A stretch of 64,000 bases of DNA from NCBI GenBank assembly GCA_964016885.1, contig OZ024740.1:226858001-226922000 (forward strand), written 5' to 3'. The notes under the pieces were generated by a model that was not told where the DNA came from, did no database searches, and was given only the letters and a program-made list of their open reading frames with translations. Both the position numbers and the translations under genes were made by a program. Positions 1 to 64,000 of the stretch are shown here, one piece after another (position 1 is the stretch's first letter; every line of letters starts with the position of its first letter). The stretch comes from Eledone cirrhosa (lineage: Eukaryota).

Positions 1-2011
1 GAGTGTGTATGCACGTGAGAGTGTGTATGTGTGTGTGTATGTGTACGTGAGGGTGTGGAGCAAAGAGTCAAACAAAAAAATACACTGACAAAAGAGGGAA
101 TTTAGGTTTTAAAATATTTATACAATGCTTGGAATAAATACTTTGCCTGTTGAAAATTAAGTGCAATTGAATTGTGTAGCATAAGCTATTTTTGTTGGTT
201 ATTTCTTTATCGATTTGATCAGAGGTTCCCAAACTTATTTTGTGGCAGAACCATTATTTGTTCCCCTCACTCCAGCATATGTATATTTTATATACAATGA
301 CTACACCCCAAATTTTAGAATGTTTCTGGGTTCTTTTTAATTAATTCTAAGAATTACTGATTTTGAGTGGTCTGAGTGAAGTATACAACATGTGGGATGA
401 GGGAAAGGGACATAAATGAGTCAAGAGTACTTGAGTGTAGGAGGCATATGACTGGCCAACTCTATAGAACAATATTTATATTTCAAAGGGATTAGAAAAA
501 TACTTTCCCAAATCTGTTCCATAATCTGCTAAATCAGTGCCCTATTTTGCTAAATAGTTGATGAATAAGGGGATTTGATATTTTTACTCAGTAAGACAGT
601 ATATTATGGATGTTAGAGAATTGGCTAATGATGTTATTGTCATGGTCTGTTACAAGAACTTGAAGTAAACATATTGTTTAAGGGTTTATTTCTCAAAGAA
701 AATTTTAGAAAACCACAGACACTAATCTTTAACATTATATCAGCAAAAGAAAAGAAAAATGTTTTTCTTTATTTGCACACAATAGCTGTTTATGACAGTC
801 CCAAATTTTCCATAATAAAAGTTAGACTTATTCCTGAGACATCATAATTTCAAGTGTGTAGTGAATTTTCACTTCACATCTCTCTCTCTCTCTATCTCTC
901 TCTCACCTACCCCATATATATATACAAAGTGTCTGTACAAATGAATGCAAAACGCAGTCAACACATATTGTGGTAGTTATATATATATATATATATAAAC
1001 AATTTGACTTAGTCCCACGTTTCTTTAAGTTTATTATGCATAAAGATATATTTCTAAATCATCAGATGCCTTGGGTTAATGCATCTGACAATTGAGACAT
1101 ATATCTTTACATCCATAGAACTAATATAAATATATATGTAGAGAAAGAGATTAGGATTTTACCAGTTTTAAACTAGTAAGATCATTATTTAACAGAGTAC
1201 TTGAGATTGGCAAGAGCTCAGCTATTGGGCCCCGACTCTCTATAATATATGTGTATGTATGGGTCTTTAGTCTTGACCCTTATCCATGCAGCAACCATCA
1301 AACAAAAGGATAAATAACTATAACCATTGGAAAAGAGAATACTAAGAATACATAAATACGGAAGAGCTTTAGTTTAAAAGCTTAATCTTTTGCATGCTCT
1401 AGATGAAAAAGTATGCAGAGTTTAGGAATAGTTAGGCGATAACAAAAGTTAGTTATTTAGTTATATAGCAGTGAACTTTTGTTGAAAGTCAGTGGAACTT
1501 TAAAACTACATATATTAGCAATTTGTACTAAAGAAGTTCCATTAAAATCAAAGAATTTTTTTTCTGAATCCGAACATTTTATACTCGCTTTTCTTTGTAT
1601 TCCCTTTTCCATGCTCTTTTCTGTCTTTCACTCAATCCAGGTTCTTTTGGATTCAATTTATTTCATTTATTTACTCATTTCTCTTTGTGTCTATTTATTT
1701 TCCTTCTTGTTTTATTTCCAATTTCATTTATATGCCAGTCTTCAAAAGCAACTAAACCTATAATTTGATTAGACCAATCTTAAAAGATAATTTTTACGAA
1801 GTGAATTTTTACTAGATCTTTGTATTCTTCAACTCTGAACATTTCTCACACTCACACAAACATATAGATACACAACACACATATGCTTATACAGATATAA
1901 ACATACATACACATATACATATACATATATAAAGACATATACACACATACATATGTACATTCTCTACACACATATGCTCATACAGATGTACACATAGATA
2001 CACACATAGAT

Positions 2012-2082
<71 letters not shown>

Positions 2083-2267
2083 CACATACATGTACGTTTC
2101 AACTCTGAACATTGCATACATTTACATAAACATATGTACATGCAACATACATACATATGTACATACACAACACACATGCTTACACAGATATACACATATA
2201 CATATATATATATTTATATATATATACATATATACATATGTACATACAGATTTACACTAACATATAC

Positions 2268-2346
<79 letters not shown>

Positions 2347-2837
2347 GTACACACAGACACATGTATATATATATACACACACATACATATATTCATTTCA
2401 TAGGCTAACGAACATATGTATATACACACAAAACATACACTTATACACACATATATATATATATAAATATACAGACACTGCCAGAAAATAGACACATTTA
2501 ACCAGCAATTATTTTTGCCTAATGCAGACTCTTTAACTTTGTTGATCATTTGCCAAATCAAGAATATGATTCAATTTATTTTTAAAAAGTATTTTATTTG
2601 ATTTTATTTAAGCTTTATTTTATATCAATTTATTACTATTTTATTTTTAAAGGACATATATATATATGTATGTATATATATATATGTATGTATGTATATG
2701 TATGTATATATATATATATGTACATATGTATATATATGTATATATATATGTATATATATACATATATACATATATATATATGTACATATGTGTATATATA
2801 TATATATAAGTATATATATATATGTATATATATATAC

Positions 2838-2931
<94 letters not shown>

Positions 2932-3607
2932 ACACTATAAAAGCACACTTTGATAGCTGTGCTGGGTAGGATAGAATAAAGGAAAAGAGAATCTTTGATA
3001 ACATCATTACTATTATTTTCCTTCTTCTTCTTCTTCTTCTTCTTCTTCTTCTTCTTCTTCTTCTTCTTCTTCTTCTTCCACTGCCACCACTATCATCATC
3101 ATCATTGTCACCACCACCACCGACCATAACCAACTCAATTATCATCATTATTCACCACCTCTACTTCCTCCTCTTCCCCACCACCATCACCATCATCATC
3201 ACTCTCATTGTCACAATAGTGAGATACTGATGGTTGTAGTGGTGCTTGCAATTATCCTTTATTTGATTTTTCTCCTTAATCTCTCTATATCTTCTCCTCT
3301 ACTACCACCATAACCACAACAACATTCTCCACTTCCCCTCACGTCTTTTTTCTTTCTATTTATCTCTCAATTCCCCTTTCTTATGATCTTTGTTAATAAA
3401 TTTATTGTATCTCCTCTTATTTAATAAATACCTAAAAATCCAAATTTCAAAAGAAAATGTAAACAAACAATCGATGAGACAAAATAACCAAGCAAAATTA
3501 ATCTTCTGTGAAAATCTTACAGAAAATTTCAAGCAAAATCAAACAAAAAATATTACCATCTTTGTAATATTTGTAGCTTTTAGATTTTTATATTCTTCAA
3601 AAATATT

Positions 3608-3662
<55 letters not shown>

Positions 3663-3698
3663 ATGTGTGGTGTATATATATATATATGAGTGTGTTTG

Positions 3699-3771
<73 letters not shown>

Positions 3772-3772
3772 T

Positions 3773-3804
<32 letters not shown>

Positions 3805-4509
3805 AGTATATATGTATACACACATATATATATATATATAATGTGTGTATGTATTTGTGGGAATATATATATACATATATGTGTGTGTTTCCATTTTGTA
3901 ACTTTGATACTCAGTTCACTTTGTTTTTCTTGTTAGTTGTTTTAAAAATATTTTCCTTTGTTCATTAATTTTTGCATTTATTTCTAAATTTATTTATTTT
4001 ACCCCGTAGTTTTGCTTTAATCAGAAATGAGGTGTAAATATTAGTAAAATTTGCTACGAAGCTTCTAATATCCTTATTTGTTTTTGTACAATTTAAAGCC
4101 ATTAACTTCAAGACCCAAAATAATATTTGAAATGTTCTCCATTTAGTTGAAGCCAAAATTAATTGTTGCCACATAAACCATGATTATGATCTGATTATGC
4201 TACAGGCATATTTGTGATCTTTGTGAAGGCATGCTGTCTGGTGGTGAAGGTGTTGAGCTTGTAATTGTATGACCACAGGTTTGATTCCCAGACTGGCTAG
4301 CTCATTGTGTCCTTGAGCTAGGCACTTCCTTTCACATTGTTCTAATTCACTGAACTGTATAAGAGTTCAAACTGCAGTTAGTGGTTAATATTATGATGAG
4401 CTGATGTCCCAGCCAGGAGCCATTTTTTTTTTTATCTCAGTCACTTAATGCCACATGAAACCAAGGTACTGACTGATATTGATGCTTCATAGGACTATCA
4501 ATCCATGCT

Positions 4510-4745
4510 TTAGGAGAGAATTGCTGGCAGAATTTATGGGCAAACCATCCAGCAGGCGACCCAGGGGTAGAGCCTGAGGAAGATGGTTGGATAACATCCA
4601 GCTCAAATGGTGTTCCTTGGGGATCAAGCCAGATCAATTGGGGACAGTTGCTTCTAACAGGACCTGCTTAAAGGAATACTTGAGGGCTGTCATCCACAAC
4701 TCTCTCAGGGATAAGTGAGCAAAGAAGAAAAAGAAAAGAGGAAAA
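4510..4745 (+). mobile_element. Degenerate RTE-type LINE 3' end
   Basis: Translates as RRPRGRA*GRWLDNI...LGIKPDQLGTVASNR, then a purine-rich tail. Confidence 0.6.
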
Positions 4746-5654
4746 AGAAAAAAGATAAAGAAAAAGTAAAAAGAAGATTGTTTCCATGGAGTTAAGGGAT
4801 ATTGATTGTACTTGAGAATACTGCAAGCACTGTATTTTATGCACAGAGAGATACAATTTTGGTTGCAGGAAAAAAAAAAAAAAAAAAAAAAGAGCCATTA
4901 TGTTATTTTAAACTGCCTTTTCTATTTGAACACAAAATTCAAAATGTAACAACAATCCTACTAAACATCAGTCATAAACAGAGACTGGAAAATATCTTGA
5001 AATGGATACTCCACAAGTAAGTTAAGTGATTCTTAAATTGGAGGTCCATGAGCTTGTTGTGTCGACAAACTTTCAAAAGCCTGGATCGCCTGGGAAAATT
5101 CTTTAAATGAGTGGGATGAATACTTTGTAGAGAAAATGTAGAGAACTACTGTTTTAGTAATATTCAAGCAGGACCATACCAAAACACACCCACACAGGAT
5201 TTACATATTTGGGCATAACTAAATTTACTGAATAAAAATTAGGACTTCCTTCATAGGGTCAGAACTTACTTAAGGTTTCAGCCATTTTCACTTTTCATCA
5301 TTATCATCCTCATTATATATTTAAGATAATATGATGTTTAAGATAATGTGATGTTTAAGATTATTAAGTTCTGTTGTTTGTACCAGAAGAAAATATTGGC
5401 TTTAAGTATCATAATGTAAATAATGTAAAATAGATTTAATATTTTGAGAAGGTTCCTGTCCAAAATGCCAGAATTCCCTTAATCTTATGACCCATGGCTT
5501 TGTTTTTTTAAAGAAATTGTATTAACTTTTTTTGCTGAATCAGAACATTAGTAATTTCTTCAAACTGTAGTTTTTCTCTTTAGTTTATATATGTTTACAT
5601 TTCAAAATAAAGTGCAATGAGCTAATATATAGAAAGCTTACATAAGAGAGAGAG

Positions 5655-5717
<63 letters not shown>

Positions 5718-5722
5718 GTGAG

Positions 5723-5762
<40 letters not shown>

Positions 5763-7992
5763 TAAAATGATAGAATACTTGTAAGATTGTAAGAATGTAT
5801 GTCTGTCTTCCTTGTACCACTGCTATTAATTACATATACATACATATACAATTGCTTTATTTTGTTCTTTCTGTTGTTAGTGAATCACTGAGATATATAT
5901 TACAGCTCTTCTTTCATAGAAATCTCTCGCAATACTTACATGAAATATCACAGTGTGTGAAATTCAATCTGATAAGTGCTTTCTATTTTTTTATCTTCAA
6001 TTTATGTTTTTACTCTTTTGTTTTTGTCATGGTCTTAAGCTTTTAGATAAATGTGATGGTTGACTCATCCTTTACTGCAAAACAAGATTCTAAAATGATT
6101 TGTTCAATTTCTGCATACTACCTTAGCAGTAATTATCAATACAGTGTCTTCTTCATTGAACTGTAAATATTTACATCAAATAACCATCAATCATGAAATT
6201 AATGATAATCACACCTTTCTTGTTTTCCTTGTGCAATCACTGTAGTTTTTATCTCACAATTTGTTCACAAAGCAGCCATTTAGATGGCAATCTCTCAAGT
6301 CCGTTTATGTTAGCATTTGTTACTGCCATCAATGTTATCTTCCAAAAGCAGCATTTGCACTGCTATTAAAATACGTTTGCTTCAGTTTACAATGTAGTTT
6401 TTATGATAACCTATCAATTTATTTTATCTATGCAGTGCCATCAAATTATTCTTTATGTTTAGTATGCATTCAAGTTCCAACCATTACTTTAAATATAACA
6501 CTGACTTCATTTTAAAATATTTAAAAAAAAAAAATTGTAAATATATATGTATATCATTTATTTTCTATCTAACCCTTTTGATACTGACCTGCTTGAAAAT
6601 GCCTCTAGATTTATTATACAAAATTGCTTCTTTAAAAGTGTTCATATTTAAATTAAAACCTCCTATCATAATTTTATTAAGAACCTTTTGTTAATTAATG
6701 TTCCAAATATTAGCTAACTGAGAAAGTAACACAATATTTCTAAATTACTCTAAATTTTCAATATTTTTAGAATAAATTGAAACACATGAGCTCCATGTTT
6801 CATTGGAAATATAACAAAGACACTAATCTTCTTTATCTTTAGTTGCACTCAAGCAATTTCAAATAATTAACTCCCAAATTAATATATAGGAAATAAGCTA
6901 CATTATGTAAATTTCTAAATTATTAGTGGACTATATCTCTTGATTCCCAAGAAAAACTGCCAATAATCCAGATTTTATGGAAAGTTATTAAATTATTCCT
7001 TTTCTTTTTGTTTCATTTTTCATGTGTATACCATCTTAAGGATCAATATATGCTATGAGTTGATACATAGAAATGTTCAAAGGAAAATTCTTGCAAATTA
7101 CATTCTGAGAGTAAAGAATGTCACATATTGTTGCTAGGTTAAATATTAATATTACAGAAATTAAAACTGCTTGTTAGTATGACCTGATAGTTATATTATA
7201 ATTTCAAGGAATTAATTGCCAGCAGACACAATAATCTGCTAGCTGGAATTGATCTAAAATCAATATAGTCAATATATTCAATAGTTAAAGTCTTCCTGCT
7301 TGCTAGCACATGCATTTTACTCCTCTTTATTAAAATTACTAGTCATATGGTTCAAATGAACAAAATTATTATGCTATGATTTAAGAGGACCAAATTTGCA
7401 TTTGAACTTGTTTTATTTGATTTACATAAATTATTATTAAGTTTTATAGTAAATTTTTTTTTAAAGTATATTCTTCATACTTCCTATTCACTCAGGTGGC
7501 ATTTATACTCCTTAAGCCAAGGGTTCACATCTTTGGCTAAATTTATCCCCGGGAGTTACACTTTTGACTACTTGGAGAGTATATTTGCTGATGCTGTATT
7601 AGTACACATATTTGTAGTTAAAATTAAAACAATCTGAAAAAAAAAATAATAAATTAATTTTTTAAATTTAAATACTAAATTGCTTTACTAGTCATTTTAG
7701 CTTAATGAAGAGTATGAGATTTATTAATCAATATATTCACACTGACAAACTGTATTTGGTTTTAGTATCAGTATAGTTCTTGTTAATTTTCCATACATAA
7801 GTGATATAATATTGTTTTATATTATTATTTGAACATAAAACAGTATTTTAAAATTTTCCCACTGATGGTTATTGTATTGTGATAGAAATGTAAATTCAAT
7901 TTACTAAACAAAATAGGGTAAGAAACAATTTACTTTAGAAAAGTAGGAAGGTATGAGTGATGTCGTTCTTATGCTATCATCTCTTTGAGTCA

Positions 7993-8173
7993 ATAATTGT
8001 TTCTACTTTAGGCACAAGGCCAGCAATTACCCAGTGCATTACTGGTACTTTATTTTATCGACCCCGTAAGGATGAAAGGCAAAGTCAACCTCGGCGGGAT
8101 TTGAACTCAGATCATAAAGGGACGTAACTATGCTGGAAAGCATGGTGTCCGACCCTCTACTGATACTGCCAAT
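7993..8173 (-). mobile_element. SINE, same family, with 12-bp TSD TGAGTCAATAAT
   Basis: TSD at 7986-97 and 8173-84. Confidence 0.9.
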
Positions 8174-8474
8174 GAGTCAATAATGCTAATCAATCACTGA
8201 ATCAATGATAGGTTACTTTTATTTTTTAACTGGTCACAAATTGTTGACTGAGGCTATTCAGGAGTACCATCATCAAGGTTTTAGTCAATTTAATCATCCC
8301 AGCATTTGTTAAGTGTTACTTAATTTGGTGGTATCAGAGGTATGAAATGCAAAGTAAACCTCAAATATTTGCACTCAGAATATAAAGAGATGTGACTAAA
8401 TAACATAAAAACATATCTGCCACTATACTGATTATATCAATGTACCTCAATATATGTATATCAGTAGAAAATGG

Positions 8475-8674
8475 TATAATCAGTGTTTCAAACAAGGGTA
8501 TCAAGGGTCTTGTGGTGGCATGTTATAGTATTTTTCTCTGCTAAACCAGGTGTTAGCTTTTCAGGCCCTTGATACCCTTTAGACTCATCATGTTTGTGAC
8601 AATCATTTACAGTAGCATGCCCTCCCTGACACCGAATTTTTATCACCTGTTATGACACACTGAAACACATTATA
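8475..8674. mobile_element. Small TIR element (hAT-like ends) with internal inverted repeat
   Basis: tataatcagtgtttca ... tgaaacacattata; inner IR aagggtatcaaggg (8494) / cccttgataccctt (8566). Confidence 0.45.
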
Positions 8675-9032
8675 ACTATTTTAAACTGGATACACACAGA
8701 GAAGGTATACATATGTTACATAAAATATATTACCTTGCACCTGTAATAATAATAAAAATATAGTATTTTATCACATGATGCTACATACATACACACATGG
8801 TGAATTTAATGGAGTTGTTTTTTTTTTCTAAAAAATTTATTTTCAATTATTTTCTGCCACTGTCCATCACTTCAATCTTTCTATTTCTGCTTTAATTCCT
8901 CATTCTATTTTCTGAGAAAGGACTAGCATATGAAACGTTAAGACTCTTTCTCTACTATATCAAGTATAAAACTAATAATATACTTCTACATTGTACTGTG
9001 TCATTTTCTCTGTTATTTCTGTTTGCCTTTTG

Positions 9033-9078
<46 letters not shown>

Positions 9079-9708
9079 GAGAGAGTTATAACTAAAAAGC
9101 TCTGTAGCCTACATAGAGCCTTCTCTTTTCCTTTACCTTTCCTACGGAAACACTTCATATATATATATAAACTAAGAGAAGTAAACAAAGTAAAATGTAT
9201 AAGAATGTGTTCTTACTAAAAATATTTGTTTAAAATGAAATTCAAAGAAAGTTTCCAAACTCCAAGAAGCCTTAATCAATAATACAATCTCATTATTTTC
9301 TTCATTCTTCAATCTTCCACATAGAATTTAAATATTTCTCATCCCCCTGTGAGCATATATGTATTCTGTATAACTCTATAACTGAATGACAATATATTGT
9401 ATTTTTTCTCAAGTTGTAGTTGTATATCAATATGTATATTTCGTGTACATCAGTAGCAGGTTTTTTTTATACATCAGCAATGTGTATATTATTCAACATA
9501 TATGAATGTATGTATATATATATATAGAGAGAGAGAGATATATATAAATGGGTATCATATATATTAGGTATTATAATTATATATATATATATATGGGTTT
9601 TTATATATATATAATACCCATATATACGTATGATATAATACATATGGGTATTATATGTGCACACATATATATATATATATATGTAGGTATGATGTAATAC
9701 ATATGGGC

Positions 9709-9750
<42 letters not shown>

Positions 9751-11553
9751 TGTGATATATATATGTGTGTATGTATATACATATCATACCCATCTGTTCT
9801 ATTTGTACCCCTTTTGAATACACATCAAAGGAATATGTATCAAAAAGAGAAATGAGGGATTTCTATAAAAGTTAATACTCTTTTTCTTTGAGAATGTTTT
9901 TATTCTTATATATTCAAACACAGATTTATTCAAATCTTCAAACACAAATTATCTTTTTTTTTCTCATTTCTATTATTGAAAATACCAAATAAAAATTATT
10001 AAAAATGATGCTTTATTAAATATTTTTATCTTTTTCAGTAAAAGTTAAGGACTACTCATTTTATAATAATGGAATTTGATATGTTACTTCTGCAATAGTT
10101 TAAAGTATAATAATCCTTTGAGTAGGAAATATTTGGTATTATTTTCTCAGACAGGATAATTCTATAGAATTTGATTTCTTTCTTAGATGTGGAAACAGAT
10201 TAAGCCATTCTCCCCAATACCCTTTTCCATACTTTTATGACAGTGAAATAATTCCATGGATTTATCTTTAAATATAGCTTTAAGTTAAAGTGTATATAAA
10301 ATAAAGCATTTATTCAAAAGCATTTAGCTATATGTATAGTTTTATTTGGAAAAGATTGATAATAGTTTGAGGGATGTGAACTAAAATTCACCCCAAATAT
10401 CGGAACAAAAGAAAAAGTCCTAATTGAAGAGTGTTGTTAAATACTAAGAAAGAGCCAAGTTGATTACTTCTGTCTATGGAAATGGGACATATTGGCTTTG
10501 TAACATCTCATACCACTGTCAACTACTGATTATACTTTCTTTACTGCTTTATCATTCTCATCATTGTCATTATTTTCCACTCATTCACTTTCTTGTGCTA
10601 GCATGGTTGAAATGGGTCTCTTTAATTGGTTTGCTCAACTTAGTCATGTTTTAAGCTATTCACTCTATCAATCCCATATCTCTAAAATTGGTCCTAATTG
10701 CCTGATTCCATGTTTTTGCAAGCCAACTGCAACTCTAATTGCCTCTGACCAGCAAACAATGATGTTTGTTTGCCCAGTTCACATTATCTGCTCTTGTCAG
10801 ATACTCATTGAATTGCCATCTATTTTTTCTCTCTTCTACAAATATCACTTGATCAGACCTAATGCCTCCAAATTTACTGAATGTCTAACAAATTATATTC
10901 ATCTTATTTTACATTAAACATTGCTGGGATTTTCAATGCCCTAGTACTATTCTATAATACTACGGTTGGGAAAATATATTTAATGAGTTCCTTGTTGACA
11001 TGTTTCAAAAGTGTATTTACATAAACCAGTCATATTTTTAAATAATCTGTCTATACTTTTATATAACAATCTATGTACATAAACTGAACAAACATTTACA
11101 TATGTAAACGATTTAGAGTTTTAATTAAAGTAAAGTACTTATTTACTAAATCAATCTCAAGTTATATCTTTATATAAATTAGCTACAACTAATTTATAAA
11201 GCAACTTATATACATCAATTCATTCTAAATAAACAAGAAAATAGTGAGAAAAGAACATAAAAGATAATATTTCTAATCTTTGAAATAGATAAAATATTTT
11301 GTTTAGAAACTGACTCGCATTATCTGGGAAATATTTTGCTAATGATTCCCAGTCCCATGCAAGCTGGCAATTGGCCCAGTCCAGTTGAACGATGTAGGCC
11401 TTCCCAAATCTGGTCACTATTTGTAAGCAGAGTATACTGTCATTTAGAAGTACAATATTTGTCTTATAGTTTGCATGATACATCTTTTGGATGCTCTGGG
11501 ATGGATCATCAGTGATGTCCCTGAGGTTGTAGAGAGTTTTGAATCTTTCAACA

Positions 11554-11636
11554 TCAGACACATTTTCCAAGCTGATCTAGCTGGGGGTGATCAAATTCTC
11601 GCTGGTATCTCAGCAGCAACAAGCAGCGGGCCTGTC
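11554..11636 (-). CDS. Candidate terminal coding exon, (G)QARCLLLLRYQREFDHPQLDQLGKCV* in phase 1 (phase 0 would give DRPAACCC*)
   Basis: Acceptor ttgtctttatccaatag|; sharp GC step at the boundary; microsatellite-free surroundings about 9900-13100. Frame and strand uncertain. Confidence 0.4.
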
Positions 11637-13170
11637 CTATTGGATAAAGACAATATTTGTCTTAATAAATAAGTTTATTTACTTTTGCAATCAGTACACC
11701 CTATTTCTGTACCCGCAGAAGACAATTCGAATGAATCCTGTGTGGATGTCTTTGTATTCAACAGTTATTTTTAACTCTAAATCAAATGGAATGTCTGTAT
11801 AAATGTTTACTTAAATCTTAGCTAAGTAAATTGGTTTCAAAAGCTTAAATTGCTTTCAAAATTACCTTTCATATTTTTATTTCATTGACTGTAGCTATTT
11901 CAGGTTTCAACAACCTAGGAATTAGAAATAAAGAGATGTTACATAAATAAAAAAATTAGCAAAGAAAATGAAGAAAAATTAGACAGAAAAGAATTAAGAC
12001 GCTGCATTTTTCTTTGTAGCTTTTTCGTTGTTGTTCTTTTTGTGATTTAGAATTCAAACTTTCTATAGCAATTTGTTGTATCCAAAGAATAATTGTTAAT
12101 CCTTCAGAGATAACAGTATACTATAAATATCAGTTTAGATATTAGGTATTCCAATTTATTCCTTTCACATTTGCTTAAAACTATTTTTTCTGATTTGTGG
12201 TGCCATTGTTGTTTAATCTTCATTATTCATCCCCCAGAGATTTTATTCCAGCAAAATAAACTGCCTCCTAATCTCAAATCAGCCACTGAAAGAATCATTA
12301 AGTTCCATGGCTGTCATTTAAAAATCAATTTGCCAACATAATGCATAATATTGCTACAAGACATCTCAAAATACAGTAAGGAACCCAAGTGACATCGAAG
12401 TAGTGCCAAATGATCAGTTTGGTATATTTATTCAAGAAAAGAGCTTCTATACATTTTCAATAGAAAGAGGAAGAAAAAATTCTATACATTTTCACTCAGA
12501 AAGTGGAGAAAAAAATTCCACAGAACTAAATGCAGGTTACTCTGTAAACAAATTTCTTTATTATTATGTTACATGAGAGAGAGAGAGAAAACACAATTGA
12601 GCACATTCTAGAAAATAATTTGATAAAAGTTTAAATTGAAACAAAAAATTATTTCATTTAAATCCTTTTTCTATAAGGAAGAATTTTTTTTAATGGGTGT
12701 GTTTAATATTTATACTAAAATTACCTGTTGTGGATATTTTAGAACAGAAGATAAATTTATTACCCTAGCTGAATATTTTAGATATAATGTGGAAGAATAA
12801 AATAAGATAAACATTTGGAAATTTATAAATTTTTCTTGCTATATTGAAACGTTATTCAAAAAGTAACATTAATGTTCAAACATGAAAATAATATAAACAT
12901 GTTATAAATTGAAAACATGATTAAGAAATATATATTTTAAAATGTTAGGATTTTTTAATTGTTATCTTAGTTTTAAATAAAATTTCTTCAATCTTAATCA
13001 AATTTCTAGCAAAGAAAAATATTCTTTTCATATATATTTTATTCCGGATAGATCTTTTCTAAGAAGGAGAAGCAAGCAAAAGAATTTCAGTTTGTAAGAC
13101 TGCAAATATTTCAGTTACTTGATTTAAAATCCTGTGTTTGCAGGGATATATATATATATATGTGTGTGTG

Positions 13171-13281
<111 letters not shown>

Positions 13282-14197
13282 TATATATATATATATATAT
13301 ATACATACATGTGTGTGTGTGTAAATATATATATATATATCCAGCCTAATACTAAAAAATATAAAAGATACTAACAAGTCAACTTTGTTCTATAATATAA
13401 TTTAACACAACATTTCAGGAATAACATTATTTATTTTATCCTAAGTAATTTATGTTATTAAATTGATTACTATGGAAAATAAAGACATCATTCAATTTTC
13501 TACAAAGATGTTAAAAAAAGATTTCCCTCCTTTCAGATTTGTTCAAATAAAAATATAAACATCTATTGTTTTGTTTCCCCTTACCCTACACCTTAAAATT
13601 GTTTCCAGTTCAGATGAGGTTAGTGTTTGTATTGTATATTCTGATTTCATTTTCCAGAAAAGAACTGCTATTGTAAGGCTAAAATTTCTATAAATTCCAA
13701 AAGTAGAGACGAAATTCTGTAGTATTAAAAACTTTTTATAAAAGTACAAGAACAGCAGATTATTCCAAAGAATAGTATCATCTTGTGTGATAGCATAAAA
13801 GCTTCTATATACTCTTTCATTCTTCTCACAGTAACTATTTGTATTAAAAATAGAATGTTTTTTTATATATATTTTTGACAATGTGTTCAAATACAATAAA
13901 CACAGAATCTTAAAACTGAGAAAAGAATTTTTCAAACTTATAGGGTTCACTTGTGTCTAAATAAATTAGACTACTCTACTTGTTACTCTTCCCACTACAA
14001 AAAAATATGACTTATTGTTTACCTCAAAGTTTCATATGAGAATAACTATTACACAGTACATACACACATATACAATTTGACTGTGATTTTAAGATTTATT
14101 TATCATGATTTGATATGATTATTTAAAAAACTTCTAAAAAAATGTTCGAAAACTAAACATTTTTATAAATAACATGTTTTATTCTATTTTCTTATAG

Positions 14198-14248
14198 GTA
14201 AGTATCCATTAGAAAAACGTCAAACTAAAGTCATTTACAGAAATCCAG
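14198..14248 (+). CDS. Candidate 51-nt symmetric phase-1 exon (G)KYPLEKRQTKVIYRNP, or recursive splice site
   Basis: ttttattctattttcttatag|GTAAGT...AAATCCAG|gtaagt; length divisible by 3; only phase 1 is stop-free. Confidence 0.4.
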
Positions 14249-17200
14249 GTAAGTTAAAAATCTTACTATTTGGGAAACATTAAAATAGGAATTACATACA
14301 TTATTGTATCTTTCTTATAAATAACTACAACAAGAATTTGAAATGTGAGTTTGTTATTGTTGTTCACACTATTAGTGTTTCCAAAAGAAATAACAACAGA
14401 CACTTTATTTAACACTCTACTTGTCCCTTTACTACCTTTAGATGAGTCAATTCTGTTACAAGCATTAGAGCTAGAACTCCAGTTTGAAGACACCTACCTT
14501 CTATTAGTCTTGTTGACCTTGATAAGGATTGTGAGCACTGCCCTTCTCTCCCCAACTAATCAGGAAAAAAAATGAAAAAAATAATCAAAGCAGGTTTCAC
14601 ACTTTAACATTCCATATGTATTTCATCTTAAAATATTAAACTACTGACCATAGGATTATAAGTCCAGCTCTCACTGAGCCAGGCATCTATTTCTGCTTGC
14701 TCTTGTTTATCTCACTGAACAAAAATGGACTTCACTTCTACTTCCCAATTTAGTCATTAGCAATAGAAAGCTCCACTTACAGTAAAAACTTCTGCTTCAT
14801 CTAAATTGTATGTAAAAATGTTTATATAATATTCTAAACACCAGTAACATAATGTGGAAGATACTTGATCTTTCTAAATTCTTTAATATTCTTCAAGAAG
14901 TGCATTACATTAAAAGTATGGTCACAAGTGTTTATACCCTCATTATATCACATTTCTTATTTGATTGGTTACTTCTATACGATGGGAAGTGTTAATCAGA
15001 GATGACTAGAGAGAATACAATTTAAACTCAAATTTTCCAATGGATTGCATTGGTATTAAACAGTTAGATTAGTTATTTTTATGCTCATTCAATAATATCC
15101 AGGATTATACAATATGTAATGGCAACAACAGCAACAACAACATCAAAGATGATCTCAAATTAAAACTAAAGGCCAATTAAGTAGTCAATTGAATCAACCA
15201 CTGATGAAAAGGAAAGCTGGAAAAGCAAACTAATGTAGGATTTGAACACAGATTATAAACAAACATTTCCTCAGTACACCAACACCCAAATGGCAGAAAG
15301 CATTAAAAAGGTTAGAGACAACATAACTAATACCACAGGCATTTTATCTAGTATTCTTCTATTTCTGTCTCGCCAGCAACATTAGTAGCAACAAAAATAT
15401 TAACAATATTAACAACTACAAGCTTTAGTCTCTTGGCAAGATTTTTAACATAGTAACCCTTATTGATTCATATAATTGCTTTCTTGGAAACCATTTTCTC
15501 CAGAGGTGAATGAAACTGCTACTGAAATTGCTTGGTGAAATAGTTTTAAAATATTCATTGTTCTCTTAATAATGTAGTTACTTTTGTCATGCAGTAATAC
15601 CATGTTCACACATGCAAATGTGGCAGACTTAATTTCAAAGCTGATCATGGACACATTTTTGTAATTTCTAATGGTGTGAGGTGTTTAGACTAGAATATCA
15701 AGAACATTTACAAATTCATACATTCTATGCAGTCCAATTATATTAGAACATGCTTCAGCAAGGCTATATGCATATTGGAAGTGTCGCCAAGTTAAATTGT
15801 TCTTCAATACAATACATGACCCAAAATAATTATTTGATTTAGCCTTTTTTGAATATCATCTCCATCTTCATCATCATCATCATCATCACCATCATCATCA
15901 TCCTCATTATCATCATTGTTATTGTCATAATCCTCATTATCAACTATTGTCATCATCATCCTCACTACAACTATCATTATACTCATCATCATCATCATCA
16001 TCATCGTCACTGATATCATTATCAACATCATCATCATCATCATTTTTATATCTGTTTTCCTATGTTTGGTGGGTTAGGCAGATCATCTTTAACACAATTC
16101 GTGATATTTTGTTTTATATGCTTCACAACAAATAGCACCCAGCAGACACTGTAAAGTGGTCATGTAGGTGACACAACAAAAAGTACCTAGTACTCACTGT
16201 AAATACAGTTGGCATGAGGAAGAGCATCCAGCCGTAGGAACTAAACCATAAATAGTTTTGTATGAGCAAGACATGGTTGCCTGGCCTGACTTGCTTCAAA
16301 TGGAACAACCCATCTAACCCATGCTAGCATGGAAAATAGATGTTAAACAATGATTATGATAATGCTTCAACATATAAAATCTGTACTCATTGCTGGTTTC
16401 ACCTCTGTATATGGCCTGTAAGTTACTATCTTAATAATGAAATAATTAACAATTTTAGTAAATCTTTATTAATTAATTGAAATAAAGTGTATTTCATTAG
16501 AAACAAACTCACAAAAAAGTTAAAATCCCCATTATAGCCTGGAGAATTTTAATAAACAGGAAGTGTGCAGCTGAAAACTAACTCCTGATATTAAGTTTTC
16601 ATCATCAAAATTTCTCGCTTGACTCATTGTTAACCCTCATCTTGCTGATGGCAACTCAGTACATGTCTTGCACATCTCTCACATATAGAACATGAAACTC
16701 TGTCAAAGCCTTCTCTGAATCAATGATTAATTTCATATGAAGCAATTTATTTTCACTTTTGTTCTAAAGCATCATTACTAAAACATTGGATTAGCCTATT
16801 AATGGTTAGCAATAATAACCATGGCCTTGGATTTATTTCACAAGTCCAGATGTCTTCAAATTTCTTATAAGGGAAAGCAAAAGCACCTGGCTTGAGTTGT
16901 TTTTTATTTACACGATTGTATGGTTATCTATTTTCTCTCTATCATTACATCTTGTGATCCTTCTGACCAATTCTTATAAGAAAAGATGGATAAGATGAAA
17001 GATATTATGGTAATTGCAAAATTATTGAAAATGATGAAAGGGGAGAGGGAGGGATAGGGAAGAAGGTGGAGATGGATAATGAGAATTAGGAAAGTGGTAT
17101 AAGGAGAGAAAGAGAGACAGAGGGAGTAGAGAAGGAATGAAAGCGAATATAAGGAAGAGAGAGAGATAGAAAATACAGCGAATCCTTCAAAAATCTAAAA

Positions 17201-18130
17201 AAAATCTAAAAGAGTTAAATATAGAGAGAGATAAAGAGGGGGAAAGGGAGAGAGAAATAGGTGGAGAGAGAGCAAATAATAAATAAGACATAAAGAGAGA
17301 AAGCCTTAAAAGACGCATGTGTGAAGCATGTAAGACAGATGGAAGGATATTCAGACATGCATACATGCATACATATATACATACATATTCACACACATAC
17401 ACACAACATATATATATATATATGTGTGTGTGTACACACGCATACACACACACACACAGCAAGTGTGTGGGGTGGTGACTATAGTGAGCAAGGAAAAAGT
17501 GAGTTATTATACGTGAAGCATTCAGTGCAGACACTAGCTAGGTGTATCATTGCCACTTCAAACTGCATCTTTCAGACATTGCATATGAGGGAACAAAGGA
17601 TTTCACATCCATCCAAGTCAATAATGTAAAGATGGGAAAAATTCTAAAAATTGACACTATTCGAAAATAAATCCAGCTGCTTGTGAATACCCTTTAAAAT
17701 CAGCTCAATAAAAGATCAACAATGGCCTGATTATCAAACACTTATTTGACTGGATTGGAACGATTCAGAAAGACTGTGCATTTTGTAAAATAAAATGTAT
17801 ACAACAATTGCAATTGATTAGAGTACTGTTTCAGTCTGTAAAAACTGACATAAAAACAATAAATAAATAAACAAATGAAAAATAAAAAAATAAATAAAAA
17901 GGAATTCTGAATACCAAAGAGTAAAAATGGAATTTCTAAGACTTCCATTTCCACATGTTTTATTACATTCATTCTTATAATAATTCAATTTGGGTTTGCC
18001 ACATTTTTACTGATTTTTGATAAATTTATCTGAAATTTATCATTATATATACTTGCAAATGTCTTAATAAATTTGACTCAATCTATTTTTGATTAGTCTG
18101 GAGGGGTATATGTGTCTACGTGTGTGTGCT

Positions 18131-18200
<70 letters not shown>

Positions 18201-18365
18201 AGTAGATCTATTCATATACTTACAACATTGTCATAATGTTTCAGCAAACATGTATGCCCAAAGCTTTATCAGAGAAGAAGCTTCAGTAGAAATATTAATA
18301 AATGAACTATATATTGAGTTTTTCTTATTTTGTTGGCTACTACGATCAGAAGATAAGTAACTTAC

Positions 18366-18483
<118 letters not shown>

Positions 18484-20025
18484 TCATTTGAAGGTAAGGA
18501 TTTATTCTGTTATTGCTATATATGTATATATATATATAATCACTGGATATCAATCTAAACCCTTATTATATTTATATACAATCATCAATCACTTTATGGT
18601 ACATTTTATCATGTCACCAGCATTAAAGTGGCTGTTTACGATTCTACTAAACAGTATTCTCTATCCTGTATCTGTTTTTATTCAGTTATTGCTTGATGGG
18701 TTTATAACACCATGTCTTTAAATACAAATACTTTAGTTGTTTTTATTCAAGTTACCATTCGGGTTCCTTTAACAGAACCCCCTCTATTTCAAGTTCACAA
18801 TCCAGGTCTCCATTCTCAGAATACCTTCCTACCTCCCTTCCACAGGTTTTTCAGTGTCTGAAAAGAGCCATAGATACTGCCCTTCCCTCCCAGACTAAAC
18901 AGTAAAAGAAGCTCCAATTTCTCACAGATACACATATTTGTTGTTCTTCATGTTTCTAAAAAATGTTGTCTCCATTCTTCTTGTTGATAAAGATTGGCAA
19001 CAAAATAGCAGATATGTCTTAAAGTAAGAGAAAGAATTAGAGTGAAATCCTTGTAAAGCAGATAAACTGATAAGTTTTGCTGAAGATAAAAATCTCAACT
19101 GATGTCTGCCTCTACATTGCTGAGTCATCAGAGGGGGCTTTTTTGTCTCTCCCTAAAGAAGAAAATAGATTATACTTAATCAGTAAATGACATCTTCTTT
19201 GTCTCCTATAAACAGCTGCTGCTAAGACAGTAATGCAGTTTTCAACACTCAGCCCAAGACAAACATCTGGACTTTAGTTCTCCTAGAAGCTTTGATCAAA
19301 TAATTTTTAGTCACTCACTCACCAAAAGATAAAAGAATAACTACAATTAGGATTAAATTGTTATTAACCTTTCTGTTCTATTTCATTGAATCCTAATCTG
19401 TTACCATTTTCCTTTTAAATGGAATAGCTTTTGTGGAATAATTTCTGACTTGTTTTTTTTTAATAAGACTTTTAAACATTCGAAACCAAAAAATATAATA
19501 TAAAAAAACAATTATTTAAACACAAAACAAAAAAGAAAAAATCGAGAAGAAACATAGAAAAAATGTAAGTTTGAATTTTAAAAAAATGAGAAAACGATAT
19601 GGATGAATGTAATTCAAAGAATTTTATATAAATTTCAAATTTCTTCCCCAAAGAATGACTAAATAAAAGTTAGAAAGCACGAAAGATATCACACAAAAAT
19701 AATCTTGTTAGAAAGAATATTTTATTTTCTTTCATTTCCTTCCATTTTCCAGTCTCATTAATGTTCACTATCTCTCTTTCTCCCCCTCTATATAACTTTT
19801 ACTTTCAATCTTCCCTATTGTGATATTTCTCTCACTTTCTCTTCATATTCACTACATAGTTTTCCTTACCTCTGCCTTTCTCATTCATACAGACACACAC
19901 ATATACACACTAACACTAACACTATCAACTCCCTTACAACCATGCCTCTAATCATATATTTGCTTACCACCCCTTCATCTTTCTCTCTCACTCTGTACAC
20001 TCTCTACAGTATATATATGTATATA

Positions 20026-20183
20026 TCATCATCATCATCATCATCAGTGTTTAACGTCTATCTTCCACGCTAACATGGGTTTAGACGGGAATTGTCCCAC
20101 TTGAGGCAAGATAGGTCGTCTCACTTGTATGGGACTGTCTGGCAGGTTTTCTATGGCTGGATGCCCTTCCTAACACCAACCAT
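20026..20183 (-). mobile_element. RTE 3' UTR fragment
   Basis: Matches 36541-36695 (gtttaacgtc...ggctggatgcccttcctaacaccaacc). Confidence 0.8.
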
Positions 20184-20186
20184 GTT

Positions 20187-20223
<37 letters not shown>

Positions 20224-20452
20224 ATGTATATAGATAGATATTACATACATTCTTTTTTACCAATAACCACTCCTTCATTTTCTTACACAACACACATACA
20301 TGCAATGTATGCTGTAGCAGTACAAATTTGTGCAGTTGTTATTCTCTTCTCATTATCTTCTGTTAGACCAAAGAACTTTCATGAATATTGCTACAATAAA
20401 GCAGACATTAAGACACTTTCAAGTTCTTTTTTATTTTTTTAGTCAGACAATG

Positions 20453-20483
<31 letters not shown>

Positions 20484-20586
20484 TAAGGTATAAATAATTT
20501 TGCTATACTTTTATATATATATATATATATAATATATATATATACATATATATATGTATATAAAATGGTAATATATTTCTATTATC

Positions 20587-20628
<42 letters not shown>

Positions 20629-20825
20629 TCACATGCACAAGCATATGTATGCATGTAAATATGTCTATATATATGGATAAATTTATGTCTACAATTTAAG
20701 TAAAAATAAAATTACTAAATATATAAATGGGTTTGAAATTTATGTAATGTTTTTTTAAATTTTAATTGATATATTTATTGTATGCATGTTTTACATCTTC
20801 AAAATTTTGTACATGACTAATATGA

Positions 20826-20914
<89 letters not shown>

Positions 20915-23771
20915 CAGAGATGTAGAGAAATTCAATTTACAGATATTTATATGAGCATGTATATATACCTATCTATATGATACAAATTATTATATTTTTA
21001 CATATACTTTTATATATATGTGCAATTGCAGAGGTAGACAAATGTATGAATAATTTGTTGTATGATGTAGCTAGAGTATTAACCCCAAAGTTTTTGTATT
21101 CATCTATAAATCTTCATAAAAGTATTTATATATATATGTCATGCCATATATATATAAATGTGTGTGTGTGTGTGAGTGTGTGTGTATGTCCAAATATCAA
21201 AGTGAAGAATATATATATATATACACATACATACATTGATACATACATTAAAATTTGAAAGCTACTTGCATTTCTTATGAAAAGTCTTTCATGTTACACA
21301 TGCATACACACACATATATATATATATATATGTGTGTGTGTGTTTGTTTGTGTGTGTTTCTCTGTGTAAGTTTTCTTTATTAGTCACAAATAATGCTTAT
21401 ATTTTATTGCACACACATACATACACATACATTTGATTTTCTATATGTACTAAAGATTTACTATCAATATTCAAACTCATGTAAATAGGTAATGAAGTAA
21501 GTAGATACATTCATGTATATATTTATAAAGTGTTTGTTTACTATATATATTTGTAAATAACTAGGTCTATGCATATACCTATAAATGTCTAAAATTTTGA
21601 TATTAAAGACCTCATATATTTAAGAATTTTAATGTCTGTTATATTTCCAATGCCAAATTGATATTTATGAGCATAAAAACCAAAACAAAAAATATTATTA
21701 CTATATACTATCTTCTTTTATTGACAATGTAATATTTAAAAAAATCCATTATTGCTATTCTTACATTTGCTGCAGTCTCTACAATTTTAATTTACATACA
21801 TTTATATATATTTATTAGGTCATAAGATTTATAAATTTCAAGTATTTGTTTTAGTCAACAGATATGAAATAAAAAATAGTTCAGAATGATTTTGTTTTCT
21901 GTTATAAAATAATTGGCAATGGTTGTTTGAGTTATTGAGGTTGTGTACCAATACAACTTTGGCACACTAGGAGTCAGAAGTATGATATATCAAAGAGTTA
22001 AACAACTTTCCTCTCACTATTTGATCTTGGAGGCCATAAAAGAGACAAGCAACTAGTTAGCAACATAGGAGTTCAGTAGTAACCCATTCATGGCTGCATT
22101 TCTAATGAAATATGCCCTATTTTAATTAATTAATGAAGAATTTTGAGGGATTTATTAAAATTATTAATTATTTCATTACTAAGATAGTAACTTAATGTAA
22201 GGTTCTTGTATAAAATTATGTTGGGAGATTTTAATTTTAAAATGGGTGATTTTATTTCATAGAACCAGAGCCATTTTATGAAAGTTTTTTCAAATTTTTT
22301 TATTCTTTTACTGGTTTCAATTATCAGGTTGTGGTCAGGCTGGACCACTACCTTCAAAGATTTTTAGACAAATACATCAACTCCAATACTTTCTCTGGTA
22401 CATATATAATTTGTTTAGCAGGATACAAAAGGAAAAGTTAAGATTAACATTACTAAAGGTGTCTCACTTATAAATATAAACCACTGGGTATATCTGTTTG
22501 TATATACCGACTTTTGTTTGCCCCGTGCTAATATAAAGACACATACAGGCTCCATCTACTTAAAATATTACTCAGAAGGTATTAGTCAACCTGATATTAT
22601 GACAGAACACACTTGTGCAAAGAACCTCACTGTATGATCGAACCTAGAACCAGTAGTTACAATGCAAACTTCTTAACCACACAACCAATCCACATCATGT
22701 ACTGTGTGTCTTTATATTTATATTTCTTATATATTAAATGAAACACTTGACATGTCTTATACATTCTTTATCTCCTATCCTCAGTATAATTGTTATTAGA
22801 AATTCTAAAGAGTTCCTTTCTGCAACACTGATTCTTAGACATCACCTTCTATTTGTTTTCATATCTGAGCCTTAAATCAAGTCTTTCTTTCTCTCAAATC
22901 ATATTCAGTTGTCTGTGAACCCATCTTTCTGCTAATACTATCCCAATGTCTAAGACCTAATCCATTTTCGTCTACAGACAAAGATACCTGTCCTCTTGGT
23001 CTAGAATTATTTTGACAGATTCACCCTAGCATAAACTGAAAAGAATGTTGATATGTGAATTGGCATTCAGCCTGCACATGCAGCCAGCACTCTCTTTTGG
23101 AAGACGAATTTGCTACAGAGGAATGTATAATCCATTTACAATGACCCATGATAGAGCTATTTTGTTTTACTACTAATGTATATGATTTTATTATGATAGA
23201 ACTTTTACATGGATGCTATTATTTCACCTTGTGCATTGTATAATGACATAGAATTGAAATGGTTAGTTAGTTGATGAAGAGGGTCATGAGTTCAAATTGA
23301 ATTATTCTATGCTGTCCATTTTATTTAAATTGCTTTCTAACTGCAAAATTAAAGACATGAGTTAAGTTTTCAATTGGATGAATGATTCTAAAGAAGTGTA
23401 GTCATCCGTAAAAGTACTTCTTCTATGTCTGAATACACAAAAATGTTTCAATAAAAAATAAATAAATAAACATTTCTTACAGTATTTATACATTTTAAAT
23501 TCAAATATTTAAAGTTAGAACTTAATTTCTCCTTTTTAATGCGCACTTTGCCAAAAGATAGGAGGTTCTTTGTGGTATTTTAACATGCTAGAAATAGCAC
23601 CAAAAATCTCACTGGATTTGCACATTACTGTATTGAAAAAGAAAAGAACACATTCGGATGGTGATGGTACATATAAAACATGGCATGGTTAAGGGTTGAT
23701 GCCCTTCCTAAATGTGATTCTTTTACAATATGCAATAGAATAGCAAAGCAAAGGCATGGAAAGAAACAAAC

Positions 23772-23893
<122 letters not shown>

Positions 23894-24459
23894 ACATATA
23901 TATATAAAATCAAATATATAGATGGAAAAATTAGCTTATAAATCATTCATAATTCCTTACTCATGTTTCAATTATACATTCAGTTATTCAAATAATGTTA
24001 GGTGAAAATTCATATAATCAATATCTATACATACACAATGATATATAGGTATATTTTTGCACTTCTCCATCTTTAGAGAAGTAAAAAACATACTAAATTG
24101 AAACTTAATGTATCCGAAATCCAATTTGCACCTTAGACAGGATGGGGAAACTTAATTGCTATATATATGTATATATTCGGTAGAAAAGGATGTAATTCAC
24201 TTCAAGCACTCAACGGCATATTACTCCTTTAAAATAAAGATGATGGAGTATATTTATAAAGAGCAAAATGCGAAGTTGTAGATGTTAGAGTCTTTTATTA
24301 ATTGAGTCATTATACATTAAATATATGCTTACACTGGTATCTACTTGCCTAAATATGAATGTACAAGTATATATGTATATGTATATATATATACAAATAT
24401 ATAAGCCAAAACTGGAAATATGTAAATGAGACATAACCTGAGAAGTCAGTCGATCCCGT

Positions 24460-24542
24460 TTAAAGCCGAGCTTCTCTGTAAGATTGGAGCATTGGCGGCC
24501 CATCTGAGTAGAGAGCCCCGCAAGGTTGGGTGGCTGTTGCAG
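24460..24542 (-). CDS. Candidate exon, (A)ATATQPCGALYSDGPPMLQSYREARL*
   Basis: Conspicuous GC-rich non-repetitive island 24436-24548 beginning at CAGCAG; upstream sequence is purine-rich, so the acceptor is poor. Confidence 0.25.
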
Positions 24543-25485
24543 CTGCTGTTTTTTCTATATTTCCCTATTTTTATTTCCTTTTGTTTCCCCACCTTTTTTT
24601 ATCTTCCTAAAAAGGTTTTGTTTTGTTTTGTTTTGCTTTTGAATAAATATTTTCGAAGTTATTATGTTGTCTGTAACAATTCATCCAACCCATGCTAGCC
24701 TGAAAAATAGGGATGTAAAATGCTGCTGTTGATGATGATTATAATGATATTTCATTTCTATATATTGAGGAGCTTATATCATTGACAAATCATATATATT
24801 TACTTGAATTCTATAAAATAAACACAGACACACAAACACAGCCACCTTATTAAAAATTGGAAGTAAAACAGCAGGAAAGCAGTTGAGCTTTCTGTAATGT
24901 TATTTATGCTTCAGATGTCAGGAAATCACTGTGAAATATATATATTTTACATATCATTGATTAGCTCACAGTGGGCTTTACATGAAGCATTAAGAAGACC
25001 AGGATATCTCTATGTTACAGTACACCTCAGCTAACAAATACAAAGCAATCAACTATTTAATGTACACATTTTAGATACAGATGGCAGCACTTATGCAAGC
25101 ATATAGGTCATGTTATATTTATCATGCTATCCCATTTGTGAAAGCAAACCCAATTGTAAAAATAAACTTCCTATAAATATATATAGTATAGGATTATTTT
25201 TTTTTTCCTGTCATTTATTTTTTTTTTTTCCTTCTATAAAAATAACCGACTGAGCCTTCAGGGCAAGAAGAAATATTTGTTATCATTGCCCATATTATAT
25301 ATTTATTTATTATTGTCATAATCATCATTATCATCACCATATCATCATTATTATTATTACTACTACTATTACTATCATGACTACCACCATCATCATCATC
25401 ATTGTCATCATTATTTCTTTCACATCTTGTTTTCCTGCAGTTTTGTTTCTTGTACAAACACGCATACAAACACACACACTATCAC

Positions 25486-25516
<31 letters not shown>

Positions 25517-25541
25517 ATATATATATTATATATTATATATA

Positions 25542-25633
<92 letters not shown>

Positions 25634-26196
25634 TATAATATATGTATATATATATATATATATATAAATATATAATGTATATATATATGATATATATACA
25701 CACACACACACATATTATATATTCATATACATAGGTATATGCATTCATACATGCATACACACGCACACATACACACACATTAACACACACTCACAATGTT
25801 AGTTGTGTTGGCTGATTGGAAATGTGGAACAATCATGTTGTCTTATTTAGCTAACATGAGCAAAAGTGAATTGAAAATGTTGGGAGCAGAATGCAAGTAA
25901 CATTGTTTACTGCATTAAGTGATTTTACTCTCCCGATGGGGAAGACAGCAAACATTGAGAATGAATGAAATAGTGGCAGAGATAGAGAGAGAGACGGAGT
26001 CGTCAGGAGAGGTAAGGTGGGGGAGATAGGGGTAGGTAGAGAGAGGAGAAGACAACAGTAGTGTTTAGGGAGGTTGGAGAATTAAACCAGTGAAAGGAGG
26101 GGTTAGAAGATAAAGTGAAGTGTATAAACGTAGAAATAGAGTTAAATTAAATATATATATATATATACATATATATAATAATAATCATCATCATCA

Positions 26197-26271
<75 letters not shown>

Positions 26272-26363
26272 CACACATATATATAACATCATCATCATTT
26301 TACATCCGCTTTTCCCTGCTTGCAAGGGTGGGACGTTATATATATATATATTCATATTTATAC

Positions 26364-26466
<103 letters not shown>

Positions 26467-26524
26467 TACATATATATATATACATATATATATGCATATA
26501 TATATATATATACATATATATATA

Positions 26525-26594
<70 letters not shown>

Positions 26595-26619
26595 AATATA
26601 CATATATATATACATGCAC

Positions 26620-26717
<98 letters not shown>

Positions 26718-26971
26718 ACAAAAGTGAAAAACATAAAAACACAGATAGAAAGGTAGGCAGAACTGCATGAATGAAGAGGGGGGGTGGAGGGGAGGGGAGA
26801 AGAAGAAGTGAAAGAAAGAAAGAGTAAGAGAGTATGAGTGGGTTACAGAGAGAGAGAGAGAGAATGAGAAAGGGAGAGTGGGAAAGAGAGTGAAAGTCAG
26901 AGACTGGATTAGAAAACATGAATTATCAAGAATATATTAGATACAAGAGAAATGATGTTAACAGAATAAAA

Positions 26972-27328
26972 TAATTGTTTCTACTTTTGGCACAAGGCCA
27001 GCAAATACCCAGTGCATTACTGGTACTTTATTTTATCGACCCCGTAAGGATGGAAGGCAAAGTTAACCTCGGCCGGATTTGAACTCAGAATGGCAAGGGC
27101 AGTAACTCTATGCGTCAAACCATGTTGCCCGATCCTCTACCGATACTGCCAATCCACCTCCCTAACAGAATAAAATAATTGTTTCTACTTTAGGCACAAG
27201 GCCAGCAATTATCCAGTGCATTACTGGTACTTTATTTTACCGACCCCGTAAGGATGAAAGGCAAAGTGAACCTCGGCGGGATTTGAACTCAGATCGTAAA
27301 GGGACGTAACTATGCTGGAAAGCATGGC
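26972..27328 (-). mobile_element. Two tandem SINEs (26972-27161 and 27175-27328)
   Basis: taacagaataaaataatt duplicated at 26959 and 27163, consistent with one copy inserting at the tail of the other. Confidence 0.9.
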
Positions 27329-27338
27329 TATATATATA

Positions 27339-27400
<62 letters not shown>

Positions 27401-27407
27401 GTAATAA

Positions 27408-27876
27408 TAATAAATTTGAAGACTAAAATCCAAAGAGGGCTCGATAAGGATAAATATATATCAAATATATAAGAACCGTAGAGCAAATATTTATTAAAAT
27501 AACAGATTAAAGTTTAAGCAAAGAATCGCTGCTTTCACCCTTAATGGGATCTTCTGAAACTAACAAAGTCAATCTGTAAACGCAGAACTGGGTATTTCAA
27601 AAAACGTTGCAACCGGAGGAAGACAGGAAGACGATACTTTGGTTCGTGGAAACGTTCGCTGGCTAAGAACGGGAAAAAACGAATATAATACGTCATTAAT
27701 AGGAGCAGTGAAAAACAATTACGCGCAAAGACAGAACCACGTTTATGGTATAAAAGAGGTCGTAGACTAATGTTCTCTTAGGTGGTGCATAAAGACGACC
27801 TCTTTTATACCATAAACGTGGTTCTGTCTTTGCGCGTAATTGTTTTTCACCGCTCCTATTAATGACGTATTATATT
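27408..27876 (-). mobile_element. Penelope-like terminal repeat fragment ending in an 82-bp inverted repeat
   Basis: Next to (TA)n, CpG-rich, carries a hammerhead-like fold; second rearranged copy at 37554-37711. Confidence 0.6.
27511..27561 (-). ncRNA. Variant hammerhead-like fold (CAGAAGA core) in a Penelope-like repeat
   Basis: Minus: AGTTT-CAGAAGA-t ccc attaa ggg t-GAAA-gca(gcgattctt)tgc-TT-AAACT; stems I, II and III pair, but the core has U4>A. Confidence 0.45.
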
Positions 27877-27985
27877 ATGAGGTTGACTTTGCCTTTCATC
27901 CTTACGGGGTCGATAAAATAAAGTACCAGTAATGTACTGGGTAATTGCTGGCCTTGTGCCAAAAGTAGAAACAATTATATTATAT

Positions 27986-28016
<31 letters not shown>

Positions 28017-28291
28017 ATATAATTGTTTCTACTTTTGGCACAAGGCCAGCAATTACCCAGTACATATATAAATATATATATATATATATATAATTACCCA
28101 GTACATATATAAATATATATATATAATATTTAATATATATAATAATTACCCAGTACATATATAAATATATATATATATATAATATAATTGTTTCTACTTT
28201 TGGCACAAGGCCAGCAATTACCCAGTACATTACTGGTACTTTATTTTATCGACCCCGTAAGGATGAAAGGCAAAGTCAACCTCATAATATA

Positions 28292-28292
<1 letters not shown>
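27870..28292. repeat. Inverted duplication of a truncated SINE with internal partial re-copies
   Basis: Both arms share the same truncation point, flank and cccagtacat variant. Confidence 0.92.
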
Positions 28293-28372
<80 letters not shown>

Positions 28373-28373
28373 G

Positions 28374-28405
<32 letters not shown>

Positions 28406-28414
28406 GAGTATATA

Positions 28415-28575
28415 TCATCATCATCATTTTACATCCGCTTTTCCCTGCTTGCAAGGGTGGGACGGGAACTGATACTGGCTTGATTTCTACAGCTGGATGC
28501 CCTTCCTAACACCAACCTCATTTACAGTGAGTGCTGGGTGCTTTTTTGCCGTGGCACCTCCATGACCACTTTGTA
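28415..28575 (-). mobile_element. Chimeric RTE-tail element
   Basis: Tail ttttacatccgcttttccctgcttgcaagggtgg (as 58406-58440) joined to a body matching 63085-63235. Confidence 0.7.
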
Positions 28576-28611
28576 GTGGAATGATAGGGACCTCAGTCCC
28601 TATCATCTCAT

Positions 28612-28750
28612 TTCTACAGCTGAGTAAACTGGAACAATGTGAAATAAAGTCTCTTGCTCAAGGAAACAACACATTACCCGGTCCGAGAATTGAACTCACA
28701 ACCTTTCGATTGCAAAGACAATGCTCTAACCACTAAGCCATATGCCTCCA
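28612..28750 (-). mobile_element. Second tRNA-derived SINE family (relatives about 4230-4370 +, 58105-58345 +, 50400-50500 -)
   Basis: Minus: ggcttagtggttagagc (A box), gttcaattc (B box), then gtgttgtttccttgagcaagagactttatttcacattg body. Confidence 0.75.
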
Positions 28751-28776
28751 CATACATATATATATATATATATATA

Positions 28777-29301
<525 letters not shown>

Positions 29302-29613
29302 CCATATGCCTCCATATATATATTATGGAATACTGTTGGCTTCTTGCTACAATGTTTTCTATACCTTTCATTTATATATATATATATATTTATACACACA
29401 CAGTATATATATAAATATATATATATACACACACAGTATATATATATATTTTTATATATATATATATACACACACAGTATATATATATATATATATATAT
29501 ATACATACACACACACAGTATATATATATATTATATTTGTATATATATGTTTAATTGTTTCTACTTTTGCCACAGGCCAGCAATTATCCCAGTACATTAC
29601 TGGTGCTTTATAT

Positions 29614-29644
<31 letters not shown>

Positions 29645-29662
29645 ATGTATGTATATATATAA

Positions 29663-29697
<35 letters not shown>

Positions 29698-29969
29698 TAT
29701 TTCGTTTTCAGTAACCACACAGCCTAACTCTTCACCTTATATATATATATATATATATATACATGAATGTGTGTATGTGTGTGTATTTGTACACATATAA
29801 TTCGTACATTTATCGATACACATATTCAACCAAACCAATGTTTCTGATTTATTCTAAGTCAGTGTAGTAGGTAATATTACATAGATGAAGAAATTAGAGT
29901 GGGTAACACACACATGGGATTTTCAGGGATAAATGTCTTTATATGTATATATACATACCTGCTGCCTTT

Positions 29970-30008
<39 letters not shown>

Positions 30009-30338
30009 GAAAGGTATAGAAATTGTTTTAGCGAGAAGCTAACTGTATTTCATAACATATATGCGACTATGTCGTCAAGATGGGAAAAATAGTTAACGCA
30101 AGATGTAGGAAAAATAATTCAAACTCATCTCAAAAGAGAATCAGGATACAAATTCATCCACAGAATTTAGTGAAATCCAGGGAAAAATCAATAGACCCTT
30201 AACTCATGATAAAATAAAGTCTAAAATACTTATCCTTCAATTTGGAAAAACATCAAATGATCTGTATAGTCTTAAAGACTATTTCATGAAAACTTTCAGT
30301 GGAGATGGTCACGGTTGGATTTCAATCTATATATATAT

Positions 30339-30490
30339 ATGAGAGTTGGCTGAAATGTTCAAAGGCTGATTATGAAGGGATGATGACTGCATTTTTTTCT
30401 TTCCAGAGACTATGTTGAAAAACAAACCTCAACTGGTCTTTCCATATGAATATCCTGGCCAGTCTATGGCCTTTTCAGCCAACCATCGTA
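30339..30490. mobile_element. Mariner-derived MITE with TA flanks
   Basis: Imperfect TIRs tgagagttggctgaaatgttcaaaggctg / cagtctatggccttttcagccaaccatcgta. Confidence 0.75.
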
Positions 30491-30495
30491 TATAT

Positions 30496-30570
<75 letters not shown>

Positions 30571-30817
30571 CGCTCTGGAGCCTTCCTGGGATTAGAAAAA
30601 TGTGATTTCACTTTAGCACTTACTACTAACTATTCCTAGGCTTTTTTTACCATTTCTCTTACTCCGGTTAAAAATCCACTACGCACATCTTGAATACTCA
30701 TATCATATATGAGATTATGTCACTACTCCATGTCTACATATCAAGCAAAACCTTCCCTGGTGGGATCAGCATACTGTTTTATTTCCTATGTACTAAAACT
30801 TTTGTCTTATATATATA

Positions 30818-31010
30818 TCTATCTATCTAAAGCGGGTAAAATTCCCGAGATGGACGAGTTCTCTCCAGCGGTCTCTGTCCCTCATTATCGCTGCCATGTC
30901 CTGCATCTTCAACAGACCAGTGTCTGTCCTTAGGGCATCAACATACATTAACCTTGGTCTTCCTCTTCTAGCGTGTCCATGTAGGGGCTCCCAAAGGAGT
31001 ACCGAGTACA
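30818..31010 (-). mobile_element. Short copy of the same RTE/RTE-X-like LINE
   Basis: Near-identical to 61150-61340. Confidence 0.9.
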
Positions 31011-31055
31011 ATTCAATATATTAATAAATGAAAACTATATTTATAAAACCATAAT

Positions 31056-31120
31056 TATTTTATTATATATATTTCAAGGGTAACCAAGGCAATTTTGGTG
31101 CGCTTTCATCAGATAAAATA
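31056..31120 (-). ncRNA. Minimal type-I hammerhead ribozyme fold
   Basis: Minus strand reads TATTTTAT-CTGATGA-aagcgcaccaa(aattgcc)ttggttaccctt-GAAA-TATATA-TA-ATAAAATA; all core nucleotides present, stem I 8 bp, palindromic stem III. Confidence 0.75.
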
Positions 31121-31191
31121 CAAAATATGTTTTATAAATGTTGACATACCCGTAGAAAACCAACCTTGACGGTTGAAGGTTCACTGGATAG

Positions 31192-31227
<36 letters not shown>

Positions 31228-31458
31228 CTCTATATACTCTATTACTGTATTATGTGTTCCAGCCAATAGGCTGAGGCTATGCTGGGGCACTGCCATATAT
31301 ATATATATACATATATATGACAAAAGTTTTAGTATATATCTGAAAATGAATGCAAAATATATGTAAATAGTCTACCTTTCTCTCTCCCCCTCTCTCTCTT
31401 TACACACACACACTTACATATCATCATCATCGTTTAATAATAATAATAATAATAATTA

Positions 31459-31905
31459 AGGTGGTATGGGATTTTAGGATACAGACAGACAAGAAATTAG
31501 AACACAATAGGCCTGACCTGGTGGTTTTGGACAAGGAAAAAAGATTGTGCCTGATTGTAGATGTAGCCTGCCCATTTGACATGGGAGTGCAAGAAAAGGA
31601 GAGGGAGAAAATTAACCGATACCAGGATTTAAAGTGGGAGTTAAAAAGGATTTGGAACTGCTATGAAATCAAGGTCGTCCCGATTGTCATAGGCGCACTA
31701 GGTACTATCTCAAAGAGTTTCCAAGGATGGTTAAAAAAGATTAGTCCAGCCCTGCTTTTTGGAACACTTCAAAAGGCATGCTTGCTGGGAACAGCAAGAA
31801 CCCTCCGATACGTCCGGAATGTCTGAGGCTGCAGGTAGTGGCTTGATATTCATTTCAACAAACTTTCCAGTTAAATAACATCAATGACTGAGACTCAAAG
31901 AACAA
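31459..31905 (+). mobile_element. R4/Dong-clade non-LTR retrotransposon 3' end (RLE endonuclease, ORF to 31826) in (AAT)n
   Basis: WDFRIQTD..NRPDLVV..IVDVACP..EKINRYQDL..VPIVIGALG..LQKACLLGT; (TAA)n on both sides. Confidence 0.92.
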
Positions 31906-32564
31906 TAATAATAATAATAATAACCACAACAATAACAATAATGATAATTGTATTAGGATTTCTAGCATTAGCATATAGCCTCAAATATTTTTGTGGTAGC
32001 ACAGTTGATTACATCATCTCCATTACATTAATGGATATTACTTTACTGAGCTATGAATGAGGAAATGTTAAGTTGACCTAAGCTGGATTTGAACTCAGAA
32101 CATAAAGAGATGTATCTAAATATCATACAATGTATTTTGTTTCACAATCTCTTAATTCTCACTTATAATGATAATAATAATAAAGAAGCCGTTGGTTTCT
32201 TGCATTGGAACATGGCTTCAGATTAATAGTGGCACTGTGTATAGTGGATTTAATTTTCCTCCTAAATATATTATTATCACTTAAAATCAGCTTTCCATGC
32301 TTTTATACTGTCCCACGCTCTGCTAAGTGCATTTTATCATAGCACAATCACTAGGCTCATCATCATGTCTTTGTCATAACTGAAGGAGCCTTCCAGCTTT
32401 CTACAGCTGGATGCCCTTTCTATCACCAACCAATTTACAACATGTACTGGGTGCATTTATCACATAGGTTACCAACATAGGTTAGAGAGATTGTTATATC
32501 CTTGACATAACTGCTGCTAGTGCTTATTTGAGATTATTTGAAAATATACATCATTATTTATTAG

Positions 32565-32757
32565 GGCGGTGGATTGGCAGTATCGGTAGAGGGTCGGATG
32601 CCATGCTTTGACACATTGAGTTACGGCCCTTACCATTCTGTGTTCAAATCCCACCGAGGTTAACTTTGCCTTTCATCCTTACGGGGTCGATAAAATAAAG
32701 TACCAGTAATACACTGGGATAATAGCTGGCCTTGTGCCAAAAGTAGAAACAATTATT
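32565..32757 (+). mobile_element. Full-length tRNA-derived SINE (dominant family of the window)
   Basis: A box TGGCAGTATCGG, B box GTTCAAATCC, core ttgcctttcatccttacggggtcgataaaataaagtaccag, tail gccttgtgccaaaagtagaaacaattatt. Confidence 0.9.
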
Positions 32758-35134
32758 TGTTAGACCAAAACTAAGACATTTAAGCTGAAGTAATCGACCA
32801 CCTGCCCCAAAAGAAATATATATTTTATCGAAATAGAAATAGAAGCTAAGCCATAAATATTACGGCATAGCTTTTATTTCTATTTCAACTCGAAACTTCG
32901 CTTGCTGCATTCCAAACATACTTCCATATATTTTATCATCTAAATACAACATAAAACTATGTGCTGTAAGTAAATAGTACTAAACATCTTGTAAGAAAAT
33001 ATTTCGTCAAATAAATCCTCAAAGTTAGGTAGAGAGTAAACATCCAAGTTGTTGAATATATCGAGTTTTGAAGTAGTTAACTACTAACGTTATTTTGCTG
33101 TTACCTTTAACATATACTCACTAGGGTGATTCACTTGACTCAATGACTCAATAACATTTTATTAGAACATTGAATTCACTTCAGTTTCAATGAACTCAGA
33201 TCCAGAGGATATAAATAAATGGAAGGGATTTCATAATTACAGGTTTAAAATCTAGTGAAAGATTAGGAAATTGTTTTAAATATCTACAGAACTTTTAAAA
33301 ATTTCCACTTTTTCTTACATTTGAAACATGTAATATCAGGGACTAGACAATTTGTGCAATCATCTTATGGAAAATTCTGCAAATGATACCTTTGACACAT
33401 TCAGACTTCTAACTTTATTCAGAATTTTAAATTTTGCACTAACCACTCTGGCAATGGTAGCTGCGTTGATGTTGGTGTTAGTGGATTGAATGGGGTGGTG
33501 TAATAGTGGTGGTAACAATGGCAGTGATGATGATGGTGGTACTCATATCAGTCATGGCTATGGCAGTGAATGTGCTGAAGAAAATTAAGAAAAAGTCAGA
33601 GGACTAAATGGAGGTGAACATTAAAAAATTAGACATTTCTATAGAAAAAATAGTTTACTTGTATTTAGATTTAAAAATAGGAAAGGTAAAGGTAAAAATT
33701 ATATATATTTATCAAACAGAAAATATTAAACACCAGCTGGGAGTTGCCGAAAGCTATTATCAGCATTCTGTGGACTGCCTTGGGGTGATGAATCAGCTTT
33801 GAAGCCATTTTTCTGAACCCTTACAAATTCTTAACTATTACCTCGAAATCACACTTCTGTGCACAGTTCTATAGCTTCCTGCATGCTGTTAAATCTACAA
33901 CTTTTATAAGCTTCAACTCTTCTGTCTAACAACCCGAGGCTAATCACAAACTATTATCAAATATACAGTTTTGAAATCTCACTTTTTATATGTTATCGAC
34001 ACTTTTGTGTGTTATAGACATTATTTTAAGGGGTGGGGGATTCAATTTTTATTTTCCCTCTAGCAATCGTTGTTAGGGTAGAATTCTCTTCCATTTCAAC
34101 TGTTACAAGAAGGAAAAAGGAAGGACAAAAAAGTTTCAAATTTCCACTATGTTACAGTATAAGCCCTTGTTTGAAAAAAAATGCAAATTTGTAACTTAAA
34201 TGAATATTATACACTAAATAAACCTAAAAAAAAAACCACAAATACATCTCAGTAATTGATGAGGAAACTAAAGTGCAAAGTATGCAGGTAGAAAATATTT
34301 GAATAAAAAAAATTCACCTTTATTACATCCGAAAGCCTCAATAAATTTGGTATGGAGTGGATGTCTTAAGACTCTGTAGTTTTCTTTCTATGCAATTAAC
34401 AGAATTATTTCAACAAATTGCAGGAAAAACTTACACTTTCCTTTAATCTTTTATATTTCATTAAAACAGTAAATTATAAGTATTTTTTTTTTTTTATCTA
34501 ATTGAATTTCAAAACCCAAAGTAGATTAAATTATAAAAATTAATGAGGTAATTCAGATTTTGTAATAAAGAAAAAAAAATGTCTTCTTTTGTGGTGGTGG
34601 GCGATTTCCCACTAGAATCAAATTGATATTTAATTTTTGTTTTAACATATAGAATAAAAGAAATATGTTAGCTTTTATATGAAATATAATTTTGTGATTC
34701 ATTTTTGTAAGTCAATAATAATTTATAGCATAAGACTTGATTTATATTAAATACACACACACACACTCACATATATATACATACACACATACATATACAT
34801 ATATATGTGTGTGTGTGAATGTGCACGTATATATATATGTATAGTATTGGAGGCAATAAATGGTATGAAATGCTATAAATTATTTTATCTCTACTCATTA
34901 GACAATATAGGAATAGTAATGATGACAATGTCGATGATGATGATGATAATGCTGGAAGCAATTACACTAATAATGGGGATGATAAATGGTGAAATTGGTA
35001 GAGTGCCAGACAAAATGCTTTACAACATTTATTTGTATCCCTTTATTTAATTGCTCACCAATTTTAACACCTTCACCTGGTCTTAACATGTTTTTCGTGA
35101 AGTCCACTCAATTACAAGTATTAGGTATAGGTTT

Positions 35135-35223
35135 TCAGTTTGAGGACACGTTCTTATCTCCTTCCCATGGGTCTTGAAGGCCCTGAAAAGGGTTATAATG
35201 GACATTGCCTATTCCTCCTTGTC
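35135..35223 (-). CDS. Candidate terminal coding exon, (G)QGGIGNVHYNPFQGLQDPWEGDKNVSSN*
   Basis: Strong acceptor ttttttttactgtttag|; only phase 1 gives a long open frame; GC-elevated complex sequence; AATAAA on minus about 90 nt past the stop (35042-47). Confidence 0.55.
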
Positions 35224-36535
35224 CTAAACAGTAAAAAAAATTAAAATATCAGAAAACATTCTAAAATCAAATCTGATTAATGTCACCTTTGCCTTTCATA
35301 CTTCTGAGGTTGATAAAATAAAGTGCAAGTCAAGTACTTCTCTGAGGAAGGAGCCCTGCAATGTGGGGTACTTGTTGCTGGCCATTGTCCACAGAAATGA
35401 CTCTGCCATTTTGTCCACGGTGTGCAGCCAAAACACCACTCTGACCTAGCTGTAGAGTTTACACCCTTTCCCCTTCACTTGTTCTTTCTTCCTTTGCCTA
35501 ATAGTCCTTGCTCTTTCCCTCCTTTTCCTCTCATGGCATTTATAGTTCTTTCCTTCCAATACTATTTTCTTTTTCTGTATGTTTGACCAGTAAAGAAGTT
35601 AATTTTATCAATGTTGGTTTTCCCCAAAATGTGCTGGCCTTGTGCCTAAATTAGAGATAATTATTATATAAAAGAAAATGCCACATTTTAGTAGACACAC
35701 ATTTGTATTCTGTATTTTTACTCATATGCACAAAAAAACAAGTTAGGTATAGCAATAAAAGAAAAAATATAGTTATTTTTTTTAATCTCCCCAAATTCTT
35801 GATTACAACAAAACAACAACAAATATTTTAAAGCTGTCTTTCCTGTCAAATAATGATCATCGCCATGAGCATCACCACCACTGCAATCAACAATATCAGC
35901 TTCATTGTTTTTAAATCTGCTTTTCCATACTTCCATACAAGATTTCTTGAGTCTTGGGGCAGTTTGTCAATGGCCGGATGCCCTTCCTGACACCTAACAA
36001 GGATGGTATAAATGATTATGGTGAAGATGACTATCAGGAAAATAATAATGTTGGTGTCCTAATCAATAGTAATGACATAACTTTCAAAATGATACAACAC
36101 TAGCAATTCAAAATTCAATATTCTCAAGCTATTATAGATTGCTGTCTGAGTACTGATCTCAACTACTTCAAATTTTTGTATTGTTTCTTCGATCCAAAAG
36201 TTTCATAAATGTAATAAAAGAACTGAATTATGATGACCTCAGAGCAGGCAAATTTTGAATGAGAACAGACCAGCTGTTCTCTTATTAAGATTGTGGACAA
36301 AACTACATCAATTAGAATAAAACTAAAAAAGTCAGCTAGACAAAGAAAAAAGTTATTTAACTTTACAGATAAAGAATGTATTTTGCCATTCAGAAATTTA
36401 ACCAGTCATAAAACCTTGTTAAACTTGTTTTCAAATTCTGAATCTTAATATACATATATAAGGTGCATGGCTTGCTAGTTAAGGAGCTCACTTTGCAAAC
36501 TTATGGTATGTATATATACACATATATATATATAT

Positions 36536-37390
36536 CATCATCATCATCATCATCATCATCGTTTAACGTCCCTGTTCCACGCTTGCATGGGTTTGGACGG
36601 GGGTTTTCCCACTTGAGGCAAGAGTGGTTGTCTTGCTCGCATAGGACTGTCTGGCGGGTTTTCTACAGCTGGATGCCCTTCCTAACCCCAACCACATTTA
36701 CAGTGTGGGGCTGGGAGGTTTTTACCGTGTTGCCTACACGGTCACATTACAGCGTGGACTGTGTGTTTTTTTGTCGTGACACCTACACGATCTCATTTGT
36801 TTCGGCCTGGATGTTGTGGCACCAACATAACTTTGCACTGAAGGGGGCGGTGTGGATGGGGTGGGACGGGGGTGAATTTTGTTAGAGATGCCTACTGACT
36901 AGTAGGTTTTACTTTGTATTTAGGTAAGGCGGGTCTTCTCTGTTACTGAGTACCGCCAAAGGTCTCGGTCCAGTGACATTGTCTTGGAGAGGTGTAAGTG
37001 TGTGAGGTCGGAATTTATCAGCTCGTCCCAGGTTTTCCTGGGTCTGCCTACTCCGTGGCTACCATCTATCTTTATTGCCCTGCACTTTGTTATACAGCTG
37101 TGGTCTTTCATGCGCATCACGTGACCATACCAACGTAGCCTTCTCTCGAGTAAACAACATCTGATCCCTCTTATTTCTAATTTTTTCCTTAGTTCGTTTA
37201 TGCTTTGCCGTTCACGTATATTACTATTACACATCCAGCGGAGCATGCAAGCTTCGTTCCTCTCTAATCTGCGTATATCCTCTGCACACAATGCCCAGGT
37301 CTCACTGCCATGCAACATTGCTGTTCGTATGCAGGCATCATACAACCTGCCTTTCATTTTTAGGGAGAACCCTTTAGCGGCTAATAGTGG
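36536..37390 (-). mobile_element. 5'-truncated RTE-clade LINE (ORF C-terminus 36920-37387, about 380-bp 3' UTR, (GAT)n tail)
   Basis: KGRLYDACIRTAMLHGSETW...RRLRWYGHVMR...GRPRKTW is typical of the RTE post-RT region. Confidence 0.92.
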
Positions 37391-37553
37391 TATATATATA
37401 TATATATATATATACATACAAACATACATATACATATACACACACATATATACATATATACAAGTGGAAAATGGCTGTTAAACAATGATAATGATGATAT
37501 ATACAGGCAAACATATCTCTCTCTCTATATATATATATATAGTAATAATTGTT

Positions 37554-37704
37554 TAATAAATTTGAAGACTAAAATCCAAAGAGGGCTCGATAAGGATAAA
37601 TATATATCAAATATATAAATATATAAATATATAAATATATATCAAATATATAAGAACCGTTAAGGGTGAAAGCAGCGATTCTTTGCTTAAACTTTAATCT
37701 GTTA

Positions 37705-37711
<7 letters not shown>
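37554..37711. mobile_element. Penelope-like fragment with internal orientation switch
   Basis: 37554-37660 matches 27408-27479 direct; 37661-37711 is the reverse complement of 27493-27543. Confidence 0.65.
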
Positions 37712-37769
<58 letters not shown>

Positions 37770-37770
<1 letters not shown>

Positions 37771-38290
37771 TTTGCAAAGTCTCATGATTGCAGCTGAAAA
37801 ATTTTTAAATGCATTGAAGATGTCCTGCTTCAGCTCATCCTTGGTGTTGCAGGCAGCCTTGTTGGTGACTCTCTCAACTGCATCCCAGAAAGAATAAATC
37901 CAGAGGATTGCAGTCTGAAGAGATAGCATACCACATGTCCATACTGACATGGTCATAAATGCTGCCTGAGAGCAACCTTTGACCCTTCATTTGCATGTGT
38001 GGGGGCAAAGAACCTTACCAGAACATATAAAAATCTTACCCCTGCCACCTCTTCAATTCAGTGCTTCCCATCAGTCTGCAGAACTCCCTGGTACACATCT
38101 TGGTTCACCTTCAGGATCACATTAAAGATGTGAGGGGTCATGACATGTCTCTCATGGCTGATGTGTACAGAAAATCCTGGGACCATCATGTGGGCTAACT
38201 GTTAAGCAGCTGCTATTCTGCGTGTTTGTTCGTTGTTCTGGCCAAAATTATTTTCATCTGAGCAAAACCACATGTTTGATTCCATAAATA
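37770..38290 (-). pseudogene. Decayed Tc1/mariner-superfamily transposase fragment
   Basis: SSDCNPLD/(frameshift)SFWDAVERVTNKAACNTKDELK matches the SPDxNPxD..W motif and following helix. Confidence 0.75.
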
Positions 38291-38794
38291 AACAAAAATA
38301 TGTGATAAATGTAAGATCATGGAAATTTTAAAACATCAGATCATCAGATAAAATATCTCATAGAAGTTCTACATTCTGAATATATACACTCCAAGGATTT
38401 TTGCAGAATTGGTATGAAACTAATGAGTTTGGTTCAATAGATTACTGGTGTTACTTTATCAACTCAAGATAAATGAAAAGTAAAAAATGGTTTGGGCAGG
38501 AAGATGTAACACCCCCCCCCCCCCTCCTCATTGTCCAACGGGGCCCTGTGCTTAATCACACCTAAGCACAATAGTAAATCCATCACTACTAAAGAGTTAT
38601 AACTTAATGCCACATTGTAGTTTGTTCAACACATTGACAATTCTGTCAGTGGGAAGAAAATAATAACAAAAAAATTAACATGGTAATTTTATATTTGTAA
38701 TCTTCAATCATGTGATATTTTAGAATCTTAAGTTCTATTTAATTACCCAAATACACACACAAACACGCATACACACACAAACACACACACACAT

Positions 38795-38979
38795 ACAAGG
38801 GTCAGTTGAAAAGCTCATAGGCTGACCAATATACTCTCATGGAATGACCAGCTGTGGTTTATTTTTCAGCATAGTCCCTGGAAAGAAACAATGCAGTTAT
38901 TAATAAAAAGAGTTGAAATTAATGCATGCAAGATTTCACAGCCCTAACATCACTCTTTCATAGTCAGCTTATCCTCATA
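38795..38979. mobile_element. Same mariner MITE family, opposite orientation
   Basis: tacaagggtcagttgaaaagctcataggctgacc...; interior is the reverse complement of the 30370-30460 interior. Confidence 0.7.
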
Positions 38980-38982
38980 CAC

Positions 38983-39057
<75 letters not shown>

Positions 39058-39109
39058 TAAATTTAGTCCTTCATCAGTGATCTTCCAACCTTCATTGGTA
39101 TTTCATCGC

Positions 39110-39180
<71 letters not shown>

Positions 39181-39850
39181 CTTGCAAGCAGGGAAAAGCG
39201 GACGTAAAATGAAATGATGATGATGATGATGATATTTATCATGCAGTGAAGCTATGCATGTTATAAAATGCATGTGATCAATTGTTGTTAAAGAAAGTAA
39301 GTTACTCTAGTGTGAATGTGTTAAAATGCAAAAGAAAGTAATAGGCTGCCAAGCAGAAGTAGATTTACTCAAAAGTGAGAAACTTCTTGATGGAAATAAG
39401 ATTAGACTGTGATACAAATTAAATGTCTATTTTCTTATTTTCTATTTTAGATTAATGATTAATTTAACAACATAATATCAGACAATTTAAATTTGGTGGA
39501 AGTTTGTATCTTGATGTTTCGTTTATTGAGCTTATCATGCAATTAATACTGTTTCCTATCAGTTAGTTTAGAGTGTTCACACTAGATGAAGTACAATAGA
39601 GCTAACAGATGACAATAACCATTATGAAGCAGAGTGAAAATGTTCACTGCCCCACTACCATTGATTTCCTACTTGCAATTCAACTAAATCTAACAGGCTT
39701 GTTTTTGTAACAAATTGTCCACACTTTTACCAGGTAATAGAAGGAAACAGCCATCTCCTTGTCGATTTATTTTTATTTTTATGTATTTATGTTTTTTTGT
39801 CTTAGTTTATTTTTGATTTTTGTTTCTTTTTGGAATTTAGCAAGTTAGAA

Positions 39851-39939
39851 TCAATATTGCTGGAAGTCAGAATAGAAGTAATTGTCTGCTTTTACGTGAA
39901 TGCATGAGAGATGGCGGCATACAGTCCCAAACCTGCTAA
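39851..39939 (-). CDS. Candidate terminal exon, (V)SRFGTVCRHLSCIHVKADNYFYSDFQQY*; alternative acceptor 39932 gives (G)LGLYAAISHAFT*
   Basis: Tandem acceptors ttattgcag|TTAGCAG|; GC island in a repeat-free 1.2-kb stretch; pyrimidine tract modest. Confidence 0.3.
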
Positions 39940-40535
39940 CTGCAATAATCAATATGGTGTGCTTTCAGAATGGATAGAAAGGAAATTGTTACAATTTCAA
40001 TTTAAAAATCTTATTCTAATTGTTTATAATCAATAATCATTCATTATTTGAAGCCATTAAATATGTCAGGTTTGTTGTAAAATGTAAACTTTTCATGAAT
40101 ACTACAGATTGCTATCTTTTGTAACTATTTATTTTATGTGTAAGTTCTTTCTGTAAGGTCAGCAATATTGCTTAAATAGTTTATTTTAATTTCCTGCTCA
40201 TTCAACACTTTATTATTCGATATTATTACATTCAGTATTACTGCATTTAGAGCCACCATAGTTACCAAAATATATCAAAGCTACCATAGTTATTATAATA
40301 TATCAAAGTAACAACATAGTCATCAAAATCTATACAGCTTTCCTTTGGTGCTCTGTTTGAAACTTATCATAGATACTTTTACCTATAATTTGTTAAATAA
40401 GTTTGTAAACTCATGCGGAACAGTATACTTATATGACATTATTTCATCAAATGATTTCAAACTTGGTCACTGTTCTATTTTAGATTATTATTATTATTAT
40501 TATTACTATTAATAATATTATCATCATTCTTATTA

Positions 40536-40778
40536 CTTTGCCTTTCATCCTTATGGGGTCGATTAAAAAAAGTACCAGTAATGCACTGGATAATTGCTGG
40601 CCTTGTGCCAAAAAAGTAGAAACAATTATTATTATCATTATTTTGCGCGTTATCACTGCATTACCGAGCGCAGCTCTGTGCGCCTTGGGTATGTACAGTG
40701 TGGTTTTTAGTGGTGTTTGTTCTATTGTATTGGGAGTACTCTTTCTAATATGTGTGCTGTGCCTAGTAGTGCTATTAC

Positions 40779-40820
<42 letters not shown>

Positions 40821-41118
40821 TCTTTACAGGGTCAATAAATAAAGCACCAGTAATGCACTAAGGTTGATTTAATTGATTTTCCCTTTCACCAAAATTGCTG
40901 GCCTTGTGCCTAAAGTAGAAACAATTATAGGTGGATTGGCAGTATCGGTAGAGGGTTGGATGCCATGCTTTGCAGCACAGAGTTACGGTCCCTTACGGTC
41001 TGAATTCAAATCCCGCTGAGGTTAACTTTGACTTTCATCCTTACAGGGTTGATAAAATAAAGTACCAGTAATGCACTGTGATAATTGCTGGCTTTGTGCC
41101 AAAAGTAGAAACAATTAT
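40536..41118 (+). mobile_element. SINE cluster (partials 40536-40630 and 40820-40928; near full-length 40930-41118)
   Basis: Repeated family core and tail motifs. Confidence 0.85.
40640..40780 (-). mobile_element. Short 3' end of the same R4/Dong-type family
   Basis: Similar to 41135-41260; bounded by (ATT)n. Confidence 0.7.
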
Positions 41119-41129
41119 TATTATCATTA

Positions 41130-41565
41130 TTGTGTGTCATCACTACATTACGGAGCACAGTTCTGTGTGCCTTGGGTATATGCAGTGTTGTTTTCTGTGT
41201 TACTATTTCTATTGTATTAATAGTACACTTCATAATATATGTGTAGTACCTAGTAATACTATTTTCTGTATGCTTTATATATTTGTAAGTCCTGGCATTT
41301 TAGTTATGTATCTGCCTGGTTGTGTTTTTATCATTCCCACAGCACCTATTATTATAAGGATTGTTTCTGCTTTCATCATCCACATTTGGATTATTTCTAT
41401 TTCCAGATCTTTATATTTAATAATTTCTCCATTTCCTTGATAGATATATTGTCATCTGGGAGGATACATCAATTAAAAGACACTTTTTCCTTTGTGGGCT
41501 TTAACTATAATATTCCAATAGTTGGCTTTGATCTCTGTATGTATATGTATTGGCATACCCTAAAG
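41130..41565 (-). mobile_element. Degenerate R4/Dong-type RLE element, different family
   Basis: Minus frame KYKDLEIEIIQMW..IIIGAVGMIK..IQKIVLLGTTHIL with stops; its 3' end also occurs at 40640-40780. Confidence 0.75.
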
Positions 41566-41877
41566 TTATTATTATTATTGTTATTTTTACAAGTTTATTT
41601 TTTTAGTTTTTATTATAACATTTTTTTACACACAAATCCCACCACATTGTAATGTCCTATGTTGTCTTTCATGTTTACTTAATGTCAGACCAGTGTGGCT
41701 AATAAAGAAACTATTATCATTATTGTGATTGTTGTTGTTATTGTTATCATCATCGCTCTGTCATGCGGTGCAGTTAGATAATGCACCAGGGTATTTAGTC
41801 ATCTGTCACCTCACAACAAGGACCTCAGATAGATAACACTTTCCTCTATTATTATTATTAATATTATTATTATTATT

Positions 41878-42055
41878 TGCAGCATATAGTTATGGCCCTT
41901 TACGTTCTGAGTTCAAATCCCACCGAGGTTAGCTTTGCCTTTCATCCTTACGGGGTCGATAAAATAAAGCACCAGTAATGCACTGGGATCAATTTAATCG
42001 ACTTTTCCCTCCCCATAATTGCTGGCCTTGTGCCAAAAGTAAAAACAATTATTAT
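41878..42055 (+). mobile_element. SINE, 5'-truncated, longer variant
   Basis: B box, core and tail present. Confidence 0.85.
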
Positions 42056-42073
42056 TATTATTATTATTATTAT

Positions 42074-42113
<40 letters not shown>

Positions 42114-42114
<1 letters not shown>

Positions 42115-42403
42115 TTGTTACACAGTAATTGATGTTGTGACCAGTATAAATACACTTCCTATTGGACCACAACCTGTGGTTGAGTATGAAAAGCATCCTT
42201 ATCCTGTTTCCTATTAATGTCCTTCCCCACTGTTCATAACAGTCCTCATTTTGTGTCAAATACTTCCCAGATAATGCTTACTGTTCCAATTAAATAACTT
42301 TTATTGCACCACATCCAATCTTAGGTTGTTGCCTAGCTTGCCAAGGTTTTCATTTCAAATTTTTTTTTGTCATTGCTCCCAAAGCTCCAATGTCAATTGG
42401 CAG
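42114..42403 (-). mobile_element. Degenerate RLE-type (R4-like) retrotransposon 3' end
   Basis: LRLDVVQ/(frameshift)YLIGTVSIIWEVFDTK* resembles the QKxxLLGT C-terminal motif. Confidence 0.5.
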
Positions 42404-42443
<40 letters not shown>

Positions 42444-42457
42444 TTACTACTACTACA

Positions 42458-42535
<78 letters not shown>

Positions 42536-42539
42536 TCTG

Positions 42540-42585
<46 letters not shown>

Positions 42586-42626
42586 TACTGATGCTACTGC
42601 TACTGCTGCTACTACTGCTGTTGCTG

Positions 42627-42670
<44 letters not shown>

Positions 42671-42718
42671 GCTGCCGCTGCTACTGCTACTACTACTACT
42701 TCTACTACTACTACTACT
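42404..42718. repeat. (ACT)n/(GCT)n microsatellite
   Basis: Direct reading. Confidence 0.95.
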
Positions 42719-43370
42719 TTTTCTAAATTTCTATATTTACATCTTTGTGACTGTCTTAAAATAAGAAACATTTATTTATTTTCTTCCAATATTGATCAAG
42801 TATTCAATAGCAGAAAAATTCAATACAAAAGGAATAAGCAAATTCATAGAAAACATGACAAAATATATGTGAGTCACAGACCACATGGCAGCACCGACAC
42901 CGTTTTATATGCCTCTCAGCTACTGATGAGAATATATAAAAGACAAAATACTTGATTGTGAATGAAACAGGAAAATATACTCTAGATAGCAAAATAAAAA
43001 CCTTAGCAACCAATAAGAAAAAAATACAAATAAAAACTAACAAAGGTGTTATTTTATATTCTACCAAGCACACAAGGATTGAAGCGTGATGCAAATTTTT
43101 CTCATGCTTTAAACTACAAGTTGTTTTCACTCCCCGCTTCCTTTGCAAATTTGATCCTTCATTTTTGTTTTTGCTTTTGATTTCTCCCCCTTTGTGAATC
43201 TTTTTTTTTTTTTTTTGAAAGAGTAATGTTAAAAAAGTGAGAGAGAAGGAATTGATGAATTGATGTTGCTTGGCCTTCAGCAGCAAGATCAATATTCGTA
43301 GCAAAGCAATTGAAAAACCCCTTGGGAATTCACTATACAATTTATGAATATATTTCATTTTAAAACTCAC

Positions 43371-43390
43371 CGTTTGCTTCAGCCTCGAAG
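43371..43390 (-). CDS. Candidate 20-nt microexon CTTCGAGGCTGAAGCAAACG
   Basis: Strong donor G|gtgagt (43370-65); upstream pyrimidine-rich, AG-free tract ending ataaag|. Confidence 0.35.
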
Positions 43391-43675
43391 CTTTATATTT
43401 GATAATGTTATTTTTGGAAAAAGTATAAGTAGAGTATAGAAGAAATGCATTATGATGATATTATTGTCAAAGTAAGTGAGCAAAATGCTTTCTTTCCATA
43501 TATAAATATGTCTGTTGGCTTTCTGAGAGTGCTTACATCTATATGTGTGTCATATATATATATGTGTGTGTGTGTACGTGGGTTTATGGGTTTGTGTGTG
43601 TGTGTGTGTGTATCTGTGTATATATAGAAATATAGGCATATATGTATAAGAGATGGCTTTCTTTTGTAAAGTGAA

Positions 43676-43738
<63 letters not shown>

Positions 43739-45604
43739 TATTTATATATACATAAATATATAACTATGTGTGTGTGCATGTGTTATGATACATGTTTGCA
43801 TTTACATGTGTATGACTATAGAAATGTAGTTATACACATACATACACATACAGATAAAAAAAACATGAGATAGAGTGAAGGGGAGATGAAGAGTGAGAGC
43901 TAGAGAGAGAAAGAAAGAAAAGATAGGAAAGGCATTAATAAACTGGAATATGTGTTGCTATACTTTAGTTTATATAGATGAAAGCTACTATTTTGTAAAT
44001 GTGTTTTTTATTTGTAATTTCCATTGCCAATGGAAATAAAATAAAGTGAACATTTCGAGGTAATTTGCCAATAATAGAGTTTAATTCTTCACAAATTCCT
44101 TGGTGGATCACTGCTACCATTATTCTTAATTATCAATCATTGAGTTTTGTTCTCAAGTACAGTTTGGCAACAAACAATATGAAATTGTATGTTGTTAACT
44201 GAAAATGTGACAAGTTCTTTTGTTATTAATATTCTTAGAAATATAACTTCAAATATAAAAGTAAGTAAGGACACAGAAATGCTTATTAAATAATATTAAA
44301 CAGTGTATGTTTTTGGCAAGAAGAGTTTTTGATACGTAATTATAGCAATTACATTTTACTTACAATATAAAGTCATGTGTATTGCACCATTTCACTTTCA
44401 TCCTCAAAATAATGTAGTAAGAAAAAATATATTGACGTTTTATAATACGTCGTCTTGAATTCTTCCATTCAACAGTTTTCTAACATGTTTAAATGTTATA
44501 ACTATTAGTTATTTAGTGAGTCTGAAGGTAGTTGTATGGCAGATTTGTTAAAGGATCAAGTAATATTTGTTTCATCTGTCTACACAGAGTTGAAATTCCA
44601 CTAAGTTCCAATTTGCCTTTCATCCCATTTAGGGTTGATAAAGAAAGTACCAGCCTTGTGTTAATGCAGTCTTTTCTCCATTTAGTTGTTACATCCTGGC
44701 TGTTCTGCTAGATTTAGGATAAAGTGCTGAGTGTTTGTGACTTCTTGTGACCACATAAGTACCTAAACCCTTTGGTAAAAACATACTACCAAATCATTTG
44801 TAATTGCAAGAGACAGCTGTACTTATAGTTCTTGTTGCTTCATATCATTCAGAAATAATTATTTAAAAGCATGTTAAGCATTGTGTCTTCTACAGAGAGT
44901 TACAGCATTAAATGCATCAAGATTCGATCCATTTGTTACAGTACAAATGTATATGTAATTAATTTTAAAACTTAGAAGACTGTAACGAGCTAACTAGCCT
45001 TTTCATTAGCCAACTGATGTTTGAAACATTACTGAAGAAAAATGTCTGAAATAAAATTATGATGGAGGGTCTTAATATAAATATGAACATTTTAAAACCA
45101 GATCAATTGCAGGCAGTTTGGTATCAAAATGTTTAATGTCCTGATCTCTTAATCAATAGACTAACGACATGATTACACAGACATCATGTCCCATTGGATG
45201 AAATACTTAGAAAGACAGCTGGACATTTCAAAATATTTGTCTAGCTAGATAAATAGATGCAAACTTAGGTTTCTGGATTCATCTAACTAATCTTGATACA
45301 GGAACAAGTAAACATATTTTCTTTCTCTACATCACCTCTGCTTCAGTTTTGAAGCTTCACATTTGATAATGTTATTTGTGGAAAAACGAAAGTGACCACA
45401 ATGCTTCCTTTCCTTCTGATGGCTTTAAACACAGACAGATACACACACAAATATGCAAGCGTGAAAAAAACCTATGTAAAAACGATGATGATGATGATAT
45501 ATGTATATATGCATATATACATATATGTATATATATGTATATATATATATATATACATATATTAATTCTGGCAATATTACACAAATATGACCCTCCCCAA
45601 GTAT

Positions 45605-45643
<39 letters not shown>

Positions 45644-45821
45644 TACATATATACATATATAGGAGGTGCGTTTTATTGTAGTACAATAAAGCAATGCAGA
45701 TATCGGATAAGAAGCACTCTACAATTTGTAGGACTGGAGTATACATAATATATACATATATATATGTTGATTTAAAACTGCACTATTCACAAGTGTTTTT
45801 AACCTTCATATCATGTCTTCC

Positions 45822-45892
45822 TATTTTATCTGATGAAAACACAAATGTTATTGCATGATGATATTTGTTTTTGAAATGCGCATAATAAAATA
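45822..45892 (+). ncRNA. Minimal type-I hammerhead ribozyme fold (Penelope/retrozyme-like)
   Basis: Stem I TATTTTAT (45822-29) / ATAAAATA (45885-92); CTGATGA 45830-36; 36-nt stem II hairpin 45837-72 (about 15 pairs incl. G.U, one mismatch); GAAA 45873-76; palindromic stem III TGCGCA; UH = TA 45883-84. Confidence 0.8.
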
Positions 45893-45940
45893 CATGGAAC
45901 TCTTTTAACCATCTTTTGATCTTATATATTACATATATAC

Positions 45941-45976
<36 letters not shown>

Positions 45977-46314
45977 TTATGTATATAAATTATATATAGA
46001 TATAACTAGATAGCTTGATAGATTATATGTGTGAGGGTTATTGTATCACAGTGTGGCTAAGAAATTTATTTTGAAGTTACATGATTTTAAGTTAACACCC
46101 ATTGTGGGGTAATCTTTGCTCTACCAATGCATTGTTAGTGAACTAGTTAACCAGAAGTGGTTTGGATACTTGTAGTCCCCATTGTAAATGTGGTTGGCAT
46201 TAGGAAAGGCATCCAACCATAGAAACCAAGCCCCAAACAGTTTTGTATGAACAAGACATGGTCATCTGACCTGGCATGGCATAACTCACAATAGAACAAC
46301 TCGTCTAACCCATC

Positions 46315-46342
46315 TTGTCATCGAAAAATTGATGTTAAATGT

Positions 46343-46376
<34 letters not shown>

Positions 46377-46404
46377 ACATTTAACATCAATTTTTCGATG
46401 ACAA
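46315..46404. repeat. Perfect 90-bp palindrome centred on (AT)n
   Basis: ttgtcatcgaaaaattgatgttaaatgttga-(TA)n-tcaacatttaacatcaatttttcgatgacaa. Confidence 0.95.
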
Positions 46405-47723
46405 TATGTATATATATATATATATATACATATCCAAAATTAAATTAAGGGTGTCATGTCTGAGAGACATGCACCATATATATACACATATACATATACA
46501 TACATATGTTTCATGTGTGCACTTGTCTGTCTACCTAACTTCACACTGGCCCTGTTTAAAGCAAGCAGTGATGTTTAGTTCAATGAAAGTCAGCAAGCTA
46601 TACCACAGTTTAAAAAGTACAGGATAAGTCAGCATCATTAAGGGTACTTGGCTATAGGAAAAAACTACTTCAAAAGGCTTCATGCAACCCAACCCAGGCA
46701 GGAAAATCAAGTGTGAAAACAATGATGATGATGGTGGTGGTGGTGGTGGTGGTGATGGTGATGAGGTGGAGGATGCTGACTTTTTTTTTTCTATGCTATC
46801 TTGACTGGAATTGATTTTATAAATTTGAAATTTTGCACACTGTTGGAGCAATTATTTATAGACTGTCTAGATGTTTAATCAGTAAACAACTTAATCCTGA
46901 TATATCAGTTAATACCTATTGGTACTTTTTTCTATTGCTTCAAAAGATTGCTATACAAAATATTTCTAGGTAAGGAATTGTTTTTGTATTCATTAGCTAA
47001 TACCAATTGAACAGTATTCTAAATTAAAGATCAAATAAATATATACTGGTAACAACCTTATCTTGAACATTATACACTGACGTGCCAAGATTTTATCAAC
47101 TTGAAACAATTTAGCATTTTCATGCACCAAGCAGTTACATGTTTCTTCTTGATTAGGTGTTTTTAGTTTTAAAATGTTCTTAAAAGTGAAGGGTGGGAAG
47201 TGTAACACAATTTATTTTTGCAGACACTATGATTTTTAGATGTTGTTAACCCAATATAATCAAAGACAGATTTTTAGAAACCTGTTTCACTACTTCATAA
47301 AATCTATATCTTTTACACCATCTCCTTTTTATACCTCTCATATTCCTTTCCCCACTTCCATTAAATCATCTTAAAATATTGGCTCAGGTTCTTCAAACAT
47401 CAATTGCAGTCCAAGATTCAACAAACTGGCATAGTTGTAGCCTTCCACATGTAAACATATTTAGTTTTGGCAACATGTCTTTTTTTTAAATTATAATTTA
47501 GATAGATATAGTGTTCTATATTAGTAAGAATCTCTTTCACCCTTATTGACTTCTAGTGCAAGCTACTCAGCAAAAACCCACCATTCACTAATCACTAAGT
47601 GTTGCTTGCATTCATATCGACCATCTACATAATTATTTTTACTTATGTTCCACTTTCTAGTAATAAAATTTCATATTAAGTCAATTCTTAACATTGAGAA
47701 TGTCCTAATTTCAAAAAGAAGCC

Positions 47724-48239
47724 ATCATCATTATCACTCTTATCAGCATCATCATCATTACTCCAACATCATCATAATCTTCATCACAACCATCATCACT
47801 GCCCTCATCATCATCATCATCACCATCACCCTCATTATCATCATCATCATCATCATCATCATCACCCTAATCATCATCATCATCATCATCACCCTCATTA
47901 TCATCATCATCATCATCGTCATCATCATCATCATCATCATCATCATCACCATCACCCTAACCATCATCGTCATCATCATCATCACCCTCATCAGCATCAT
48001 GATATCCTGATCATCATCATCATCATCTTCATCACAACTATCATCTTCATTATCACCATGCCCCTCATCAGAATCATGATAATTACTACACCATCATCAT
48101 CATCATTATCATCATCTTCAACACAACCATTATCATTGTCATCACCCTCATCATCATCACCATCATCATCACCATCATTATCTCTATCACTTTCATCATC
48201 ACCATCCTCACCATCATCCCTATCATTATTACCATCACC

Positions 48240-48285
<46 letters not shown>

Positions 48286-48430
48286 CCATCACCTTCATTA
48301 TGATCATTACTCCACCACCATCATCATCATCATTATCATCATCTTCATCACATCCATTATCATCATCATCTCCATTACACTCATAACCACATCCATTCTC
48401 ATATTATCATCACTGCCATCCTCATCTTCA
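47724..48430. repeat. Long degenerate (ATC)n microsatellite
   Basis: Direct reading. Confidence 0.95.
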
Positions 48431-48689
48431 ATCCCATTATCTCTAATATTTTATTATTCTTGTAGTTGTTGTTGTTGTTACTGTTGATGGTATATTTAGA
48501 TTTATTTTACTGGCATATATATTTATATTTTTTATAATTTCCTTTTTTTACTTCAATGTTTTGCACTTTGAAATTGGAGAGGAAATCTTGCAAGTTATTT
48601 TTGATTATGAACAGCATTGAAGTTTATTATGAAAATATATAAATATATTGCCTAAGTACAAAGCGAAACCTACAGTCAGTAGGCACCTC

Positions 48690-49044
48690 TTAACCAAAAT
48701 ACACCCCCGTCCCACTACCCCTACCCCCACCGCCAACTACACGACCCCTTTCGATGTAAAGCTATGTTGGTACCACAACATCCAGTCCTAAATAAATGAG
48801 GTTGTGTAGGTGTCACAACAAAAGAAACACACAGTCCACGCTGTAATGTGGCCGTGTAGGTAACGCGGTAAAAACCTCCCAGGCCACTCTGTAAGCGTGG
48901 TTGGTGTTAGGAAGGGCATCCAGCCATAGAAAACCCGCCAGACAGTCCTGAGCAAGACAACCAATCTTGCCTCAAGTGGGACAATTCCCGTCCAGACCCA
49001 TGCTAGCGTGGAAGATGGACGTTAAATGATGATGATGATGATGA
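48690..49044 (+). mobile_element. RTE 3' UTR copy
   Basis: Reverse complement of the 36541-36870 family, ends in (GAT)n. Confidence 0.8.
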
Positions 49045-51223
49045 TATATATGTGTGTGTGTGTGTGTGCACATATGCGTTTGTAAAAATACACATGTGTG
49101 CGTGTATATAAGTACATATGTGTGTGAATAAATGTGCATATGTGTGTATGTATATATATGTGCATATATATGTGTGTATATATGTGTATATATATATATA
49201 TATGTGTATATATATCTGAGTATATATGTGTGTGTATACGTCAATACTCATATTTTTCCATTTCTCCGAGGGTTCTTAACCCCACTATCAGGCTAAATAA
49301 CTTCTTTAATTTCTTTAGTCAAAATACGGCGATAGCTTACATTTATAATAATTTCAAACCCGCTCACTGTTTCGAAAAATATTCTTACTTTATATATATA
49401 TATATATATGTGGGTGTGTATGTATATATGCAAAAATAAAGAAGCAAATGACACAGTACAATGAAGAAATATATTATTAGTTTTACACTTGATATAGACA
49501 CTCGTGCACACACAAGAGGAATATGAGTTATTGCTTGAAAATAACCTTTCCCTTATATTAATGAAAGATATCGGTTCTTTTGTAAGACCACAACCCTCAT
49601 TTTCTTTTAATGATGTTTGTACAAGTCTCCTTTTTGAGAAGAAGCAAGAATGAACCCTAGTGTATAACTGGTAGTCATTTGGTCAACATAGAATAAACAA
49701 AGTAGAAAGTATTTCTATGAATATATCAATAGGAAGCCAGTGATGAGAAGAAAAATGATTGTATATTTTTAAGTGATAAAGATTAGTAAAACTCTTAGTT
49801 GTTTGTGGGTAGGAATAGCTGTAAATGTATCACTGGGGTAATGTTTGACGAAGTACCAAGCTTCAGATATTTATGAAAGATTTAGAAATGAGACTGTGTG
49901 ATGTTTGAACCTTTTTCATTTCTTCCCCTTTTTGGAGTGGTCATCCAACTGAAGAAACTGTGCCAAAAAGCTGTGTCTAGATGTCTAGAACATGACAACC
50001 ACTTTAGTGATGGTGTCATGATGAAATGCACCCAGTATACTCTGCAAAGTGGTTGACATTACGAAGGTCATCCAGCTATATAAATGGTACCCAAAATGCA
50101 ACGTATTGAGCAAAGCATGGTTCCCCCGATCCATCTAGAAGGACATTCTGGTTCGAAATGATCATCCAACCCTTGCCAACATGGAAAATGAATATAAAAT
50201 AATGATGATTGGCTATGAGTAAAAAACAAAAAGAAAAGAAAAATGAAAGATTCAATTCGTTGGGAGAATCTTTTTCAAATTCTTTTTCCCATGGTTGCAT
50301 AAATGAAATAGTTTATTTGTTGTAACAAAAGAGTTTTACAGTTGCACTTTCATTAGGGATGGAATTTGTTTTGTTTATTCAAACAAATTAAAGCCAACAG
50401 ATTTTTGTGCCTTGTTCAAGGCTAACAACACAATAGCAGCAGCAACATCTGATCTTATGGTTATGTGATCAATAAACCGTTACCTCACAGCCCTTGTGTC
50501 TCCTCAATAATAATGATAAAACTACTCACAACGATGACCATGATATTACAACTGTATTGTAATTGTAACAAAGCCATTATATTGGACACAAATAAATACA
50601 ATATAAATAAAAGAACAACATTTGTCTCATAGAAGTTATTCATTCTAAATATATTTCCAGTGTACTGTTTATACAAATTAAATTTATTATTTCAATCTAG
50701 AATGAATATGCTCTGAGAATAGTTTAAATGGAACACTATTAATAGTCTTAAATGTAATTTTAAATTAAAGAACATTTTCAAAAACTAACTGAAACATATT
50801 TAAAATTACAAGAAGAACAACAACAATAATATCTTTAAAAATATGAAGACTTGTTTGTAAATTAATATTAGACAACAGAAACAGTAGCATAAAGAATACA
50901 AGCCAATGTACTAATGCTGACATTTTTTGGTCGTTAATATTGTTGTTGTTATTATTACCATTATTATTATCATTACTATTGCTATCGTTAATTTTTGTAA
51001 ATCTCAGAAACTTATATGTTAAAAGATCTGGCTATTTCAGTAAGGGTGCGAGTTGACAAAGATCCTTCACTACATCATCTCCTGTGTCTTATATAGACAA
51101 GACTTTCCTTAAAATCCTTGCTGTACAAAGAAGAAATCTTCTTCGTGACATTATTATTATTGCCTTTCATCTTTATGGGGACCGATAAAATAAAGCACCA
51201 GTAATGTACTGGGGTCGATTTAA

Positions 51224-51288
<65 letters not shown>

Positions 51289-51743
51289 CAAAAGTAAATT
51301 GAAATGATAATATCTGGATTTCATTGTTCTGTAAAAGCTCAATGGAAGTAAGGTTTGAATATATATATATATACATTGTTATACTTTGGGAGGGTCATGT
51401 TGCCAATAAAAACACATGCACCTATTGGTTTTCACTTCAATTTATTATAGATTTCTGGTTGGGGGTAGGTTGGTTGGTACAATAACTGGAAGGTTGTTTA
51501 TATATTGTCAAAGCTCTTTCGTCACACATTCTGTGACCTCCTCAGTGACTAGGTTATTTATTTTTTGTGTCTCTCCATTGTTCTGTCCTACACCATTTTG
51601 TTTTTTCAGATAATAAATCTTGCATAACAAATTCAAAAACGAATTATATATATATGTGTGTGTATATATATATATAGTGTTGAAACAGCAAAAGCTCAGC
51701 CATCAAGCCTCAACTCTCTATAATAATATAAACACACACACAC

Positions 51744-51785
<42 letters not shown>

Positions 51786-53094
51786 AATGGGAATGATGAT
51801 AATTAGAATAATATAAAAACATAAAACCTAATATTTAGACATTACTGTCTTTGGAAAGAAAATTTTCTTCTGTTTTCATGTATTTAATTAATTTTTTTTT
51901 TTTTCAAATTTCAGTATTGATTAATATTATATTGTAACCTAGAAACAAATGCAGTGGAATAGAAACTGCCATCCAGTAGCTTATTACATTTCACATGTGA
52001 CTAATCATCACCGATAGTTACAAGAAACAAGAAATAAATATGTTCAGCGAGAGTAAACTGCTTATTACATACATGCAAAATATATGTAGAGTGTGAAGAA
52101 TTGTGTCAAATTACCAATATTATAAAACTGACAGAGATGAGGAAAACAGGCATGTTTTCTTGATATTAAATGTTTTAAGTGTGTCGAGTTGCCACATTGT
52201 CACACAGCGACTAGCTATGATAACTACGAGAACATCAACATCCAAGTGAGAGCATGCTTAGCTACCTGCTGTGTTAATCTTCAGGAAACGTGACAATGTG
52301 GGTTTCTACATGAAGGAAATTTCAACTGCAGCCGTGCACACATGCATGACACAATTAGTTAAAGCAGTTCTCGTGACGTGAAACAGACATGTCTTATTTA
52401 AACTACATATACATGAAAACATGGACAAATGCAAACATAAATACATATAGAGAAACTCATATAAATGTAAACATAGTTATGTAAAGAGAAACATGTACAC
52501 ATACAAATATAGACACAATACATACTACACATACAAATTCAAACGTACTCGCATACACAAAAACACATAGAAATCCAAACATACACACGTACACTAAAAC
52601 ACATACAAATGCAAATATGCACACATACAAATAAATGCAAATGTACACACATACGCAAAAATGCATATGAAGGAAATCATACACACATACACAAAATAAC
52701 ATCCAAATGCAAACATACACACAGCACATACTGCATGTACAAAAAGCAAGTAAAGTGCTTGCACGTGTGCATGAGTTAAAATATACTTTAGTGTACATAA
52801 AGAGGGGAAATATTATCTTATTTGAATTTAGAGAAATATGTTAATTGAATGTAATAATCCCCTGAAGGCGAAAAAAATTACCAAAATTATATTTCAATAC
52901 ACTTCAACTACTGCATTTAATGTATATTATTTCAAACATTTGATATAGCAATGTAAATGAATTATGTATATATATATATACACTGTATAATATATATATA
53001 TACAGTCATATACATTCATATATCCACACATTGTTATCATTTACATGCACGCACATATATATTTACATACACACACATGTGTGTGTATATGTAT

Positions 53095-53131
<37 letters not shown>

Positions 53132-53402
53132 CACACATACATATATACATTATTATTTACATATATATATATATTGTAAAGTGGTTATGTAGGTGTCACA
53201 ACAAAAAGCACCCAGCATACACTTTAAATGTGTTTAGCATTAGGAAGGGCATCCAGCTTTAGAAACGAAGCCCAAATCACTTTTTTGTGAGCAAAACACG
53301 GTCCTCCGAACTGATCTCTCACAAAGTGACAGCCTGTCCTATCCATGCTAGCATGGGAAATGGACAATAAAGATGATGATGATGATGACGATGATATATA
53401 TA

Positions 53403-53484
<82 letters not shown>

Positions 53485-53715
53485 ACATATTATTTATCGA
53501 TAGATAGAAAGCTAAATAGATGTGAATAAAAGGAAAAAATTACTCTGACATATTAGTTAATAAAAAATATAACAATGACAATGTTAATTGTTTCTAACAA
53601 AAAAATCGGGGTGGAATTAAGATGATTTGATTGATCCTAGTACTTGACTGATACTATGGTTCATTGATTTCCAGAAGGATAAAAGGAAAATTGACTTTTG
53701 CAAGATTAATAATAA

Positions 53716-54163
53716 TGATTGTTTCTACTTTTGGCACAAGGCCAGCAATTTGAAGGGAAGTGGGAAAATCAACCCCAGATTAAATCAACCCCAGTACATT
53801 ACTGGTACTTTATTTTATTGACCCCATAAGGATGAAAGACAAAGCTAACCTCAGCAGGATTTGAACTCAGAATATAAAAGGTCCTAACTATATACCACAA
53901 AGCATGTTCTCTGACAGTATACCAATACTGTCAATCCATTATAATAATTGTTTCCACTTTTGACACAAGGCCAGCAATTTAAGGGGAAGAGAAAAGTTGA
54001 TTAAATCGACTCAGTATGTTAATGGTACTTTATTCTATCTAACCCGTGAAGATGAAAGGCCAAACTAATATTAATGAGAGTTGAACTCAAAATGTTAAAA
54101 AGCCATTATTAAATGACACAAAGCAATTTGACCATCACTCTGACAATTCTGCCAATCAATCAC
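53716..54163 (-). mobile_element. Two tandem older SINEs
   Basis: Tail and core motifs start at 53716 and 53945. Confidence 0.8.
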
Positions 54164-55319
54164 CCTTACTGCTCTTTTAATAATGATAATATTAATAATT
54201 TTTTACATCACCATCATTACTCTGAGTTTCATATTACCACATGCAAATATGTTACATTGAAAAGCAGTATTATTAAACATTTCCAATAAAACACCAGTAA
54301 TACACTGGGATAATTGCTGGCCTTGTGCCAAAAGTAGAAACAATTATTAAACATTTCCATGCTTGCATGGGTTAGATATGTCATGTTCTGAGGTTAGACA
54401 GATTAGATGACTATGTCTCACTCATATATTCCATTCTGGTATGCTTTCTGTGGCATGTACCGGGTCATTTTATTGTGGCACCACCACTACTACCTGTCAG
54501 GTGTAGGATTTGTACATTTTGTCATGACATCAGCCCCACCACTTTAGAGAGATGAGCTGAGTGTATTCAATTGTGCCACCAGCACTACCACATTTCAACA
54601 CTGGGGCACATTCATTTTGTCCTTGCTTGCATGAGTTAGACAGTCTCCCACTCGTCTCTTTCCCTTTTCAACTATTTTGCAAAGTTTAGCATCTTGAAAT
54701 CTGCTTACTTCTGTTATCTTTTCCTCCCACGTGGAACTCCTGGCCTTTCGCTGATCAATCATCATCATCCTTATGCATTATCCATGTCTATAGCAACATA
54801 ACCTTCTCTCTTCAGGAAGAGAAAGAGTCAGAGAGTGGGAAATGGAAAGATATGTGAACACATAAGTGAACACACATAGAGACAGGCTCATACATATACA
54901 AACACACATACACTGACACAGGCTCATACATACGCAAACACGCATGCATAAACAGATAAATGGATTGGCAAACATGCATGTGTGAGTGTGTATGTATGTG
55001 TGTGTGCACAGGTGTGTGTATATATGTTTGTGTCTGCATGTATGTGTATATGTGTGTGTACGTGTGTTTGTGTATGTGTGACATGTTTGCATTTGTGTTT
55101 ACTCTGGTCTAAAATTTGTAGTATACTAAAGTATCCTTTTTTATTTGATAAGCAAGTGTTCAAACAAATAGAGATGAATAAAATAAATACTAGACTGAAG
55201 TGAGTAAATAGAGTTGATAGGATAATCTAAACCCTTGAAGGCACTGCTCCAGCATGGTCGCAGCCCAATGAATGAAACGAGTAACAATGAAAGTAAAAGA
55301 AGAATATGATACAAATAAA

Positions 55320-55655
55320 ATAGATAAATATGTAGATATGTAGGTGAATAGATATGTAAATAGGTTATTAGATAGGTAGATAGCTATATATGTAGATAGG
55401 AAGACAGGTTTGGTAGGAATGTATAGAGGTGGATAGGTAGATAGATAGGAAGTTAGGTAAACAGGTAACTAGATGGGTAAGTATGTATGTAGGTAGATAT
55501 TTAGGTAGATAAGTAGGTAGGTATGTAGGTATGTAGGTATGTAGATAGTTAGGTAGGTAAGTAGGTAGGTATATATGTAGGTAGGTAGGTAGGTAGATAG
55601 GAAATTAGATAGGTAAACAGGTAGTTAGATTCATAGGTAAGTAGCTAGGCAGGTA
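55320..55655. repeat. Degenerate (AGGT/AGAT)n tetranucleotide array
   Basis: Direct reading. Confidence 0.9.
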
Positions 55656-55838
55656 AATTTGTTGATTGATTTGCAGAAATTCAGGTATAAAAACAGAAGA
55701 GAAAGGGGTCAATCCAGGACACAAGTGTTTATTCAGGTTATTCAGGTGACGTAGAAATTAAAAAATTTTTTTTACTTTTTAATCAGGGAAGGAAAGTCAG
55801 TGACTCTGATTTTTTTCAACACCTCCAAGACTGGTAGG

Positions 55839-56110
55839 GGGAGTTAAAAAGGATTTGGAACTGCTATGAAATCAAGGTCGTCCCGATTGTCATAGGTGCA
55901 CTAGGTACTATCTCAAAGAGTTTCCAAGGATGGTTAAAGAAGATTAGTCCAGCCCCACTTTTTGGAACACTTCAAAAGGCATGCTTGCTGGGAACAGCAA
56001 GAACTCTCCGATACATCCTGAATATCTGAGGCTGCAGGTAGTGGCTTGATATTCATTTCAACAAAGTTTCCAGTTAAATAACATCAATGACTGAGACTCA
56101 AAGAACAATA
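55839..56110 (+). mobile_element. Second truncated copy of the R4/Dong element
   Basis: Near-identical to 31636-31905; (AAT)n tail. Confidence 0.92.
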
Positions 56111-56115
56111 ACAAC

Positions 56116-56144
<29 letters not shown>

Positions 56145-56146
<2 letters not shown>

Positions 56147-56617
56147 CTTTCTTTATTAACCACAAGGGTTTACACAAAGTAGACATTAAGGACAGTACAG
56201 GACAATACAGGTTGGTACAAATGGGCATTTCTGCGTGTAAAAAAATAAAAAAAAACAGAGGATGTAATAAAAGAACAATGAAAAATTCCCCAATAGGGTG
56301 GAGACTTCCGAGGGCCATCGTGAAGAAAGCCCATTAAAAAAGCCACTGTGACCCTGACCACCAAGGCAATTGTCCTCTCCCAGTTTTCCACCTTCAATTT
56401 ACAGGCACATACTCAGAGTAGGTCCACTCACTCGGGCCATTCTTGCCTCTCTCACCCATCTTTGGGAAGAGAGCACCTACCTCTCTACCCTGATTTTTCT
56501 TTTCAAATGAAATTGGAAAAAGTTAATCAGGGCATCACCGAAGAGGTAAGTGCTCGACTTCAGCCTTTTCAGACGCGTCCACCATACTATCTCTTTCGCC
56601 ATGGCCACCAGACAGAT
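56145..56617 (-). mobile_element. Tx1/L1-clade LINE 3' fragment
   Basis: CLVAMAKEIVWWTRLK...LINFFQFHLKRKIRVER C-terminal motif; 3' UTR ends AATAAAGAAA-(ATT)n. Confidence 0.75.
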
Positions 56618-56635
56618 TAATAATAATAATAATAT

Positions 56636-57052
56636 TTTCTTTTTCTTTATTGACCACAAAAGTTGACACAAAGTATAACATTAAGGACGGTACAAATGAG
56701 CATTTTTTGTGTGTAAAAACAAATACATAAAACAAAAACAAAGGATGTAACAGAAAAAAATGAAACAAAGGAAAATTCTTCAATAGTGGGGAGACCTCCA
56801 AGGGTCACTCATAGAGAAAACCCATTAAAAAACTCACGCTGGACTCAGTTGATAGCAGAATCCATCCTACATGTGACAGCAGGTGTTCAATATAAACCCA
56901 CAAGTCAGCAATGCTCAGACTCTGGACCAGTGCATGCAGGATGGTTTTGTCACCCTGCTTACATCTAGGACAAGTCCAGCTGATGGCACTTCTATGCCTG
57001 TAGAGTTTATCCCAAACTGGCAAAGCTCCCCGGTAGCACTACAAGGCCAGGG
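56636..57052 (-). mobile_element. Tx1/L1-clade LINE fragment, internally deleted
   Basis: LPVWDKL...CPRC..KTILHALVQ (CCHC knuckle) joined to the same 3' UTR as 56145-56345. Confidence 0.75.
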
Positions 57053-57059
57053 ATAATAA

Positions 57060-57330
57060 TAATAATTGTTTCTACTATTGGCACAAGGCCAGCAATTATT
57101 CCAGTGCATTACTGGTACTTTATTTTATCGACCCCCGTAAGGATGAAAGACAAAGTTAACCTCGGCGGGATTTGAACTCAGACCATAAAGGGGCATAACT
57201 CTATACTGGAAAGCATGGCATCCGACCCTTTACCGATACTGCCAATCCACCTAATAATAATGATTTCTACTATAGGCATAACTCCTATGTTGCAAAGCAT
57301 GGTGTCTGACACTCTACTGATATTGCCAAT
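57060..57330 (-). mobile_element. SINE (57060-57252) plus internally deleted copy
   Basis: Family motifs. Confidence 0.88.
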
Positions 57331-58341
57331 AATAACAAATTGAAATATATGGAATTCCTCCAAATTATTGATTATTTTCAAAATCATAGTATCTTTCTTT
57401 AAGAACATGGTAAAGAAACGGTTAAATTGTGCTGCAGAATAAATCTACCAACCAAGTAAATATTACAGAATGATTTGAACTCCGGACATAATGAGAGAGA
57501 ATATCACAAGACACTAATACTGTAGACTGGTAATATATTTTGACAAGCCTGAAAGGATGACAGGCAAATATAATTCAATGTCTAAAGATTCTGACTATTA
57601 AACCTTTCGATGCCAAATGACCTGAAACAGCCCCTGAATTCTATGATACATGGCTGTAAATTTTAAAATGATTATATTTATTCAAAACCCTTCTATTATA
57701 TTTCATGTAAGAACAATTAAATTCTGTCCCAAACACCAGCATGATAATAAGAAAGTTAGTTATATTACTAAACCATTCCGAATTCTTGGCTATTTTCAAA
57801 ATTATTTGAAAATCTTAGGCAGTGTCTATCATTAGAAATATGGTAATGAAAAGGTTAATTACTAATATCCATATGGGTCACATGATTGCTATGAGTCATG
57901 TCAATGATCACTTCAGCCAGTTCAGTTGTTAGTGGTAGTAGCAGAAGTGGGGAATGGCAAATAACTTTTCTGTTGCATATAACTTTCTATTCACCCAATT
58001 TAGGCATCAATATTTGGAGTACATATTTCTAAGTGTCATTTATTCTACTGATATGTATGTACATATGTTTAGATATACATACACACACAAACATATATAT
58101 ATAAAGGTCCATGTCTTAGTAGTTAGAGCATTGAGCTTACGGACCTGGCTGTGTGTCCTTGAGGAAGACACTTTATTTCATGTTGATCCAGTGCACTTAG
58201 CTGTAGAAATGAATTGCAACATTGCTGTTGCCAGAGGGGAAACTGGGTTGCAGGGGTGACTGCTTGTTTTCCACAAACAACCTTACCCAGATTTGTGCAT
58301 CAGCAGGGAAATTTCTGGATGCAAATCCCATGGTCTTTACC

Positions 58342-58372
<31 letters not shown>

Positions 58373-58375
<3 letters not shown>

Positions 58376-58641
58376 TCATCATCATCATCACTATCATCAT
58401 CATCATTTTACGTTCGCTTTTCCCTACTTGCAAGGGTGGAATGGGTCTTATTCAGCACAGCATCTCCCCATTCATCACGGTCCTTCCTCATCTCCTCTGT
58501 GAGCTTCAGTGATATGAGATCAGCTCTCACCACCTCTGCCCATGATTTTCGTAATCTTCCTCTACTGCATCTTCCTTCCACTGGGATTTCTTGGCACTTC
58601 TTTACCCAGCAGTCATCCTCCATGCACATCACATGTCCATA
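58373..58641 (-). mobile_element. 5'-truncated RTE LINE 3' end (second family)
   Basis: GHVMCMEDDCWVKKC...RGRLRKSWAEVVRADL...DRDEW; (GAT)n tail. Confidence 0.88.
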
Positions 58642-58818
58642 ACATATATATATTTATGTATAACCATGCACACATACATATTTATACAGATGATTATACA
58701 TAATTGTATGTACACCCATATATATATATATATCAATCAGGCTGGATTCAGTTTGAAACTGATTAGACCATTACTCAACAGAGTACGCGATACTTGGGGT
58801 AGTAGAGTATGGTTATTT

Positions 58819-58920
58819 TATAAAGAGTAGTGACCTGATGGCTGAGGTCTTGCCATTTCAACAGCTAGTTCCAGCTTTTGAAATGGCAAGAGCTCACCCA
58901 TTGGGTTCCAACTCTTTATA
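58819..58920. mobile_element. Hairpin (fully palindromic) MITE-like element
   Basis: tataaagagt/actctttata ends; perfect inner 14-bp arms 58848-61 / 58878-91; half copies at about 1201-1245 and 51680-51725. Confidence 0.75.
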
Positions 58921-58927
58921 TATATTA

Positions 58928-59538
58928 CTAGCCGAATTACCTGCGCCTTGCTGCGTTTCACACATTTTTTTTTTTTTGTAAGAAAATGATGATTGATTTT
59001 AAATCTGATATAATTTATGGAGAAAAACTTTGCATTTCAATATTACTCAATGTAAAATGTAATGCATGAAAAATTGGAAAACATTATTTTTTGTAATATA
59101 TAAAATCAAAATTACATTATTAAATCTTATTCATATTTTGTTTCTCGTAAATAATATTTTTCAAAATATCAATTCAAAACTAGATCATTTCATTTTTTTG
59201 TTGATTTATGTTTAATTAATAGAAAACTCCCGTAATAATAGAGGTTCCAATACTCAAGTTAAAGGGCTTCCAAAGTGTTCACTATAGGCGGTTTAACCCC
59301 CATTAGGGTGCCATAATATTATTGAAATTTGTGAATAAGCATCATATCTTGTCATTTATCTATGGTTTAAATTTCATATAAATCGAAGGAAAAAAATTTT
59401 CAGTGGGGGTTTGTGCCCCCGGGGAACCCTTTAATTAAAATGAATATCCAGGTACCCTAGGCAATGTATTTTCAGAATATATATGGTCTATCTACAAAAC
59501 CATAGGAGGAGTTTGTGAACAAACAAACAGGAACTACA

Positions 59539-59545
<7 letters not shown>
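58928..59545 (-). mobile_element. Non-autonomous Helitron-like element
   Basis: Minus 3' end: GC-rich degenerate hairpin then CTAG|T at 58931-28; the other end runs into (TA)n. Confidence 0.6.
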
Positions 59546-59625
<80 letters not shown>

Positions 59626-59684
59626 GTGTGTGTGTGTGTGTGAAGCATAGATTATGTGAAAAATAAGCACATGTGTATTCATGA

Positions 59685-59759
<75 letters not shown>

Positions 59760-60033
59760 TAAAAACACATGTATACTTAAAGAATGGTAAATGTATAAAT
59801 ATAGACATCTGCACACGCATATACATTAGAATAATACAACAAAGTATCACTTTGTGCATAAATGCTTTTATTTTGTATGAAATAGAGTAAGGCCAGCAGA
59901 TTTTAGAACATTTGAATTGGAGGAAAAACTATCAACTTTATGTGTACGATCTATGTTTAGGATTTCAAAGTACATTTTTATATGGGATTTTCAAAGATTT
60001 AAGTATGCGCTTATATATGTTTATATACATATA

Positions 60034-60213
<180 letters not shown>

Positions 60214-60221
60214 TTATATAT

Positions 60222-60274
<53 letters not shown>

Positions 60275-60281
60275 TCATATA

Positions 60282-60323
<42 letters not shown>

Positions 60324-60696
60324 ATATATGTGTATGTGTATGTATGGATGTATATATGTGTGTTTATGTGTGAATGTGTATATAAGTGTATATATATGTA
60401 TGTGTGTATTTGGCATTCTTGTTTTCAATAGAGTTAAATTCTTCTCTTGCTGGTGGAACATGCATAAAATACTAACAGAGCTTCTAACAAGAGTAAAAAT
60501 CAAAGTGAAAAAACTAAATTACAAAACAAATGAAATAAGATAAATAGATAAAAACATAAGCAAAGCTAACTGTACAGTAGACGTGTTTCATTGGTTAGCT
60601 CTATACAAGTGAAGTGCTATAGATGTTAACTGCTAGTGATGCATGCAGTTGAGGCTGCTAGAAAACGTGACAGCAATGATTGCAGCAGTGTTAGTT

Positions 60697-60702
60697 GTAA
60701 AG

Positions 60703-60774
<72 letters not shown>

Positions 60775-60777
60775 AAG

Positions 60778-60840
<63 letters not shown>

Positions 60841-60843
60841 AAT

Positions 60844-60891
<48 letters not shown>

Positions 60892-60894
60892 AAG

Positions 60895-60944
<50 letters not shown>
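60697..60944. repeat. (AGT)n array with periodic AAAGGT/AAATGT interruptions
   Basis: Direct reading. Confidence 0.95.
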
Positions 60945-61142
60945 TGCAGCAGCAACTACTGCTCAGATGATTTTGCTAGCAGTTGCAACTGCCAGATATC
61001 TAGGTAGAAGTGTTTGCAATTTCACTATTCACATTATACACACAAACAGTTACACATAGATACACACATATATATACTTATATATATATACATATATATA
61101 TATAGTTGATAAATGAAACAAAACAAATGCAATATATATATA

Positions 61143-61609
61143 TCTATCTATCTATCTAAGGCGGGTAAAATTCCCGAGACCCATGGACGAGTTCTCTCCA
61201 GCGGTCTCTGGTCCCTCATTATCGCTGCCATGTCCTGCATCTCCAACAGACCAGTGTCTGTCCTTAGGGCATCAACATACATTAACCTTGGTCTTCCTCT
61301 TCTAGTGTGTCCATGTAGGGGCTCCCAAAGGAGCACTGAGTGCAATGTCAACTCTGGATGTCGGTGAGCATGTCCAGCTAACCTCAGTCTCCTCTGTGTC
61401 ACTTTTGAGCTGACTTTTTGGATGCTCCCATACAGCTCTGAGTTTTTCATCCTCAGTGTATACTGATTAATGTTCAGAGCCATCCTCAGCATTCTCGTGT
61501 AGCACCCATCCACCATCTGAGTGAGTTTCTTGGTCAGTGTCCAAGTCTCAGACCCATACAGCAGCACAGACTCCACTACAGCAATGAAGAGGCGGATTTT
61601 CAGGTCTCT
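61143..61609 (-). mobile_element. 5'-truncated RTE/RTE-X-like LINE with (ATAG)n tail and about 45-bp flanking direct repeat
   Basis: KIRLFIAVVESVLLYGSETW...RRLRLAGH...RGRPRLMYVDAL; direct repeat 61098-61143 / 61613-61658. Confidence 0.92.
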
Positions 61610-61812
61610 ATAATATATAGTTGATAAATGAAACAAAACAAATGCAATATATATATATATATAAAGGATGATCATAATGGTGAGGATTGATACATTATAT
61701 ATATATATAGATAGATAGATATATAGATAGATAGATAGATAATGTATTGGTGTGTGACGTTCAGTTACTGATGTATTGATGTTATATTGGTACTTCGTTC
61801 CTGTTCCTTCTT

Positions 61813-61821
61813 TTTCTTCTT

Positions 61822-61898
<77 letters not shown>

Positions 61899-62119
61899 AT
61901 ATACATTTTTTTATATATACACATACACACACACACATATATATATATATACATATATATATATACATATATATATATATACATATATATATATGTATTA
62001 TATATACATATTATATATATATACATATTATATATATTATATACATATTATATATATATATATATAATATGCATATATATATAATATATACATATATATA
62101 TTATATACATATTATATAT

Positions 62120-62153
<34 letters not shown>

Positions 62154-62217
62154 ATATATATATATATATATAATATATAATTATATATATATATATGTAA
62201 TATATATATATATATAT

Positions 62218-62272
<55 letters not shown>

Positions 62273-62389
62273 AATTATATATATATATAATATATATATT
62301 ATATATATATATATATAATATATATATAATATATATATTATATATATATCAAATGTCTGTATGTTTTGTGTGCCTGTGTATATATATAT

Positions 62390-62424
<35 letters not shown>

Positions 62425-62522
62425 ATATATATATATATAATATATATATAATATATATATATATAATATATATATAATATATATATATATTATATATATA
62501 TATATATTATATATATATATAT
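61813..62522. repeat. Compound (CTT)n-(ATT)n-(TA)n low-complexity block
   Basis: Direct reading. Similar TA/CA/GA tracts at 2025-2930, 3614-3840, 5645-5760, 13147-13340, 18364-18474, 23770-23891, 25485-25710, 26150-26713 and 59543-60330. Confidence 0.95.
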
Positions 62523-62555
62523 TACAGGCACACAAAACATACAGACATTTGATAT
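62346..62555. repeat. 32-bp perfect inverted repeat around a TA-rich spacer
   Basis: 62346-77 / 62524-55. Confidence 0.9.
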
Positions 62556-62880
62556 GTATGTGGGTGGGTGGGGAATTCTGAATATCCACTGAAAGAAAAC
62601 ACCACATTATGGTGATCTAAAGAATTGATGTATCATGCGAAGAACGTTTACTTTGAAAATACATAAAAACTCATATACAGAGATATTAATAACAATTTTT
62701 ATTCATACTTTATTCTACAGGGAAGAATTATGCACCAATAAATATATTCAAAGTCAAAATATTAGTCATAACTCATCAAGTTTATTGCCAGGCAGTTGTC
62801 ATATATGAGCATATATGAAATGATATCATATAAACATATATATATATATACATATATATATATTTACCTGTATATACATA

Positions 62881-62912
<32 letters not shown>

Positions 62913-62972
62913 CCTACATACATATATATATATAATGACCTCCCCATATATACATTCATGAGTGTGTGTGTA

Positions 62973-63337
62973 TCATCATCATCATCATCACCGTTTTACG
63001 TCCGTTCTTCCACGCTAGCATGGGTTAGACGGGTTGTCCTGTTGTGGGCAGTGTCTGGTCGGCTGACCATGCCTTGCTCATACAGGAACTGATCTGGCTT
63101 GATTTCTACAGCTGGATGCCCTTCCTAACACCAACCTCATTTACAGTGAGTGCTGGGTGCTTTTTCGTGGCGCCTACACGTCCACTTTACAGTGTGGGCT
63201 GGGTGCTTTTTTGCCGTGGCACCTCCACGACCACCTTGCGGTGGGGGGGGGGGGGGGCATATTGTTTATATGCTTCAGCATGTACCCATGGGAGGTCGGG
63301 TACCCTGTATTACTGCGTGACGCCAGAAGTCACGGTC

Positions 63338-63340
<3 letters not shown>
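62973..63340 (-). mobile_element. RTE-related 3' UTR or non-autonomous element with (GAT)n tail
   Basis: Shares ctacagctggatgcccttcctaacaccaacc core and tail; near-identical segment at 28466-28570. Confidence 0.8.
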
Positions 63341-63393
<53 letters not shown>

Positions 63394-63576
63394 TTACTTG
63401 CTAGTAAAGATATACCTATGCTCTAAGCGTTCTTTGTTGTTGATTATATTACGGCTCTGTCCTCAGACATCGAGCTAACCTTATACTGCCTATTGGATAA
63501 GTGGAGTGTTACACACTCCTGATCCTCTCCCTTATATACTATATATATATATATATATACATAGGAACAAGTAAGA

Positions 63577-63630
63577 CCCCGACGGCTGAGCTCAAGCCGT
63601 TTCGACGGCTAATTCAGTCCAGAATTAGCC
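63577..63630 (-). ncRNA. 3' half of a hammerhead (stem II, GAAA, stem III, GUC) lacking the CUGANGA box
   Basis: Minus: ggctaattc(tggact)gaattagcc-gtc-GAA-acggct(tgagctc)agccgt-c-gggg; sequence switches at 63631, where CUGANGA would be expected. Confidence 0.55.
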
Positions 63631-63697
63631 TACTACCCTAAGTATTGAGTACTTTGGTGCGTTATGGTCCACCTGGTTCCTTACCACATTTCCTTCG

Positions 63698-63741
<44 letters not shown>

Positions 63742-63789
63742 ACATACATATATATATAATATATGACCTCCCCATATATACATTCATGA

Positions 63790-63825
<36 letters not shown>

Positions 63826-64000
63826 AGAGAGAGAGATATGTATGTATATATTCAGTCCACACCATAAACTGGCCATTGATAGGAAGGGCATCAAGCCATT
63901 GAAAATTTGTCAAACAAAGGACCGGGAAGATACTTCAGGTGTACCAAAGACTTTTCCCCAGTTTTTTGAGTCTTAGATAAAATGCTCTCAGTAAAGCACA

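Follow-up and report, generated by a model that had tools for sequence, protein, structure and literature searches.

A hammerhead motif in a solo terminal repeat of a putative Hydra-clade Penelope-like retrotransposon of Eledone cirrhosa

Does a hammerhead motif that lies on the minus strand between two candidate last exons act on a host transcript, or does it belong to a mobile element? The question is raised by positions 31120 to 31056 of a 64,000-nt stretch of Eledone cirrhosa DNA (assembly GCA_964016885.1, contig OZ024740.1), the whole of which is here called the window. An earlier note, made from the letters alone, had described at this place a CTGATGA...GAAA-N6-TA scaffold between the arms of stem I, and had suggested that its cleavage could bias the choice between last exons at 35223 and 24542. 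We consider it highly probable, from sequence comparison and predicted folding, that the motif is the hammerhead of a Hydra-clade Penelope-like element (PLE) within a ~180-bp solo terminal repeat, and that this copy is likely inert. The motif itself was confirmed letter for letter on the minus strand, every part of the scaffold being found where it had been described:

31056..31120, minus strand: type I hammerhead motif with an 8-bp stem I, a CUGAUGA/GAAA/UA core, a 30-nt stem II region and an 8-nt palindromic stem III
31113..31120, minus strand: stem I 5' strand, pairing with 31063-31056
31112-31106, minus strand: CTGATGA core box
31076..31105, minus strand: stem II region of 30 nt, with 3 bp, an unpaired C at 31102 (a family-wide feature) and then more pairs; a G>A change at 31081 breaks pair II.6
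31075-31072, minus strand: GAAA core box
31071-31066, minus strand: hexamer TATATA
31065..31072, minus strand: 8-nt AU palindrome (stem III), with a predicted intermolecular duplex of -3.2 kcal/mol and an intramolecular pairing probability of 0.001
31065-31064, minus strand: TA
31056..31064, minus strand: H17 (31064) and stem I 3' strand (31063-31056), with an AATAAA hexamer straddling the cut site

The copy carries the type I core in full (CUGANGA, GAAA and UH), and its cut is predicted between 31064 and 31063. The three helices, the closing position of stem I and covariation in the family also conform to type I, with stem III predicted to form only between molecules. No Rfam hammerhead model matched at its gathering score, nor at E<=10 (0 of 19 rows). 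A type I descriptor found two matches in the 64-kb window, where shuffled sequence averaged 0.05, 0.005 and 0.0 matches for the three stringencies applied; none of 200 dinucleotide shuffles of the window yielded two matches.

The motif is also one of very many. A 15-mer spanning stem I and the core has 45,251 exact matches in the 3.0-Gb genome against 7 for its reversed control, the 3' half of the hammerhead has 48,438 (control, 120), and a 28-mer just downstream of the motif, from families A and D, has 43,456 (control, 0); motif density in the genome is about one per 60-70 kb. Matches to the 15-mer that lack the rest of the hammerhead, at 38355 (minus strand) in the window and in locus L008, are either chance or very old remnants. 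The motif at 31056-31120 sits in the following context:

31011..31192, minus strand: solo 5'-truncated pseudo-LTR (pLTR), short-end form without tail, assigned to Hydra-clade Penelope-like element family A
31193..31230, no strand: (TA)n microsatellite at the 5' junction, a typical Hydra target according to section 11 of PMC8557442
30808..31008, minus strand: 5'-truncated 3' fragment of a non-LTR retrotransposon adjoining the pLTR 3' end, 92% to a 395-aa frame in L080

The pLTR begins at the family's common 5' breakpoint and ends at its short 3' end, and the 29 nearest copies fetched are 94-98% identical to it. Read depth over the repeat is very high when summed (three runs, one sample). The 395-aa frame that resembles the adjoining fragment matches RVT_1 at E 1e-11. 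Nearby, at 31371-31823 (plus strand) and beside a (TAA)n run, there is a 151-aa frame similar to the nuclease region at the C terminus of a site-specific non-LTR element; it matches, at 87%, a frame in L050 for which a weak zf-RVT match was obtained. We presume that the R4/Dong label applies to it.

The parent of family A was found by walking longer nearest copies, among which L089 reaches 5' through ~1.2 kb of AT-rich DNA into a GIY-YIG-like frame. A search with this frame returned 51,445 first-look candidates, 150 of which were scored. Selection of 16 long loci relied on the endonuclease alone and was guided mainly by the presence of long open frames. The family A motif, whole or with one altered part, lies in sense 1.3-1.65 kb downstream of the endonuclease at 10 of these 16 loci and 175 nt downstream at one; four have an inverted hammerhead copy upstream, and L138, also among the 16, holds a core-mutated copy. 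In L137, a direct hammerhead copy precedes by 245 nt a 743-aa frame (P0001). Complete pLTR-ORF-pLTR units exist, and pLTRs with the hammerhead occur as direct or inverted repeats in L137, L142, L145, L150, L293 and L294. A Pfam search of the genome for GIY-YIG led to PLEs with other hammerhead families and not to this parent.

P0001 and its relatives display RWR/RWK, DKT, GLYRDD, CxCX5C and a GIY-YIG domain without internal cysteines, then CxxC and CxH. RWR/RWI with DKT occurs in P0001 and in the frame of L291, discussed below, and RWK with DKT in most homologues; P0001 is degenerate at the reverse transcriptase (RT) aspartates and partly lacks the linker, both of which sister copies keep. CCHH is absent, and in the relatives of P0001 and in L291 the CxxC and CxH lie near a conserved E and N. 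YRDD together with GIY-YIG-like motifs marks the element as an endonuclease-positive (EN+) PLE. The predicted RT structure (pLDDT 84.5) has reverse transcriptases as its best Foldseek matches, and telomerases fill 6 of the top 10 places. Homologues carry PF26215 and PF00078, and PF01541 in 1 of 18 members; Pfam recognized nothing on the element ORFs themselves, save in 1 of 18 members in one family search, and a sequence-profile search of the PDB returned nothing useful for the element protein.

By its motifs, and not by a tree with reference elements, the parent is a Penelope-like retrotransposon of the Hydra clade, the clade of C-terminal EN+ PLEs that includes Hydra-1_Obim and its hammerhead (Craig et al. 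2021, PMC8557442). Section 11 of that article gives RWK-like, DKT and CxCX5C motifs, lack of CCHH and (TA)n targets among the features of the clade; the elements described here share these, including insertion into (TA)n in the copies examined, as well as CxxC/CxH around the conserved E and N, a hammerhead near the 3' end, inverted 5'-truncated copies and an optional tail. Neptune and Naiad assignments were ruled out by domain order and motifs. Compared with published Hydra elements, as presented in the parts of the article drawn on here, the hammerhead sequence is different (Hydra-1_Obim and the File S2 rows compared), stem III consists of a perfect, loopless 8-nt palindrome, a 1x1 mismatch is fixed in stem II, the 3' UTR spans ~1.0-1.6 kb (longer in family A than in family B), the tail is ~90 nt rather than 30-40, and copies number in the tens of thousands. 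The units, at ~3.5 kb or more, also depart from the generally short length of the clade (<3 kb), a typical but not defining trait.

The window contains a second hammerhead, of a second lineage:

45762..45937, plus strand: solo pLTR assigned to a second Hydra lineage (family B), with a hammerhead at 45822-45892 and the palindrome ATGCGCAT
45609..45754, minus strand: inverted 5'-truncated family B fragment, consisting of the tail only, without hammerhead

The motif at 45822 (plus strand) has the same 8-bp stem I and the hexamer TGCGCA in place of TATATA, as the earlier note had read from the letters. In family B the motif is found 0.9-1.07 kb downstream of an endonuclease that shares 37-46% identity with P0001, and at one locus a family C motif is placed upstream of a frame with 41-55% identity. 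When the family B endonuclease was used as query, 11 new loci were obtained, eight of them with a family B motif downstream, and five longer family B loci were examined, including L291 and L293. The 809-aa frame of L291 contains all the Hydra motifs and is 47% identical to P0001; L293 has a hammerhead-ORF-hammerhead arrangement with 3.55 kb between the hammerheads, plus an inverted copy. Judged by these comparisons, the two window motifs come from two Hydra lineages whose proteins are only ~47% identical. Many family B endonucleases are 95-98% identical, and this lineage therefore looks younger than family A.

Several observations adjoin this subject. The L291 frame (1463-3889, plus strand; G000:C4 near 165.88 Mb) runs without a stop and is followed by its hammerhead. 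In L123, a B-like motif follows by 121 nt a frame with 84% identity and may represent a nested insertion. A third hammerhead-like motif in the window, at 51507-51549 (minus strand), is of an unrelated family with a 4-bp stem I, a CTGAGGA core and another palindrome, 6 nt long, which a single mismatch sets apart from that of a sister copy in L187. At least 10 further hammerhead families, with differing stems and palindromes of 2-8 nt, were encountered (L031-L075, L082, L137, L166, L187, L189, L229 and others), some of them beside GIY-YIG frames.

The earlier note had argued from the two window motifs that selection maintained the fold in the parent elements. We compared 112 distinct motifs, admitting only those whose core was intact and in which 7 or all 8 of the stem I pairs were present, a filter that biases the set to intact copies. 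Stem II has the same plan in all six (sub)families, namely 3 bp, an unpaired position and further pairs; position 4 is paired in none of the 112 motifs and has C on its 5' side in 111. Four pairs (II.2, II.3, II.5 and II.6) are of A-U type in some families and of G-C type in others, and stem III itself is swapped between families (AUAUAUAU to AUGCGCAU). Among the first 100 matches to the 3' half, 94 have self-complementary hexamers by hand count (54 TGCGCA, 22 TATGTA, 13 TATATA and 11 others among the 100). For 13 hand-picked representatives, whose relatedness inflates all measures of covariation, 97.9% of cells are paired against 92.1% in shuffles (0 of 500 equal) and 24 cells show two-sided change against 9.5; such change was found in five of six tested pairs of stem II and two of four of stem III, but the count of pairs with two-sided change is not significant (7 versus 5.3 shuffled, 67 of 500). 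Stem I shows no two-sided change, only A-to-G wobbles, in both the 112 motifs and the 13 representatives. Selection on the fold in the parents is thus supported by two lineages ~47% identical and by compensatory changes in stems II and III, but stem I has been kept as sequence too. The hexamer over the cut site is AATAAA in 91 of the 112 motifs, AATGAA in 11 and AATAGA in 6, the last two of which we take to be poly(A) signal variants; a general rule that AATAAA follows every hammerhead was rejected, since the other families vary and mostly lack the overlap.

How well, then, does the copy at 31056-31120 retain the fold? Of 180 sites in the 31011-31192 unit, 6 depart from the family majority; one of these, the G>A in pair II.6, lies in stem II and leaves it at -2.1 kcal/mol, where the commonest sequence of the family has -6.7. 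In prediction the hammerhead is not the minimum-free-energy (MFE) fold, stem I having a probability of ~0.08 for the motif alone and 0.02 within 210 nt of context, and shuffles reach an MFE just as good (z = -0.43); the commonest family form folds better in prediction, and these energy models omit tertiary contacts and help from protein. The swapped dimer of this copy has a predicted -12.8 kcal/mol versus -17.5 for an alternative cofold, while the family B dimer is near its own minimum (-32.7 versus -33.3 kcal/mol). A palindromic stem III implies that a dimer partner is needed, and the window supplies none: no second compatible motif lies on the minus strand of the 64 kb, the A and B palindromes being incompatible (+5.7 kcal/mol) and the A and D types compatible (-3.2). 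The earlier description of stem II as still pairing is qualified in that stem II of this copy pairs less well than the family form; stem III is predicted to pair only between molecules. Weighing against an inert copy, the core, stem I and palindrome are intact (0 of 33 sites changed versus 6 of 147 elsewhere), a comparison that is uninformative at Fisher p = 0.59. Also on that side, across 24 family A copies not picked by the core, a set of rows that includes one locus entered twice, singleton changes amount to 5 of 790 in the core, stem I and hexamer against 55 of 3182 elsewhere (p = 0.02), a deficit that could stem either from many source lineages or from weak selection once the copies had inserted.

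A plausible route to such copies begins with the parent transcript, whose two hammerheads, present as direct repeats, would base-pair by way of the 8-nt palindromes, probably with help from the element's protein, and would be cut after the sites equivalent to 31064. New copies would arise by target-primed reverse transcription into (TA)n on RNA that is for the most part uncut, with internal initiation either at the short end or ~90 nt further; synthesis would often stop at one 5' breakpoint and so generate tens of thousands of solo pLTRs. Selection on the fold would have acted in the replicating lineages, with an inserted copy drifting afterwards. Among 74 copies picked by the downstream 28-mer, 69 retain the 5' half of the hammerhead and only two have a junction near the cut site, which argues that templates are mostly uncut; no pile-up of copy 5' ends at the cut site was seen among the loci examined. 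The same 74 copies have two recurrent 3' ends, 47 short and 27 ~90 nt longer, both running into (TA)n. The 5' breakpoint, ~72 nt before stem I (-95 to -65), accounts for 22 of 40 matches in nearest-relative loci, with only five extending further, and for 6 of 28 in loci not picked by their 5' part; it could reflect a transcription start or microhomology with the target. These features agree with the Poseidon element PAc, for which the part of PMC11167929 considered here describes an uncut template, internal initiation in vitro and a hammerhead that needs protein to cut. Inverted pLTR pairs (L209, L215, L220, L228/L229, L264/L265 and L272/L273) have one arm with the ~90-nt tail and the other short-ended, a regular asymmetry that bears on second-strand priming.

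Three other explanations of the locus deserve weighing. That the motif is a chance match in AT-rich DNA might be suggested by a GC of ~31%, by the all-A/T composition of stem I and the palindrome and by an MFE no better than shuffles, but the shuffled windows, the genome-wide excess of the 15-mer over its control and the covariation reduce this to a negligible probability and already refute it. A larger claim is that of a co-opted intronic ribozyme in a minus-strand pre-mRNA, with cleavage biasing the choice of two last exons. The intact core, stem I and palindrome would suit such a role, a partner in trans could come from many transcripts bearing AUAUAUAU or AUAUGUAU (-3.2 kcal/mol), and amniote intronic hammerheads have been suggested to affect pre-mRNA processing, although definitive proof is described as absent in the part consulted of a review among PMC6765202, PMC13282606 and PMC8967140. 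Both candidate exons, however, are dispersed repeats. The 24542 piece has 39 other places at 82-90% and the 35223 piece 39 at 68-80% (40 candidates scored for each); the former belongs to an 85-bp, GC-richer dispersed repeat at 24465-24549, SINE-like in size and with 557 first-look candidates, and its acceptor has no pyrimidine tract. No host exon was recognized in 264 kb (the window and 100 kb on each side); the search, which could miss small exons, scanned for splice sites and for GC content and sequence complexity, took in the ORFs of 20 flanking stretches of 10 kb each, and applied Pfam to 25 of the 90 candidate frames. At a density of one motif per 60-70 kb, any two distant points should have a copy between them, and strand and position therefore carry no weight. 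Additionally, stem II is weakened, the hammerhead is not the predicted fold, the minus strand of the window offers no compatible second motif, and PLE hammerheads cleave poorly even as dimers according to the portion of PMC4209133 used here. The last-exon proposal of the earlier note is not supported by these results, and co-option appears very unlikely. A 118-aa stop-free frame at 11223-11576 (minus strand) lies in non-repeat-looking DNA and has no Pfam match and no clear splice acceptor.

The remaining explanation concerns the solo pLTRs as a population, which might be a self-propagating, non-autonomous family (mini-element or retrozyme-like) with its own pLTR promoter, mobilized in trans, rather than dead truncations. 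It would be in keeping with the fixed 5' start in nearest-relative loci, the two fixed 3' ends and the lower singleton rate in the core. Yet internal initiation on full-length RNA predicts fixed ends too, the breakpoint holds a TAT microhomology to the (TA)n target and is the start of only 6 of 28 matches in loci not picked by the 5' part, and the fetched loci contain no retrozyme-type tandem direct arrays, their pairs being mostly inverted. We therefore regard a non-autonomous family as improbable and retain truncated reverse transcription from a parent element as the preferred account.

A more ambitious interpretation of the conserved features, which we put forward as a rather unlikely one, joins three proposals: that the palindromes are a lineage code, that the stem I hairpin hides AAUAAA, and that the stem II C serves as a tertiary or protein contact. 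The AU-type palindromes (A, C and D) may be mutually compatible and the GC-type (B) incompatible with them, such that hammerheads may dimerize and cut only inside their own lineage, and the solo pLTRs, tens of thousands in number, could through their transcripts affect their own family in trans. On the same interpretation, stem I would keep its sequence between lineages whose proteins share 47% identity on account of a second function, as a hairpin hiding a poly(A) signal that cleavage splits. In a literature search of incomplete coverage, nothing was found on family A, lineage-specific palindromes or AAUAAA straddling the cut site.

Comparison with other systems, in each case with the parts of the sources consulted, helps to define what is shared and what is distinctive. 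With the metazoan PLE pLTR hammerheads of Cervera and de la Pena (2014, PMC4209133), the present ones share a minimal/type I topology, many solo copies, palindromic positions 15.2-16.2 and loop 3 with predicted use as dimers, opposite-strand pairs 100-700 bp apart, and several consensus families per genome with covariation. They differ in a nearly invariant 8-bp stem I (4-5 bp there), in an A-U rather than the usual G-C at pair 10.1-11.1, and in lacking, in the register used, the single extra nucleotide after A9. PAc Poseidon of Anolis (Frangieh et al. 2024, PMC11167929) likewise has two discrete 3' ends defining a tail, AT-rich targets and copies spanning the uncut hammerhead; however, it belongs to another clade, and its ORF starts inside the hammerhead rather than ~250 nt downstream. 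Non-LTR retrozymes (bioRxiv 10.64898/2026.07.22.740005) are similarly non-coding and pLTR-related with a type I hammerhead, but consist of tandem direct repeats with at least two hammerheads, whereas the 31056-31120 copy is a dispersed monomer, single in the window.

Hammerheads in Penelope pLTRs, those of octopus Hydra elements included, are already known from published work. The single copy at 31056-31120 matters little, and hammerhead matches every 60-70 kb in such genomes carry no implication of host regulation. The family, in contrast, is a useful natural data set, and its additions are modest and testable at the family level: a palindrome swap, an invariant stem I, a fixed stem II mismatch and a very high copy number. 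It bears on the role of hammerheads in endonuclease-positive Penelope elements, a question raised in the portions considered of PMC8557442 and PMC11167929. Long open frames occur in at least two Hydra lineages of this genome, and these lineages, with their tens of thousands of copies and natural palindrome swap, make the questions of dimer specificity and of the uncut template directly testable.
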